Assembly: GCA_963663765.2 (NCBI GenBank)
Contig: CAXXUA010000005.1
Coordinates: 160,001-224,000 of the forward strand
Direction: 5' to 3'
Source: Candidatus Poribacteria bacterium
Lineage (GTDB): Bacteria > Poribacteria > WGA-4E > WGA-3G
Length of the DNA stretch: 64,000 bases
Below, piece by piece: positions 1-64,000 of this stretch. Position numbers and translations under genes: made by a program. How positions within the stretch are numbered: position 1 is the first letter of the stretch; the number at the start of each line of letters is the position of its first letter. The notes under the pieces were generated by a model. The model did no database searches, was not told the origin of the DNA, and was given only the letters and a program-made list of their open reading frames with translations.

Positions 1-1048
1 CTATTTTTTCGCCATCAGGACTTCGCGTGTTTCCTGCGTAATCACCAAAATCGCTGCTTGCTGTCACCCCAAGAAATTCTACACCTGGAACATCAATCGT
101 CTCAAATGTAAAGTTTAGGTCAGGAGGAGGTCTCACAGCAGTCGGTTGTAAAGGTCTGGCAATAAATCCGTGTGTACGTCCATCGGCTGAGGTATAGTGT
201 CCTACGACAGAACTATCCTGATTGATATTCCACCCTTCCGTACTAACGCTATCCGGAACCTTAAATTCTTGTAGAGCGACGGGGTTACCGACAAAGGTTA
301 GCGGGACACCGTCGACTGCTTTCGCTCTGCCGACGGCAACCAGAGCATCGTTGATACCGTGCAGAAAGAAGTATTCCATATTTGGTATTACTGGAATACC
401 CAGAGTTGCAAAACTACCTCCGGGTCCACGCAAGTATGCATGGTATGTACCTTCAGCATCCACGTAACTCCCCACGATATTATCCAATCCGCTAACAAAA
501 TCGGCATAAGTTTCCGTTGCCCCCGGAAACTCAACGATTGTATCTCCTGAGAATCCACGACGAACACCAGACACATCCGTAAAATTACCTGTCAATGCCT
601 CGCTTGAATCACTAAAGCCGTAGATCTCCGTTTGAACAGAGTTCGGGAAATCGTATTGACGCAGTTCGTCATCTTCCAAAATGACACCGTGGAAAAGACC
701 ATCGCTATCCTCGTAGTGTCCCGCAGCGAGTCCATTATTACCGAGTGCGTAGAAATAAGTGTTCTGTGAGTCGGGAAAGTCATAAGTTGTAAAAACACCA
801 TCAATGAGCGTAAAAGCGACGTACTTTTCACCATCAACACTCTTTGTGTAACCTGCGTAATCCTCATAGTCACTGCTTGCAGTCAATGCTAAGAATTCTA
901 CACCTGGAACATCAATCGTCTCAAAAGTATAGTTAGCATTTGCGGGTGCGATAACTTGTGCGTCGATGCTTTGTAGGAAATAGGAATTAAGGCACATAGA
1001 CATCGTAAACATGAAAAACAAAAAACTGGTCTTATTTTGTGCATGCAA
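1..1048 (-). CDS. Partial secreted beta-repeat protein, paralog of 1687..4383 (runs off the window start)
   Basis: Manual translation from TTG at 1048 after GAGGT RBS gives MHAQNKTSFLFFMFTMSMCLNSYFLQSIDAQVIAPANANYTFETIDVPGVEFLALTASSDYEDYAGY, matching the repeat unit of the neighbouring gene. Absent from the ORF track because it has no stop in the window. Confidence 0.85.
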   Translation of the reverse strand, partial: MHAQNKTSFLFFMFTMSMCLNSYFLQSIDAQVIAPANANYTFETIDVPGVEFLALTASSDYEDYAGYTKSVDGEKYVAFTLIDGVFTTYDFPDSQNTYFYALGNNGLAAGHYEDSDGLFHGVILEDDELRQYDFPNSVQTEIYGFSDSSEALTGNFTDVSGVRRGFSGDTIVEFPGATETYADFVSGLDNIVGSYVDAEGTYHAYLRGPGGSFATLGIPVIPNMEYFFLHGINDALVAVGRAKAVDGVPLTFVGNPVALQEFKVPDSVSTEGWNINQDSSVVGHYTSADGRTHGFIARPLQPTAVRPPPDLNFTFETIDVPGVEFLGVTASSDFGDYAGNTRSPDGEKI

Positions 1049-1247
1049 AATGATACCTCACTTCTTAAAGTTTTCTTAACAATAGGAATAATATTATAAA
1101 TGCCCACCCTATGCAATGATTCTTGTAGATGAAGAATTGCAAATGTGCATCCCACCATACTGTAAAAAACGAGGACTGACATAATCTGTTATATTCAGTT
1201 ATCCATAAAGTATGCCACATTTTTCTTAGAAAGCCAAGGACAATCTC

Positions 1248-1484
1248 CAGGGTTATTTAGTTTTAAGAATTATCAGTTGATGGGTGTTACTTTGAGTTTA
1301 TATCGTAGGTCCAATCAACGGTATGAATGCCTTATTGGCATTCCCGAGGTAGAGCGTATGCGAAACCCGACATGTATTGATTTTGTCTATCATGTCGTGT
1401 TTCACTCACGCTCTACCCGACCTACGAAATTAATTCCCGAATGTTATAAATATCTGCCAAAATATCTAAAACTAAATAACCCTG
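1248..1484. mobile_element. MITE-like element, TIR CAGGGTTATTTAGTTTT, 8-bp target duplication ACAATCTC
   Basis: Inverted ends at 1248-1264 and 1468-1484; ACAATCTC at 1240-1247 and 1485-1492; no credible coding content. Confidence 0.75.
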
Positions 1485-1621
1485 ACAATCTCAGTAACCG
1501 ATTTCATTTTTTCTTGATTTCTTTTCATTGGATATTTGTACTCTAAAAGAAAAACAGATTGTCACATGTTGCAAGGGAAGGTAATTCAACAGGTTTGGGA
1601 ATATACTTCTTTTTTAGGTTT

Positions 1622-1662
1622 AAAAAAGTGTCACAGTTACGCCGATAGCATAACTGTGACGC
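1622..1662 (-). terminator. Rho-independent terminator after the 898-aa gene
   Basis: GTCACAGTTA/TAACTGTGAC stem followed on the minus strand by a T6 run. Confidence 0.65.
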
Positions 1663-1686
1663 CAATAAGTTCGATACGGATTGACA

Positions 1687-4383
1687 CTACTTCAAGATGA
1701 CGAGTCGTCGTGTCTTGTGGAAAGATGGAGTCTCTAACTTGTAAAAATAGACACCACTTGCGACTCTTTCACCTGAAGCATTCTTGCCATCCCAATAAAC
1801 AGCGTTCCCACGACTTTGATAGAAACCTGCCGATTGGTGACCAAGCGAAAATTCTCTGACAGATTTCCCCGCAGCGTCATAAATGGATAGAGACACTACA
1901 CCCGCTTTTGCAAGATGATACGGGATCCATGTTTCAGGATTAAACGGGTTCGGATAATTTTGCAGAAGTTGACTCTGCTTCGGAGTACCGATACTATCAA
2001 GTTTCACATTCATAACAGCGCTTTCAAGATGCGTTGCATTTACAGTGTAACTATATTTTTCTGAAACTATATTTCCATTCATATCTGAGACGGTTATTTC
2101 AAGCTTGTCACCGACTTCAACAACACTACGATAACTGAGATCTGCTGTGGCAGCAGCGAAGTAATTACTCCGTACCTGAGATGTCATGACAGTGTCTGTC
2201 CGCAGGTTTCTGACCTTGACGGTGTAACCAATAGCAGACTGGATACCATCTAAGTTACCACTAACAACGAATGCCCACGCATTTCGTAAAGTATTCTTGG
2301 CTATTGAAGGTGCTGCTGCGACCTGCGGTCGATCTATCCATCGTGATCCAACGAATGCAAAATTCCGATCTTCGGGAACGTTGACGATGTAACCTTGACC
2401 GCCCTCAATTTTAAAACCCGCATCGGGGGCACTTGGAGTCCAACCAACAAAACGCTGGTTTGCAGCATCAAGTCTGATAATCGTTGTTGCACCTGTTAAT
2501 GCTACAAGGCTCTTGGCACTCATCGGTGTTGGTGGTGCCAATGGCACAGACATCATGTTCAAACCTTTCGTCAGTGAAACATTAAAAACATTACCAAAGA
2601 AATCACTCACTGCCTCGGTCGCAGGTCTTGCGATAAACCCGTGTCTACGACCATCCGCTGATATATAATTCCCAACGATAGATCCATCCTGATTGATATT
2701 CCAACCTTCCGTGCTAACACTACCCGGGAATTGTAATTCTTGTAACCCATGCTGGACTGTGCCAACATAAGTACGCGTAATCTCATCTACCTTTTTGGCT
2801 CGACCAACGAGAGTTCCAACATCATTGATACCGTGAATAAAATAGAATTCAAACTTTGCTGCTTGTGGAAGGTCAATAGACAAAAACCTACCTTCAGCTG
2901 TCCGCGTGTATGGATGGTATATACCGTCAGCATCAATGTAGCTGCCCACCATACGACCACTTGCGTTTACAAAATCAGCGTACGTTTCCGGTGCATCTGT
3001 AAACTCAACGATTGTGTCCCCTGAGAATCCACGACGAATGCCAGAAGCATCTATATAATTACCCGTGAGTGCACCTGTCGTATCACTAATACCATAGATT
3101 TCTGTTTGGACGGCACCCGGAAAATCGTATTCGCGCAATTCACCATTTTCCAATACGACACCATGATACAGACCTTCACTATCTTCATAGTGTCCTGCAG
3201 CTTGCCCGTTATTACCGAGCGCATAGAAATACGTATTCTTAGAACCAGGAAAATCATAAGTCTTAAAAACCCCATCAATGAGCGTAAAACCTACAATTTT
3301 CTCACCTTCAGCACTCCATGTGTTACCCGCATAGTCCTCAAAGTCACTACTTGCGGTCAACTCTAAAGTCTCTACACCTGGAACATTGATACTCTCAAAA
3401 GTATACCTGGGAATAGCAGGTACGACAACGGGTTCTTCTATGTCTGTTACGGGTCTTGCAATGAAACCGTGTCTACTTCCGTCCGCTGTGTCATAGTGGC
3501 CGACAATAGAGCCATCCTGATTGATATTATACCCCTCCGTGCTAACGCTGCCCGGTACCTCGAATTCCTTTAAACCGTCCCTGAACGTTCCAACAAAAGT
3601 TTGTGGTACATCATCTATAGGTTTTGCTCGTGCAACAACGATATTTTCATCGTTGATACCATGCACAAAAAAGTATTCCAGTTGCGCTGCTCTTGGAAGG
3701 TCAATAGATACAAACCTACCAGTCGGGGTACGGACATAAGGATGAAATATACCGTCAGCATCAACATAACTACCCACCATACCACCACTTGAATTCACAA
3801 AATCGGCATAAGTTTCAATTGCTCCAGGATACTCAACAATAGTATCCCCTGAGAATCCACGACGAATACCAGAAGCATCTATATAATTACCCGTTAACGC
3901 ACCTGTCGCATCACTAATACCGAAGATTTCTGTTTGGACAGCACCCGGAAAATCGTATTGACGCAACTCACCATTTTCTAAGACGACACCATGGAACAGT
4001 CCTTCGCTATCTTCATAGTGTCCAGCAGCATTCCCGTTGTTTCCGACCGCATAGAAATATGTATTCTTCGCTCCTTGGAAATCATACGTCGTAAAAACCC
4101 CATCAATCAGCGTAAAAGCGACTTCTTTTTCACTATCAGCATTTCGCGTGTAACCCGCGTAATCCTCAAAATCACTACTCGCAGTCACCGCTAAAAAATC
4201 TACACCTGGAACATCAATTGTCTCAAAATTATAGTCCTCATCGACAGATATGAGAACAGGTACTGGAACGTCTTGTGCATCAACATTCGCTATGAACAAG
4301 GAAGTATTGCACATAAACAATGTAAACACACAAAACATAATATTTTTTCTAAACCTAATTTGCATAACTGATATATCCTCCAT
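1687..4383 (-). CDS. Secreted protein with two ~285-aa beta-rich tandem repeats and a C-terminal FlgD-Ig/T9SS-type sorting-like domain
   Basis: Signal peptide; duplicated 'FETIDVPGV..L..TASSDFEDYAG' modules; C-terminal LLQNYPNPFNPETWIPY..YWDGKN..GE.VASGVYFY. Confidence 0.85.
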   Translation of the reverse strand: MEDISVMQIRFRKNIMFCVFTLFMCNTSLFIANVDAQDVPVPVLISVDEDYNFETIDVPGVDFLAVTASSDFEDYAGYTRNADSEKEVAFTLIDGVFTTYDFQGAKNTYFYAVGNNGNAAGHYEDSEGLFHGVVLENGELRQYDFPGAVQTEIFGISDATGALTGNYIDASGIRRGFSGDTIVEYPGAIETYADFVNSSGGMVGSYVDADGIFHPYVRTPTGRFVSIDLPRAAQLEYFFVHGINDENIVVARAKPIDDVPQTFVGTFRDGLKEFEVPGSVSTEGYNINQDGSIVGHYDTADGSRHGFIARPVTDIEEPVVVPAIPRYTFESINVPGVETLELTASSDFEDYAGNTWSAEGEKIVGFTLIDGVFKTYDFPGSKNTYFYALGNNGQAAGHYEDSEGLYHGVVLENGELREYDFPGAVQTEIYGISDTTGALTGNYIDASGIRRGFSGDTIVEFTDAPETYADFVNASGRMVGSYIDADGIYHPYTRTAEGRFLSIDLPQAAKFEFYFIHGINDVGTLVGRAKKVDEITRTYVGTVQHGLQELQFPGSVSTEGWNINQDGSIVGNYISADGRRHGFIARPATEAVSDFFGNVFNVSLTKGLNMMSVPLAPPTPMSAKSLVALTGATTIIRLDAANQRFVGWTPSAPDAGFKIEGGQGYIVNVPEDRNFAFVGSRWIDRPQVAAAPSIAKNTLRNAWAFVVSGNLDGIQSAIGYTVKVRNLRTDTVMTSQVRSNYFAAATADLSYRSVVEVGDKLEITVSDMNGNIVSEKYSYTVNATHLESAVMNVKLDSIGTPKQSQLLQNYPNPFNPETWIPYHLAKAGVVSLSIYDAAGKSVREFSLGHQSAGFYQSRGNAVYWDGKNASGERVASGVYFYKLETPSFHKTRRLVILK

Positions 4384-4563
4384 GGAAAATAGTAAAAGAT
4401 ATTACTATTTTCCAAATACCCATCCGTATAGTGATGTTTTCGTCTAACAATATCGTAAAATCAAAGACTGAATATTCTGGTACATTCTTACGTTCTTACA
4501 TTCTTACCTGTATATTGAAAGTATACAGCATTCGTTAAATTATGCAAGATAAATCTTTTCTTT

Positions 4564-4819
4564 CAGGGATATTCAGTTCTAAGAGTTTTCTGTTATTGAG
4601 ATTTACTGAAAGTTAATACCCAGATTCGGTTTCCTAACCGAACTTTATACATCAATTTTAGATTGTTGAAACATGAACATCGCTCTTTAGTCCCGACAAA
4701 TGCCATACGCGCATTTGGCGTTGATTTAGTAGGAACTAAAAACATGGACAAGATGGTATCACATAAATTTAATGACATAGCAAAATATTATCAATAATAT
4801 TGAAAACTGAATAACCCTA
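4564..4819. mobile_element. MITE-like element of the CAGGGTTATT family, 9-bp target duplication CTTTTCTTT
   Basis: CAGGGATATTCAGTT ... AAAACTGAATAACCCTA ends; CTTTTCTTT at 4555-4563 and 4820-4828. Confidence 0.65.
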
Positions 4820-4838
4820 CTTTTCTTTGTCCTTGAAT

Positions 4839-5054
4839 TATAGTGAATTGTGAAAATAATTATACATTGTAGTTAACTGCTTTGGTAGACATGCTACTTA
4901 TTTCCCCTCTTGTATTCAGTAGGAGCGATCCGCCGAATGCCCTACGCACATTCGGCGTTGATTCCTGGGAATGCCATTGGGCAAATGCGTTTATGGTATT
5001 CACCGAGTCGCTCCTATCTGTACAAGTGCGTAATTAATTCCATAATTGACCATA
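4839..5054. repeat. Inverted-end element (TATRGTG...AATTACAC family) wrapping a GTAG-REP-like palindrome
   Basis: Ends similar to 8655-8793, 13754-13891 and 18886-19022; internal GTAGGAGCGA...TCGCTCCTA. Confidence 0.6.
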
Positions 5055-5116
5055 ATATTAATTCCAAATGCTAATACATTCTAACCTTACCAAAAAGAAT
5101 GTATTTGTGGGAATTA

Positions 5117-6154
5117 CTACAGTTTCTCTCGGAGTAAATCCATTAGCCCATCTGGTGGGTCAAACGGAAGATCAATAATCTCGTTAGTTATGCCACTATA
5201 GTAAATGCCTAATAGCAAGTTAAACTCAGCAAGCGATTGTTTGAGATGTGTTGGATGTTCGTTTTTCTCATCATCAAGCCAGTCAAAGGCTGCTTCTGTA
5301 AGGTTACCTTGTGCTTGAATATCCTGCTCACCATAGTTGAGTGGACCACCCTCGTAACCTCCTTCATGCGTCGAACGTTCCCAACTGCTGAATCGCCAGT
5401 GTACAAAACCTTTGGTGCCGACAACAAAAACACGTTTATGTGTTACTGTGCCGCCACCCTCTGAGGCTAACGTCCCCATACCTGTGCCAAACGCAAGTGA
5501 AACGTGCAAACCATTATCGTATATTGCCTGACCCGCAGCGTGCATCGGAGATGGCTGTGCTGAATCTAATTGTTGTTTCCCCGCAATTTGGCCTAACACA
5601 CGCGTTGGACGCGAGTTATCAATGTAAGACGAAACTAATTGCAATACATGCGGTGCTTGGTCAACTGGTGTGCTCCGAGCACTGGCATCAATTAACTTGA
5701 TTTCACCAATTTTACCTTCTGCTACATCCCGCTTCAATTCAAGGTTTTTCGGGTGAAAATTTAGTTGTGTATTGACAATAAACCTTGTTTTTGTCTCTTC
5801 TGCTAATCCAGCGATCTGTTTCCAGTCTTCGCTTTCAACAGCAATCGGTTTCTCTACAATTGCCATCGGTACGCCATGATCAGAGGCTTGCTTCATCAAT
5901 GGATATCGGATACGTTGATTGGTACCACGTAACACTGGGGCAGTAACAATGTGGAGAAGATCCGGCTTCTCTTTCTCAAGCATCTCATCTAAATCTGTAT
6001 ACCGTGAAGATACATCAAATTGTTCACCGAAACTATTGAGTAGGTCTTCGTTCATATCACAGATCGCTCCGATTTTACCGCCTTTGACAAAGCGGTACGC
6101 GCTTGCATGCGCGCGGGCACGACCACCACAACCTAAAAATGCACTCTTATACAT
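5117..6154 (-). CDS. Gfo/Idh/MocA family oxidoreductase (paralog 3 of 3)
   Basis: N-terminal Rossmann LGCGGRA and EKP motif; 345 aa. Confidence 0.9.
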   Translation of the reverse strand: MYKSAFLGCGGRARAHASAYRFVKGGKIGAICDMNEDLLNSFGEQFDVSSRYTDLDEMLEKEKPDLLHIVTAPVLRGTNQRIRYPLMKQASDHGVPMAIVEKPIAVESEDWKQIAGLAEETKTRFIVNTQLNFHPKNLELKRDVAEGKIGEIKLIDASARSTPVDQAPHVLQLVSSYIDNSRPTRVLGQIAGKQQLDSAQPSPMHAAGQAIYDNGLHVSLAFGTGMGTLASEGGGTVTHKRVFVVGTKGFVHWRFSSWERSTHEGGYEGGPLNYGEQDIQAQGNLTEAAFDWLDDEKNEHPTHLKQSLAEFNLLLGIYYSGITNEIIDLPFDPPDGLMDLLREKL

Positions 6155-6177
6155 AAAATTATCTCCTTATTTTTTAT

Positions 6178-6298
6178 CAGGACTTACGCACACAACGTTA
6201 GGCGAGCTTTGTAAGCGCGCTGGAAACCTAAATAATGCTGAAATTACTTCATTTTCAGCACAATTCTTGATTAAATCATGAAAACTGTGTAAGTCCTG
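6178..6298. mobile_element. MITE-like element, TIR CAGGACTTACGCA family
   Basis: CAGGACTTACGCA ... TGTGTAAGTCCTG; body similar to copies at 21675, 37005, 43715, 55898 and 56281. Confidence 0.7.
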
Positions 6299-6419
6299 AT
6301 TTAATATTATCATTACATTACTATTATTCGTAAGTTTACAATTCATACTTATTTAGCAGAATTGAAAATATATTTGCGGCTACCGTTAAACTTTCTATAT
6401 GACAAATTAAAGACTGAAT

Positions 6420-7457
6420 TTATAACTTTTCCTTAAGTAAATTAATTAACCCATCGGGTGGATCAAACGGAAGATCGATAATTTCATTCGTAATACCACT
6501 ATAGTAGATACCCAAAAGAAGGTTGAACTCTGCAAGCGATTGTTTGAGATGTGTCGGATGTACTTTGCTTTCATCGTCGAGCCAATCAAAAACTGCCTCC
6601 GTAAGGTTTCCTTGTCCCTGAACATCCTGATCACCATAACTCAGATGACCGCTTTCGTATCCGCCTTCAAACGTAGAACGTTCCCAGATGCTAAAACCCC
6701 AATGTACAAAACCTTTCGTACCAACAACAAAGACACGTTTATGTCTAAATCTCGCAGGGCTTTCTGAGACTTTCGCCCCCATACCTGGTCCAAAAGCAAA
6801 GGAAACATGAAGTCCATTATCATATATTACCTGAGCTGCAGCATGCATCGGTGATGGTTCTGCTGAATCCAAATTTTCTCTACCAGAGATTTGCCCGAGA
6901 ACTTTCACCGGTCGCGAGTTATCAATGTAAGAGGATACCAGTTGAATTACGTGTGGTCCTTGGTTAACCGGTGTACTGCGTGCGCTTGCATCAATGAACT
7001 TCAGATCACCAATCTTACCTTCAGCGACATCTTGTTTGAGTTCAAGGTTTTTTGGATGGAAGTTCAGTTGTGTGTTCACAACAAATTTTGTTTTGGTTTC
7101 ATCTGCTAACCCAGCAATCTGTTTCCAGTCATCGCTATCAACAGCAATGGGTTTCTCTACAATTACTGCTGGTACGCCGTGATCCGATGCCCGTTTCATT
7201 AACGGATATCGAATGTGCTGATTCGTCCCGCGTAATAATGGTGCAGTGACAATATGGAGAAGATCCGGTTTTTCCTTCTCAAGCATCTCGTCTAAATCTG
7301 TATATCGAGAAGAAATCTCAAATCTATCACCAAAGTTATTGAGACGTTCTTCATTCATATCGCAGATCGCTGCAAGCTTACCACCTTTTACAAAACGATA
7401 AGCACTCGCATGACCTTTGGCCCGTCCTCCGCACCCTAAAATCGCACTTTTATACAT
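6420..7457 (-). CDS. Gfo/Idh/MocA family oxidoreductase (paralog 2 of 3)
   Basis: LGCGGRA and EKP motifs; 345 aa, colinear with its neighbours. Confidence 0.9.
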   Translation of the reverse strand: MYKSAILGCGGRAKGHASAYRFVKGGKLAAICDMNEERLNNFGDRFEISSRYTDLDEMLEKEKPDLLHIVTAPLLRGTNQHIRYPLMKRASDHGVPAVIVEKPIAVDSDDWKQIAGLADETKTKFVVNTQLNFHPKNLELKQDVAEGKIGDLKFIDASARSTPVNQGPHVIQLVSSYIDNSRPVKVLGQISGRENLDSAEPSPMHAAAQVIYDNGLHVSFAFGPGMGAKVSESPARFRHKRVFVVGTKGFVHWGFSIWERSTFEGGYESGHLSYGDQDVQGQGNLTEAVFDWLDDESKVHPTHLKQSLAEFNLLLGIYYSGITNEIIDLPFDPPDGLINLLKEKL

Positions 7458-7588
7458 AGAATTGGCTCCTGATACATTTAAGTACTATCCACGCAAATCT
7501 TCCACAAACCACATATAACAATTAGCAGTAGTGGCAAACATATTCGCAGCTTCCGCTAAAAATTACATCAGACGCATCTAAAGTCGGT

Positions 7589-8626
7589 TTATAAGTTCTC
7601 TCTTAGTGAATCCATTAGTCCATTTGGTGGATCAAACGGAAGGTCAATAATTTGATTAGTTACACCGCTGTAGTACATACCTAAGAGAAGGTTGAACTCT
7701 GCAAGTGACTGTTTGAGATGTGTCGGATGAACATTATTCTCATCATCAAGCCAATCAAAGACAGCTTCAGTGAGGTTGCCTTGTGCTTGAACATCTTGTT
7801 CCCCATAGTTGAGTGGACCACCTTCATAACCGCCCTTTTGTGTAGAACGTTCCCAACTGCTAAAACGCCAATGCACGAAGCCTTCTGTTCCAATGACAAA
7901 AACGCGTTTATGGCAATAAATACCTTGATTGTCGGATGCCATCGTACCCATGCCCTGACCAAATGCCAGAGAGACATGAAGTCCATTTTCATAAATAACT
8001 TGTGCCGCCGCATGCATAGGAGAAGGTTGGGCAGAGTCCAAATGCTCCCTTCCTGAAACCTGTCCTAATACACTCACAGGTCTGGAATTATCAATATAGG
8101 AAGAAACTAACTGCAGAACATGTGGTCCCTGATCCACTGGTGTGCTCCGAGCACTGGCATCAATGAACTTAATCTCACCTATTTTGCCTTCCGAAACATC
8201 TCTCTTTAGCTCAAGATTCTGCGGATGAAAATTCAACTGTGTGTTAACAACAAACTTCGTTTTGGTTTCTTCTGCTAACCCTGCAATCTGCTTCCAGTCT
8301 TCACTTTCAACGGCAATCGGCTTTTCCACAATTGCAGCAGGCACACCGTGGTCTGATGCTCGTTTCATCAATGAGTACCGAATTCGTTCATTAGACCCGC
8401 GTAACACAGGGGCAGTCACAATATGGAGAAGATCAGGCTTCTCCTTCTCAAGCATCTCGTCTAAATCTGTATACCGAGAAGACACCTCAAATCTATCACC
8501 AAAATTATTGAGACGTTCTTCGTTCATATCACAGATCGCTGCGAGCTTACCACCTTTAACAAAGCGATAGGCACTGGCATGCCCACCTGCGCGACCACCG
8601 CACCCTAACATCGCACTTTTATACAT
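7589..8626 (-). CDS. Gfo/Idh/MocA family oxidoreductase (paralog 1 of 3)
   Basis: LGCGGRA and EKP motifs; 345 aa. Confidence 0.9.
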   Translation of the reverse strand: MYKSAMLGCGGRAGGHASAYRFVKGGKLAAICDMNEERLNNFGDRFEVSSRYTDLDEMLEKEKPDLLHIVTAPVLRGSNERIRYSLMKRASDHGVPAAIVEKPIAVESEDWKQIAGLAEETKTKFVVNTQLNFHPQNLELKRDVSEGKIGEIKFIDASARSTPVDQGPHVLQLVSSYIDNSRPVSVLGQVSGREHLDSAQPSPMHAAAQVIYENGLHVSLAFGQGMGTMASDNQGIYCHKRVFVIGTEGFVHWRFSSWERSTQKGGYEGGPLNYGEQDVQAQGNLTEAVFDWLDDENNVHPTHLKQSLAEFNLLLGMYYSGVTNQIIDLPFDPPNGLMDSLRENL

Positions 8627-8654
8627 AAAATATCTCCAAAATTAGAAAAGTATT

Positions 8655-8793
8655 TATGGTAGATTATGGAATTAATTACACACTCGCGTTGGTAGGAGCG
8701 ACCTCCCGGTCGCGACCGTTCCTCACATTGGTAGGAGCGACCGGGAGGTCGCTCCTACCTGTGCGAGTATAATTATTTTCATATCACACCATA
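8655..8793. repeat. Inverted-end element wrapping a GTAG-REP doublet
   Basis: TATGGTAGATTATGGAATTAATTACACACT left end and a related inverted right end; internal GTAGGAGCGACC...GGTCGCTCCTAC palindromes. Confidence 0.65.
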
Positions 8794-8992
8794 GTTTGCT
8801 ATAAGATTAACAGAAAGATGTGTTTTTGTCAAATTTTATTAATTCTTTAACTTCATTAATAAAATTTGCATTGATAATTTTCACGAAAACATGTTAACAT
8901 ATTGACTAACAAGCAATTTCTGTATGTTAAACATTCTTGAAAAAGTGTACCTGTTTCTTACCACTTTCCGCTTACATTTTCGGTATAATCCT

Positions 8993-11900
8993 ATGAAAAA
9001 AGTTTTGTCAGACTACATAAAATCAAAAGAAGATTTCGACAGATTCTGCAATCTATTTCTGAAAAAGGAAGTTTCCCCCTTCGTAAAAGTTTACGACGCG
9101 CCGGGACGCGATGGTGGAATTGACGCGGACCACACGGGTGTCTATAATAGAAAGGATGGCGTTTGGATATTCCAGTACAAATTCTATGATCCAACAATGG
9201 ATAGGGGGCGTGCCCGCAGCCAACTTATTTCTAAAATGAAAGGTGGCAAACGTGAAAAAGGTGAACTTGATAAGGCGGATGCGTTGCAGTGTGACCACTA
9301 TGTCCTCATGACCAACACTTTGCTTACTGCAGGAAACAAGCGTAAAATTGAGGACATTAAAAATGAGAGAGGATACACCTTTTCGTTAACCTGTTGGGAT
9401 GCTGAAGACCTCATCACGATGACCGATGAGTTTCCATACCTCTTAAATTCATTCAGAGATCCCCATCTACCAGTGTTTCTTTCTTGGCAGGATATGTTCA
9501 AAAATCAAATTGCAGGTAAACATCAACTGTTAAGATACGACTATGATACCTTCGGACGTGAGGATGAGATTAATCAATTTCAAACCTTTGTTCAAGATCC
9601 AGAGAAAAGACTATTCATGGTATACGGTAGCGGCGGCATTGGAAAAACCAAGCTCGCTATTGAGTTAGCAAAGGTAATTGAACGCAAACACACGGATTAT
9701 GAACCACTCTTTGTTCAGATGGCAGGTGACAGTTTTGAAAAGGCACTTGCAGATATTCCTCCCAATCGTAACTACATCTTTTTTGTAGATGACGCACATG
9801 ACTTTCTTGATAACCTCGGCGGTATCAGGATAGTATTGAATAGTCCCAAATACAGTAAATCCAAAGCGATCCTCATAACGCGAAAACCATTCAAAGCATT
9901 TTTAGAGAATAGTTTTCTAACCGCCTTACCGGATAACGCGGCTGATGAACTTGAAATTCAAAAACTTCCTCTGGAGAAAACGAAGGAATTTATCCGAACG
10001 TATACAGATATAACCGAAGGAACTCGTTTAGCAGGATTAGCACAGATTGGACGAGATACACCGCTACTTGCTGTTATGGTGATATATCTTTTCAAGAAAG
10101 GAGTCCATCTGAGTAATTTAATAACGCATGAGAAACGGATTGAACGCACCTTTGATGCCTATCTAAAGGACATCTTTAGCCAGCATCTACCAGAACCCAA
10201 CGAGCAGCACCGAAAATTGTTGAATTGGCTCAGTGGAATTGGGTCGATCGAAGCGGAAGATAGGCAAATATGCGAAAAATTGGCTGAAATCTTAAAAGTA
10301 GAACCCTATGAAATAGAGCAGTACCGCGATAATCTGATAAAATACGGTTTGCTTGTCCAATTTGGGCGAAAACAACGTGTTTTCCCTGATGCCCTCAGTG
10401 ACTATATTTTATGGAAGGCATGTTTCTTGTCAAGTGGTCACCACTCCTCCTTTCACAAAGATTTATTGAAGGAATTTTTACCACTTCTTCCTATTAAGGT
10501 AGTCATTAATCTCGCTCGTGTAGAAAACATTACTGGTGAAAAAAGTCTTCTTGATGAACACGTTGTGTTTCTTAAAGCTCAAGCAATGGATGGCAATAAT
10601 GCTGTTCGAGAGGAAATCTTGGAACAGATGGTAGGTATTAGTTATTTTCGACCAGATGACGCAACCGATATTTTCAATATTATCTTGGATAACCCTAAAG
10701 AAGACTACGTAAAAGATTATATAGGATGGACATCTACACGTACCCATCAAGACGTAGTAAAGAAGGTTGCTAAAGAAGCACAGAAGACAGTCAACACACT
10801 TTCTGGATTTATGAAGACGCTGAAAATTGTTCGGAAACTTCTGCTGATGGAAGGTTTGGAACTTCCTTACCAAGACTCACCACAAGAATTGCTAAAAAGG
10901 ATGGCAAGTTTTCACACAAGCAAACCCAGTGTATTTCAAATGAAAGCACTTGATGTGTTTGAAAAATGGAAAAAGAAAGATAAACCGGATTTAAGTTTGG
11001 CATTACTCAACGCTCTTGACACGCTTCTCGTGCTGGATTTCAGTGAAACCGTCAGTGATGGGAGTTCTTTGAAATTTGGTTGGCACCATTTAAAATATAC
11101 ACCTGAATTAATCCACCTCAGAGCGAAGGCAATTGACTTAATTGAGTATTCCCTGAGAAAGTCACAACATAGTATCGTCCGAACAGAGGCGGTAGGTTCA
11201 ATTAATCGAGCGATTAATCCTTTGGAGAGTCCATTTCGGCAGGGAATTGCAGAAGAGGAGCAGGTTCTATTACAAAAAGAACAGGATCGACTATTCAACA
11301 TATTGGCTGACCAAATCTCAACAGAAACCGATTTCACTGTTCTAAATGCAATAGATCAGTGTCTCCAAGGGTATGCAGAAAATAAGTATTTAGAAGGTTT
11401 TCCAAAAGAGAAGGCAGCAGAATTACTTGCAGAATTCCAAAAACATGAAAATTACGAAAGATACCTATTCTACCGTCAATTCACTGGAAAATTTCGTGAT
11501 CGGGACCTGAGTGAAAGTTCTGAACAAACACAGGTGTTCTTAAAAAAATATCTCAAGAAATACACACCCACGGAACTCTCAAAATTAATGCAGGAATGTA
11601 TAGTAGGTGCTGAAAAAGGGAAAGAATATCGTAGCACTAGAGACAAACTTTGGGCAGAAAAAGGGTGGAATCCGGGAACAGCGACATCACTACTTCGGTC
11701 AATCGGTGAACTTGACTCTTCTTACGGATCCGATTTATTGGATCAAATTGTTGCGTGGCAAACAGAGGAATCGCATTGTGCATCTGGATTGCTCAGTGGC
11801 ATTCGTTGTTCTGACAAAAGTAAAGCACGCGAAGTAACTCAATGCCTTTTGAATCAGGACACTATCTTTGCTAAACGCATCGTTGCAAGAAGTTATTTGT

Positions 11901-12919
11901 GGAAAAGCAAAACGGACCAGTTCTTTGAAAAAGCGGATCTTTCAATTTTAGAGCAATTGTCTAAAACTACGGACCCGCAATTACGTCTGTATATAGCCGA
12001 AAGTCTTCCGAATTTCTATATTGTGGATTTGAACACTTTCCTTGAAATATTGGTAAAACTATCAACTGATGATTCAACTAAGGTTTCGAGGCAAGTTATC
12101 CATACCCTAACCAGCAAAGAACTTAGATTCTCACCACAAAACCACTTGGAAAAATACAAGCAGGTGATGCTCAATTGTGTTCGTTTGGAACGTCTTGATT
12201 ATGAATCTGAGCAAGCACTTAGTGTTATCTTCAAACATGATCCGATCTGGGTAATTAAGTTTTTTGAGAAACGAATTGCTTATCAAGAAAGTGAGTCAAA
12301 CCGTTACAATTCATTTTCGGATCGTCCACCAGAGTTGTTTAAGTTTGATGTGGTCCCACATCGTCCGCATTATCTGTTTGAGGGTGTGGATTGGAATGAT
12401 GGAAACGCATTGGCAGCTTTGAGGCGCGTGAGAGATTGGGTTCTTACGTCCTCAAACCTCCTGAGATTTGAAGCACCCATCTTGCTTACATCTATGGTCG
12501 GTGGAAACGATCCGCGTAGTGATGAAATTAAAATTAATGCGGCAATGCAGAAACTCTTTGAAGAATGGATAGACTCAGAAGATTTAGAACTGATGAGAGA
12601 GGCTGCTTATCTAATGAGGGGATTCGACGCAGATGCCGTCTTTTATTCCCTTGCGGAATCGCTTGTGATAAAAAGCAATGGTGACAAACAGGTAGAAACT
12701 GGAATCACCGCTGCATTATATTCGGGAGTGTACTCAAAAAACATTGGGGAACCAGCACCACAACTTGAAAAACGTATCAAAGATCTTAAAGGACTGCAAG
12801 ATAGAACTCAGTCACGTCTTGTTAAACGATTTACTGAAGATCTGATAAATATGACAGAAAAGGATATTGAAAAACATTCACTTGAAGATGATGAATTTCT
12901 TGAAGGGGAAGGATGGTAA
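8993..12919 (+). CDS. Mrr-like restriction endonuclease + STAND NTPase + long helical sensor region (Avs/Avs4-like anti-phage NLR)
   Basis: N-term GRDGGID..QYK..YVLMTN..WD (PD-(D/E)xK Mrr-like); FGREDE; Walker A GSGGIGKT; Walker B FFVDDAH; sensor ILITR; GxP-like GRDTPLL; helical C-term. Start ATG 8993 preferred over the track start 8924. Confidence 0.8.
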   Translation: MKKVLSDYIKSKEDFDRFCNLFLKKEVSPFVKVYDAPGRDGGIDADHTGVYNRKDGVWIFQYKFYDPTMDRGRARSQLISKMKGGKREKGELDKADALQCDHYVLMTNTLLTAGNKRKIEDIKNERGYTFSLTCWDAEDLITMTDEFPYLLNSFRDPHLPVFLSWQDMFKNQIAGKHQLLRYDYDTFGREDEINQFQTFVQDPEKRLFMVYGSGGIGKTKLAIELAKVIERKHTDYEPLFVQMAGDSFEKALADIPPNRNYIFFVDDAHDFLDNLGGIRIVLNSPKYSKSKAILITRKPFKAFLENSFLTALPDNAADELEIQKLPLEKTKEFIRTYTDITEGTRLAGLAQIGRDTPLLAVMVIYLFKKGVHLSNLITHEKRIERTFDAYLKDIFSQHLPEPNEQHRKLLNWLSGIGSIEAEDRQICEKLAEILKVEPYEIEQYRDNLIKYGLLVQFGRKQRVFPDALSDYILWKACFLSSGHHSSFHKDLLKEFLPLLPIKVVINLARVENITGEKSLLDEHVVFLKAQAMDGNNAVREEILEQMVGISYFRPDDATDIFNIILDNPKEDYVKDYIGWTSTRTHQDVVKKVAKEAQKTVNTLSGFMKTLKIVRKLLLMEGLELPYQDSPQELLKRMASFHTSKPSVFQMKALDVFEKWKKKDKPDLSLALLNALDTLLVLDFSETVSDGSSLKFGWHHLKYTPELIHLRAKAIDLIEYSLRKSQHSIVRTEAVGSINRAINPLESPFRQGIAEEEQVLLQKEQDRLFNILADQISTETDFTVLNAIDQCLQGYAENKYLEGFPKEKAAELLAEFQKHENYERYLFYRQFTGKFRDRDLSESSEQTQVFLKKYLKKYTPTELSKLMQECIVGAEKGKEYRSTRDKLWAEKGWNPGTATSLLRSIGELDSSYGSDLLDQIVAWQTEESHCASGLLSGIRCSDKSKAREVTQCLLNQDTIFAKRIVARSYLWKSKTDQFFEKADLSILEQLSKTTDPQLRLYIAESLPNFYIVDLNTFLEILVKLSTDDSTKVSRQVIHTLTSKELRFSPQNHLEKYKQVMLNCVRLERLDYESEQALSVIFKHDPIWVIKFFEKRIAYQESESNRYNSFSDRPPELFKFDVVPHRPHYLFEGVDWNDGNALAALRRVRDWVLTSSNLLRFEAPILLTSMVGGNDPRSDEIKINAAMQKLFEEWIDSEDLELMREAAYLMRGFDADAVFYSLAESLVIKSNGDKQVETGITAALYSGVYSKNIGEPAPQLEKRIKDLKGLQDRTQSRLVKRFTEDLINMTEKDIEKHSLEDDEFLEGEGW

Positions 12920-13746
12920 AACTGACGAACGAAAACAGCCTTCTTCAGGAAATAAAAGACTTTTCTGATAATGGAAAATTTCGGGACTCTACAGCTTTAA
13001 CTTCTCAAACTAATGGATCAAAGTTAACGGCACAAAGTGCTGAAACTAAAATAAAGAAATTTATTCCGACAACGAGACAACGACTTAGTACTGCGAAATT
13101 TTATCTTGATGCGATGAAAAACATGAATTATGTTCCCTATCTTGGAAGTCAATCCTACTTCTCCGAAGAGCAAGGATCATTAATTGATTTTTCAGATAGC
13201 AACCTTCATGTTCAAATCAATTTGTTGAATCCTGAACCTTTTCCATTGATAGTTTTTTTGGTCTTGCAAGGTTTCTTTTCTAATCTCGTTAGTATAGAGG
13301 ACTGTATTGGAAAAATCATAAACATCGCTTACGACTTAATCCCATCGGATGAGAAGCCTTCTGACATAGTCAAAGCATTGGACAGTAAAATACCGAACGG
13401 GAATTTGATCAACCACTTATACAACTTTCGCGCGATAGGTCAAGATAGAAAGCCCGACAAGAAAGGCTCTCCATTCAATATCACCAGGGAAATCAGAAAC
13501 GAGTTAGTGCATGGCGACATAAAAGAAGTAGTAATTTTCCCAGAACTGACCCTCTTAGGTTTTTCATCGGACACCAATTTGTATTTCAACGACTTGTTCT
13601 TTCCAGAAAACACTCCACCCAAACACAATGATACCGAAATGATCGCTTTCTGTCAAAATGCTTATGACGAAACAGTCAACTTTGTTGATGAATGCTATAA
13701 GTTTATCCATGCTGATCTTCAACATAACGGTGTACTCCCGATTTAA
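12913..13746 (+). CDS. HEPN-domain protein (Cthe_2314-like), putative RNase
   Basis: Helical 'FFSNLVSIEDCIGKIINIAYDL' segment and RxxxxH motif RNELVH; start overlaps the STAND gene stop (ATGGTAA). Confidence 0.65.
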   Translation: MVKLTNENSLLQEIKDFSDNGKFRDSTALTSQTNGSKLTAQSAETKIKKFIPTTRQRLSTAKFYLDAMKNMNYVPYLGSQSYFSEEQGSLIDFSDSNLHVQINLLNPEPFPLIVFLVLQGFFSNLVSIEDCIGKIINIAYDLIPSDEKPSDIVKALDSKIPNGNLINHLYNFRAIGQDRKPDKKGSPFNITREIRNELVHGDIKEVVIFPELTLLGFSSDTNLYFNDLFFPENTPPKHNDTEMIAFCQNAYDETVNFVDECYKFIHADLQHNGVLPI

Positions 13747-13753
13747 TATTTAC

Positions 13754-13891
13754 TATGGTGAATTATTGAAATAATTATACACCCTACTTGTAGGAACGAT
13801 TTCCGAATCGCGATCAAAGCCACTCGTAATCGGGAATCGGAGTTCCCTCCTACAAATCCGTAATGTGTAATTAATTCTAAATTTCACCGTA
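13754..13891. repeat. Inverted-end element wrapping a GTAG-REP-like palindrome
   Basis: TATGGTGAATTATTGAAATAATTATACA ... TGTGTAATTAATTCTAAATTTCACCGTA; internal GTAGGAACGATTTCCGA...TCGGAGTTCCCTCCTAC. Confidence 0.6.
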
Positions 13892-14000
13892 ATTACTACC
13901 GAAAAGACAACAAACTCCACTCGTAGATCACTTTGATAAAGATCAGCATGCAACCAAAACTAATACTTTGAGATAATAAAACTATTACGTTGTTCCCGTG

Positions 14001-15194
14001 CTATGGCGCGACAACTTTGTAGTGCTCAACCTGTCCATTTTCAATTACCTGAATCGCAAGGCTTTTGACTGGATGACGGTTCTCATCATAATGCGATATG
14101 CTTGTAGCACCTTTGTAATCGCTAACTGCCGCATAAGCATCGCGAACAGCAACAGGTTCAAGCATTCCCGCTGTCTCAATTGCGCGTGCTAACAGACGCA
14201 TCGCATCATAGCCAGATGCAGCAATACCATCAGGCGCACTTCCATACAACATCATATAACCATTAACAAACGTCTGCACTTCTGTATCCTGTGTGGCAAC
14301 TGAGAAATTCGTAGGATAATAACTATCATCTAACACACTACTATCGGCTAAGACACTAAGGAATCGTTCTCTGTCGTCCCAAGCACTTCCACCGAGGAAG
14401 GTCGATTCTATACCCACTTGCCGTGCTTCGTGAATCAGTCTTGGCACTTCAGGTTGAGAACCGGGACAGAAAATAACATCAGGTGTAACACCTTGAATAT
14501 CTGTGAGTAGAGTTGTGAAACTTGTTTCACCCGATGCATAAGACCCACTCTGAACAATTTGACCCCCGAGTTCTTCAAAAGCTAACTCAAAAGCTTGAAC
14601 AAGATCTAAAGAATAACTATCCCCTTCCTCAAAATTTGTCGCTGCGGTTTTAGCACCAAGTTCCTCTGGATTCATCGCAAAACTTGCCATCACACGACCT
14701 TGAAACGGATTTGGTACCGTAATCAGAAAGACATAATCTCCAACTTCTGGCACGTTTGAACCACTTGAACCGGGAAGCATGAGCCGCTGTGCCTGTTGTG
14801 CAATCGGTCCCACCTCAATAGCCATTGTTGAACGTACAGGTCCAAGTATCGCAAAAACGTCCTCTGTCTCAATTAACTCCCTTGCAGCAACGATGCTATC
14901 TTCAGCTGTTGGTTCTTCATTAGCCGTAGGTTGATTATTCCTGCTGATAAACTCTACCTGCATACCCAACACTCCACCCATATCATTAATTTGCTTCCTT
15001 GCAGTTTCTGCACCTTGGCTAAATGTCGTGTAACTGTGCATTGGTTGTATGGCACCTATTTTCAACGTCGTTTCCGATGGAGATGGGGTGTCAGGTGGAA
15101 TCATCTGATCAATTCGTTCACAGCCAATTAGGGTAAAACAAGCAAAACCGATAACCGCAAATAGAAAAACAAAAGTCAAATTGAATTTTTTCAT
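14001..15194 (-). CDS. ABC transporter substrate-binding lipoprotein, branched-chain amino acid (LivJ/K-like) family
   Basis: Lipobox LIGC; INDMGGVLG, GYDA and YKGAT motifs of type I periplasmic binding proteins. Confidence 0.88.
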   Translation of the reverse strand: MKKFNLTFVFLFAVIGFACFTLIGCERIDQMIPPDTPSPSETTLKIGAIQPMHSYTTFSQGAETARKQINDMGGVLGMQVEFISRNNQPTANEEPTAEDSIVAARELIETEDVFAILGPVRSTMAIEVGPIAQQAQRLMLPGSSGSNVPEVGDYVFLITVPNPFQGRVMASFAMNPEELGAKTAATNFEEGDSYSLDLVQAFELAFEELGGQIVQSGSYASGETSFTTLLTDIQGVTPDVIFCPGSQPEVPRLIHEARQVGIESTFLGGSAWDDRERFLSVLADSSVLDDSYYPTNFSVATQDTEVQTFVNGYMMLYGSAPDGIAASGYDAMRLLARAIETAGMLEPVAVRDAYAAVSDYKGATSISHYDENRHPVKSLAIQVIENGQVEHYKVVAP

Positions 15195-15444
15195 TACTTG
15201 TAACTTTCCTTCCGTTTAAATCGCTTGAAAAATAATGTTGTTTTTGGTAACGTCTTGATAAAACTTATTAACTTGTGAAACAATAACAGATTCCTTTGAT
15301 TTTGTCAAGTTTTCTAACAATCCAGTCAATTGTTGTTACCAGAAATAGTCTATCATGTTCAATAATCAGGGTCTATAAAAAAACAGGTCATAGACAGAAG
15401 ACTCATCCCACTTGTTCATTTTATTTCGACAAAGGAGTTTAAGC

Positions 15445-16503
15445 ATGGAACTCGGTTTTTTCACAATGCCTTTGCATCCTCCCGGCAGTGACACAACAAA
15501 AACGTTAGACGATGACCTTGAACAGATGGTTACTTTAGACAGATTAGGTTATAAGGAAGCATATATCGGGGAACATTTTACGTTTACCTGGGAAAATATA
15601 CCATCTCCCGATCTTTTTATCGCCAGAGCACTTGGAATGACAGAGAACATAATATTTGGTACGGGTATCACATGTATGCCGATACACAATCCAGCAGTTG
15701 TTGCGCATCGAATAGCACAGTTAGACCATCTTGCACACGGACGTTTTCATTGGGGTGTCGGTTCAAGTTCCACACCAAGCGATGCAGAAATGTTTTTGGC
15801 TGCTGCTGACAGACGGAAAGCAACCCGGGAAGGCATTGATGCCGTTCTCAAAATCTGGACTGACCCTGAACCGGGTCACTACAAAGGGGATTCGTGGGAA
15901 TTCAAAATCCCCGAAGGACATCCAGACATCGTGAGTATCCACATGAAACCTTATCAGAAACCGCATCCTCCGATTGCATTAGCAGGTTCATCAACGATGT
16001 CGGATACACTCATTTTTGCTGGAGAACGCGGCTGGATTCCGATGAGCATCAATCTTGCACCAGTTCATGTAATAAAGACGCATTGGGATGCCGTTGAAGA
16101 AGGTGCAGTAAAAACAGGTCTTTCTCCATCACGATCTACATGGCGAATCGCCCGCGAGGTATACGTCGCCGATACCGATGAACAAGCACGAAAGGAGGCT
16201 ATTGAAGGCACACTCGGACGAGATTTTCGGGAATACTGGTTTCGACTCTTCGGATGGGAAAAATTCAAAATGGGGTCAGATTGCCCTGATGTAGAGGCAT
16301 GTTTGGAAAACTTATTGGATACATTGTGGATTGTTGGAAGTCCTAACACAGTTGTTGACCGTTTACGCCAACTCTACAAGGATGTTGGTGGGTTTGGTGT
16401 TTTGCTTACGATGGGACACGAGTGGGAACCAAAAGAACAGTGGGTACATTCAATGGAACTCCTAAAGAACGAAGTAATGCCGCAATTGCAGGATTTGACG
16501 TAA
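15445..16503 (+). CDS. LLM class flavin-dependent monooxygenase (luciferase-like)
   Basis: GEHFT, HNPAVVAHRIAQLDHL and KPYQKPHPPI motifs; AAGGAG RBS before ATG 15445. Confidence 0.9.
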   Translation: MELGFFTMPLHPPGSDTTKTLDDDLEQMVTLDRLGYKEAYIGEHFTFTWENIPSPDLFIARALGMTENIIFGTGITCMPIHNPAVVAHRIAQLDHLAHGRFHWGVGSSSTPSDAEMFLAAADRRKATREGIDAVLKIWTDPEPGHYKGDSWEFKIPEGHPDIVSIHMKPYQKPHPPIALAGSSTMSDTLIFAGERGWIPMSINLAPVHVIKTHWDAVEEGAVKTGLSPSRSTWRIAREVYVADTDEQARKEAIEGTLGRDFREYWFRLFGWEKFKMGSDCPDVEACLENLLDTLWIVGSPNTVVDRLRQLYKDVGGFGVLLTMGHEWEPKEQWVHSMELLKNEVMPQLQDLT

Positions 16504-16652
16504 TCTGTTGCCATTACTGCTATCGATTGAAGAATAATTACATAAAGTGATCATGAAACTATTGGGAAAACTAAAAGAATTGTAGGAATAGTAGATGACG
16601 CGCTCAGGTAGTGAACTGCTTAAAGCATCCATCTGCTTAATCCTTAGTCCAA

Positions 16653-18842
16653 CTAATCATGTGCCCGCGGCGTGAGAACTAATGTCCTACGATTCTCTTC
16701 AATTAAATATCGGTTGACAACATCGGCAACATCAGTCAAAGAGACATCAGCAAATGCTTTCGCAAGTTGCGACATGGTTTCACCATATTGATATTCTAAC
16801 ATTCCCCATGTTACACCAAGTTGGAGGAGCATGTGAGTCTCTGTTATATTTTCAGGTTTTTGCTGCATTAGTGTTGTTAAGTCCGGCGGTGCGCTGAGTT
16901 CTTTGGAGAGTGTCTGAGCAATCATAGGAACTTGTATGTTTTCATCAGATTGCTTCAACGGCTTCATCAGATGCTGAATCCGCCTTTTAACCATTTCTAT
17001 ATCTGCCCCTGGTTTGAGCGAAGCACTTATATAAAAGTATACTTGTTCAGGTGTGATGAGGTCAACACCACAGAAAACGTGCCCTGTTAATTCTTTCAAT
17101 TGGACATCCTGCATGAATGTTATCCGTAAGAGCACACTCGCTACGTAAAGTGCGGGGTAGTCTTCGTTTTCAGGACGAGGAATCTCGTAAGTTTCCATGT
17201 AATGCGTTACGTTGACATCCCAAGTCGCGTTTTGGTCTTTTGCTATATCTGGAGATGCTGTCGGTTTAGGAAATGTCTTCGCTGTTAAGTTGATAGATCC
17301 AAGATGTTTTTCCATTACATCTTTCAACGTTTCGGAGTCAACGCCGCCAACGACACACAAAAGGACGCGATCTGCTTGCACTAAATGCAGGTCACGATAT
17401 TCCTGTAATTCACCTAACTTTGCTGATTGCACATCACCACGCATTGATATATCGGTTTCACCATGCCGAAAAACCTGGTTCCACGCTGCGTGTGCTAACT
17501 TATGCGTTGTTAAGTTCTTTTCAATATAATCAAACCCGGCTAAGACGTTCGGGAGTGCTTCAGTGAGACTGTCTGCTGAGAACGGAAGTCCAGAAAGCCA
17601 TTTCGCATGAAGATCCAAGCCTTGAGTCCATGTATCCGTACTTCCCCTGAACTCCAAGCGTATATTGTCAGTCATTATCTCACCACTACTTGTCTTGTAG
17701 TCAAGGGGGCCGGTAGTGCGTGCTGATAGGTGCATTATTAGACTACTCCACTGTGTTTTTGCGTTTCCATCATTAACGAGTCCAAGAGGTAAATAACTAA
17801 AAATACCGACATCCTTGGAGTTTTCAACATGGAGATTAACAACTCGGATACCGTTGCTTAAAGTAAATCGTGTTACTATAGGGGGATCGTCAGAAGCTGT
17901 AATTATTGGGAAATCTTCGGAGGCATTAGGTGGAGAGACTTCCTCAGAAACCCGTGATCCAGTGCTGCTACTTTTGCCGAGAGCAGCCCGTCCAGCTTGA
18001 CTTCGCACATCCGGTTTTGTGTCAGATTCAAGTATGGTAAGTGCCTCTATAATTTCAATAGTGGGTTCGGATTGTGCCTCAAAACTATACGGTTTCTGAA
18101 ATCTGGTAAGATATTGATTACTCACACCGAACAGCAATATAATCAAAACCGTGGCTGTACTGAAAGCAACCCATGGGAGAAAAGGTTTTCCAGATGAAGA
18201 CGGAACCGGGTTTGTGTCAGCAACTTGCTGTATGATGTTCTCAAATATGCTATTAGGCAATTGCAAACCGCTAAGCGTATCGTTAATCAAGAGTTCTTCT
18301 GATGCTTTTAGACGTTCTCGTGCTCGCTTGAGTCGACTCGTAATAGTGTTCACTGACACACCCAAGAATTTGCCAATTTCTTTTGCCGTCATTTCACCGA
18401 GATAGTAGAGCGTCACCACAGTGCGTTCACTCTCTGGTAGTTTTTTCAGAAGTCGCTTAACGATTTCTTGACGATATTCAGTCGCTTCTGTCTCACGTTG
18501 TTCTAATACATAACGTTCATAAGTTAACTTATCTAACGTTTTCATAGATGAGTCTCCCAACGCTTGCGACTCTGGTTTTCGATTTCGTATCCAATCAATG
18601 CAAAGCCGATTAGCGATGACATATAGCCATCCAGCAAATTGATTGTGATCCTTGAGTATTGAAAGTTTCTTATATGCCTGAAGGAAGGTGTCTTGTGTAA
18701 TTTCTTCAGCATAATGAAAATCGCCGATCTTTCGCCATGCAAGGGCGTGAACACTCTTTTGGTATTTTTGAACTAAGGTGCCGAACGCCTCATCATCACC
18801 AGACAAGATGTTATGAATCAATTGAACGTCATCTTTTTCCAT
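16653..18842 (-). CDS. ECF sigma factor fused via a TM helix to an M16 peptidase-like domain with a degenerate Zn motif
   Basis: Sigma region 2 (AEEITQDTFL, WLYVIANR) and region 4 (LPESERTVVTLYY..VSVNTITSRL); TM FLPWVAFSTATVLIILLFGV; C-term homologous to 19034..20338. Confidence 0.88.
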   Translation of the reverse strand: MEKDDVQLIHNILSGDDEAFGTLVQKYQKSVHALAWRKIGDFHYAEEITQDTFLQAYKKLSILKDHNQFAGWLYVIANRLCIDWIRNRKPESQALGDSSMKTLDKLTYERYVLEQRETEATEYRQEIVKRLLKKLPESERTVVTLYYLGEMTAKEIGKFLGVSVNTITSRLKRARERLKASEELLINDTLSGLQLPNSIFENIIQQVADTNPVPSSSGKPFLPWVAFSTATVLIILLFGVSNQYLTRFQKPYSFEAQSEPTIEIIEALTILESDTKPDVRSQAGRAALGKSSSTGSRVSEEVSPPNASEDFPIITASDDPPIVTRFTLSNGIRVVNLHVENSKDVGIFSYLPLGLVNDGNAKTQWSSLIMHLSARTTGPLDYKTSSGEIMTDNIRLEFRGSTDTWTQGLDLHAKWLSGLPFSADSLTEALPNVLAGFDYIEKNLTTHKLAHAAWNQVFRHGETDISMRGDVQSAKLGELQEYRDLHLVQADRVLLCVVGGVDSETLKDVMEKHLGSINLTAKTFPKPTASPDIAKDQNATWDVNVTHYMETYEIPRPENEDYPALYVASVLLRITFMQDVQLKELTGHVFCGVDLITPEQVYFYISASLKPGADIEMVKRRIQHLMKPLKQSDENIQVPMIAQTLSKELSAPPDLTTLMQQKPENITETHMLLQLGVTWGMLEYQYGETMSQLAKAFADVSLTDVADVVNRYLIEENRRTLVLTPRAHD

Positions 18843-18885
18843 CAGAATCCTCCGTAATGAGACGCACAGACGACTGGATTTCTGT

Positions 18886-19022
18886 TATAGTAGATTTTAG
18901 AATTATTTTTACACTTTCAGGTGTAGGAGGGAACTCCGATTCCCGACTATCAAGGCGTTCAGTCGCGATTCGGAGATCGCTCCTATAGAACAAGTGTAAA
19001 CTTAATTGTATATTTCACTATA
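18886..19022. repeat. Inverted-end element wrapping a GTAG-REP-like palindrome
   Basis: TATAGTAGATTTTAGAATT ... TATTTCACTATA; internal GTAGGAGGGAACTCCGA...TCGGAGATCGCTCCTA. Confidence 0.6.
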
Positions 19023-19033
19023 ATACCTTTATA

Positions 19034-20338
19034 TCACTTTGACGCGTGCGGCGTGAGAACTAATGTCATCCGCTCCTCTTCGGTTAGATACCTATTGACA
19101 ACATCTGCGACATTCGCTGCAGAGACATCTGCAAAAGCACTCGCAAGCTGCGACAAGGTTTCACCATATTGGTATTCCACCATGCCCCAACTTACTCCAA
19201 GTTGAAGGAGCATGTGAGTCTCTGTGATATTCGCAGGTTTATATTGCTTTAACAGCATTATATCAGGCGGCGCGCTGAGTTCTGTAGAAAGGGACTGGGC
19301 AAACATAGCAACTTGCGTGTTGTTTTCTGGTTGCTTTAATGGGTTCATCAACTCTTGAATCCGCTGCTTAACCTTCAATATGTCTGTATTTGGTTTAAGT
19401 GAAGCACTGACGTATAGATATGTCTGTTCGGGAGTGATGAGGTCAACCCCACAAACAACATAACCTGTTAATTCTTTCAATTGGGCATCCTGCATGAATA
19501 CTAACCGTAAGAGCACACTCGCTACGTAAAGTGCGGGGTAGTCTTCGTTTTCAGGACTAGGAATCTCGAAAGTTTCCATGTAATGCGTTACGTTGACATC
19601 CCAAGTCACGTTTTGGTCTTTTGCTATATCTGGAGATGCTGTCGGTTTAGGAAATGTCTTCGCTGTTAAGTTGATAGATCCAAGATGTTTTTCCATTGCA
19701 TCTTTCAACGTTTCGGAGTCAACGCCGCCAACGACACACAAAAGGACGCGATCTGCTTGCACTAAATGTAAGTCGCGATATTCCTGTAATTCACCTAACT
19801 TTGCTGATTGCACATCACCACGCATTGATATATCGGTTTCACCATGCCGAAAAACCTGGTTCCACGCTGCGAAAGCCCATTTATGTGTTGCCAAATTTGC
19901 TTCAGTAAATTTAATTTCGGATAGTGCTCGCGGCAGTTCCTCTGCTAAACTTTTCTCTGTAAACGGTAATCCAGAAAGCCACTTTGCATGTAGTTCTAAT
20001 CCCTGCTTCCAATTCTCAGTATTACCCAGAAACTCCAATCGCATATTGTCAGCCATTGTCTCTGCACTACTTGTCTTATAATTTATGGGGCTGGTAGTTC
20101 GAATTGTAAGGTGCTCAATTAAATGACTCCACTGTGTCTTCGCTTTTCCATCAGCTACGAGTCCAAGAGGTAAATAACTGAAAATACCGACATCCGTGGA
20201 TTCTTCAACGTAGAGATTGACAACGCGGATGCCATTACTTAACGTAAAACGAGTTACTTTTGGTGGTGCGGAAAGTGCCAGAGAAAAATTGCCAAGAACG
20301 AGTAATACTACGAATGCATGTTTAATTCTGTTAATCAT
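19034..20338 (-). CDS. Secreted M16 (insulinase-like) zinc peptidase
   Basis: Signal peptide; FTLSNGIRVV start; inverted zincin motif HLIEH; downstream EELPRALSE. Confidence 0.8.
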   Translation of the reverse strand: MINRIKHAFVVLLVLGNFSLALSAPPKVTRFTLSNGIRVVNLYVEESTDVGIFSYLPLGLVADGKAKTQWSHLIEHLTIRTTSPINYKTSSAETMADNMRLEFLGNTENWKQGLELHAKWLSGLPFTEKSLAEELPRALSEIKFTEANLATHKWAFAAWNQVFRHGETDISMRGDVQSAKLGELQEYRDLHLVQADRVLLCVVGGVDSETLKDAMEKHLGSINLTAKTFPKPTASPDIAKDQNVTWDVNVTHYMETFEIPSPENEDYPALYVASVLLRLVFMQDAQLKELTGYVVCGVDLITPEQTYLYVSASLKPNTDILKVKQRIQELMNPLKQPENNTQVAMFAQSLSTELSAPPDIMLLKQYKPANITETHMLLQLGVSWGMVEYQYGETLSQLASAFADVSAANVADVVNRYLTEEERMTLVLTPHASK

Positions 20339-20500
20339 CTTTTGCCTCCAAATGTTAGATCTTCAGATATTGAACGAAAATCGTTAGAACGATACGATTG
20401 TTTTTACCATTTGATTATCTAAAGACGTAATTTTGGGGCAGAAAACGTGCATAATTTGAAAAAAAAATGAATTTCATCTATTTTTTTCGTCATTATCCTA

Positions 20501-20683
20501 ACCCAAGTTGCTACAGTATATCTCATAAATCATATATCTAATCTATTTCAAAATATCACACCTTCAACGTAGGGACGAGGTCACCTCGTCCCTATATATA
20601 GATAGGGTCCTTTTAAACGGGCGGGGAGACCCCGCCCTACAAGTGATTTATGAGTTAGTCTCTACATAGGTAGCAACTTGGGT
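20501..20683. repeat. Nested repeat: outer TIR ACCCAAGTTGCTAC, inner TIR TCTCATAAATC, two REP-like hairpins
   Basis: Perfect 14-bp inverted ends at 20501-20514 and 20670-20683; GTAGGGACGAGG..CCTCGTCCCT and GGGCGGGG..CCCCGCCCTAC inside. Confidence 0.65.
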
Positions 20684-20708
20684 GACTTAATAATCGATCT
20701 CGCGTTAA

Positions 20709-21485
20709 TCACTTACCCATTGCTTTGAGTGCCTTCAAGCACCTTTCCACTGCCTCCAACGGCGGGAAGGCATCACTTTCATATTCTACGATATACCATT
20801 CTGTGCCACCAGTCGTTTCACAGACATCAAAAATCTCTGCCCACGGCACACTATCCTCACCAATAATTGGACGAAAACCCTTATGCCGATCCTCGTCACC
20901 CTCTGATAGGGTATAAGGTTTGAGATGCACCGTATCAGCCCGTCCGGGGTATCGCTTCAAAATGTCAACCAGATCAGCACCACCAGAAAGCGCATTCCCC
21001 ATGTCCAGCTGCATCACAACCCCATCGTTTGTATTTCCGAAGAAAGTATCCCACTGAATTTCACCATCCATCGGTGAGAATTCCGCGTGGTGATTGTGGT
21101 AACCTGTCACCATCCCATGCGGTTCCAGTTTATCCGCAACTTCATTGAAAAAATCTGCCAACTTCAACCAATCCGATCGAGATTGGCGAAGTTGTCCGGG
21201 GATACCCGGGACAATCACATAACGATTTTCAAGTACTTTATTGAATTCTATCGTCTCATCAAGTTTATCCTCTTGCACAAGTGTGAACGGCGTATGCCAT
21301 CCACAACACACCAACTCAAATTCCTCAAGGTAACCCTTCAACTCCTCTGCGGGATGTTGTGGTGCACCAGCAAATTCTACACCTTCGTACCCCATCTCTG
21401 CAACTGCTTTGATTGTGCCGCGCGCATCCTCTGCCAACTCATGCCGCACAGAAAACAACTCTAAACCAATTGGTACTCTTGCCAT
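20709..21485 (-). CDS. Sugar phosphate isomerase/epimerase (AP endonuclease 2 TIM barrel)
   Basis: GYEGVEFAG, YHNH, QLDMG, HLK and IVEYE motifs. Confidence 0.88.
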   Translation of the reverse strand: MARVPIGLELFSVRHELAEDARGTIKAVAEMGYEGVEFAGAPQHPAEELKGYLEEFELVCCGWHTPFTLVQEDKLDETIEFNKVLENRYVIVPGIPGQLRQSRSDWLKLADFFNEVADKLEPHGMVTGYHNHHAEFSPMDGEIQWDTFFGNTNDGVVMQLDMGNALSGGADLVDILKRYPGRADTVHLKPYTLSEGDEDRHKGFRPIIGEDSVPWAEIFDVCETTGGTEWYIVEYESDAFPPLEAVERCLKALKAMGK

Positions 21486-21674
21486 AATTTTCCTTCCATA
21501 ATATGTATTCTATTATCTTTTCAACAAACAATATCCTAACATTTCAACAATCTCTTGTCAAGGATAAGACGTGTAAACGATAAAGGTATTCAATTGTCCG
21601 AATGGGCTATTGAATACCGCTGACGCTCTGCAACATCACTATTGACATCCATACAAAATTAAGGTATTCTATAC

Positions 21675-21883
21675 CCGGACTTACATAAAAACGGTAGGTG
21701 GAGAATGCCAAAAGGCATTCATACCCGGGGAATGCCAAAAGGCAGTTATACCGTTGATTTCTTGATTTCTTGATTTCTTGATTTGGTGCTTTGTAAGCGT
21801 GCTGGAAACCTATAAAAATGCTGATAATTACATCACTTTTCATCATAATTCTTGATTAAATCAAGAAAACTGCGCAAGTCCTG
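21675..21883. mobile_element. CAGGACTTACGCA-family MITE with 5-bp TSD TATAC, carrying a GAATGCC palindromic insert
   Basis: CCGGACTTACA...TGCGCAAGTCCTG; TATAC at 21670-21674 and 21884-21888. Confidence 0.7.
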
Positions 21884-21920
21884 TATACATTCTCACAATT
21901 AGTAGGTAGAACACTTCATT

Positions 21921-22172
21921 ATGACTAATGCAGAAGTTCTTATACAACAAGGCATAAATTAAGGAATTGAACAAAGTAAAATGGATGGTTTACAACAGGG
22001 GGAAATACAAACTTAACGCAAGATCCTATTGAAACTACTTGGCATGCGTATCGGCGATGTACCCGAAACGATTAGTCGTAAAGTCTCAGGGCTGCGAAGT
22101 TGTTATCGTCTTGACGCTCTTTTAGATTAGGTTACAACTGCACAAACACTTGATGATATTGTATTGGAGTAG
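21921..22172 (+). pseudogene. Degraded stand-alone Rpn C-terminal (RpnS/DUF4351-like) module with three in-frame stops
   Basis: Translates MTNAEVLIQQGIN*GIEQ..GEIQT*RKILLKLLGMRIGDVPETISRKVSGLRSCYRLDALLD*VTTAQTLDDIVLE, colinear with the C-terminus of the Rpn at 42926-43183. Confidence 0.8.
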
Positions 22173-22216
22173 TAGTTTCGGTGAACTAAATTCGCAATAC
22201 TAAAGGAGAAAAGATA

Positions 22217-22744
22217 GTGAAACGATGGCATTATATTCTTACATTTTTCTGTGTTTGCTTCACATACTTGGGATGTCAGTCTAAAGCATTTCAGATGTTG
22301 ATTGAACCGCAGGAATGGGAAAACCTTGCAACTGCAGAAGGGGTAACCTGTAATGTTCCTGAAATGATAGATGGCGATCTGAAAACCGTTGGTTATGCAA
22401 ATAGTAGATGGTTACATGTAACACTACCTGTGAGAAAGACGATCCACCGTATTGTCATTCGTGGCACAAACATTACGGATGCCGTTGTGTACAAACAGTT
22501 AGAAGGGGACGGTCGTTGGCAAGGGTTTATGGAATTGAAAAATAACCGAGGTCCTGATATTGAGATGAAAATGAGCACAGTCACACAAGCATTACGGATA
22601 TATGTTAGTGGTACTACCGATGACAAACGCAAAGCCCCACAGTTCTCTTTTCAGCAGGGAAGCGGCTTGTCACGTAAAGAGTTAGGAAGACCTTTCGCAA
22701 AAGAATTAGAAGTCTACGGTTTCAAATCAAAGGATAAAAAATGA
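22217..22744 (+). CDS. Hypothetical lipoprotein, possibly galactose-binding/discoidin-like fold
   Basis: AAGGAG RBS, GTG start, lipobox YLGC, 'MIDGDLKT' motif. Confidence 0.7.
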   Translation: MKRWHYILTFFCVCFTYLGCQSKAFQMLIEPQEWENLATAEGVTCNVPEMIDGDLKTVGYANSRWLHVTLPVRKTIHRIVIRGTNITDAVVYKQLEGDGRWQGFMELKNNRGPDIEMKMSTVTQALRIYVSGTTDDKRKAPQFSFQQGSGLSRKELGRPFAKELEVYGFKSKDKK

Positions 22745-23805
22745 AACGATTGATGGTTGATAATTTATATAGTTGGTCTGTATTCAGTGAGATACGACAA
22801 ATAGATTTTAACGGACACTTATGGGTTCGGGAGGAAGGCAACATTGCCATTGACCCTGTTGCTATGAGTGACTCTGACCGCGAGCATTTTGAACAACTTG
22901 GTGGTGCTAAGTGGATTGTGATTACCAATCGTGACCATGAACGTGAAGCTGCTGCCTTTCAGGAATGGACAGATGCAGAAGTGATCGTGCATGAAGCAGA
23001 TGCAGACTTGGTAGACATCAAACCTTCACGTACCGTTTCTGATGGTGAAACTATTGTCCCCGGCCTGAAAGCAGTTCATCTCCAACATGGAAAAAGTCCT
23101 GGTGAAATTGCACTCTATTTTTCTCATAAAAGCACTATCCTTTTCGGTGATATAGTTGCTGGTGAACCGATGGGACGTTTGTCGCTACTTGCAGATGACA
23201 AATTGGAAGACGCACCACAAGCAGCCATGCAGCTCCGAAAGGTCTTAACATTACGATTCAACACGGTTCTCGTAGGAGACGGACACTCCATCTTTAGAGA
23301 TGGTCGACAGGAACTGGTTGATTGCTTGCAAGCACGAAACGACATATACATCAACCGCATCAACATTGACGATATGGAATGGGCACACAGAAATGCAGTA
23401 GGTCCTTACTGTTTTGACTATAAAGACATTGACCCATTGATTGGTGCGAAAAATATAGGATACTGTGTTTACCGTTTGCCTTCGGGTAATGCGACTTTTC
23501 CGATGCACTTGCACCACTTTGGTGAGGAGATGTGTTACGTGATGGAAGGCACATGCACACTAAAAACACCGCGCGGAGATATTGAAGTAAGGGAAGGTGA
23601 TTTCATTGCATTTCCGCCCGGACCTGTCGGTACGCACAAGTTTGTAAACGAAGGTGAACAACCAGCTACTCTGCTGATACTCGGTACAATCACTCCTCAC
23701 GATGTCAGTGAATATCCTGATTCTAACAAGGTATTGCCTTATGTGCTTCAAAAAATCTACCGCAAAGACCCAAGTCTTGAATATTTTGACGGTGAGGAGT
23801 TATAG
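22741..23805 (+). CDS. MBL-fold metallo-hydrolase-like domain fused to a cupin domain
   Basis: IDP, TNRDH, HEAD and LFGD MBL-like motifs; C-term HLHHFGEE..G.THKFVN cupin motifs; ATGA overlap with the upstream gene. Confidence 0.8.
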   Translation: MKRLMVDNLYSWSVFSEIRQIDFNGHLWVREEGNIAIDPVAMSDSDREHFEQLGGAKWIVITNRDHEREAAAFQEWTDAEVIVHEADADLVDIKPSRTVSDGETIVPGLKAVHLQHGKSPGEIALYFSHKSTILFGDIVAGEPMGRLSLLADDKLEDAPQAAMQLRKVLTLRFNTVLVGDGHSIFRDGRQELVDCLQARNDIYINRINIDDMEWAHRNAVGPYCFDYKDIDPLIGAKNIGYCVYRLPSGNATFPMHLHHFGEEMCYVMEGTCTLKTPRGDIEVREGDFIAFPPGPVGTHKFVNEGEQPATLLILGTITPHDVSEYPDSNKVLPYVLQKIYRKDPSLEYFDGEEL

Positions 23806-23820
23806 TTAGTTAGTTCCTCC

Positions 23821-25176
23821 TTATATTCTACGCATCTGTTGGTTTGCTTTTGCACGCGCATCTGTAAGTTCGGGATTGACAATTGCATGCAGTGACATTT
23901 CTAACCGCTTCCGTATTTCAGTACGTTCAGGTCTTGAGGCTAAATCCTCGTTTTCTAACGGGTCAACATCCACATTGAAGAGTTGCGGTTGATTACCTAC
24001 ATAGTAGCATAGTTTGTAATCTCCCTGTTTGAGCATAAAGCCAGCATTCATCATCCCCATGTGGTGATATTCTGAAAAGACTGTGCGTGTAGTTTCGTCT
24101 GCTTGATGCTTTGCAATATCCAATAGACTCTCCCCCGGTAAATCAGACGGTATTTCTGTTCCTGCTATCTCTAACAAAGTCGGCAAGACATCTACTAATG
24201 AGACGTTCTGCTTTACCCGTTTAGTTTCACCAGAAGGTAGACGAACCATTAACGGCACTTTTACTGCATTTTCGTAAAAGCACTGTTTTTGCCAAATGCC
24301 GTGTCTGCCTGCCATCTCCCCGTGATCACTTGCATAAATAACCACTGTGTTATCACGTAATGGTGTCGTGTCAATTGCTTGTAAGATGCGACCAATCTGT
24401 GCGTCAAGTGATGAGACGAGTGCGTAGTAGCAAGCTAAAGCACAACGCACGGTTTCTTCAGGTGGTGAAATGTCGTTCCGCCATGCCCAACGGTGATGCT
24501 GTATTACGGGATGTTGAGATTCCAACGGTTCGTTCCATGTGTCTGGCAAATCAAGTGTGTCTGGGTTGTACCAAGAGTAGAACTCAGGTGGTGCGATCAG
24601 TGGAAAGTGCGGATGCATGTATCCACAATATAGCAGGAAAGGTTTGATGTCTTTTGTAGAAGCCTTTCCGATGAGGTAGTCCACTGCTAAGTCTGCGACC
24701 TTTTGGTCATATCTTGTGTGTTCGTGATCACCCGTACCGCATTCTGCGACGTGTGAGTTGGAACCGCGCCGTGCGTCGGCTGTACGTCTTGGTGGATTTC
24801 CTTTTGTGTTACGCCACCGAGGTAGATCGTCTAACAAACGATCAGTAAAACCAAGAAGTCTATCTGTACCATTGAAGTGGGTGCGTCCACACAGGACGGT
24901 TTCATAACCCTCCTCAGTAAGATAATCACCCCATGTTCTGTGTTGCCTATCCAGAATTGCACCTAAATCCCACGCGTCAATCTGATGCGGATAGCGTCCA
25001 GTCAGCATCGACAAACGGGAGGGGGTGCATATTGGACTGTTGCAATAGGCGTTATCAAAGGTACAACTCTGCTGAGCAAGCCGGTCGAGATTAGGTGTTC
25101 GGACAACTGGATGTCCACTGTTTCCCATCACAGTTCCAGTATGCTCATCAGAGAAGAGAAATACGATGTTCATCAA
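23821..25176 (-). CDS. Sulfatase (choline-sulfatase-like)
   Basis: SDEH, CTPSRLSMLTG formylglycine motif, SDHG, VPL. Confidence 0.92.
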   Translation of the reverse strand: MMNIVFLFSDEHTGTVMGNSGHPVVRTPNLDRLAQQSCTFDNAYCNSPICTPSRLSMLTGRYPHQIDAWDLGAILDRQHRTWGDYLTEEGYETVLCGRTHFNGTDRLLGFTDRLLDDLPRWRNTKGNPPRRTADARRGSNSHVAECGTGDHEHTRYDQKVADLAVDYLIGKASTKDIKPFLLYCGYMHPHFPLIAPPEFYSWYNPDTLDLPDTWNEPLESQHPVIQHHRWAWRNDISPPEETVRCALACYYALVSSLDAQIGRILQAIDTTPLRDNTVVIYASDHGEMAGRHGIWQKQCFYENAVKVPLMVRLPSGETKRVKQNVSLVDVLPTLLEIAGTEIPSDLPGESLLDIAKHQADETTRTVFSEYHHMGMMNAGFMLKQGDYKLCYYVGNQPQLFNVDVDPLENEDLASRPERTEIRKRLEMSLHAIVNPELTDARAKANQQMRRI

Positions 25177-25205
25177 TTTTCCAAGAATGATATTATGAAT
25201 GATGT

Positions 25206-26246
25206 TTAATCATCATCGTGATCATCATCATCGTCGTCATCATCGTCATCGTCATCATCGTCATCATCATCGTCATCGTCGTCATCATCATCATCGTCAT
25301 CGTCGTCATCATCGTCATCATCGTCGTCATCATCGTCATCGTCGTCATCATCGTCATTATCGTCGTCATCATCGTCATCATCGTCATCATCGTCGTCGTC
25401 ATCGTCGTCATCGTCATCATCATCATAACGAAGGTTAGGAAAATCTGCTGGGTCTTGTTGATTTATCCAATCTTTGATAAGTTGAATTTGTGCAGTAGTC
25501 AACGGAGGACCATCTGGTGGCATTCTTCCTGACACGATTTCTTCAATAATATCACTCTCGTTTGCATTGCCAGGGACAAATACAGATTCATTGTCGTCAT
25601 CACCTTCAAGAAAGGATTGATATGTGCTGAAATCCATGTTGTCAGGACCGCCAGCAACATGACAGCCAGCATAGGCACATCTTGATTTCAAAATAGGTAA
25701 AACATTCTGGTTAAAGGATGTTTCTGGCTCTGATGTATTTCCAGTTGGTGGTTGCATTGGTTGTTGTGATGGCTGCCCAGGCGTCGTTGCGGTTGTCTGT
25801 TTATTTATCCAATCTCGGAATAGTTGGATTTGTGCATTAGTCAATGGATTACCGCCGATTGGCATTCTACCAGAAACAATTTCATCTATAATGGTACTGC
25901 TTGTATCATCTCCAGGAACGTAGACAGAACCGTTATCTCCACCAGCAATGAAACTTTGGTAATTGCTGAAATCTAAGTTCAGAGGTCCTCCAGCAACATG
26001 GCAGCCTGTAAATGCACAACTTGCTGTTAGTATTGGTAAAAGGTTTTGATCAAATTCCGCTTTGCTTTCTGCATTTTCAACACTGACCATATTTTGATTT
26101 TCTGTATCAGAACCTGGATCAGATTCAGAAGAAGAATCGGTAGGTTCAACGACATTAGTAATCTGTATGTCACATCCAAACAAGCAAAACATTAAACCTA
26201 AAGTAAGCTGAAAAACCAGTTGTAAACGCGTTAACATAAATGACAC
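25206..26246 (-). CDS. Lipoprotein with two planctomycete-type cytochrome c domains (CX4CH) and a ~70-residue poly-Asp tail
   Basis: Lipobox LFGC; CAFTGCH and CAYAGCH each followed by GRMP and WI; terminal Asp tract. Confidence 0.82.
   Translation of the reverse strand: MSFMLTRLQLVFQLTLGLMFCLFGCDIQITNVVEPTDSSSESDPGSDTENQNMVSVENAESKAEFDQNLLPILTASCAFTGCHVAGGPLNLDFSNYQSFIAGGDNGSVYVPGDDTSSTIIDEIVSGRMPIGGNPLTNAQIQLFRDWINKQTTATTPGQPSQQPMQPPTGNTSEPETSFNQNVLPILKSRCAYAGCHVAGGPDNMDFSTYQSFLEGDDDNESVFVPGNANESDIIEEIVSGRMPPDGPPLTTAQIQLIKDWINQQDPADFPNLRYDDDDDDDDDDDDDDDDDDDDDDNDDDDDDDDDDDDDDDDDDDDDDDDDDDDDDDDDDDDDDDDDDDDDHDDD
25209..25424 (-). repeat. GAY trinucleotide tract encoding poly-Asp (72 codons including one Asn and one His)
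   Basis: (TCA/TCG)n on the + strand, with mixed GAT/GAC codons. Confidence 0.95.
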
Positions 26247-26572
26247 CTCTCTGTTGTTGAGTAGTTAATTACAATATTTAATTGTTTCTATTACTTTTTG
26301 TATAATTATATTTTTATACTACAGTAGTCTGAGTTTTTTGTAGTAGATTATGGAATTAATTACACACTTGTATTTGGTAGGAGCGACCTTCTGGTCGCAA
26401 TTGTTTTGATACCTGGTCTCCATACGGTAGCGACCAAGAGGTTGTTCCTACCACTACCAACGCAGGGAATGGTCGCGTTCAGTAATCAACGGTATGAATG
26501 CCTTTTGACATTTCCCGTCTATAAAGCGCGCCAACCGTCGGGTGCGTAAGTCCTGTTTTATTACAAATGGTA

Positions 26573-27931
26573 CTGACATTTATCACAAGGTTGTTTATAC
26601 TGCTAACAATCAATGTTTAGAAGGGATTGTGTTATGAAAATGCGATTTGATTTTATAGATTTTTCTTGACTTTTAGCACATGAGATATCATCCTAATTTA
26701 AAAAACTTATGACATATTCATAAAATAGGAGGCTATCTCATGCAAAATCATATTATCTCTTCTGTAAAGTTTTTTCAAACACTTCTCTACTCTAATTTTC
26801 GAAAAATGACATCGGAACTTGAAGAAACCTTGCTTTTACTTTCAACCGGTCATCTATTTGGACTTTACAATTTGAATCAAATAGCAGACGCATTGTCTGA
26901 ACCGAAAGCGAAACTCTATCGGTGTCTAAAAAGTTTCAGCCTTTATCAGTGGCGGTGTTTATTAGTGCGTATCGGGTGTTCCATTGCAATCCAAGAGATA
27001 CGTGATACCGAATCTAAAAGTGCTTCTACACAATCCCGTCGTCGCATTACAATCAGTGTAGATGATACAAATGAGCAGAGATATGGCAAACTGTTGTCAT
27101 ACTGCTTCAGTTGGTGGTCAAAAAAAGATAATAGAGCGGTGCGATGCCGAAATATATTAGGGATCACCATCAAGATTGGAGATATGATCATACCGCTCAA
27201 CCTTCGTATTGTCAGCAAACAAGGGCGTGGCAACACAGATAAACCGAGCCTTTTTGTGGCTATGCTCAAAGAAGTTCTAAGTTTCTTTGATGCTGAAGGT
27301 ATTGATCTGAGAAAATATCCTATCACTTTTGATTCGTGGTATGGCAGTAAAATACTTACCGACATTCTGTCTGAAATGGGATTTGATAGCATACTCATTC
27401 ACGGGAAAAACAACTATGTGATGGACATTGATAACAAGTCCAAAAAACTTTCGGAACACAAAAAGGAAGTAGAACTGAACACGGAAAAATGGGGGTGTGA
27501 CAAACCTCACTATCGCACCCAAGCGATAAGCCGAACATTCGGTCCTCTTGTGATACTCTTTTTTTCAGATATGGGCAAAATCCGAACAATGCTGGTATTC
27601 GGTAAATCCTTACGATCTTGTGAGATACTCAGGATTTGGTCACAACACCACGGTATAGAACAATTTTGGCGATGCCTAAAATCAGATTTGAAACTTTCAA
27701 AAATGAGTTTACGGAAACAGCAAGGAGCGTATGCTACTTTAGGTATAAAAGTGATGAGTTATCTCCTATTACAAGATTTGAGCCGTTTGCAACACAAAAC
27801 ATTTCATCAAATACAACTTGAACTTACAGGAAAAAGAAAGATACTGCTAAAACTAAAAAAGCATTTTCATGAATGAATACCAACTAAACACTGATAAACA
27901 TTGAAATCTCAAGAACTTTGAGAAATATCAG
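26573..27931 (+). mobile_element. Insertion sequence, 1359 bp, DDE transposase (IS4-superfamily, IS701/ISH3-like), 5-bp TSD TGGTA
   Basis: Imperfect TIR CTGACATTTATCACAAG / CTTTGAGAAATATCAG with similarity extending ~70 bp to ATGAAAATGC; TGGTA at 26568-26572 and 27932-27936. Confidence 0.85.
26740..27876 (+). CDS. DDE transposase
   Basis: SVDDT, FDSWY and IEQFWR..K motifs; AGGAGG RBS. Confidence 0.88.
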   Translation: MQNHIISSVKFFQTLLYSNFRKMTSELEETLLLLSTGHLFGLYNLNQIADALSEPKAKLYRCLKSFSLYQWRCLLVRIGCSIAIQEIRDTESKSASTQSRRRITISVDDTNEQRYGKLLSYCFSWWSKKDNRAVRCRNILGITIKIGDMIIPLNLRIVSKQGRGNTDKPSLFVAMLKEVLSFFDAEGIDLRKYPITFDSWYGSKILTDILSEMGFDSILIHGKNNYVMDIDNKSKKLSEHKKEVELNTEKWGCDKPHYRTQAISRTFGPLVILFFSDMGKIRTMLVFGKSLRSCEILRIWSQHHGIEQFWRCLKSDLKLSKMSLRKQQGAYATLGIKVMSYLLLQDLSRLQHKTFHQIQLELTGKRKILLKLKKHFHE

Positions 27932-27936
27932 TGGTA

Positions 27937-28350
27937 TTAGTTATCCATTGCTCCTGCGTTTATCCAGTCAATAATAAGCTGAATTTGGTCTGCATCCAGA
28001 TAGGGACCGTCAGGGGGCATTTTTTGTTTGACGACTTCCTCAACGAGTTCGCTTTCCTTTGCATTTCCTGCATGAATTAGCGGACCGTGTTCACCACCTT
28101 TTTGCAAAGTATCATAGGTTCTTAGGTCAACATCGTCTGGTCCATCAGCAACATGACATCCTACAAGTGCGCATTGTTTCGTGAGAATAGGAGAAATATC
28201 TGTATTAAAAGAAGGAACAGGTCTGTTTCCAATATCTGGTCTATCAAATGCAAGACCTAATTCAGTGGCATATTCATCAAAAGTTTTGCCACACCCAACG
28301 ATATATACTGTAATTCCAATTAGTAATAGAAAAATAATTGTTTTTGACAT
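27937..28350 (-). CDS. Lipoprotein with a single planctomycete-type cytochrome c domain (CX4CH)
   Basis: Lipobox IVGC; CALVGCH, KMPP and WINAGA; paralog of the domains in 25206..26246. Confidence 0.82.
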   Translation of the reverse strand: MSKTIIFLLLIGITVYIVGCGKTFDEYATELGLAFDRPDIGNRPVPSFNTDISPILTKQCALVGCHVADGPDDVDLRTYDTLQKGGEHGPLIHAGNAKESELVEEVVKQKMPPDGPYLDADQIQLIIDWINAGAMDN

Positions 28351-28442
28351 AATGATTACCTCATTTCAAATAATTAATGTTATTAGTTGTTGGTTTACCA
28401 CTGATGCCAAAAATTGCTTTTATTTATACATTGACATTAGTG

Positions 28443-28546
28443 TGCAATTTTTGTGCCATCTCATTAGGTCAGCCAACATCTAAATCTTGGTAGAAATATT
28501 GGATTAATTGTTCAATAAATGGACAGTACTGTTCAAAATATGAACA
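28443..28546 (-). promoter_or_regulatory. Sigma54 promoter with two upstream palindromic enhancer sites
   Basis: Minus strand TGGCAC-AAAAA-TTGCA at 28458-28443; TGTTCA-N5-TG(G/A)ACA at 28509-28525 and 28530-28546. Confidence 0.75.
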
Positions 28547-28591
28547 GTGGGATAGAAAGTAGATGAATTAGAAACTTCCAATTTGGAATTT

Positions 28592-29161
28592 CTATAACTC
28601 CAACAAAATCAATGGTGGAACTGTTATTTTTTGATAAGTTTCTTCGGTAATTTGTTCGGAGAAAAATGGGTTGAAAAAAGTGTCTACGGTATCTAAGAAA
28701 CTGGGTAGATTTATACCCATATATTGTCCATTAACGTCATCACATTCAGTAACAACTTGTCGTAATTTTGCGCGACCTGCAGTTGAGAGAGTTCGTAATG
28801 GACGCAGCATTCGCATGTGGTATTTAATTAGCGATGCAGATACTTGAATTAATCCTTGCAAGAATAAGCGATATGTATCTTCTGCTTGATGCCATAAGCC
28901 TTCCCATGCTTCATGTGCTTCCCACCAATATGCGAAGTTATGGAGATCAACGCCGTATAAATACGATTCGTTTTGCTTCCACTGTTGTGGAGTGAGATGT
29001 GCATGCTCACAATCATCTTCCACACCGTAACTATGCCCGAGCGGGTCACGTATTGGATGTGGTGTTACCCCGGGAATGTGGCGGTATGGTGGAAATGGTA
29101 TATTTGGACAGTATCGTTTCCAGTTGGGGTTGAAGGGTTGTGGTTGTTTGATTGTCTCCAT
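28592..29161 (-). CDS. DUF309 domain protein
   Basis: YWWEAHEAWEGLW and LQGLIQ motifs. Confidence 0.8.
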   Translation of the reverse strand: METIKQPQPFNPNWKRYCPNIPFPPYRHIPGVTPHPIRDPLGHSYGVEDDCEHAHLTPQQWKQNESYLYGVDLHNFAYWWEAHEAWEGLWHQAEDTYRLFLQGLIQVSASLIKYHMRMLRPLRTLSTAGRAKLRQVVTECDDVNGQYMGINLPSFLDTVDTFFNPFFSEQITEETYQKITVPPLILLEL

Positions 29162-29176
29162 TTATTTTTTCGTGTT

Positions 29177-30535
29177 TTACCTACCGACACCAATGTAATG
29201 GAATCCGGCTGTCCGTGCTTCTCTTGGCGTAAAGAGGTTGCGTCCATCTACAAGAATTGGTGTTTTCATGTGTTTTGCGAGTTTTCGTAATTCCAGTCTA
29301 TGATATTGCTTCCATTCCGTTACCAGTATGAGTGCATCTGCATTGTAAGAGAGTTTATATTCATCCTCAATGAAGGCTACAGAGATGTCTTGTAGTGCTT
29401 GTTTTGCGTTTGGTATAGCGATTGGGTCGTGTGCGCGGACATTTGCGCCTTCTGTGACAAGGTTCCGTATTATATCAAGTGATGGTGCTTCCCGTATGTC
29501 GTCAGTATTTGGCTTGAATGCGAGTCCAAGGATACCGATTGTTTTTCCTTTTAGTGTTTTTAAGTTTGTTTGTAATTTGTTGACGATTCGTGTGCGTTGT
29601 TGAAAGTTGACGGTGCGTGCGGCTTGGGTGATCGGCATTTCGTATCCGGTATTTGCTGCGACCCCTAACAATGCGGCAGTATCCTTTGGATAGCAGCTGC
29701 CGCCCCATCCGAGTCCGGCGCGTAGGAATCGGTGTCCGATACGGGAGTCGAGTCCAATTCCGCGTGCGACTTCAGTTACGTCTGCTCCCACTTCTTCGGA
29801 GAGTCCTGCGATTTCGTTGATAAAACTGATTTTGAGTGCGAGGAAAGTGTTTGCTGCATATTTTATCATCTCAGCGCTGTTCGGGTCAGTCGTCATCATT
29901 GGTGGCAGGTGATATGCTGCTGGTCGTGGTAATGCGGAAGGCGGGTCGAATGTTTGTTCCAATATGGGTTTATACAGTCTTCGCAAGGCATCAATTGCGT
30001 CATCACTGTTTGTACCGACAACGATACGGTCAGGATAGAATGCGCCTTGTAGAGCAAGTCCTTCCTGTAGGAATTCTGGGTTTGAAGCGATGGAAACTTT
30101 ACCTTGGACCTTTCTTTCAGCAAACACATTTTCAACGACCTGTGCGACACGTCTGTTTGTGCCGATTGGTACGGTTGATTTTACGACGAGTGTGTAGTGA
30201 TTATTTGGATTGCAGACTTGAGCGACTTCTCTTGCGGCTTGTTCGACGTGACGTGTATCCGCTTCGCCATTTTTTTTCGGTGGCGTGCCGACAGCAATCA
30301 TGATCAGTTCTGCATCTGGTACGACCTCAGCGACATTGGGTGTGAAACGAATTGTATGTTGAACTTCGTCAAGGAGTGTCTGAATTCCGGGTTCATGGAT
30401 AGGGCTTTTTCCATCATGTAATTGGTTCAGTTTGTTTTTGTCCTTGTCCACTGCTGTGACATCGTGGTTGAGATAGGAGAGGACGACTGCTGTTGTTAAG
30501 CCAACGTATCCTGTTCCGATTATTGTAATTTTCAT
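29177..30535 (-). CDS. ugd: UDP-glucose 6-dehydrogenase
   Basis: GTGYVG, VVKSTVP, SNPEFL, GGSCYPKD and GLAFKPNTDDIRE. Confidence 0.93.
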   Translation of the reverse strand: MKITIIGTGYVGLTTAVVLSYLNHDVTAVDKDKNKLNQLHDGKSPIHEPGIQTLLDEVQHTIRFTPNVAEVVPDAELIMIAVGTPPKKNGEADTRHVEQAAREVAQVCNPNNHYTLVVKSTVPIGTNRRVAQVVENVFAERKVQGKVSIASNPEFLQEGLALQGAFYPDRIVVGTNSDDAIDALRRLYKPILEQTFDPPSALPRPAAYHLPPMMTTDPNSAEMIKYAANTFLALKISFINEIAGLSEEVGADVTEVARGIGLDSRIGHRFLRAGLGWGGSCYPKDTAALLGVAANTGYEMPITQAARTVNFQQRTRIVNKLQTNLKTLKGKTIGILGLAFKPNTDDIREAPSLDIIRNLVTEGANVRAHDPIAIPNAKQALQDISVAFIEDEYKLSYNADALILVTEWKQYHRLELRKLAKHMKTPILVDGRNLFTPREARTAGFHYIGVGR

Positions 30536-30565
30536 TTTTTTCCTTACAATTAGCTGTATTGAAAA

Positions 30566-31933
30566 TTATTTTGCTAAGTTTCTTGCTTTTTTGTATTTTT
30601 GTTTTGCGAATTGTCCCCATTCTTTTATTTTTTGGTTTCTATAGACTTGGTCATTCCACTTTGTTTCTGCGATATTCATTGCTTCGGTTTCGGTTAATGG
30701 CATTTGCACGAGTGCTGCTATTGCTGCGTTGCGTTTTTCTACGTCCTTACATTTTCCGATTGCTTTCCATGCGTCAACAAGGTCTTTATGTGAGTCGATG
30801 ATCAGTGTTCCAAAAAGGTCATTGACGATATCCCATCGTGTGCTTCCTGTCTTTGAATCGTATGGAAATGGAGGGTTTTTTAGCGTAAAGGGATTGGTAA
30901 CGACGCAACGATCTCCGAGTTTTTCATAGAGTGCGGGGAGTACGCTTCCGCGATTGAGTCCGCCTTTCCATTTTGGACCTTCCTTATCTGTGTCGCGTAG
31001 CATCCATAGTTTTTGTGCTTGCTCGGATAGTACAAATTGTAAGAACATTTTTGCGATTTCTAAGTTTGGTGCGCCTTTTAAGATTGCGATGGAGTCGGGA
31101 TTTACCACGGTGCCGTCTTCTGGCAATATATATTTTATTTTGTCTTCACCGACAACAACGATTTGGCTATATGCGTAGAAGTCAATTGCCAACCCGTATA
31201 TGACATCGCCATTGACAACATCTCTTGGAATTTCGTTTGAACCTGCGGTGAATTTTTTGACATTTCCGCCTAATTTTGTGAGTAAAGCGAACCCTTTTTC
31301 CCATCCGTGTGTTTGTAGTATGATTTCGTACATCATGTGTGCGCTTCCGCTTTCTCTTGGGTCTGCAGCCCCGATATTGTTTATTAGTTCGGTTTTGCCT
31401 AAATCTTCCCATTTTGTTGCATTTGGAAGTTTTAACAACTGGCGTAGTTGTTCGTTGTACATGATTCCGAAACTGGATAGTGCTGTGCCGTACCATCTGT
31501 GTTTAGCATCGTATACTGGTATGCCGTTATAGTTCTGTGGTATCTGTTCAAGTTGTTCTCCGGGAAGTTTGTATGAAACTAAGAGATTCATGTCTGCGAG
31601 TCGGAGGTAATTGTCTGTTCCACCGCCGAAGAAGATGTCAATTCCGATACCTTCTGGGACGCGTTTGAATTCAGATTCTATATGACGGTAATTGGAGGAC
31701 GTTCCGCCGAGGTCTCGCCAGTCGGTTTCTACTGTTTTTCCTGTTTTTTCTTTATACCATTTTTCGAAGTTTGTGCCGAATTCGGATTCAATGCTTTCTG
31801 GGTGCGGTGAAATAATAATGAGTTTTTCTTGCGCGAATACGTTTGTTGAGATTGCTATGATGTAGATTATGATTCCGATTGTAAATCTTGCAATTAGTCT
31901 CAGTGGTTGGTGTTTATGGGTTAATTTGGGCAT
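30566..31933 (-). CDS. ABC transporter extracellular solute-binding protein (Fe3+/thiamine family)
   Basis: ISPH, DIFFGGG, DPRESGS and NPDSIAILKGA; signal peptide. Confidence 0.85.
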   Translation of the reverse strand: MPKLTHKHQPLRLIARFTIGIIIYIIAISTNVFAQEKLIIISPHPESIESEFGTNFEKWYKEKTGKTVETDWRDLGGTSSNYRHIESEFKRVPEGIGIDIFFGGGTDNYLRLADMNLLVSYKLPGEQLEQIPQNYNGIPVYDAKHRWYGTALSSFGIMYNEQLRQLLKLPNATKWEDLGKTELINNIGAADPRESGSAHMMYEIILQTHGWEKGFALLTKLGGNVKKFTAGSNEIPRDVVNGDVIYGLAIDFYAYSQIVVVGEDKIKYILPEDGTVVNPDSIAILKGAPNLEIAKMFLQFVLSEQAQKLWMLRDTDKEGPKWKGGLNRGSVLPALYEKLGDRCVVTNPFTLKNPPFPYDSKTGSTRWDIVNDLFGTLIIDSHKDLVDAWKAIGKCKDVEKRNAAIAALVQMPLTETEAMNIAETKWNDQVYRNQKIKEWGQFAKQKYKKARNLAK

Positions 31934-32250
31934 GGTTTTGGTTCTCCTAACTGTATTTTCTATATAGCATTAGACTCTGAACATTAAAATGATGTCCGAT
32001 ATTTTCCAAAGTAATAGTAGTATACCGATGAGTAGTATGATGTACCAGACTATCATTGGTTTTATATGCTTTTTCTTGAGGAAGGAACGTGTCGGTTTGT
32101 TTTGGTTCATTTGAATGCTCCTGTGAATTATGACTGCGTTTTTGCTTTGATAATGGTAACATTTTTTTGATTTTGTGTCAATTTGATTTGTTTTTGAATC
32201 TCGGATTACGCGAATAAGACATTTGCATTAGGATTTTTGCTTGTTTTTTT

Positions 32251-32517
32251 GTCTGAACCAGGATTTACAGATTTTCAGGATAAGACCTCTTCATTAGGTT
32301 TTTTGCTTGTTTTTTTGTGTGTTTTTTGTTTTGTCTGAACCAGGATTTACAGGATTTACAGATTTTCAGGATAAGACATTTGCAATAGGTTTTATTGTCT
32401 GAACCAGGATTTACAAATCAACGGTATGAATGCCTTATGGCATTCCCCGGGATTTACAGATTTTCAGGATAAGACATTTGCAATAGGTTTTTTGGCATAG
32501 AATAAGCATTTTATAAG
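32251..32517. repeat. Cluster of GTCTGAACCAGGATTTACAGATTTTCAGGATAAGAC repeats
   Basis: Three imperfect copies at ~32251, 32333 and 32397; family recurs at 34939, 35062 and as an inverted pair at 55601/55723. Confidence 0.8.
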
Positions 32518-32611
32518 AAAGAGATTCTATTGCAGGTATCTTCTCCACGTAATCCATGAAATCTGTGTAATCGGTGAATCTGATGCATGGTTTGTTTTTG
32601 ATTTAATTTTT

Positions 32612-34771
32612 TCATGATTTCTTTTGGGGGACGCCGCCGATGTGCTTTTCAGGGTCCCATTTTTCTTTTGGAATGCCCATTGCCCAGAATAGGTGTTTGC
32701 CGGTGCCGACAGTGCTGTTTTCTTTCTGACTTAGCAGCAGATAGGCTGTGCTGTCTATGCCGTGATGGTCGCCTTTTATTGCCTCGTCGTCTTTGCCGGT
32801 ACCCGTGAGTTTTTCTTCGTAGGTGCAGGTTAGGAACTCATCGGTGACGTCAAGAGGACGATATTCGTTTCTGAGGTCTTCGTCGGGGTCGTAGACAAAT
32901 CTTTCACGGAAGAAAGAGATTACGGGTTTGCCTGTTGAGTCTACCCTTAGACGTTGTTTGATGATGTCGATTTGCGCGATACGCGATTTTTTGGGTTCCT
33001 GTATTCTGAATCCTGCTTTGCGAAGCTGCGCGATTTCGTCTTGGTCGGCATTGTCTACGGAGACATATCTGAAAGTTTCGTCATCCTTGCAGTTTGCTTT
33101 GATAAGTTCTATAGAATTCGGGGACTGTGAGTTTTGTTTTGTATATTTCTTTGTATGAATAGAGGCGTTTGGCTTTGTCGCGTGCCCACCAGATGCAACT
33201 TGCTGGATTTCGGAAACCCCAGTCTATACTCAGGTAGCGTACCCATTTTTTTGGGATTTTGAAGTTGTCAATGATGTGGATGTCTGGTGAGAATTTCTCA
33301 AATACGAGTCCTTCTGCTGATACCCACACGCCTTCGTAGCCACGTTTGTATCGCATGCCTTCAAGGTTTCTCAGTTTTTCCACACGTCTGTGAGTTCTCC
33401 AGTTTCTTGGTCGTAGATTTCGGGGTTGTCCCTGTATGTTATCTCAAAGTATTCAATTTTTCCTGCTTTGGTCTGTTGGCGATTCCAGTGGTTCGGTGTA
33501 CTTGGGTTGCAGTCGCCGAGTAGGAATGCAATTGGGAGGACTCCTGTCCGTTCGGAAACTCTGGCGGTGAGTTCGTCCCATCTGTCAAAGGTTAGGAGTT
33601 CCGCTTGGTTGACGAAAGCTGCGTCGAAGAAGTCGCTGAGAAGGTTATTGGTTTTGTCAAGACCGTTCATGTAAATTCTGCTTCCGTTCCAGTATTCGTA
33701 AAATGAGGGTTGTTCGCCACCGTATTTTGCGATGGGTGTTGGGTTCGGAACGTCTATCCTTTTGGGTTTGAAGCCGAGATATTTTTCGTAGGTTGGGATG
33801 ATATTGTGAAATATTCTGTTATGGTATCTGTGGATGAAGGTGAGTCGTGCGCCGGGGTAGTTTCTTGCGAGGTGGTCTATGTATGCGACGCAGCTAAAGG
33901 TTTTGCCTGCGTCATAGGTGCCGCCGACTATTTTGACGGGTGCGTGTGAGTTGAAGACATCCTGCATTTGTCCGTAAGGTTTGAAGCCTTTCGGGTGGTA
34001 TTGGATGATGGGTTTGGGTTGCTTGAGGATTGTTGGTTGATCGGTGATTATTCTTATGTTTTGATCAATGGTATTGTTTTCTGTATCGGGGTTGGAAACC
34101 CCTCTCACCAGAGGTTCGGGGAGGTTCTGTTCGTATTCCTGTATGTCGTGGTGCAGGTGTATAAGTATTGGTGGGTTTTCGGTTTCGGTTGCGTTTTCAT
34201 GTTCTAAGGCGAGTTCTTCCTTTTGATATGCCTTTCGTGTGATGGTTGCTTTGGTGTCGTAGCCGCGTGTTTCTATGTTTTCGCGCCTTGTGTGAATGTC
34301 ATAAGAGCGAATCTCTCTGTCAAAATCGTCGATGTAAAAGAATAATTCCTCAATGTTATTTTTTGGATCGAAGTTTTCTTTAATCGCTAATATGCTTTCA
34401 TTGGTGTCTTCTAACTCTTCAAAATGATGTTGTTCTACCGTAGCATAGATATCGTATTCTCCAGGTTCTGGTCAGTCTTTGTTTTTGTCTGCACGCATTT
34501 GCGTTATGATCGTGGCTGCTTGTTTCTTGTTCAGAGATTGTTTGTAGCTTACATAGGCGTTGGTGTCAAAGCCGCGCGTTTCTATGTTTTTTCTTTTTTT
34601 CATGATGTCATAGGTGCGCGACAATCTATGTTTTCGTTGTTTTGCCTTTTTTAGGAGTTTCAGGTCATCTGGGGTTTTTTTCCCTTTTTTGAAGTGTCTG
34701 ATTACATCATGGATTATGTTCCAAAGTAATCTATAGACTTCAAATTGGCGTTGGAAGGTTTGTTGTTGCAT
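32612..34771 (-). pseudogene. Orphan phage terminase large subunit (PBSX-like) with a long N-terminal extension; one in-frame TGA and two frameshifts
   Basis: Walker A-like GGTYDAGKT, FVNQAE, DCNP, SIDWGFRNP and C-terminal DHHGIDSTAY. The 34472..34771 ORF reads in frame through TGA into 33371..34108; frameshifts near 33380 and 33113. Confidence 0.8.
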
Positions 34772-34938
34772 GTTTTTGTCCTCAAAGGTTTGTTAGGAAT
34801 GAAGCACAAACTAACAGTTTGTGCTTCAAAGATCAGTAATGATGTTATTATTATAATTGGTGGTGGGATATGGATGGGAGGTTATGTGGGGATGAGGACA
34901 AGGGATTTACAATAGATATACATTGGATTTGGAGGATT

Positions 34939-35310
34939 GTCTGAACCAAGATTTGCAGATTTTCAGGATAAGACATCTGCATCTGATTTTATAGCATAGA
35001 ATAAGCATTTTATAAGTAAGACGATTATTGGTGCAATCTTTTCCGTGTCATCTGTGATTTTGTCTGAACCAGGATGGACAAATCAACGGTATGAATGCCT
35101 TATGGCATTCCCCGGGATTTTGAGATTTTCAGGATTTACCCCATCAAGGTTTTTGAATTGTGCATTTCGCGTCATCCATGATTCAGAAATCGGGGTTGGA
35201 AACCCCTCCCACAAGAGGTCAATATCCTTAGATTGACGCCTATGGTGCGGTTTCCTAACCGTACCATTTACCGGGTATTAGGTATGGTATGGTTAGGAAA
35301 TCGCACCTAC
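34939..35310. repeat. Repeat cluster: GTCTGAACC family, GAATGCC module and REP-like hairpins
   Basis: Copies at 34939 and 35062; GGGGTTGGAAACCCC hairpin ~35191; GGTGCGGTTTCCTAACC/GGTTAGGAAATCGCACC pair. Confidence 0.7.
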
Positions 35311-35377
35311 CGCAATGTAATAGTAATTTTTGTGATTTCATAAGAGAAAAGAGGGTTGCTACAAGATGACAATTAGT

Positions 35378-35406
35378 TTGACATGTGAGGACTGATGTGT
35401 TAGTAT
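35378..35406 (+). promoter_or_regulatory. Putative sigma70 promoter for lnt
   Basis: TTGACA-N17-TAGTAT. Confidence 0.5.
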
Positions 35407-35430
35407 ATTTTTATCAATTACATCTGTCCA

Positions 35431-36999
35431 GTGGAAGACATTTTGAATCACATAAAACGCTACAGATATTTGCTTGCAGTATGTTCTGGTGTATTATTGT
35501 TTTGCAGTTTTCCCAGTATTAATTTCTTTCCACTCACATGGGTGAGTTTAGTTCCGTTGTTGTTTGTGCTTGCGTGTGCTGATGATTGGAAGGCAGCGTT
35601 TCGTATCGGTTATGTGTCAGGATTGGTATTTTTCGCTGGTTTGTTAATTGCAATTGCGCTTCTTTATCCTTATGCGAACATCTGGACGACTGCGCTTGGA
35701 TACTTGCTATTAGTTGGTTATACTGCCCTCTATATTGCGTTATTTGCATTGTTTGTGTATCGGTTGCCGTGGCAATCTGGGATATTATATCCGTTATCGG
35801 TTGCTTTGATTTGGGTAAGTTTAGAATGGGTGCGCGGTTGGTTGCTTACTGGTTTTCCGTGGGGTTTCATTGGGTATTCACAGTGGAACTATCTACCTGG
35901 GATTCAGATTGCATCACTCACTGGTGTGTATGGTGTGAGTTTTGTGATAGTGTTTTTTAATGCTGGGATTGTAACGTTAATTCGTAATAGACGTGCGTGG
36001 CGTAAGGAGGTTGTTGCATTTGCTGTACCGTGCGTCCTAACTATTGCAACGTTTGTGTATGGATATGTTGTGATTGGTAAGGGACAAGAGGTATCAGGAG
36101 ATAGTGTAAAGGTTGCGCTTGTGCCGGGTAATATTTCTCAACTTGAGAAATGGGAGCTTGATAGTTTTCAGAAGATCTTCTTTAAGTATCTGAATCTGAC
36201 GGAGCAAGTTGCAGCGGAAGGTCCGGACATTATTGTTTGGCCTGAAACGACAGTAAGAGGGCAGATATTGTCTGGTGAATGGGAAAATTATCACATGTAT
36301 TTTGAGCGGACTCATAGGAAAATTAGTAGAATTCCGATGTTGATTGGTGCGACAGATCCTGATACGATGGGAGATGTATATAATCGTGTGATTTCAGTAT
36401 CTTCGGAAGGTGAGATTCTTGGTAAGTATGCTAAGATGAAGTTGGTTCCGTTTGGCGAATATGTGCCGTTAGGAGATTTTCTTCCGAATTTTATTCAATT
36501 TCAACCTTATACACATGGTAAAACGGTTGATGTTTTGCCAATTTCAGAAGTCAAAGAATCTACGTTAGAAGTAGGCACATCAATTTGTTTTGAGTCAGCG
36601 TTTCCGGATCATTTTCGTCAGTTCGTTAGAAAAGGAGCAGATATGATGGGTATTCTTACGAACGATGCGTGGTTTTCTGGTACTGCGTTTCCTGAACTGC
36701 ATTTAGCGATGGCTTCGTTTCGTGCTGTGGAGAATCGGATTTCAGTGTTTAGGTGTGCGAATGGTGGGTATTCTTGTGTGGTTGATCGTTTCGGTCATAT
36801 CTATACGCCGTTTGTAGCGCCTGGGACGTCTGAAGAATACTTGGTTGCGGATATTGCATTGAAAGATGGAAACAACACAATATATACTCGTTTTGGTGAT
36901 TGGTTGCCGATACTTTGTTTTGTAATTTGTATATTTTGGATTGCTTATCGGTTAATTAACAATTATTATGTCATCAAATTTACTGACCTTAACAACTAA
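35431..36999 (+). CDS. lnt: Apolipoprotein N-acyltransferase
   Basis: Multi-TM N-term with GFPW; WPE, KLVPFGEY, ICFE, TNDAWF and RAVENR motifs. Confidence 0.95.
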   Translation: MEDILNHIKRYRYLLAVCSGVLLFCSFPSINFFPLTWVSLVPLLFVLACADDWKAAFRIGYVSGLVFFAGLLIAIALLYPYANIWTTALGYLLLVGYTALYIALFALFVYRLPWQSGILYPLSVALIWVSLEWVRGWLLTGFPWGFIGYSQWNYLPGIQIASLTGVYGVSFVIVFFNAGIVTLIRNRRAWRKEVVAFAVPCVLTIATFVYGYVVIGKGQEVSGDSVKVALVPGNISQLEKWELDSFQKIFFKYLNLTEQVAAEGPDIIVWPETTVRGQILSGEWENYHMYFERTHRKISRIPMLIGATDPDTMGDVYNRVISVSSEGEILGKYAKMKLVPFGEYVPLGDFLPNFIQFQPYTHGKTVDVLPISEVKESTLEVGTSICFESAFPDHFRQFVRKGADMMGILTNDAWFSGTAFPELHLAMASFRAVENRISVFRCANGGYSCVVDRFGHIYTPFVAPGTSEEYLVADIALKDGNNTIYTRFGDWLPILCFVICIFWIAYRLINNYYVIKFTDLNN

Positions 37000-37004
37000 T
37001 AGGA

Positions 37005-37126
37005 CAGGACTTATGTATTTTTCATGATTTCATCAAGAATTATGACGAAAATGATGTAAGTATCAGCATTTTTTAGGTTTCCAGCGTGCTTACAAAGCTC
37101 GCATACCGTTCGGTACGTAAGTCCTG
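37005..37126. mobile_element. CAGGACTTACGCA-family MITE
   Basis: CAGGACTTATGTA ... TACGTAAGTCCTG. Confidence 0.7.
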
Positions 37127-37137
37127 AGAGGAGATAA

Positions 37138-38245
37138 ATGTTAACAGATTTAAAGCCTGCAGTTGATTTAGTTACTACGAGGCTTCATGAGCTTCGGGGG
37201 TATCTTTGACCTTCCGACGAAACAGCAAGAGTTAGAGGAACTTGAAAAAGAGACGATGTCTACAGGTTTTTGGGGTAACTCTCAACGAGTCCAAACTGTG
37301 CATCAACGTATTTCAATTCTTAAAGAGGAAATAGGAGAATATGACAAGTTAAGTAGTGCGATTGATGATTTACAGACATTACTTGAGCTTGGCATAGAAG
37401 AAGATGAGGAGAGCATAGAATCAGAGATTCAGAATGGGTTATCCATTGTTAATAAGAAGTTTGAGAAGCTTGAACTCCAAATCATGTTGGATGGTGAGTT
37501 TGATGAGAACGATGCGATTCTGAGCATTCATCCGGGTGCGGGAGGTGTTGATGCGCAGGATTGGGCAGGCATGTTGATGCGTATGTATCTGCGTTGGTGT
37601 GATCAGCGTGGTTATGCGACTGATGTTGTTGATCTGACTGCAGGTGATGAGGCAGGTATCAAGGGTGCGACATTTTTGGTGAAAGGCACTTTTGCGTATG
37701 GTTACCTGAAAGCAGAATCCGGAGTGCATCGGCTTGTCAGACTTTCTCCTTACGATTATAACAAACGGAGGCATACATCTTTTGCAGCATTGAAAGTTAC
37801 GCCTGAGATTGACGATAGTGTTGAAGTAGAGATCAATGCTGAAGATCTTCGGATTGATTGCTATCGTGCGAGTGGTGCTGGTGGTCAACATGTGAATGTG
37901 ACGGATTCGGCGGTACGTATTACACATTTGCCGACTAACATCATGGTGCAATGCCAGAATGAACGTTCACAGCACAGAAATCGTGAAACTGCTATGAAGG
38001 TGTTACGTTCGCGTTTGTATAATCATTTTAGGGCGCAACAAGAGGCAGAACTTGCTAAACTTCAACCGGAGAGAAGGGATATAGATTTCGGCAGCCAAAT
38101 CCGTTCTTATGTGTTACATCCGTATCAACGTGTGAAAGACACCAGAACAAATGTTGAAACTGGTAATGTTGATGCTGTCTTGAACGGTGAAATTCATGTG
38201 TTTATTGAGAGTTTTTTGAAAATGAAACCTACAGAAACGAAATGA
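37138..38245 (+). CDS. prfB: Peptide chain release factor 2 with programmed +1 frameshift
   Basis: ATG 37138 gives MLTDLKPAVDLVTTRLHELRGYL, then CTT TGA C at 37204-37210 after GGGGG; +1 frame has SPY and GGQ motifs. Confidence 0.95.
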
Positions 38246-38477
38246 TTACCTACTATTGGAGGGACGTATGTAGTGTTTCATCAGTTGGTAAGAAGGTCGT
38301 TATTTGGGGAGATTTGAAAAGGAGATAATGTGATACTGGTGAATTCAAGGATGCAGAATCAGTGCTAACAGCGTTTTTAAAGTATTGAAGTTGCATTGAA
38401 GGTAAAATGTAGTTATAATTATAGTGGTTTTTTGGTAGATTTGAAACGGATATAACTTGAGCCTGGGGGATTCAACG

Positions 38478-39296
38478 ATGCGGAAAAAGATACTGTCTGC
38501 GCCGACAATATTCTATCCGGAATCAGACGGTCAACCGATGGCAGAAACAGATACACACAGAAAACAGATGAATGATACGATCTTGACTCTTGAAAAGCAT
38601 TTTGAGGGTCAACCGGATGTATATATATCAGGTAACCTTCTTGTGTATTATGTTGAAGGAGATCCTCGGAAGAGTATTTCTCCGGATGTTTTTGTTGTGT
38701 TTGGAGTTGAAAAGAAGGCACGAAATACCTACTTGGTTTGGGAGGAGGCAAACACGCCTGATTTTGTGTTAGAGGTTGCGAGTCCGAGTACGATTTCTAA
38801 AGATTTGGGAGATAAGAAGAAGTTATATGCGTCAGTTTTCGGTGTGAAGGAGTATTTCATTTTTGATCCGTTAGGAGAGATAGTTTCAAGTTTTGTTGGT
38901 TTTCGTTTGGTTGATGGTGAATACCGAGAGATAGAATTTGTTGATGGTCGATTACCATCAAGCGTGTTGGGTTTAGAGTTGGGTGAGGTAGATGGTGAGT
39001 TGCGTATGTATGACACGATCAAGTCAGAGTGGTTGTCTACTCCGACTGAACGTGCTGATATTGCTGAGGAACGTGCGGAACGGGAAGCAATCGCGCGAAA
39101 ACATGCTGAGGAACGTGCGGAAAAGGATGCAGTCGCGCGAAAAAGTGCTGAGGAGCGTGCGGAAAAGGATGCAGTCGCGCGAAAACATGCTGAGGAGCGT
39201 GCAGAACAGCAGAGCATAGCGCGACAAGGTTTAGAATCTGATCTTGAAGAAGCTTTAGCAGAAATTGAAAGGTTACGCGGCATAACAAAAGGTTAA
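38478..39296 (+). CDS. Uma2 family (DUF820) PD-(D/E)xK endonuclease with C-terminal coiled-coil repeats
   Basis: YPESDGQPMAE, SPDVFV, PDFVLEVASPST and EYFIFDP. Confidence 0.9.
   Translation: MRKKILSAPTIFYPESDGQPMAETDTHRKQMNDTILTLEKHFEGQPDVYISGNLLVYYVEGDPRKSISPDVFVVFGVEKKARNTYLVWEEANTPDFVLEVASPSTISKDLGDKKKLYASVFGVKEYFIFDPLGEIVSSFVGFRLVDGEYREIEFVDGRLPSSVLGLELGEVDGELRMYDTIKSEWLSTPTERADIAEERAEREAIARKHAEERAEKDAVARKSAEERAEKDAVARKHAEERAEQQSIARQGLESDLEEALAEIERLRGITKG
39063..39222 (+). repeat. 42-bp coding tandem repeat (AEERAEKDAVARKH), ~3.8 copies
   Basis: Units start at 39063, 39105, 39147 and 39189. Confidence 0.9.
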
Positions 39297-39357
39297 TTTA
39301 GGTTAACAGAACAATTGTGCATTTATTGATTGTAATAAGAAGGAGGAGGGTAGATGA

Positions 39358-40830
39358 ATGGATGAGTCAAATGAGTTGATGCGCCAACGTAAAGAGAAAT
39401 TAAGTGAAATCCGCAAAGCAGGTATAGACCCTTACCCACATAAATTCACCCCAACCCATACGACAGTAGTCATTCGGAAAGATTTTGATGAAGTTGATGA
39501 TACTCCGGACGAAACGCATCGTGTCACGGTTGCGGGTAGAATCATGACGAAACGCGATCATGGTAAGAGTAGTTTTGCGAATCTTCAGGACAGCGAGGGA
39601 CAGATCCAGATTTATGTGCGGAGAGATGGTGTTGGTGCAGAGTCTTATTTGATCTATCGTCGTTTTGATGTAGGTGATATTATCGGTGTGAGTGGTGTTG
39701 TATTCCGTACGCGTACTGGTGAATTGACGATTTTGGTTGATGAAGTGGAGCTTTTGTCTAAGTCCATCCGTACGTTACCGGAAAAGTGGCATGGCTTACA
39801 AGATAAGCAGACTCGGTATAGGCAGCGTTATGCGGATCTCATCATGAATCCGGAAGTGAAGTCGGTATTCATTAAGCGGACACAGATTGTTCGTACGATC
39901 CGTGAGATGCTGGATGCGCAAAATTTTATTGAAGTAGAAACACCGGTGCTACAACCAATCTATGGTGGTGCGAGTGCGCGTCCGTTTATGACCTACCATA
40001 ACACGTTAGATCAGCAATTTTATCTTCGGATTGCGAATGAACTGTACCTAAAACGTTTGATTGTAGGTGGTTTTGATAGGGTTTACGAGTTTTCGCGTGA
40101 TTTTCGTAATGAAGGGATGGATCGCGATCACAACCCGGAATTCACGATGCTTGAACTCTATGTAGCTTATGCTGATTATCTTGAGATTATGGAGTTAACA
40201 GAAAATCTGATTGCAGCAACTGTTGAGAAGTTACACGGGTCGAAACAGATAAGTTATCAAGAGAAAGCGTTAGATTTTTCCCCACCGTGGCAGAGAATGA
40301 CGATGATAGAGTCAATTCAGCAGCATGCCGATATTGATCCTGAATTGCTTACTAAGCATGAGCTTTATACAACAGCAGTTGCTGCAGGCGTTGCGTTAGA
40401 GGGCGATGAATCGCGGGGTGAAATCATTGCAGAACTGTTTGATGTTTTTGTGGAGTCGAAACTGGATCAACCGACGATTATCTATGACTATCCGATTGAG
40501 GTATCTCCGTTTGCGAAAAAGAAGCCGGAGAATCCTGATTTTGTAGAACGTTTTGAATTTTTTATGTGTGGCATGGAAGTCGGTAATGCGTTTAGTGAAC
40601 TTAATGACCCGATTGATCAACGTCAGCGTTTTATGGAGCAAGCGAGTAAATTGGAACAGGGAGATGAGGAAGCATTTATGGTAGACGAAGATTACCTTCG
40701 TGCGTTGGAGTATGGTATGCCGCCGACGGGTGGTTTGGGAATAGGGATTGATAGGTTGACGATGTTATTGACAGATCAGTATTCTATCCGCGATGTGATT
40801 TTGTTTCCCCAGATGCGTCCTGAAAACTAA
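39358..40830 (+). CDS. lysS: Lysine--tRNA ligase (class II)
   Basis: LPEKWHGL, RYRQRY, FRNEG, HNPEFT and GMPPTGGLGIGIDRL. Confidence 0.97.
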   Translation: MDESNELMRQRKEKLSEIRKAGIDPYPHKFTPTHTTVVIRKDFDEVDDTPDETHRVTVAGRIMTKRDHGKSSFANLQDSEGQIQIYVRRDGVGAESYLIYRRFDVGDIIGVSGVVFRTRTGELTILVDEVELLSKSIRTLPEKWHGLQDKQTRYRQRYADLIMNPEVKSVFIKRTQIVRTIREMLDAQNFIEVETPVLQPIYGGASARPFMTYHNTLDQQFYLRIANELYLKRLIVGGFDRVYEFSRDFRNEGMDRDHNPEFTMLELYVAYADYLEIMELTENLIAATVEKLHGSKQISYQEKALDFSPPWQRMTMIESIQQHADIDPELLTKHELYTTAVAAGVALEGDESRGEIIAELFDVFVESKLDQPTIIYDYPIEVSPFAKKKPENPDFVERFEFFMCGMEVGNAFSELNDPIDQRQRFMEQASKLEQGDEEAFMVDEDYLRALEYGMPPTGGLGIGIDRLTMLLTDQYSIRDVILFPQMRPEN

Positions 40831-40831
40831 A

Positions 40832-41389
40832 ATGATAACTGCACCGACACTTCACACGGAGAGATTGATTCTGCGTTCATTTACGCTTGATGACGCCCCA
40901 GATGTGCAACGGATTACAAGTAATCCTGATATTGTATCCACTACACCTGGCACAGAGGAGTTGCACAAAGACGGCATGGCAGAGGATTGGATTGTATTCG
41001 GTCAGAAATGGTTTGAAAGTGGTTCAGGAGTGGCTTTTGCAGTCATACTAAGAGCAGATGGCACCTTTCTTGGTGACGTAGAATTAAATATCCGAAACCA
41101 TCTACCGTACAATGATGCGTTTCTTGGTTATTGGATTGGAAAACCGTATTGGAATAATGGGTATTGTACTGAGGCAGCAAAAGCAGTAGTTACGTATGGA
41201 TTTCGTGAGTGTGGTTTAGATAGTATTCTCGCGTATCACTTTGCCAGAAATCCTGCGTCTGGTCGTGTAATGCAAAAGATCGGCATGAAGTATTGGGACT
41301 ACTTTCCGAATCAAGTTGAACACTTGGGTGTTTTGGAAGATGAGGTAGGTTATTCGATTTCAAAGGATGAGTTTTTAGCATCATGTTAA
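40832..41389 (+). CDS. GNAT N-acetyltransferase, RimJ/RimL family
   Basis: TERLILR, GYWIGKPYWNNGY and NPASGRVMQKIGM. Confidence 0.9.
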   Translation: MITAPTLHTERLILRSFTLDDAPDVQRITSNPDIVSTTPGTEELHKDGMAEDWIVFGQKWFESGSGVAFAVILRADGTFLGDVELNIRNHLPYNDAFLGYWIGKPYWNNGYCTEAAKAVVTYGFRECGLDSILAYHFARNPASGRVMQKIGMKYWDYFPNQVEHLGVLEDEVGYSISKDEFLASC

Positions 41390-41946
41390 CTGTGCCTACA
41401 CTCACGACCGAAAGATTGCTTTTGCGTTCATTTGTCCTTGAGGATTCTTTGGATGTGCAACGTCTTGTAGGTGAACGTGATGTAGCAGCAACAACTTGTG
41501 CTATTCCACATCCATATAAGGAAGGCGTTGCAGAAGCGTGGATTGGTAGCCATGATAAGGCTTTGAAAAATGGTTCTGGAATTGTTTTTGCGATCACGTT
41601 GAAAGATTCTCATGAATTTGATGAGTCTATTTTGATTGGTGCGATAGACATAAGAATTGACAAGGCGGAAAAGATTGGTGAACTCGGTTATTGGATTGGT
41701 AAACCCTATTGGGGTTGTGGGTATTGTACAGAAGCAGCGAAAGTAATCTTAGCCTATAGTTTTGACGTTTTAGAGTTAAGGAGTGTTCAAGCATTTTACT
41801 TTAAAGATAACCCTGCATCGGGACGAGTATTGCAAAAGATTGGTATGCAGTTTGAAGCGGAATATCCTCGTGCAGCGGAGAAATGGGGTGTTTTAGTAGA
41901 TTTAGTCAAGTACAGTATTCAATATAAAACATACAATTCACGGTAG
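41383..41946 (+). CDS. GNAT N-acetyltransferase, RimJ/RimL family (tandem paralog)
   Basis: TERLLLR, GYWIGKPYWGCGY and NPASGRVLQKIGM. Confidence 0.9.
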   Translation: MLTVPTLTTERLLLRSFVLEDSLDVQRLVGERDVAATTCAIPHPYKEGVAEAWIGSHDKALKNGSGIVFAITLKDSHEFDESILIGAIDIRIDKAEKIGELGYWIGKPYWGCGYCTEAAKVILAYSFDVLELRSVQAFYFKDNPASGRVLQKIGMQFEAEYPRAAEKWGVLVDLVKYSIQYKTYNSR

Positions 41947-42097
41947 TGTGAGGGACATCATAAATTATGATGAAAATCAAGAAATTATCAGCATTTTATA
42001 GGTTTCCAGCGCGCTTCCAAAACACAAGTACCGTTTTTGTGTAAGTCCTTGAATGAATTAGTATCTCAAGAGTTAGGAATTTGTCTGATAGTTGACT

Positions 42098-43183
42098 ATG
42101 AAACTAAACATAATAGAAGCGTTAGCATTTTTTGATTTTCCGATAGAACAATTTCACGATAGAAGCATTCGTTGGTTGCTTGAAGACAAAGAAAATGTCA
42201 AAGGGCTTTTTGAAATTCTCTCAACACATCTGGTAGAACAGATAGATTTTTCGCAACTCACGCTTATCAACAAGACTTATATTCCTGACAACTTGCGCAA
42301 ACAAGAGTCTGACATGATATGTTCTGTTCCGTTTCGTGGTGAGTCGGAAACTGAGAAGTTATTGATTTATATCCTGATAGAACACCAATCCACAGTAGAC
42401 ATATCCATGGGGTATCGTGTATTATTTTATATGACGCAGATATGGGATGCGCAGCGGCGTGATTGGGAATCCAATAACCTTCCGAAAAGTCAGTGGCGTT
42501 TGCAGCCGATTGTTCCGATTGTGTTATATACAGGGGATGGAAAATGGAAGCATCCGCTGACTCTGCATGCGATGATGGATGTGCCAGAGCCGTTAAAAGG
42601 TTTTGTTCCATCTTATGATATATTATTTCTGAATGTGAAGGGTACGGATAGGTCTGACCTTACGCGAACTGATCATCCATTCGGTTGGCTACTGACTGTG
42701 TTGCAAAAGGAACATGGGAGTATAAATGAGTTAATGAGTGCAATATCAGAAGCCGTTAGACATATTGATACGCTTGATGCTGATGATGTACAGCAATGGC
42801 AACGCGCGGTCTTTTATCTCTATTTGCTGATAATGCATCGTCGTCCACCAACTGACCACGAAGTATTGAAATCGTTGGTACGAGAAAACATACAAAATAC
42901 TGTTCATCAAGAGGAGGAAGAACTAATGGAAAGGACTATGGCTGAACATCTCATAAAACAAGGTATTGAACAAGGTTTTGAGCAAGGCATTGAAAAAGGT
43001 GAGAAACGCGGTAAGATACAAGCTAAACGTGAGACACTTTTGAAAATGCTTGATCTGCGTATCGGTTCTGTGCCAGTTTCTGTAGCGAATAAAGTTTCAA
43101 GGATGCGGAGTCTTACTCGCCTGGACTCTCTTTTGGAACAGGTTGCTACTGCTAATGTGCTGGATGATATTGATTGGAAATGA
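42098..43183 (+). CDS. Rpn family recombination-promoting nuclease / PD-(D/E)xK putative transposase
   Basis: HD, ESD, YILIEHQS, PIVLYTG and C-term GIEQG repeats; ATG 42098 (track start TTG 42092). Confidence 0.9.
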   Translation: MKLNIIEALAFFDFPIEQFHDRSIRWLLEDKENVKGLFEILSTHLVEQIDFSQLTLINKTYIPDNLRKQESDMICSVPFRGESETEKLLIYILIEHQSTVDISMGYRVLFYMTQIWDAQRRDWESNNLPKSQWRLQPIVPIVLYTGDGKWKHPLTLHAMMDVPEPLKGFVPSYDILFLNVKGTDRSDLTRTDHPFGWLLTVLQKEHGSINELMSAISEAVRHIDTLDADDVQQWQRAVFYLYLLIMHRRPPTDHEVLKSLVRENIQNTVHQEEEELMERTMAEHLIKQGIEQGFEQGIEKGEKRGKIQAKRETLLKMLDLRIGSVPVSVANKVSRMRSLTRLDSLLEQVATANVLDDIDWK

Positions 43184-43627
43184 TGATTTTGTGTTCAGAA
43201 TGCGACTTGTATGTATATGGCTGCTGATAATGCATCGTCGTCCACCAACTGACCACGAAGTATTGAAATCGTTGGTACGAGAAAACATACAAAATACTGT
43301 TCATCAAGAGGAGGAAGAACTAATGGAAAGGACTATGGCTGAACATCTCATAAAACAAGGTATTGAACAAGGTTTTGAGCAAGGCATTGAAAAAGGCATT
43401 GAAAAAGGCATTGAAAAAGGTGAGAAACGCGGTAAGATACAAGCTAAACGTGAGACACTTTTGAAAATGCTTGATCTGCGTATCGGTTCTGTGCCAGTTT
43501 CTGTAGCGAATAAAGTTTCAAGGATGCGGAGTCTTACTCGCCTGGACTCTCTTTTGGAACAGGTTGCTACTGCTAATGTGCTGGATGATATTGATTGGAA
43601 ATGATGATTTTGTGTTCAGAATGCGAC
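42825..43627 (+). repeat. Tandem duplication of the Rpn 3' end (42825-43206 and 43222-43627)
   Basis: Copies appear identical by eye except two extra 12-bp GGCATTGAAAAA units in copy 2. Confidence 0.92.
43323..43604 (+). CDS. Stand-alone Rpn C-terminal small protein (RpnS-like), 93 aa
   Basis: GAGGAGG RBS then ATG GAA AGG; same as Rpn 42926-43183 plus GIEK x2. Confidence 0.65.
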   Translation: MERTMAEHLIKQGIEQGFEQGIEKGIEKGIEKGEKRGKIQAKRETLLKMLDLRIGSVPVSVANKVSRMRSLTRLDSLLEQVATANVLDDIDWK

Positions 43628-43714
43628 ATGTCTATTTATTGATTTTGGTATAGGTTTTTGTGGTAAGATGTGTATTTACGAAGGACAATATCCGAATTTG
43701 AAATGCATATCAAA

Positions 43715-43907
43715 CAGGACTTACGCAGTTTTCATGATTTAAACAAGAATTGTGATGAAAATGATGGAATTTTCAGAAATACTTATGTAGCCAGCGAGCT
43801 TACAAAGCACCAAATCAAGTAATCAACGGTATGAATACCTTATGGTATTCCCCGGGTATAAATGCCATTTAGGCATTCCCCGCATACCATTGGGTACGTA
43901 AGTCCTG
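43715..43907. mobile_element. CAGGACTTACGCA-family MITE with 5-bp TSD TCAAA and GAATGCC insert
   Basis: Inverted ends; TCAAA at 43710-43714 and 43908-43912. Confidence 0.75.
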
Positions 43908-43992
43908 TCAAATTCACAATATAATTTACTAACACTGATTGTTTATTAGGCTACATTTGCCTTTAAAAACTTTTTTACGAATTCCAAAATAT

Positions 43993-45462
43993 ATGAAATT
44001 TGAATGGTTTGTAGCCTCACGTTATTTACTTTCACGTAGAAAACAGTCGTTTATCTCGATCATCAGTATCATTTCAATTGCAGGTGTTGGTCTCGGTGTT
44101 GCGACGGTGATATTAGTGATTGCTGTGCTTGATGGTGTTGAACATGGACTTAGAGATAGGTTTCTTTCGAATGAGGCACATGTCGTCCTACGATTAATTG
44201 GTAACAATTTCTTCAGTGATTATCAAGATAAAATTGAACGAATTACGAATGTTGGGGGTGTTGTAGCTGCGTCACCCGTTGTGTATTCACAGATGGGTGT
44301 TTTCCAAACGGGGAGTGAAGGTATAAAGGACACTATTTTTGTGAAAGGCATAGATACGGTGCAAGAGGATGAAGTGACGGGTTTTTCACATTTTGTTGAG
44401 GGTTCGGTAGACTTTCAGGTATCCCCATTGATAGAGGAAGCAGCACTCAGAGAAGGTGAGACGATTGCAGGAGGTATGGTGGTTGGTTCTCGCTTGGCGG
44501 CACGTTTGGGGATCGGAGTGGGTGATGTTTTAAGGCTTGTGGTAAGTCTTGAGGAGAATCCAGGTTCTGTTGGATCCCCTACTTTCTTGGTTGACTTTTC
44601 AAATTTTGTTATTATCGGATTCTACGAATCAGAACTTGCGGTCTACGACAATCAAATTGCGTATATTGCAAAGGAAACTGCGCAAGAACTTTACAAGGCA
44701 AAAGACAAAGTTAATGTAATTTTGGTGAAATTAGAAGATGCGGAGATGGCATCTGAACTCAGTGTATTGATAGAAGATGCTGCGCAGTTTTCAGAAATCA
44801 TTGAAATGCCGATAACGACGACGTGGTTAGAGACGCACGCACCATTGTTTGCTGCGCTGAAGTTGGAAAAGATCGCAACAGTCATTATTGAGGCACTTAT
44901 CATATTGGTTGCTGCTTTTAATATTGCGAGTACGCTAATCATGACGGTGATGGAGAAGACACGTGATGTAGGTACTTTGCGTACTCTGGGTGCATCTCGT
45001 GGAAACATCTTGAAGATTTTTATGATTCAAGGCAGTGTGATCGGTATGTTAGGAACAGTTGCTGGTTCAGCATTAGGTCTGGGTCTGTGTTGGTTGTTGA
45101 GTAATAATGTTGTCAGACCGTCTCCGTTATATGCGTTTGGTGCTATTGCGGTTCTTATTATTTTTCAGGTAGTCATTGCTTTCAGACGTTTGATACCTTA
45201 CGGAACAGTGAGAAAGTTGGGTATGTCAGTTTTCTGGATAGTTGTTGTGGGTTTTGTGTTATACTGCTTTGTTAAACCTATCTCTTTGAAGGAGTTGGGT
45301 TTAAGCGGAATCTATCAAATGAATGAACTTCCAATCAGGGTGAATTGGTTATTTGTGGGTTTCATTAACTTACTCTCCTTTGTAATATGTTGGTTGGGTA
45401 CTATCTATCCTGCATGGCAAGCATCAAATTTGAAACCTATTGAAGCGTTGCAATATGAATAG
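43993..45462 (+). CDS. Lipoprotein-releasing ABC transporter permease LolC/E family
   Basis: FVASRYL..FISIISIISIAGV.LGV, AAFNIASTL.MTVMEK and YPAWQAS.LKPIEAL.YE; next to lolD. Confidence 0.9.
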   Translation: MKFEWFVASRYLLSRRKQSFISIISIISIAGVGLGVATVILVIAVLDGVEHGLRDRFLSNEAHVVLRLIGNNFFSDYQDKIERITNVGGVVAASPVVYSQMGVFQTGSEGIKDTIFVKGIDTVQEDEVTGFSHFVEGSVDFQVSPLIEEAALREGETIAGGMVVGSRLAARLGIGVGDVLRLVVSLEENPGSVGSPTFLVDFSNFVIIGFYESELAVYDNQIAYIAKETAQELYKAKDKVNVILVKLEDAEMASELSVLIEDAAQFSEIIEMPITTTWLETHAPLFAALKLEKIATVIIEALIILVAAFNIASTLIMTVMEKTRDVGTLRTLGASRGNILKIFMIQGSVIGMLGTVAGSALGLGLCWLLSNNVVRPSPLYAFGAIAVLIIFQVVIAFRRLIPYGTVRKLGMSVFWIVVVGFVLYCFVKPISLKELGLSGIYQMNELPIRVNWLFVGFINLLSFVICWLGTIYPAWQASNLKPIEALQYE

Positions 45463-45537
45463 AAAAGTCTAGAAAGCAAGAAGAGGCACAACCTAACAGG
45501 TTATGCTACAGTGTTTGATATAATGTCGTAGGTTTCA

Positions 45538-46245
45538 ATGGAAAACTTAATAAGAATTGACAATTTACGCAAATCGTTTTATGATGGTGACTCTGAACTC
45601 CAAGTTCTTAAGGGTGTGAATCTTGATGTTCGTAAGGCTGAGATACTTGCGATCATGGGTGCATCGGGAGTAGGTAAGAGTACTTTGTTGCATCTATTGG
45701 GAACACTTGATCGTCCAACAGCTGGAAACATCTATTACGAGGAACAAGATATAACGGCATTCTCTGAGCGAGACCTTACTCGTTTTAGAAATGAAGCGAT
45801 TGGATTTGTATTTCAGTTTCACCAATTGTTGCCAGAATTTACTGCATTAGAGAATGTTGCGATGGGTGGTTTAATCCGTAATGCGAAGGGTTTTGTAGCA
45901 GTTAATGGAAGCAGTTTACCCCATAGCGAAGTCAATGAAACAGCTGAACATCTTCTTGATAGTGTTGGTCTTTCAGAACGTCTTGAACATTATCCGAGCC
46001 AACTATCGGGTGGAGAACGACAGAGAGTTGCTATTGCCAGAGCCCTCATCAATCAACCTACGGTTGTGCTTGCAGATGAACCGACAGGTAACATAGATGA
46101 TAAGACGAGTGAATCAGTACTTGATGTATTGCAGGATATCAACGAGCGTCTCAATCAGACTTTTGTGATTGTGACGCATGACTCCCGTCTATCGGCACGT
46201 GCGCACCGAATGGTTCAACTTGTGGATGGAAGAATTGGTGACTAG
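45538..46245 (+). CDS. lolD: Lipoprotein-releasing ABC transporter ATP-binding protein
   Basis: GASGVGKS, GFVFQFHQLLPEF, LSGGERQ and DEPTGN. Confidence 0.9.
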   Translation: MENLIRIDNLRKSFYDGDSELQVLKGVNLDVRKAEILAIMGASGVGKSTLLHLLGTLDRPTAGNIYYEEQDITAFSERDLTRFRNEAIGFVFQFHQLLPEFTALENVAMGGLIRNAKGFVAVNGSSLPHSEVNETAEHLLDSVGLSERLEHYPSQLSGGERQRVAIARALINQPTVVLADEPTGNIDDKTSESVLDVLQDINERLNQTFVIVTHDSRLSARAHRMVQLVDGRIGD

Positions 46246-46285
46246 GAAAAATAAATGACACTTGTTATATAGGAAGGTATAGGTA

Positions 46286-47167
46286 ATGTTGATTTATGTC
46301 GATGGAGAATATTTTTCACCGGAGGAAGCAAAGCTTTCAGTATTTGATCACGGTTTATTGTATGGTGATGGTGTATTTGAAGGCATTCGGTGTTACAATG
46401 GATATGTATTTAAACTGGATGAACACTTAGCAAGGCTGTATGATTCTGCTAAATCTCTTATGTTAAAGATTCCTATTCCGATTGAGGTAATGAAGGAAAG
46501 TGTTCTTGAAACGCTCCGTCGCAATCAACTTCGCGAAGGTTATATCCGTATGGTTGTAACCCGTGGCATTGGTGATTTAGGACTTGATCCGGCAAAATGC
46601 CCTCGTCCGTCAGTCATAATTATTGCGGACAAAATCACGTTATATCCGCAACATTACTATGAAAATGGCTTGGAAATTGTCACAGTTTCAGTTAGAAGGA
46701 ATTATCCTGAAGCGGTCAATCCTCGCATTAAATCGTTAAATTACCTGAACAACATCCTTGCGTTAATAGAAGCGAAGCAATCTGGTGCTGTGGAAGCGCT
46801 GATGCTGAATGCAGATGGATATGTTGCGGAATGTACGGGTGACAACATATTTTTTGTAAGGAATGAGGTAATTGTTACGCCCCCGGCGCATCTTGGTATT
46901 CTTGAAGGTGTTACACGGAATTGTGTGATCTCCTTGGCGCGCGAGGCTGGATTTCAAGTTGAGGAACGTGTTTTTACCCGACATGATATTTATATTGCCG
47001 ATGAATGTTTTTTAACAGGAACAGCAGCGGAAGTGATTCCAGTGGTCAAACTTGACCAACGCGTTATTGGTAATGGTGAACCTGGCAAGGTAACGCAGAA
47101 GCTGATTGATGCCTTCCGTCATTATGCAAACAACTTTGGTACACCTATATTTTCTAAGGATGAATGA
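46286..47167 (+). CDS. ilvE: Branched-chain amino acid aminotransferase
   Basis: DHGLLYGDGVFEG, KSLNYLNN, LEGVTR and ECFLTGTAAE. Confidence 0.93.
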   Translation: MLIYVDGEYFSPEEAKLSVFDHGLLYGDGVFEGIRCYNGYVFKLDEHLARLYDSAKSLMLKIPIPIEVMKESVLETLRRNQLREGYIRMVVTRGIGDLGLDPAKCPRPSVIIIADKITLYPQHYYENGLEIVTVSVRRNYPEAVNPRIKSLNYLNNILALIEAKQSGAVEALMLNADGYVAECTGDNIFFVRNEVIVTPPAHLGILEGVTRNCVISLAREAGFQVEERVFTRHDIYIADECFLTGTAAEVIPVVKLDQRVIGNGEPGKVTQKLIDAFRHYANNFGTPIFSKDE

Positions 47168-47228
47168 AACAAAACAACGGAACAAATCAAACCACCTGAA
47201 ACGCAATTATTGAAGGAGAATATCTATC

Positions 47229-49670
47229 ATGTCCGCACGAAAAAAATCGCTTCTTACCCCTATCATTAGTATATTGATGGTTTTGATTCTTTTGGTTTTA
47301 CCGAGTTTCACTGTATTTGCTGAAGAGACACCGAATACACCGTTTGGACCGCAACCTGCAGAAGAAACAGCATCAGACGAATCTGTTAAAGAACTCTCTT
47401 CCTCCACATCAGTTGATGATATGTTTGTGGTCAAGAGGATTGAGTTTGAGGGTATTCAAACACTTCGCAAGGAGATGTTGGAGACGTTGATACAAACGCA
47501 GGTTGGTCAAGAAATCTCTGATGAGTTGATTACCAAGGATATTGAAAACCTGTATAAAGATACAGGGTTTTTCTATGACATTAAAGTGGATGTGAAGAAG
47601 GCTGAAGGTGGGGGTTTTGTTGTAACTTATATCCTTGATGAAAGTCCTAAAGTTGAAAGTATCAACATTATAGGGAATGATGAGATAGACATTGGGAAAA
47701 TCATGGATAAGGTGACGCTTCGTCGATCAGAGATTTTCAATGATCGTCTGCGTTGGGAGAGTGAACGTGCTATCAGAAAACTCTACCATGAAAAAGGGTA
47801 TTATCTTGTAAAGATTCAAGTGCATATAGATGTGAATTCGGAGGAGAACACGAATCAGATTACATTTGAGATAGCAGAGGGTCCGCGTGTAAGGATCACA
47901 GAGATCAATTTTATAGGAAACGATCAAGTAGAATCCAAGAAACTGCGCAAGAAGATGAAAACGCGTATGGGTAAGCACTTTGATGAGATTTTGTTTGAGG
48001 AGGAGGACTTAGGTTTTACTCTTAGAAATTACTATCAGGACCTTGGTTTTGCGCAGGTAAAGATTTTAGGACATGAGAAACGGTTCACTGAAGACAAAAC
48101 CGGGTTGATTCTTGATATTACAGTGGATGAGGGTGCTCAATTCATTCTTGGTAAATACTACATTAAGCTTGAATCTGGAGAGAAGATAGTATTTTCAGAG
48201 AAGAAGATTCTGGATATGTTGGATCCTGCTGAAGGTGAAGTATTCAATAGGGATATATTTGAAGAATCCGTTGCGCAACTCCAACAGACTTATCTTGATA
48301 AAGGTTATCTTCTTGCGGAAGTTGTGCCACAACCGCATTTTGATGAGGTGACTGCGTCTGTGGACATTATCTTGAAAATAAATCAAGGAGATGTTATAAT
48401 CATTGACAATGTGCCGATTCAGGGATTGGAAAAGACGAATGAAAATGTGATTCGTCGTGAGTTGAATTTTTTAAATATCAAGTCTGATGAGTTGCTTGAT
48501 GTGAAGTCGCTTCGTAAAGCGCGGCAGCGTCTTTTTCAAATGGGACCGTTTATACGTGCGGTAGATTTTGTTCCGAGTGATACGGAAAACGATAGTCGCA
48601 AGAATCTTGTCGTCAATATTGCGGAATCCCCTACGACTGGTACATTGAGTGTAGGTGGTGGTTATGGTAGTGAAGGTGGTATTTTCGGTACTGCTGAGAT
48701 TGGTCAGCACAACCTATTTGGTCGTGCGTATCGTATACATTTGAAGGGTGAACTTGGTACGCGTGATCACTATACAGCAGAGGCGAGTTTTGGTACACCT
48801 TGGATATTTGGTACGCCGACACGTCTGAATGCGCGTATTTACAACAATCGTAGGTTTCGTCGTTATTATGGCAATGTTGGTACCATTCTTGATCCGGAAG
48901 ATTACTTGAGAGATAGGTATATATGGGATACGCGTGGTGGTTCAATTTCATTAGGTCGTCCGATTGCTTATGATATTGACTTGTCGGTAAGGTTTCGTAA
49001 TGAATTGATAAAAGCGAACACCCCTGAAGAGCAGTTGTTCAATCGGTCAACAAGGAGTATTCTTTTCGCTGTAGGTCGCGATACGCGTGATTATCGAACT
49101 TCGTTGTATGATCCTATGGGTGGTAGTTCTAATAGCATTTCCTACGAGTATTCTGGTGGCTTTTTAGGTGCGGACAACGAGTTCCAGAAGTATACAGCGG
49201 ATACGAGTTGGTTTTTCAACCCGTGGTGGAATCATGTTTTTGCTATCCATGCACGTGCGGGTTATATGAAGAGTAGGGATGAGGATAATAGAGAACTATT
49301 CTATGAAAGGTTTTATTTGGGTGGTGTAGACACCGTACGTGGTTATGAGGACTGGGAGATTTATCCTGATCCGCTTGATTCCGAAGTGCCGAATCCGTAT
49401 GGGGGTAACAAAGTATTTTTCTCTAATTTTGAGTATCGTGTACAAGTTTCACCACAGTTGACGACAGCACTATTCTTTGATGTTGGTCAGGTATGGGATG
49501 AAAGCGTTGTAAACCCATTTCGTCAAATTAATTTGAAACGTGGTGCGGGTGTAGAAGCGCGTTTACAGATGTTGGGCATGTTGGCAAGGTTTGGTTGGGG
49601 TTATGCGTTTGATCGTCAGAATCGCGCACCTCAAGGTAAGTTTTATTTTACGATTGGTCCCGGATTTTAG
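47229..49670 (+). CDS. bamA: Outer membrane protein assembly factor BamA
   Basis: POTRA repeats (GYY, VIRRE), FYLGG..TVRGY motif, C-terminal Phe; next to skp and lpxD. Confidence 0.93.
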   Translation: MSARKKSLLTPIISILMVLILLVLPSFTVFAEETPNTPFGPQPAEETASDESVKELSSSTSVDDMFVVKRIEFEGIQTLRKEMLETLIQTQVGQEISDELITKDIENLYKDTGFFYDIKVDVKKAEGGGFVVTYILDESPKVESINIIGNDEIDIGKIMDKVTLRRSEIFNDRLRWESERAIRKLYHEKGYYLVKIQVHIDVNSEENTNQITFEIAEGPRVRITEINFIGNDQVESKKLRKKMKTRMGKHFDEILFEEEDLGFTLRNYYQDLGFAQVKILGHEKRFTEDKTGLILDITVDEGAQFILGKYYIKLESGEKIVFSEKKILDMLDPAEGEVFNRDIFEESVAQLQQTYLDKGYLLAEVVPQPHFDEVTASVDIILKINQGDVIIIDNVPIQGLEKTNENVIRRELNFLNIKSDELLDVKSLRKARQRLFQMGPFIRAVDFVPSDTENDSRKNLVVNIAESPTTGTLSVGGGYGSEGGIFGTAEIGQHNLFGRAYRIHLKGELGTRDHYTAEASFGTPWIFGTPTRLNARIYNNRRFRRYYGNVGTILDPEDYLRDRYIWDTRGGSISLGRPIAYDIDLSVRFRNELIKANTPEEQLFNRSTRSILFAVGRDTRDYRTSLYDPMGGSSNSISYEYSGGFLGADNEFQKYTADTSWFFNPWWNHVFAIHARAGYMKSRDEDNRELFYERFYLGGVDTVRGYEDWEIYPDPLDSEVPNPYGGNKVFFSNFEYRVQVSPQLTTALFFDVGQVWDESVVNPFRQINLKRGAGVEARLQMLGMLARFGWGYAFDRQNRAPQGKFYFTIGPGF

Positions 49671-49899
49671 GTTAAATTTTTATATTAAGCATATAATTAA
49701 TAGGATATTTTACGCATCAAACATTTAGTTTGTGCTACAACACCCTCGTTATGTTTGGTATCGTAACCGAACCTAACATAATGTCCTATTAATTCTAAAG
49801 TCTATTATATGAAATGAATTCTGAGGTTGATCGTATCGTTTGATTGGAAATTATAATTATAGAGTATTTAGTATTCTGCATGAAATAAAAGGATATATT

Positions 49900-50499
49900 A
49901 TGAAGAAATTTTTGTTTGTTGTTTTCCCACTGATGCTGATTTTGTTCATATCCGGTAGCATTGGTCAAGAGTCGTTTAAAATAGGAGTTGTTGACACGCA
50001 GAAAGTGTTAGAAAACTATGAAAAATATATTGAAGCGGATAAGTTACTGACGACAGCTGAAGCGCGTTTGAAAGAGAAACTTGATGCTATGGGTAAGGAA
50101 ATTGAGACGTTACAAGAGCGAAAAGAGAAAACGGAGCTTTTTGTGGAGGAAGCGCAGACTGCAGAATTAGAGGATGATATTAAAAAGAAACAGTTGGAAG
50201 CACAACAAGAACTCAATCGTGGTCGGGAAGTACTAATACAAAAGCAGAAGGAACTGTTGGAACCGATTTTTAAGGAAATTGAGGAACTGATTATTGAAAC
50301 AGGCAAAGCTGAAAAATACGACCTTATTCTCAATAAACAAGCTGTGCTGTTTGTTAATGAGAAATATGATTTGACCAACAAACTGATTATAGCTATCAAT
50401 GAAAAACCTAAAAAAGGTGATGCAGCCGAACAGGACGAGTCTGAAACGAAAGAGGACAATACTGAAAAACCACTCGAACAGAATGATGAGAAGAAATAG
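49900..50499 (+). CDS. skp: Periplasmic chaperone Skp/OmpH
   Basis: KIGVVD, coiled-coil body, YDLIL and DLT motifs; gene order. Confidence 0.88.
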   Translation: MKKFLFVVFPLMLILFISGSIGQESFKIGVVDTQKVLENYEKYIEADKLLTTAEARLKEKLDAMGKEIETLQERKEKTELFVEEAQTAELEDDIKKKQLEAQQELNRGREVLIQKQKELLEPIFKEIEELIIETGKAEKYDLILNKQAVLFVNEKYDLTNKLIIAINEKPKKGDAAEQDESETKEDNTEKPLEQNDEKK

Positions 50500-50556
50500 T
50501 ATCTGAATTCTCTTAGCAGTAATGACATAGGTTTTTTCTTTTGCGATGAGGTTTTT

Positions 50557-51615
50557 ATGAGTATTAAACTCAAAGATATTTGTGAACATTTGGGTGGTGA
50601 ACTTTCTGGTGATGGAGAAATTGAAATCACAGGAGTTTCTGGTATTGTAGAGGCGTTACCCAGCCAAATTACCTTTGTTGCGGATACGAAATATCTTTCT
50701 GCTATAGCCACGACTCAGGCATCGGCGATCATCATTGGGCGCGGTGTTTCCGGTAATGGCAAACCGACGATATGTGTAGACAATCCGTATTGGAGTTTTG
50801 TCAAGGTAATGGAGTTATTCATCTCGGATTCGGAGCAGCAGACTCACCGCGGCATCCATGAAACTGCGATTATTGGAGAGAATGTTTCATTAGGAGAAGA
50901 CGTTACCATAAAGGCATATAGCGTGATTGGTGACAATGTAGAGATTGGCGATAGAACAGTCATTATGCCGCTTGTCTATGTTGGGAATGGTAGCAAAATT
51001 GGCAGTGATGGAATGGTCTACTCTCAAGTCAGTATTCGTGAGAACATCACTATTGGCGATCGTGTCGTCCTTCATAGTGGTGCGGTCATCGGTAGTGATG
51101 GTTTTGGTTTTACGCCGGATCCTATACAAAAGCGTCCTTACAAAATACCCCAAATAGGGACTGTTGTGGTTGAAGATGATGTCGAAATAGGTGCGAATAC
51201 GACGATAGATAGAGCAACGCTCTCTGAGACGGTGATTAAGCGTGGTACGAAACTTGACAACCTTGTTCAGATTGCCCACAATGTAGTTCTTGGGGAAGAT
51301 TGCTGTCTTGCTGCACAGACGGGTATTGCTGGCAGTTCTATTCTTGGTGATCGCGTTAATATTGCGGGTCAGTCTGGTGTGATTGGTCATCTTAGGGTTG
51401 GTGAAAATACGGTTATCTACTCGAAATCTGCTGTCACGAAGAACATTCCGCCCGGTAGCCATCTTTCCGGCATCCCTGCCCGTCCGCACAAACAGGAGTT
51501 ACGTTCTCAAGCAATAGCACGTAAGCTGCCGGAAGTGATGAAAGAGATTTCAGAGTTGCAGAAACGCGTTGAGGAACTTGAGGAAAATCTTCAAGGCTTA
51601 GAAGAAGATTCCTAA
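50557..51615 (+). CDS. lpxD: UDP-3-O-(3-hydroxyacyl)glucosamine N-acyltransferase
   Basis: Hexapeptide repeats, GSDGFG, KIPQIG, GANTTIDR and DNLVQIAHN. Confidence 0.95.
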   Translation: MSIKLKDICEHLGGELSGDGEIEITGVSGIVEALPSQITFVADTKYLSAIATTQASAIIIGRGVSGNGKPTICVDNPYWSFVKVMELFISDSEQQTHRGIHETAIIGENVSLGEDVTIKAYSVIGDNVEIGDRTVIMPLVYVGNGSKIGSDGMVYSQVSIRENITIGDRVVLHSGAVIGSDGFGFTPDPIQKRPYKIPQIGTVVVEDDVEIGANTTIDRATLSETVIKRGTKLDNLVQIAHNVVLGEDCCLAAQTGIAGSSILGDRVNIAGQSGVIGHLRVGENTVIYSKSAVTKNIPPGSHLSGIPARPHKQELRSQAIARKLPEVMKEISELQKRVEELEENLQGLEEDS

Positions 51616-51846
51616 TTGGTTGCTAATTAATCTAATCCCTCCTATGAAAGAAGAATACCAGCTATTTCCATAAGATGGTTCTGAATCGCGGAGTACACAG
51701 ATTTCACGGAATACGCGTATTTCGCTGATAAGAGATCTTTCTTTAAACAACTCTCACTAATAACCAATGTGGTTGTGAAAATGAGTGTATAGCACCTAAA
51801 ACCCATTCTGTGCTTCTGGCAAAGACATGGGTAAAAAAACTAAAAA

Positions 51847-52503
51847 TTGATGAAACTTCTATCCATAAATGTATCAAAACCGAAACCGATTACCTACAAT
51901 GGTAGGATTGTTTATACTGGTATTTTTAAAGAACCGGTGTCAGAGACGGTGATGCTGAGAGAGAAAAATATTGATGGGGATGGACAAGGGGATTTGAAGG
52001 TACACGGCGGCACCTATAAAGCAATCTATGGTTATCCCTTTGAACATTATGCATATTGGCAGCAGGAATTGAATAGAGAGGACTTGTCTTATGGTCAATT
52101 CGGTGAAAATCTGACTGTTGAGGGTATGTTGGAATCGGAAGTTAACATCGGTGATGTGTTTCAGATAGGTTCAAGTGTGCGATTACAGATAACACAACCG
52201 CGAGTGCCGTGTTACAAATTAGGACATAAAATGGGAATGGCAGAATTTCCTAAACAGTTCTTGCAGAGTCGATGTGTTGGTTTCTATTTTCGAGTTCTTG
52301 AAGAAGGAGAAATCACTGCAGGTGATACAATTTCTTGTGTTGAGAATGCGCCAGAGTCAATGAGTGTCACAGAGATAGTCAACTTACGATATTTTGACAC
52401 TAACAATTATGAGAAGATAGCGAAAGCCAGAAAACTACCTGCTCTATCACCGAGTTGGAAAGAGGACTTTGTACGAATCTTGAAGGCAAAGGATTTGTTG
52501 TAG
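51847..52503 (+). CDS. MOSC domain protein (YiiM-like, with 3-alpha domain)
   Basis: DGQGD..HGG..KA, FGEN, QPRVPC and GFYFRVL. Confidence 0.9.
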
Positions 52504-52508
52504 ACACT

Positions 52509-53255
52509 ATGGAAATATTTGAAGTAAGAACTAAACTGGGTACGAGTACGGCAGCTGCAATGGCTGCAAGTACAAAACTGCAGGCAGCCATCAATACCAA
52601 TGGACATGCGAGTTTCATAGTTGCTACGGGGGCCTCACAGTTTGATTTCCTGAATGCATTGACTGCTGATTCCTCTATAGATTGGTCAAAAACAACGATG
52701 TTCCATCTGGACGAATATATCGGTATTTCTGATACACATCCAGCCAGTTTCTGTAAGTATCTTCAGGAGAGATTGGTTGATATTGTTCAGCCAAAAATAG
52801 TGCATTTCCTGAATGGTGAAGCGGACGATCCACAGGCAGAATGTGACAGACTCAACCGAATTATCTCACAACACACGATTGATGTTGCATTTGTTGGTAT
52901 CGGTGAAAATGGTCATCTTGCTTTCAATGACCCTCCTGCTGACTTTGAGACAGAGGAACCGTATATCGTCGTGGCGTTAGATGAGGCGTGCCGTTTGCAG
53001 CAGGTTGGTGAAGGTTGGTTCAAAGATTTGTCTGAGGTACCGACACATGCAATCTCAATGTCTATCCGCCAGATTATGAAATCGGAAGCGATTATTTGTA
53101 CGGTGCCTGATGAACGCAAGGCGGAAGCTGTACGAAATTGCTTATTTGGTGAAATTTCCTCAATGCATCCTGCGTCTATTTTGCAGAATCATCCGGATTG
53201 TAGCATCTTCCTTGATGCTGGGTCGGCATCTTTGTTGATGTCTGTTTCACCATAG
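52509..53255 (+). CDS. Glucosamine-6-phosphate deaminase-like protein (NagB family)
   Basis: [25 protein letters not shown] and PASILQ.H. Confidence 0.85.
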
Positions 53256-53342
53256 TCATCTGTTCACTCTCCGATCGTTCGTGCTATCCAAACGGTTGAA
53301 TCGGATGTCTGTTTCACCATAATCATCTGTTCACCATAGTAC

Positions 53343-53386
53343 AAAAAGAAATCGGATGGGAAATATAACCCACCCGATTTCTTTTT
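53343..53386. terminator. Bidirectional rho-independent terminator between convergent genes
   Basis: AAAAAGAAATCGGATGGG / CCCACCCGATTTCTTTTT hairpin with A and T tails. Confidence 0.75.
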
Positions 53387-53431
53387 ATGATCGTATATTT
53401 CTCATAGATGTCTATGAGAGAATGTCCGACA

Positions 53432-55069
<1,638 letters not shown>

Positions 55070-55073
55070 TTAC

Positions 55074-55367
55074 TTAATTAGTTACCTTGGCTAAGATATC
55101 ATCTTCGCGCAAAATGAGAAATTCATCATTTTCATAAGTTACTTCTGTGCCACCATATTTTGCGAACAGAACTTTGTCTCCGACTTGAACATCAACAGAT
55201 TGTCGTTCACCGTTTTCAAGGATGCGTCCTTTTCCAACAGCGACAACTTCGCCTTCTTGAGGTTTTTCTTTGGCAGTGTCTGGGATAATGATCCCACCAC
55301 TGGTTTTTTGTTCGTCCTCTTCAGAACGTTTGACGAGGATTCGATCGCCAAGAGGTACAAGTGCCAT
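55074..55367 (-). CDS. groS: Co-chaperonin GroES
   Basis: [21 protein letters not shown] and KYGGTE. Confidence 0.98.
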
Positions 55368-55453
55368 ATCTATAATTCCCTCCTATGGGTAAAAAGTTTA
55401 TGGGTATAATATGAACCCGTATCTGATAATTTTTCTTATACGATGTTTTATAT

Positions 55454-55589
55454 AGCAAGATGTGTGCCAATTTTGGGAATGTAGGTATAGACGCATTTGG
55501 TGTGGTATGATGTGATTTTTGACTTGGCAAATGTGTGACATTTTGTCATATCGTCACAGATTTGGAATAGTTAGTGTGCCATTTTGACA
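55454..55589 (-). promoter_or_regulatory. Sigma54 promoter for groESL with upstream TGNCA palindromes
   Basis: Minus strand TGGCAC-ACATC-TTGCT at 55469-55454; TGACATTTTGTCA ~55536-55548 and TGCCATTTTGACA ~55577-55589. Confidence 0.7.
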
Positions 55590-55600
55590 TAGGCAGTTTA

Positions 55601-55749
55601 TTGTCTGAACCATGATTTTCAGGATTACCAGATATTCAGGATTTACCTCATCAAGGGTTTTTGATGTGTGTTTTTGCTCTCTTTTGGAATAGGATTTGAT
55701 GAAACAGATCTTGATAATCTACTAATCCTGAAAATCCTGGTTCAGACAA
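55601..55749. repeat. Inverted pair of the GTCTGAACC repeat family
   Basis: TTGTCTGAACCATGATTTTCAGGATT ... AATCCTGAAAATCCTGGTTCAGACAA. Confidence 0.75.
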
Positions 55750-55753
55750 AGAA

Positions 55754-55838
55754 TGAGTTAACTCCCAAAAATATACTAACTCAAGGATTAACAACTGTGA
55801 TAGAATTTACTCAATTAATTGAAAACTGAATAACCCTG
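55754..55838 (+). repeat. 85-bp repeat ending in the CAGGGTTATT-family TIR; direct copy at 60845-60929
   Basis: Four mismatches by eye between the two copies. Confidence 0.85.
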
Positions 55839-55897
55839 CAAAAAACGCTTGCTTAATGTTAACTTTTTCTGTTATATTAATACTCAGGATTGTACAT

Positions 55898-56019
55898 ACA
55901 GACTTGCGCAGTATTCATGATTTAATCAAGAATTGTGACGAAAATGGTGTAATTTTCAGCATATTTTAGGTTTCCAGCGCGCATACAATGCGAGTCTATC
56001 GTAGGGTGCGTATGTCTTG
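55898..56019. mobile_element. CAGGACTTACGCA-family MITE (diverged) with TSD GTACAT
   Basis: GACTTGCGCA ... TGCGTATGTCTTG; GTACAT on both sides. Confidence 0.65.
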
Positions 56020-56041
56020 GTACATAGAATTCATCATTCAT

Positions 56042-56160
56042 TTATCATTCAATATAAGTTATCATTCAATATAAGTTATCATTCAATATAAGTTATCATT
56101 CAATATAAGTTATCATTCAATATAAGTTATCATTCAATATAAGTTATCATTCAATATAAG
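56042..56160. repeat. Perfect tandem repeat, 7 x 17 bp TTATCATTCAATATAAG
   Basis: Read directly; no spacers. Confidence 0.95.
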
Positions 56161-56280
56161 TTATCCAATTTTCCAACTTTTTTATGACAATTAGGTCTTA
56201 TATATTAAGATTCTGTATGCTACTTCTTGCGGACAGTATTCTAATTTGGAACTTGAACTACGATTGAGGGTTAATATTAA

Positions 56281-56497
56281 CAGGACTTGCGCAGTTTTAA
56301 TGATTTAATCAAGAATTGTGATGAAAATGATGTAATTTTCAGCATTATTTGTGCTTCCAACGCGCTTACAAAGCACCAATTCAAGAAATCAAGGGTATGA
56401 ATGCCTTTTGGCATTCCCCGGGTATGAATCATGGAGCATGCCATACGCGCATGCTTCTTTAGGCATTCCCCGCCTACCGTTGGGTGCGTAAGTCCTG
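56281..56497. mobile_element. CAGGACTTACGCA-family MITE with 6-bp TSD TATTAA and GAATGCC insert
   Basis: CAGGACTTGCGCA ... TGCGTAAGTCCTG; TATTAA at 56275-56280 and 56498-56503. Confidence 0.78.
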
Positions 56498-56635
56498 TAT
56501 TAAATAGAAGGACACGTCTAGCAAAACCAAATTCACTTGATTCTAATATATCCGTGCGGCGGATCAACAATAATCTAACGACTTATGTGGTATTAATTGA
56601 GTCTAACCTTACATGTTTCTGACGACAATTGTGAA

Positions 56636-56691
56636 GCCATAACTGTTTCGCCATAACTGTTTCGCCATAACTGTTTCGCCATAACTGTTTC
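56636..56691. repeat. Perfect tandem repeat, 4 x 14 bp GCCATAACTGTTTC
   Basis: Read directly; lies 75 bp upstream of the 1194-aa gene. Confidence 0.95.
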
Positions 56692-56765
56692 AAAGAACAA
56701 AAAATAATAATGCACAAGTGATTGAATATCTACTATAAGAGTTTATGTGAAAAGAGGAGAATAAG

Positions 56766-59700
56766 ATGGAAAGAAGAGAAGAATATACTGAACTACAAAC
56801 GAAGATATTAGCCGCGCGGCGTGTGTGGAAACGTAGTCTATTCTGGACAGGGTTTGCGATAGTCTTGATTGGTCTACTGGCGATTTTAGTAGGGGGTTCA
56901 ATTGTTGACTGGTTGATGCCGCTTCCGAGTGCAGTACGTGTTGTGTTTTTGGTGGGTATTGTTGGTACGACCACCTACCTACTTTATAGGTACTTGGTTG
57001 TACCGATTAGAGCTGCGCTGAGTCTCCGAGATGTTGCGCTTAATGTTGAACATAGTCATCCTGACCTTGAAGATAGGCTTGTGAGTGCTGTGCAATTTGG
57101 TTCAAGAGAGACTGATGACCCAATTGAAGCACACATGCTTCAACGTTTGCTTACGGATACCGTTGATCGTATTAAAGGAATTGATTTTAAAGCCACGGTT
57201 GATCATAGCCGTACACGTAAGTATATGGGTATTGCAGCATTAGTGATTGCTGCGTGTGGTTTACTAACACTTCTCTTTCCAACAGAAACTCAGACGAGTC
57301 TGATGCGTTTGCTTGTTCCGTGGGAAAAGACTGATCCAATAATGACAACTAAGGTTGAAGTTACCCCTGGAGATGCCCGTATCCTTCGCGGTAAGAGTTT
57401 GCCAATTGCGGTAAATGTAACAGGTAAAGATGCAGATAAGGTTGTTTTGACCTACTATGACAAGGACAATCCACCAACAGCAGAAAACGAAGGTAGTAAA
57501 CAAGAAATCAATATGTTGCAGAATCCGGATGACAAACGTGGTTTTGCGTATGAGATTTTCAATATTGAAATGGAAATGGAGTATTTTGTTGTTGCGAATG
57601 AGACGACATCTGAAAGTTTTACAGTTGAAGTCTTTGAGATGCCACGTGTAGAAGATGTTTCTGTTTCTTATACCTATCCTGAATATACCGACCTTTCCCC
57701 AGTTGTGCAGCAAGGTAGTGGTGATATTAAGGCGATTGTTGGCACTACAGCAGAAATACGATTTACTACGAATAAGGCTATCCAGAAAGCCACATTCACC
57801 ATGAAAAGTAAGAAGGATGCTGCCCCAACTGAAGATGTTGGTGAAAGCGATACTGCTGCATCTAATTCTCTTGAGATGACTATTGCGGATGGAAACACAC
57901 TCACAACGACAATTGAGGTCTTGGATGATGGTAAATATACAGTTGACCTATTCTGTATTGATGAATTCCAGAATGAAATTCCGATTGAGTATTCTATTAA
58001 AGCGATACCTGATAAACCCCCAGAAGTGGTTGTTAAGGAACCCGGTCGCGATGTGAAAGCGACAAAACTGGAAGAGGTGAAAATCGTTGCTGAGGCTAAG
58101 GATGATTTTGGTGTTGAAGAGCTTAACTTAAAGTATCGTATAGGTGCAGGTGAATTGAAGAAGATTGCGTTAGAAGCTACAGGTGAGTTAGGAACGGATA
58201 TGCAATCCGGTAAAAAGGTACGCAATGGGACTTATACCTTTTATTTGGAAGAATTTGACATTGAACCTGGTCAAGTCATCTCTTACTATGCACATGCGGT
58301 GGACAATAATACGTTAACAGGACCGAGTGAAGCAAGAAGTGATATCTACTTCATTGAGATCAAACCGTTCAATCAGAGATATGAAGATCAAGAGCCAATG
58401 GATATGGAAGGCATGCCTAATCCTATGACTGGATTGATCGCTCTTCAGAAACAGGTGATTCGAGAAACATGGTCTCACGTTAACAACCAACCCAAAATTG
58501 CTACCGAAGAATTTGCATCAGATGTTAAAAAAACATCGCAAAAACAGGGTGAAGTCAAGGATAAAACGCAAGAGGTGGTAGACAACTTTAGTATGCAGAT
58601 GCAGGAACAACCCGTTCCTCCAGAAATCATGATGAATCTTGAGGAAGCAATTGACAAGATGGGTGAAGCGATGGATGAGTTAAATGCTACGAAACCTATG
58701 GATGCTATTCCACCAGAACAAGCTGCACTTGAATTGCTGAATAAAGTTGATCTTGAGATGCCTAAAGTCTTACAACAGGCAAGGTCAAACCAACCTCAGA
58801 TGGCAGAGAATCTTGAGATGGAATTGGAGGATCTGCAAAACGAGTTAGAGCAGAACCAGGAGGAGCTTGAGGAGCAACTGCAGGAACAGACACAGCAGAT
58901 GTTGGACCAAGCTCGTGAAATGTTGGAACAACAACAGAATCTGAATGAGCAGAGTCAAGAGATGGGTAAACAGGATCAACCATCTCCCAGTGATATGCAA
59001 CAGAATAGCCAGCAGCAGGGACAGTTGTCTCAGCAAGCGGAACAGATGTCGCAACAACTGGGTCAAATGCAGGGTAATGCTCAAGACCCTCAACAGCAAC
59101 GTCTTGCTCAAGCTGGTCAGTCCATGCAGCAAGCGAGTGAACAGATGCAGCAAGCGTCACAAGGGATGCAACAGCAGGAACCCCAGATGAGTGCAGCGAA
59201 AGGTGAAAAGGCTGAAGAAAGGCTTGAGGAAGCGATTGAACAACTTGAGAAAGCTTCATCTGAATTTACAGATAATGCGTTAGAAAGGGCAGCTCAGCAA
59301 CTTCAACAGATGACTGAAGAACAATCTCAAGTGCAACAGCAGACACAAGAACTGAGAAATCGGTCTCAGCAACAAGGTGGTATGAGTGCTGAGGATTATC
59401 GTGAAGCCTCTGAACTTGCTAATCAGCAGCGGCAACTTCAACGTGACTTAGAGTCTTTTGAGGAAAACCTTGATAATGTTCAAGAGCAGCTGAACGAAGA
59501 AAATCCTGAGGCTGCAGAGAATGTTGCGGATGCATCTGAAAGACTTGCCGAGGAACAAACATCAGAAGATATGGCAACAGCACAACGTGCATTACAATGG
59601 CGTAGTTTGCAGTCTGCTGATTTGAATCAACAGGAAGTTGTTGAAACACTTGAACAAGCACAAGCGGATCTCCAACAAGCGAGAGCCAATATGGCACAAA

Positions 59701-60350
59701 CGGAAGAAGAGCAACTTGAAGCTGCCCTTGAACAACTTGAAACGTTTGAAGAACAGATGCAAGATATGCAGCGTGAACAAGAAGGGATGGAAGGTCAAGA
59801 ACAGAGCGAAGCACAACAGCAACGTGAGCAACAACTTGCTGAACAGAATCAACAACTGATGGAACGTATGCAAGAAGCTCAGGAAGCTATGCAAAATGCA
59901 CAGGAAGGGCAACAACCCGGACAGGAAGGGCAACAACCCGGACAGGAAGGGCAACAACCCGGACAAGAAGGGCAACAACCCGGACAAGAAGGGCAACAAC
60001 CCGGACAAGAAGGGCAACAACCCGGACAGGAAGGGCAACAACCCGGACAGGAAGGACAAACAGAAAACGAAACTGATATGGCACGTGGTGGTGTGGAATC
60101 GTATCGTGAGATAAAAGAGTTGTGGCTTGAAATGTTGGATTCCATGCAACCGCCATCAAGAAGTAATCGCTCGCGTCCCTTACCGAATTATGAACTTTCA
60201 ATTCGTGCATTGCAGAAGTTAGAAACTGCTTTAGAGGATCGTTTGAATTCGTTGCAAGAGAAAAAGCAGTTGACACAAGTTGCAAAGGAAGATGTTCCAC
60301 CTGAATACCGTAAGCTTGTTAATAAGTATTATGAGTCTTTAGCGAAGTAA
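56766..60350 (+). CDS. DUF4175-like membrane-anchored protein with Ig-like domains and a Gln-rich coiled-coil
   Basis: N-term TM helices, 'E...P.L.DRLVSAV', 'Y.YP.YT', 'A.DDFG' and C-term 'VPPEYRKLVNKYYESL'. Confidence 0.8.
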   Translation: MERREEYTELQTKILAARRVWKRSLFWTGFAIVLIGLLAILVGGSIVDWLMPLPSAVRVVFLVGIVGTTTYLLYRYLVVPIRAALSLRDVALNVEHSHPDLEDRLVSAVQFGSRETDDPIEAHMLQRLLTDTVDRIKGIDFKATVDHSRTRKYMGIAALVIAACGLLTLLFPTETQTSLMRLLVPWEKTDPIMTTKVEVTPGDARILRGKSLPIAVNVTGKDADKVVLTYYDKDNPPTAENEGSKQEINMLQNPDDKRGFAYEIFNIEMEMEYFVVANETTSESFTVEVFEMPRVEDVSVSYTYPEYTDLSPVVQQGSGDIKAIVGTTAEIRFTTNKAIQKATFTMKSKKDAAPTEDVGESDTAASNSLEMTIADGNTLTTTIEVLDDGKYTVDLFCIDEFQNEIPIEYSIKAIPDKPPEVVVKEPGRDVKATKLEEVKIVAEAKDDFGVEELNLKYRIGAGELKKIALEATGELGTDMQSGKKVRNGTYTFYLEEFDIEPGQVISYYAHAVDNNTLTGPSEARSDIYFIEIKPFNQRYEDQEPMDMEGMPNPMTGLIALQKQVIRETWSHVNNQPKIATEEFASDVKKTSQKQGEVKDKTQEVVDNFSMQMQEQPVPPEIMMNLEEAIDKMGEAMDELNATKPMDAIPPEQAALELLNKVDLEMPKVLQQARSNQPQMAENLEMELEDLQNELEQNQEELEEQLQEQTQQMLDQAREMLEQQQNLNEQSQEMGKQDQPSPSDMQQNSQQQGQLSQQAEQMSQQLGQMQGNAQDPQQQRLAQAGQSMQQASEQMQQASQGMQQQEPQMSAAKGEKAEERLEEAIEQLEKASSEFTDNALERAAQQLQQMTEEQSQVQQQTQELRNRSQQQGGMSAEDYREASELANQQRQLQRDLESFEENLDNVQEQLNEENPEAAENVADASERLAEEQTSEDMATAQRALQWRSLQSADLNQQEVVETLEQAQADLQQARANMAQTEEEQLEAALEQLETFEEQMQDMQREQEGMEGQEQSEAQQQREQQLAEQNQQLMERMQEAQEAMQNAQEGQQPGQEGQQPGQEGQQPGQEGQQPGQEGQQPGQEGQQPGQEGQQPGQEGQTENETDMARGGVESYREIKELWLEMLDSMQPPSRSNRSRPLPNYELSIRALQKLETALEDRLNSLQEKKQLTQVAKEDVPPEYRKLVNKYYESLAK
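59901..60059 (+). repeat. 21-bp coding tandem repeat (QEGQQPG x7)
   Basis: CARGAAGGGCAACAACCCGGA units. Confidence 0.95.
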
Positions 60351-60461
60351 GATCCTTTATTTCCTAAATATATTTGTAGGGACAATTCGGTAGTTCCCAG
60401 TTGTCCCTACAATTTTTTGCCTAATAAGTAGTTTTGGTAAAAAAAGAATAGGAGGGTATTC

Positions 60462-60836
60462 ATGCGTATTTTATTTATGATTTTAGTAATCAGTATTGTA
60501 TTTGTAGGTTGTGATGACGCTGATATAGCAAACCGTAACTTATCTAAAGCAGCAGACAATTTTGAAATCACCCGTAGGATTATATTTTACAATGGTATCA
60601 CCGACACTTATATTTTGAATATAGAAGGTAAATGTAGTATCAACGACAATGGACTTGGTCAACTTGAAGTCGTATGCAAAACGGGTGATAACACTTATAA
60701 GAAACATTTTCTTGGACTATCCGATAATGTGACATATTTCGCAGAACAGCTTGAAAGTGCAAATGTAAGTAAGGATCACTATCGGGTAACGTTTAAACCA
60801 CAAGCGATTATACCTGATGTTGATGTGCGTAACTAA
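60462..60836 (+). CDS. Small lipoprotein resembling a conserved phage protein family (mycobacteriophage gp64-like)
   Basis: GGAGGG RBS; lipobox FVGC; 'NLSKAADNFEI.RRI.FYNGITD' and 'YKKHFLGLSDNVTYF.EQL' recognised from memory as phage-associated. Confidence 0.7.
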   Translation: MRILFMILVISIVFVGCDDADIANRNLSKAADNFEITRRIIFYNGITDTYILNIEGKCSINDNGLGQLEVVCKTGDNTYKKHFLGLSDNVTYFAEQLESANVSKDHYRVTFKPQAIIPDVDVRN

Positions 60837-60844
60837 TTAAAGAT

Positions 60845-61134
60845 TGAGTTAACTCCCAAAAATAAACTAACTCAAGGATTAACAACAGTGATAGAATTTA
60901 CTGAATAAATTGAAAACTGAATAACCCTGGTATAGGCGTTATGTTAGGGGTATTCAGTTTTTAGCATTTTAGCTGTTTCCTGAGAAAATCGCGACCGGCA
61001 AATCAAGAAATCAACGGTATGAATGCGCGTATGGCATTCCCCGGGTATGAATGCCTTTTGGCATTCCCCGGGTCGCTCCTACCGCGGGGTTTCTTTTTCA
61101 AAAATCCAAAAATCAGGAAAACTGAATAACCCTG
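60845..61134. repeat. 85-bp repeat copy followed by a CAGGGTTATT-family element containing a REP arm and double GAATGCC module
   Basis: TAGGGGTATTCAGTTTT at 60945 ... AAAACTGAATAACCCTG at 61118-61134. Confidence 0.7.
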
Positions 61135-61318
61135 CCGTATAGACGTTAGGTATTTGAAAAATTGACTAACCATTGCTATAGTATAAATAAAAACTAAAGC
61201 GTATCTCATTAATGCAATTTGACCAAATTCACCGAATCTCGTGCTTAGTAAATTGAGGATAGAAAACCCACCTACGATTTATGAGATAGGTTGTATATAC
61301 AATCTTATGGAGTAAAAT

Positions 61319-62146
61319 ATGGAACAACCATTTATTGTAAAACCAGGAGAAAGTATCAGTCTTATAGGAGGAAAAAAGAGTCTATCATCTAATTGTAATC
61401 CCGATAATACTGGTTCTTACAGCAAAAAAGATGATACAAAAAAACCACTAAAGAAACTACATAAAAAGTTGCTGGAACTTCAGGAAATACTTTATGCAGA
61501 AGGTAAACATTCTCTGCTTATCATTTTGCAAGGTATGGACACATGTGGAAAAGATGGTACTATAAGGAAAGTGATGTCTGGTATCAATGTGCAGGGTTGT
61601 GAAGTTGTAAATTTTAAAGCGCCGACAGAAGATGACCTTTCCCGTGATTACTTATGGCGAGTGCACAAATCTGTTCCGCGTAAAGGTAAGATTGGGATAT
61701 TCAACCGTTCTCAATACGAGGATGTGCTGGTTGTCCGCGTTCATGATCTTGTTCCGAAGTCAGTTTGGAAGAAACGGTACCAACACATCAATGATTTTGA
61801 AAGAATGCTTGTAGAAAATGGAACAGTCGTCCTGAAGTTTTTCTTAAACATATCAAAGGATGAACAGAAGGAACGACTTGAATCTCGGATTAACACGCCT
61901 TCAAAACATTGGAAGGTCAACGAAGCAGATTTTCATGAACGCACCTATTGGGACGATTATATGCAAGCGTATGAAGTTGTTCTTGAAAAATGTAGCACTG
62001 AATGGGCTCCATGGTATATTATTCCTGCTAATAAAAAATGGTATCGTGATCTTGTCATTACTGAACGCATTGTCAAAACTCTTGAGAATTTGAATATGAA
62101 ATTCCCAAAACCAAATACTGATGTTTCAAAACTTTCTATAGAATGA
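61319..62146 (+). CDS. ppk2: Polyphosphate kinase 2 family protein
   Basis: QGMDTCGKDG, FKAPT, FNRSQYEDVL and APWYIIPAN.KWYR. Confidence 0.92.
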   Translation: MEQPFIVKPGESISLIGGKKSLSSNCNPDNTGSYSKKDDTKKPLKKLHKKLLELQEILYAEGKHSLLIILQGMDTCGKDGTIRKVMSGINVQGCEVVNFKAPTEDDLSRDYLWRVHKSVPRKGKIGIFNRSQYEDVLVVRVHDLVPKSVWKKRYQHINDFERMLVENGTVVLKFFLNISKDEQKERLESRINTPSKHWKVNEADFHERTYWDDYMQAYEVVLEKCSTEWAPWYIIPANKKWYRDLVITERIVKTLENLNMKFPKPNTDVSKLSIE

Positions 62147-62165
62147 AATACTTTAGGAACATAGA

Positions 62166-62945
62166 ATGCTGTCTACTGAACAATTAAAGCACTTTGAAGA
62201 ACGGGGATATTTGATTCTTTCTGGATTGATTCCCACAGGGACTGTACAGAAAGCTGAGAAAGCGATGTGGCATTGTTTGGGTATGGACGAAACTGATTCT
62301 GACACATGGGAAGAGGTGCAACGTCCATTTCTTACTGGTTTTTATATTGAACGGATGGGAAATGGTAAACGGGTTGAACTCTATGGTGTGACTCATCCGG
62401 ATGTGTTAGCATGTTGTACACCAGAATATCTTACTGTCCTAAAACAACTTGCTGAAAAATATCCAAATATCCCACATTGTAAGAGTCAAGAACCAGATGG
62501 CATTTGGGCAATAAACCAATTTCCGATAGATGGTAAGTGGAAACCTTCTACGCCACATCTTGATGGAGACTTCCGAGATTTACGATTGGATCCTGGAACG
62601 TTTCGAACAACGAGTTTAACCTATCTCACCGATTCCAATTCTCAACAAGGAACGACTATGATCTGGCCGGAGGGTGCGGAACGGATACGAGCGTTTCGCA
62701 AAAAGAATCCGGAATTTTCTAACCATGTGCGTGATATGCGTGCACATTTTCCGAAGTTGGATTTGGGAGAACCGATGGAAGTTGTTGCTAAACAAGGAGA
62801 TGTCCTGTTTTTTCATCATCTATTGCCACATTCTGGAACGATGAATGTTGGCACTTCGCCGCGTTTCGCTATACGTTATATGTGTCTGTGCTATGATTGC
62901 CGCGCTTGGCAGAAAAAAGGGGAGTGGAATGTCTGGATGCCGTAG
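62166..62945 (+). CDS. Phytanoyl-CoA dioxygenase (PhyH) family protein
   Basis: F.E.GYL, HLD (HxD) and GDVLFFH...PHSG..N...PR. Confidence 0.87.
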   Translation: MLSTEQLKHFEERGYLILSGLIPTGTVQKAEKAMWHCLGMDETDSDTWEEVQRPFLTGFYIERMGNGKRVELYGVTHPDVLACCTPEYLTVLKQLAEKYPNIPHCKSQEPDGIWAINQFPIDGKWKPSTPHLDGDFRDLRLDPGTFRTTSLTYLTDSNSQQGTTMIWPEGAERIRAFRKKNPEFSNHVRDMRAHFPKLDLGEPMEVVAKQGDVLFFHHLLPHSGTMNVGTSPRFAIRYMCLCYDCRAWQKKGEWNVWMP

Positions 62946-63087
62946 AAATGATCCGTATTCAAGTCTTTTCAAACGTTACACTTATCCATCCAAGCAATAT
63001 TATTATTATTTATGAATCTTTACAACATTCTATCGAAATTGATTATTTTACATGTTATGAGTAATTAACTATAATTTACTACCAAAA

Positions 63088-63891
63088 TTGGAGGATATTA
63101 TGAACCAATATCTTGAACGAAATATGTCAACATTAAAATATGGTAAATACCACAATTCTATTTTTTCAATGTGTTTTGTTATTATATTCGTTTTTAGTCT
63201 ATTTCTGGTACAGGCTACAATTGCTCAAACGGTCTTAGTTGAAACTGGATTTGAGGAATTTGATCTCGGTGTTGCACCCACAGATTGGGCAGTAAGAGGG
63301 TCTCAGATCGTCGTGTCCGATGACACAGTAAAGACCGGTGAGAAAGCACTCGGAATTTTGGGAGCCAATGACGATAATGTCGGAGTCGCAATAGAAACCG
63401 AAAACCCTATTATCTCAGTAGAATTTTGGGCATACATCAAGGGTGGGGGTCGATCGTTTAATTTCAAAGTAGTTACAAATGAATCAGTTGGAATAAACGA
63501 TGGTGGTGTCTATCTTAATTGGAATGCAAACGCAACCCGAATATACGACGGGTCTGCTTGGGTTCCAGTTGGTGAATTTCCTTTTGAAACTTGGAAATAT
63601 GTTAGGATTGTCGCTGATGCAACGAACAGTGTATTTGATTACTATGTCGGGGATGATCGTGAATCAGTTTTGTTAGCTGATCCGATTTCAGGACTTGCAT
63701 TTCGGAATGCTGCTGAAAATCCTGTTGCACAGTGGGTTTCATTTCATGTTTATTCCACAGTTGCTCAAGGTTTCATAGATGACCTACTTGTCTACGAAGG
63801 TGCGGATCCGCCTTCCCTTACACCTGTTGATCCAAAAGGAAAACTCGCAACCTATTGGGGGCATGTCAAAAAGCAATCCACGTTTAAATAG
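63088..63891 (+). CDS. Secreted beta-sandwich protein with a Poribacteria-type C-terminal motif
   Basis: Signal peptide; 'FIDDL.VY'; terminal PVDPKGKLATYWGHVK. True start is probably a downstream ATG (63100 or later). Confidence 0.75.
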   Translation: MEDIMNQYLERNMSTLKYGKYHNSIFSMCFVIIFVFSLFLVQATIAQTVLVETGFEEFDLGVAPTDWAVRGSQIVVSDDTVKTGEKALGILGANDDNVGVAIETENPIISVEFWAYIKGGGRSFNFKVVTNESVGINDGGVYLNWNANATRIYDGSAWVPVGEFPFETWKYVRIVADATNSVFDYYVGDDRESVLLADPISGLAFRNAAENPVAQWVSFHVYSTVAQGFIDDLLVYEGADPPSLTPVDPKGKLATYWGHVKKQSTFK

Positions 63892-63950
63892 TACCGATTT
63901 CCCTTTGGCTTTTCAATTGTTGCATTAAATTTGCTTTCAAGGAGGAGATA

Positions 63951-64000
63951 ATGTATAAAAATCAGAGTCGCATAAGTAATGGATGTACCACCACAAGAAC
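63951..64000 (+). CDS. Possible start of a CDS running off the window
   Basis: AGGAGGAG RBS followed by ATG; only 16 codons visible. Confidence 0.4.
   Translation, partial: MYKNQSRISNGCTTTR

Follow-up and report, generated by a model that had tools for sequence, protein, structure and literature searches.

Why should a transcription factor carry, on the far side of a membrane helix, a catalytically dead copy of the peptidase encoded next to it? This question is raised by two adjoining genes on the minus strand of a 64,000-nucleotide stretch of DNA, referred to herein as the window, from the lineage Ca. Poribacteria. An initial annotation described them as a secreted M16 peptidase and an ECF sigma factor fused to an inactive duplicate of that enzyme, and proposed that the dead domain binds peptide and controls the active enzyme gene, a reading that was partly supported as a whole in the present study. 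Both open reading frames were recovered where they had been placed, that of a stand-alone M16B peptidase subunit with an intact active-site motif at 19034..20338 (434 aa) and that of an ECF sigma–transmembrane (TM)–pseudo-M16B fusion at 16653..18842 (729 aa). No paper on a sigma–TM–pseudo-M16B architecture was found in the literature.

The locus and its distribution

The 434-aa M16B gene comes first and is followed by the fusion of sigma2/sigma4, a TM segment, and an M16B domain, and the pair is flanked by genes for a luciferase-like monooxygenase and a TIM-barrel isomerase. The M16 domains of the two proteins share 79% identity over 408 aa, and each was the sole BLASTP match of the other among the open reading frames of the same genome. 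This order was present at 37 loci in 36 genomes, with the fused frame being broken in one, and in 6 of 44 genomes the fusion was retained with the adjoining peptidase deleted or broken. The palindromic repeat that separates the two genes in the window (18886..19022, no strand assigned) had 100-260 copies in the genome by blastn and is regarded as lying outside the system; the intergenic gap in most relatives is just 24-66 nt. Scans for sigma-70 promoters and terminators gave chance-level counts (11 vs 9.5 and 5 vs 3.4), and one possible RNA run, which covered only scraps, has no bearing on expression either way. A search of the ESM Atlas regarding a Gly-rich accessory protein returned hypothetical clusters only.

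The stand-alone peptidase and the fusion protein

Regarding the stand-alone protein, aa 1-24 (20267..20338, minus strand) form a likely Sec signal peptide with a basic N-region and a hydrophobic core, as judged by residue pattern without a dedicated predictor, and the corresponding segment ends in small residues of the A-x-A type in most homologs. The motifs HLIEH (H72-L-I-E75-H76 with E75 as the catalytic residue, 20111..20125) and EELPRALSE (E133-E134-LPRALS-E141 with E141 as the distal Zn ligand, 19916..19942) were both assigned by alignment and are present as previously annotated, which gives this protein the HxxEH plus distal Glu of M16B peptidases. H72, E75, H76, and E141 are invariant in an alignment of 91 sequences with identity down to 21%, and E141 aligns with the second Glu of ERQVVAEE in the H. 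pylori M16B protease 5EUF; the spacing from HxxEH to the distal Glu is 64 rather than about 75 because of a gap relative to 5EUF. As judged by alignment, the second domain, in which M16B peptidases have an R/Y pair or a glycine-rich loop, showed no Arg or Tyr that was invariant or nearly so across these 91 sequences. The AlphaFold model (pLDDT 97, pTM 0.94) is a two-domain half-clamshell of about 50 kDa, and its top Foldseek matches were M16B subunits (E 1e-22 to 1e-18), with TM scores of 0.70-0.74 for 5EUF, 0.73 for 3AMI, and 0.70 for 3HDI. The motif and the modelled fold suggest that this protein, which is likely secreted, is an active zinc peptidase.

The fusion begins with a sigma2 to sigma4 region (aa 23-179, 18306..18776, minus strand), in which Pfam recognized Sigma70_r2 (23-89) and Sigma70_r4/r4_2 (126-179) in addition to Peptidase_M16_C further on, and TIGR02937 scored 96 bits against a cut-off of 42.9. 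The sigma-related Pfam models were r2, r4, r4_2, and ECF only, namely, the ECF composition of sigma2 and sigma4 without regions 1.2 and 3. The one hydrophobic segment, at aa 222-240 (18123..18179; Kyte-Doolittle 19-residue mean 2.15), is a predicted single TM helix; by hydropathy, a single chain would thus comprise the sigma factor, the helix, and an extracytoplasmic domain. Most sigma fusions in this genome share this helix together with the segment behind it. Considering ATG only, there is no internal start after sigma4, as Met is absent from aa 151-370. The outer domain (aa 320-729, 16656..17885) reads SLIMH in place of HxxEH (aa 367-371, 17730..17744) and EALPNVLAG, with the distal Glu replaced by Gly (aa 428-436, 17535..17561), at the matching positions, as the initial annotation had stated. 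Modelling of the full-length fusion from a shallow alignment gave no informative structure (pLDDT 38), and the identity of the fused domain to its well-modelled paralog suggests that it keeps the M16 fold.

Loss of the active site under constraint

Among the best 120 of 325 homologous matches together with the query fusion, which define the homolog counts in this paragraph, the catalytic Glu was present in 71 of 71 stand-alone proteins and in none of 50 fused ones, and the corresponding figures in the genome loci were 44/44 and 0/43; therefore, fused orthologs that retain HxxEH, which would have spoken against the earlier proposal, were not encountered. These counts are not independent because the loss of the Glu was probably a single ancestral event. 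The claim that the fused copy has lost all three residues applies to the present fusion; its relatives all lack the catalytic Glu, but the first His is kept in 37/50 and the distal Glu in 12/50, which makes the loss of either of these two lineage-specific. The commonest state in the homologs and in the genome loci is Glu to Asn with the distal Glu replaced by Gln.

Relaxed selection on the fused domain, which had also been named as a possible objection, was not apparent: the median pairwise dN/dS was 0.176 for fused and 0.180 for stand-alone copies at a median dS near 0.9, and invariant positions numbered 86 and 79, respectively. The positions at which the fused copies have lost constraint are concentrated around the Zn site, at 67-82 and 133-141. 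With its catalytic Glu lost, its fold presumably kept, and purifying selection acting on it, the fused domain fits the description of an M16 pseudopeptidase.

Gene conversion between the two copies

A tract of 408 nt in the stand-alone copy (aa 156-292, 19464..19871, minus strand) differs from its match in the fused copy (17083..17490, minus strand) by 11 mismatches, with flanks of 73% and 76% identity, and an overlapping tract was also observed in a second genome, G024. In 36 pairs, the within-genome excess of synonymous identity was 0.004 in the Zn-site region, 0.056 at aa 156-292, and 0.019 at aa 293-430; conversion was thus found downstream of the Zn-site region and not within it. This scarcity near the Zn site could reflect the higher divergence there instead of selection. 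The pair may nevertheless represent a clean natural case of a functional site bounding gene conversion.

The near-identical tract, together with the one frameshifted fusion and several deletion remnants, might point to an assembly artefact or to a fused domain that arose recently by duplication and is decaying neutrally. This explanation, to which we attach next to no credence, is refuted by selection and distribution data, namely, a dN/dS of 0.18 at this level of synonymous divergence, the occurrence of the pair in two genera, the overlapping tract in the second genome, and the coverage of the unique parts of both genes by contigs from three public runs.

A promoter motif that accompanies the sigma factor

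Upstream of 20338, where the initial annotation had suggested looking for an ECF promoter, one heading the operon was predicted from motif conservation at 20424..20453 (minus strand), 113 nt ahead of the peptidase start codon. It has the form TGCAC-N19-CGTC, with a -35 element TGCAC(GT) from 20451, a 19-nt gap, and a -10 element CGTC ending at 20424. An ECF-type motif heads all 37 paired loci, at the standard place in 36 and further upstream in the 37th. The strict pattern, which was derived from the paired loci themselves and is physically linked to them, occurred in 42 of the 44 family genomes that have the fusion and in 5 of the 56 that lack it, and a reversed control gave 0/151.

In two natural swaps, the variant of the motif goes with the sigma factor and not with the outer domain: in genome G026, the orthologous sigma factor bears a WD40 domain and retains the TGCACGTTT form, and in genome G114, the dead M16 domain is attached to a different sigma factor (56% identical) and the form is TGCACC. 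A distant intact M16 gene that is unlinked to the pair has the motif at the head of its operon in 3/3 genomes with the fusion and 0/9 without it; these three genomes count once because they belong to one clade. Genome-wide, bare TGCAC-N19-CGTC was not enriched (26 matches vs 22-43 at other spacings), and the same pattern plus two more 5' bases gave 8 matches vs 0-4. For the remaining 24 long fusions, the upstream motif was found within 400 nt in just 4 cases. The view that the sigma factor controls the peptidase gene has thereby gained comparative support at the level of sequence, with a conserved motif upstream of the peptidase tracking the sigma factor, and the predicted private promoter may serve as a direct reporter for this uncultured sponge-associated lineage.

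Sigma fusions with other outer domains

This genome encodes 25 long ECF fusions, the M16-fused sigma factor among them, and the nine others that were scanned carry WD40, BNR, lectin, FtsZ, or unnamed domains. The orthologous sigma factor bears WD40 (G026) or LRR-GHL15 (G091) instead of M16, which shows that the outer domain can be exchanged. We considered whether the outer domain of every fusion copies a neighbouring gene and rejected this, as few have the neighbour as their best match; the majority fall into a WD40 family with about 200 members or into a BNR family.

These exchanges, and the proposal that planctomycete ECFs gained extensions by the capture of adjacent genes (available text of PMC7671368), would also fit a chassis of sigma factor and TM helix that captured the adjacent gene copy as a folded, protease-resistant cap reporting envelope or folding stress, with catalysis being lost only since it was unneeded or harmful on a regulator. 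The Zn-site residues do decay diversely, with no convergence on a new motif among the best 120 of 325 matches. We consider this explanation unlikely, since the fused domain is as constrained as its intact paralog, pairing with that paralog is kept in 37 loci, and 10 of the 21 non-poribacterial loci of this M16 subfamily have an ECF gene nearby (a raw count, uncorrected for background).

Other phyla have the intact domain fused to ECF-multiTM proteins and Ser/Thr kinases or encoded directly behind them; seven independent non-poribacterial sigma-multiTM-M16 fusions and two kinase-M16 fusions keep HxxEH, and a dead site is therefore not required for coupling M16 to a signalling protein. The idea that a sigma fusion always goes with a dead site was rejected on the same grounds. 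The fused design, which was correctly observed in the initial annotation, is less special than it had appeared, considering the 25 fusions, the WD40 and LRR swaps, and the active-site fusions elsewhere. These arrangements might also place the intact peptidase upstream in the signal chain, or make it the protease of the first cut, rather than the output. This appears very unlikely, because M16 enzymes cut peptides that fit their chamber (30-70 residues for M16A/C, as given in the available text of PMC12731061) and not folded membrane proteins, and because the joint in several distant fusions looks like a signal peptide and so points to run-through of the genes and to cleavage.

Proposed mechanism

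We favour, with somewhat more confidence than doubt, the reading that the fusion is a one-protein switch, in which the dead M16B domain senses a peptide outside and the sigma factor transcribes its own operon. The outer domain would be periplasmic and may dimerize into a clamshell, either as two dead copies or in combination with the intact subunit, and bind, without cutting it, a peptide that the enzyme destroys. Binding would expose the fusion to Prc/RseP-type proteases, and the sigma factor, after its probable proteolytic release, would drive transcription of its own operon, in which the likely secreted peptidase comes first, closing a feedback loop that would end once the peptidase has removed the signal. 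The ligand, the release step, and the activity of the enzyme are all putative in this scheme. The genome has two M50 and three S41 genes, as do most control genomes. Inducing peptides, if found, would in addition identify what is cleaved by an uncharacterised M16B subfamily whose genes lie near ECF genes in several phyla.

M16B enzymes act as two halves (PMC12731061), and according to the available text of PMC12731061 and PMC11266112, most M16B proteases pair an active HxxEH subunit with an inactive homolog in a heterodimer, frequently with the two genes in one operon; examples of such heterodimers are MPP alpha/beta, SPH2681/2682, TTHA1264/1265, and AlbE/F. The modelled subunit fold is the same here, and the dead domain might accordingly be the alpha-like half of a heterodimer with the secreted active subunit, the sigma factor reading the assembly or closure of a membrane-anchored clamshell, or the supply of the active subunit, and not a peptide on the dead domain. 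The top structural matches of the stand-alone model are such subunits, the genome has no other close M16 partner, and conversion keeps the middles of both copies alike. We regard this alternative as rather improbable: the fusion is intact in the six genomes in which the neighbouring peptidase is lost or broken, and most of the distant members of the subfamily have an intact site with no dead partner seen in their loci, which fits a homodimer. Unlike the known heterodimers, which assemble, the present copies are at most putative partners, and the inactive one, which is 79% identical to the active one and undergoes gene conversion with it, is joined to a transcription factor. A complex prediction for the two M16 domains scored 0.00 in two runs, with controls not folded, and is of no use either way. 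The subunit model overlaps with the one-protein switch.

A combined scheme is entertained as possible, with considerable doubt. A peptide receptor would have been made by duplicating and killing the cell's own peptidase, the dead half on the sigma factor would pair with the secreted live half, and the closing of the clamshell, driven by substrate, would be read directly as transcription; selection would act against conversions that restore the catalytic site and tolerate those in other places, and the whole would be a module of a sigma family with exchangeable ectodomains and private promoters.

Comparison with known systems

By analogy, the system is best read as an IutY-like, membrane-tethered, self-regulating sigma factor with a pseudo-peptidase sensor. 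IutY of Pseudomonas putida (ECF243), a sigma/anti-sigma hybrid, likewise combines a cytosolic ECF, a membrane anchor, and a periplasmic domain (available text of PMC5411451 and PMC8999054) and is released by Prc and RseP (PMC5411451), and proteolytic release would be the likely route for the fusion as well. In contrast, IutY requires an outer-membrane receptor and a siderophore (PMC5411451, PMC8999054), whereas the fusion carries as its outer domain a pseudo-peptidase of 410 aa that arose as a copy of its neighbour. A FecR-type anti-sigma domain with a linked outer-membrane receptor was not found at the present locus, where the outer domain is M16 and the flanking genes are of other kinds. In DdvA-DdvS of Myxococcus xanthus, control of an ECF also runs through a periplasmic domain that has a protease fold but an incomplete active site, and RseP proteolysis has been proposed; this system differs in its separate anti-sigma protein and caspase-like CHAT fold, and an adjoining intact paralog is not mentioned in the available text of PMC11506125.

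A pseudo-enzyme with a protease fold, derived by copying the very gene under control, would be a new input to membrane-tethered ECF sigma factors. The sensor of BlaR1 is akin to class D beta-lactamases and, to our knowledge, is no recent copy of blaZ. As described in the available text of PMC9834060, BlaR1-BlaZ of Staphylococcus aureus has an enzyme-like outer sensor that binds the substrate class of the secreted enzyme it induces, as may the fusion; BlaR1 differs in signalling via its own cytoplasmic metalloprotease and a repressor.

Regarding the 2021 ECF classification, the term Poribacteria is absent from its main text and from the available portion of its supplement. ECF57 of Planctomycetes (available text of PMC7826278) resembles the fusion in its TM-containing C-terminal extension. 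Many paralogs in the present genome carry WD40 propellers, and 13/19 have a sigma4 Cys. The fusion belongs to another phylum and lacks the conserved Cys pair in sigma2 and sigma4: Cys81 is present, its sigma4 contains no Cys, and a sigma4 Cys at the position of the paralogs was found in 0/50 fused homologs. An M16 extension for ECF57 is not described in the available portion of the supplement of PMC7826278. ECF263 also has a TM-containing extension, and the promoter predicted for it, with TGCAC(A/C) as the -35 and CGTC as the -10 element, is near the operon motif, with TGCAC and CGTC matching and the sixth base being G instead of A/C. In the available text of PMC7826278, ECF263 is mostly proteobacterial, has a putative anti-sigma factor at -1, and contains five or seven helices but lacks a large outer domain, unlike the fusion with its single helix. 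The multi-TM ECFs beside distant M16 genes resemble ECF263 more.

Two genes and a proposed mechanism

The two minus-strand open reading frames and both motif pairs described in the initial annotation were recovered when the sequence was re-read. The 729-aa fusion (16653..18842, minus strand) comprises sigma2 (aa 23-89) and sigma4 (aa 126-179) domains, a single hydrophobic helix (aa 222-240), and an M16 domain (aa 320-729). This domain shares 79% identity with the 434-aa peptidase encoded upstream (19034..20338, minus strand), in agreement with the high similarity noted between the copies. The fusion is probably a membrane-tethered ECF sigma factor. An inserted palindromic intergenic repeat, present in 100-260 copies in the genome, lies between both genes (18886-19022).

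We liken the fusion to IutY, the P. putida sigma/anti-sigma hybrid, which excerpts of PMC5411451 and PMC8999054 present as a tethered sigma factor. An IutY-like mechanism is the reading that we consider somewhat probable from this analysis: the dead clamshell half would bind the class of peptides that the enzyme would degrade, Prc/RseP-type proteolysis would release the fusion, and the freed sigma factor would induce its own operon. Genes for Prc/RseP-type proteases are present.

The predicted structure of the mature stand-alone peptidase (pLDDT 97) matched the solved M16B subunits 5EUF, 3EOQ, 3AMI, and 3HDI; its H72, E75, H76, and E141 did not vary over 91 aligned sequences, and in the alignment to 5EUF, E141 fell on a Glu where the third ligand would be expected. 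Subunit pairing is standard M16B biology (PMC12731061 and PMC11266112). The dead domain may pair with the live subunit, a reading that overlaps the IutY-like one and that we regard as rather unlikely.

Loss of the active site in fused copies

Among the best 120 of 325 matches plus the query fusion, HxxEH and E141 were kept in all short (54/54) and C-terminally extended (17/17) stand-alone proteins, whereas none of the 50 fusions retained the catalytic Glu, which was replaced by Asn in 38 and Met in 12. The first His and the distal Glu, both lost in the host-genome copy as the initial annotation had described, persisted in 37/50 and 12/50 fusions, respectively. The genome loci divided in the same manner (44/44 stand-alone versus 0/43 fused genes, excluding partial and frameshifted ones). 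In a FastTree tree of aa 31-155, fused and stand-alone genes separated with none misplaced (support 0.894). A quick IQ-TREE tree with six ligand codons removed needed two changes but is compatible with a single origin. The Glu loss was probably a single ancestral event (HLINH/Gln), followed by further decay to forms such as NLIMR and the SLIMH of the host genome.

Six loci (L043, L051, L054, L055, L056, and L067) encode 684-aa stand-alone peptidases with an additional C-terminal domain of ~250 aa, which, when tested on L054, gave a weak LolA-like match (E 6e-4, below the cut-off).

Selection and gene conversion

The dN/dS comparison suggested earlier revealed no relaxation, with pairwise NG86 medians of 0.176 for the fused domain and 0.180 for the stand-alone enzyme (pairs with dS 0.05-1.5, which are not independent). 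Positions constrained in the intact copy only were clustered at 67-82 and 133-141. Neutral decay of the fused domain is excluded. The system is real, conserved, and under selection.

In the host genome, both copies share a 408-nt tract (aa 156-292) with 11 mismatches, and the regions on either side of it are 73% and 76% identical. Genome G024 has a tract that overlaps this one. Contigs of three public runs merged the tract into a single piece, as a real repeat would be expected to do. Over 36 within-genome pairs, the excess of synonymous identity was 0.004 for aa 31-155, 0.056 for aa 156-292, and 0.019 for aa 293-430, and trees of the latter two regions forced at least two type changes; therefore, exchange extends into the two downstream regions but not into that of the Zn site, where higher divergence could also restrict it.

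Gene order and predicted promoter

Close matches were restricted to one family among 151 genomes of the phylum. The peptidase preceded the fusion at 37 loci in 36 genomes, with a gap of 24-200 nt in 35. Six genomes carried an intact fusion with the neighboring peptidase lost or broken, and four with DNA extending past the gene carried the peptidase without the fusion.

An ECF promoter had been anticipated upstream of 20338, and a candidate was found at 20453-20424, consisting of a T-tract, TGCACGTTT, and then CGTC 19 nt past TGCAC. The promoter predicted for group ECF263 (PMC7826278) is close to this motif. The motif heads 36 of the 37 paired loci and lies further upstream in the 37th; in 14 it is 700-900 nt upstream, and the eight of these that were translated all have a gene for a Gly-rich membrane protein inserted, which is truncated in one of them. 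The strict pattern occurred in 42/44 family genomes with the fusion, 5/56 without it, and 2/51 outside the family (reversed control, 0/151), counts that were tallied by hand and arise partly by construction because the pattern was derived from these same loci.

Two domain swaps are more telling than these counts: in genome G026, the orthologous sigma (81% identical) is fused to WD40, locus and motif both being unchanged, and in G114, a paralogous sigma (56%) bears the dead M16 domain and the motif takes the TGCACC form. In G091, the orthologous sigma is joined to LRR-GHL15, adjoining an intact peptidase. Natural swaps of the outer domain favor the view that the dead domain is a generic stress lid, which we nevertheless judge improbable. 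The motif also headed the operon of an unlinked intact M16 gene (~24% identity) in 3/3 genomes with the fusion, all of one clade, and in 0/9 without it. It was absent from three of the four peptidase-only loci and kept in G072. Some paired loci, as described above, have a Gly-rich membrane-protein gene in addition.

This optional operon gene codes for a membrane protein of ~190 aa that has GxxAxG repeats rich in Gly and a weak GLTT match. It lies between the promoter and the peptidase or fusion at L046, L049, L051, L052, L064, L069, L074, L075, L076, and L080. Repeats of this kind also occur in three distant fusions (P0137, P0190, and P0242), where they separate the sigma or kinase from the M16 domain. 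By eye, the peptidase 5' leader (20339-20375) is similar to the 3' end of genes for small membrane proteins located ahead of M16 genes at the sigma-less loci L082 and L135, which suggests that the peptidase derived from such an operon.

Sigma fusions in general

The host genome has 25 long ECF fusions, and the nine others scanned carried WD40, BNR, lectin, FtsZ, or unnamed domains. FtsZ/tubulin-fused ECF sigma factors were found in genome G000 at C5:603526-604746, C6:276016-277800, and C13:379590-381374; two of these were scanned, and BLAST showed the third to be similar.

A profile search returned 495 relatives (50%-identity representatives); when the two query proteins were added to the best 150, the active site was intact in 116, broken in seven, and not covered in 29. 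Outside Poribacteria, seven distinct sigma-multiTM-M16 fusions kept HxxEH; two Ser/Thr kinase-M16 fusions kept it as well. The six non-poribacterial sigma domains compared were 24-31% identical to the host sigma and these fusions are, therefore, of separate origin. Ten of 21 non-poribacterial loci had an ECF gene (three fused, four directly upstream, and three nearby), a raw count in which several loci are short. The intact-site fusions and nearby ECF genes indicate that this M16B subfamily has repeatedly been tied to signaling proteins. Among the relatives compared, a dead copy combined with a live copy was seen in Poribacteria only.

In Planctomycetota and Verrucomicrobiota, an intact member of the same subfamily directly follows an ECF gene or is fused to it (L094, L096, L101, L103, L105, L114, and L122); these ECFs mostly have 5-8 predicted TM helices, and several fusions show a signal peptide-like joint. 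P0190 and P0242 each consist of a Ser/Thr kinase, a membrane segment, and an intact M16B domain, one being named from a Planctomycetota genome.

Judged from search listings, our literature searches found no published description of the Poribacteria sigma-M16 system, no paper pairing ECF with M16 or insulinase, and no description of the system among papers on pseudoenzyme sensors of sigma factors. The portions of the PMC7826278 main text and supplement available contain no mention of M16 or Poribacteria, and the supplement tables may hold more. PMC7671368, PMC11506125, and PMC9834060 were also used for comparison, in excerpt.

Other genes in the window

The gene at 8924-12919 (plus strand) encodes a protein of 1331 aa that gave weak matches to STAND-NTPase and HEAT; it overlaps a 277-aa gene without a Pfam match (12913-13746, plus strand), and the two possibly form a defense pair. 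The gene at 25206-26246 (minus strand) encodes planctomycete cytochrome c (PSCyt1) domains and a C-terminal run of ~70 residues, mostly Asp.
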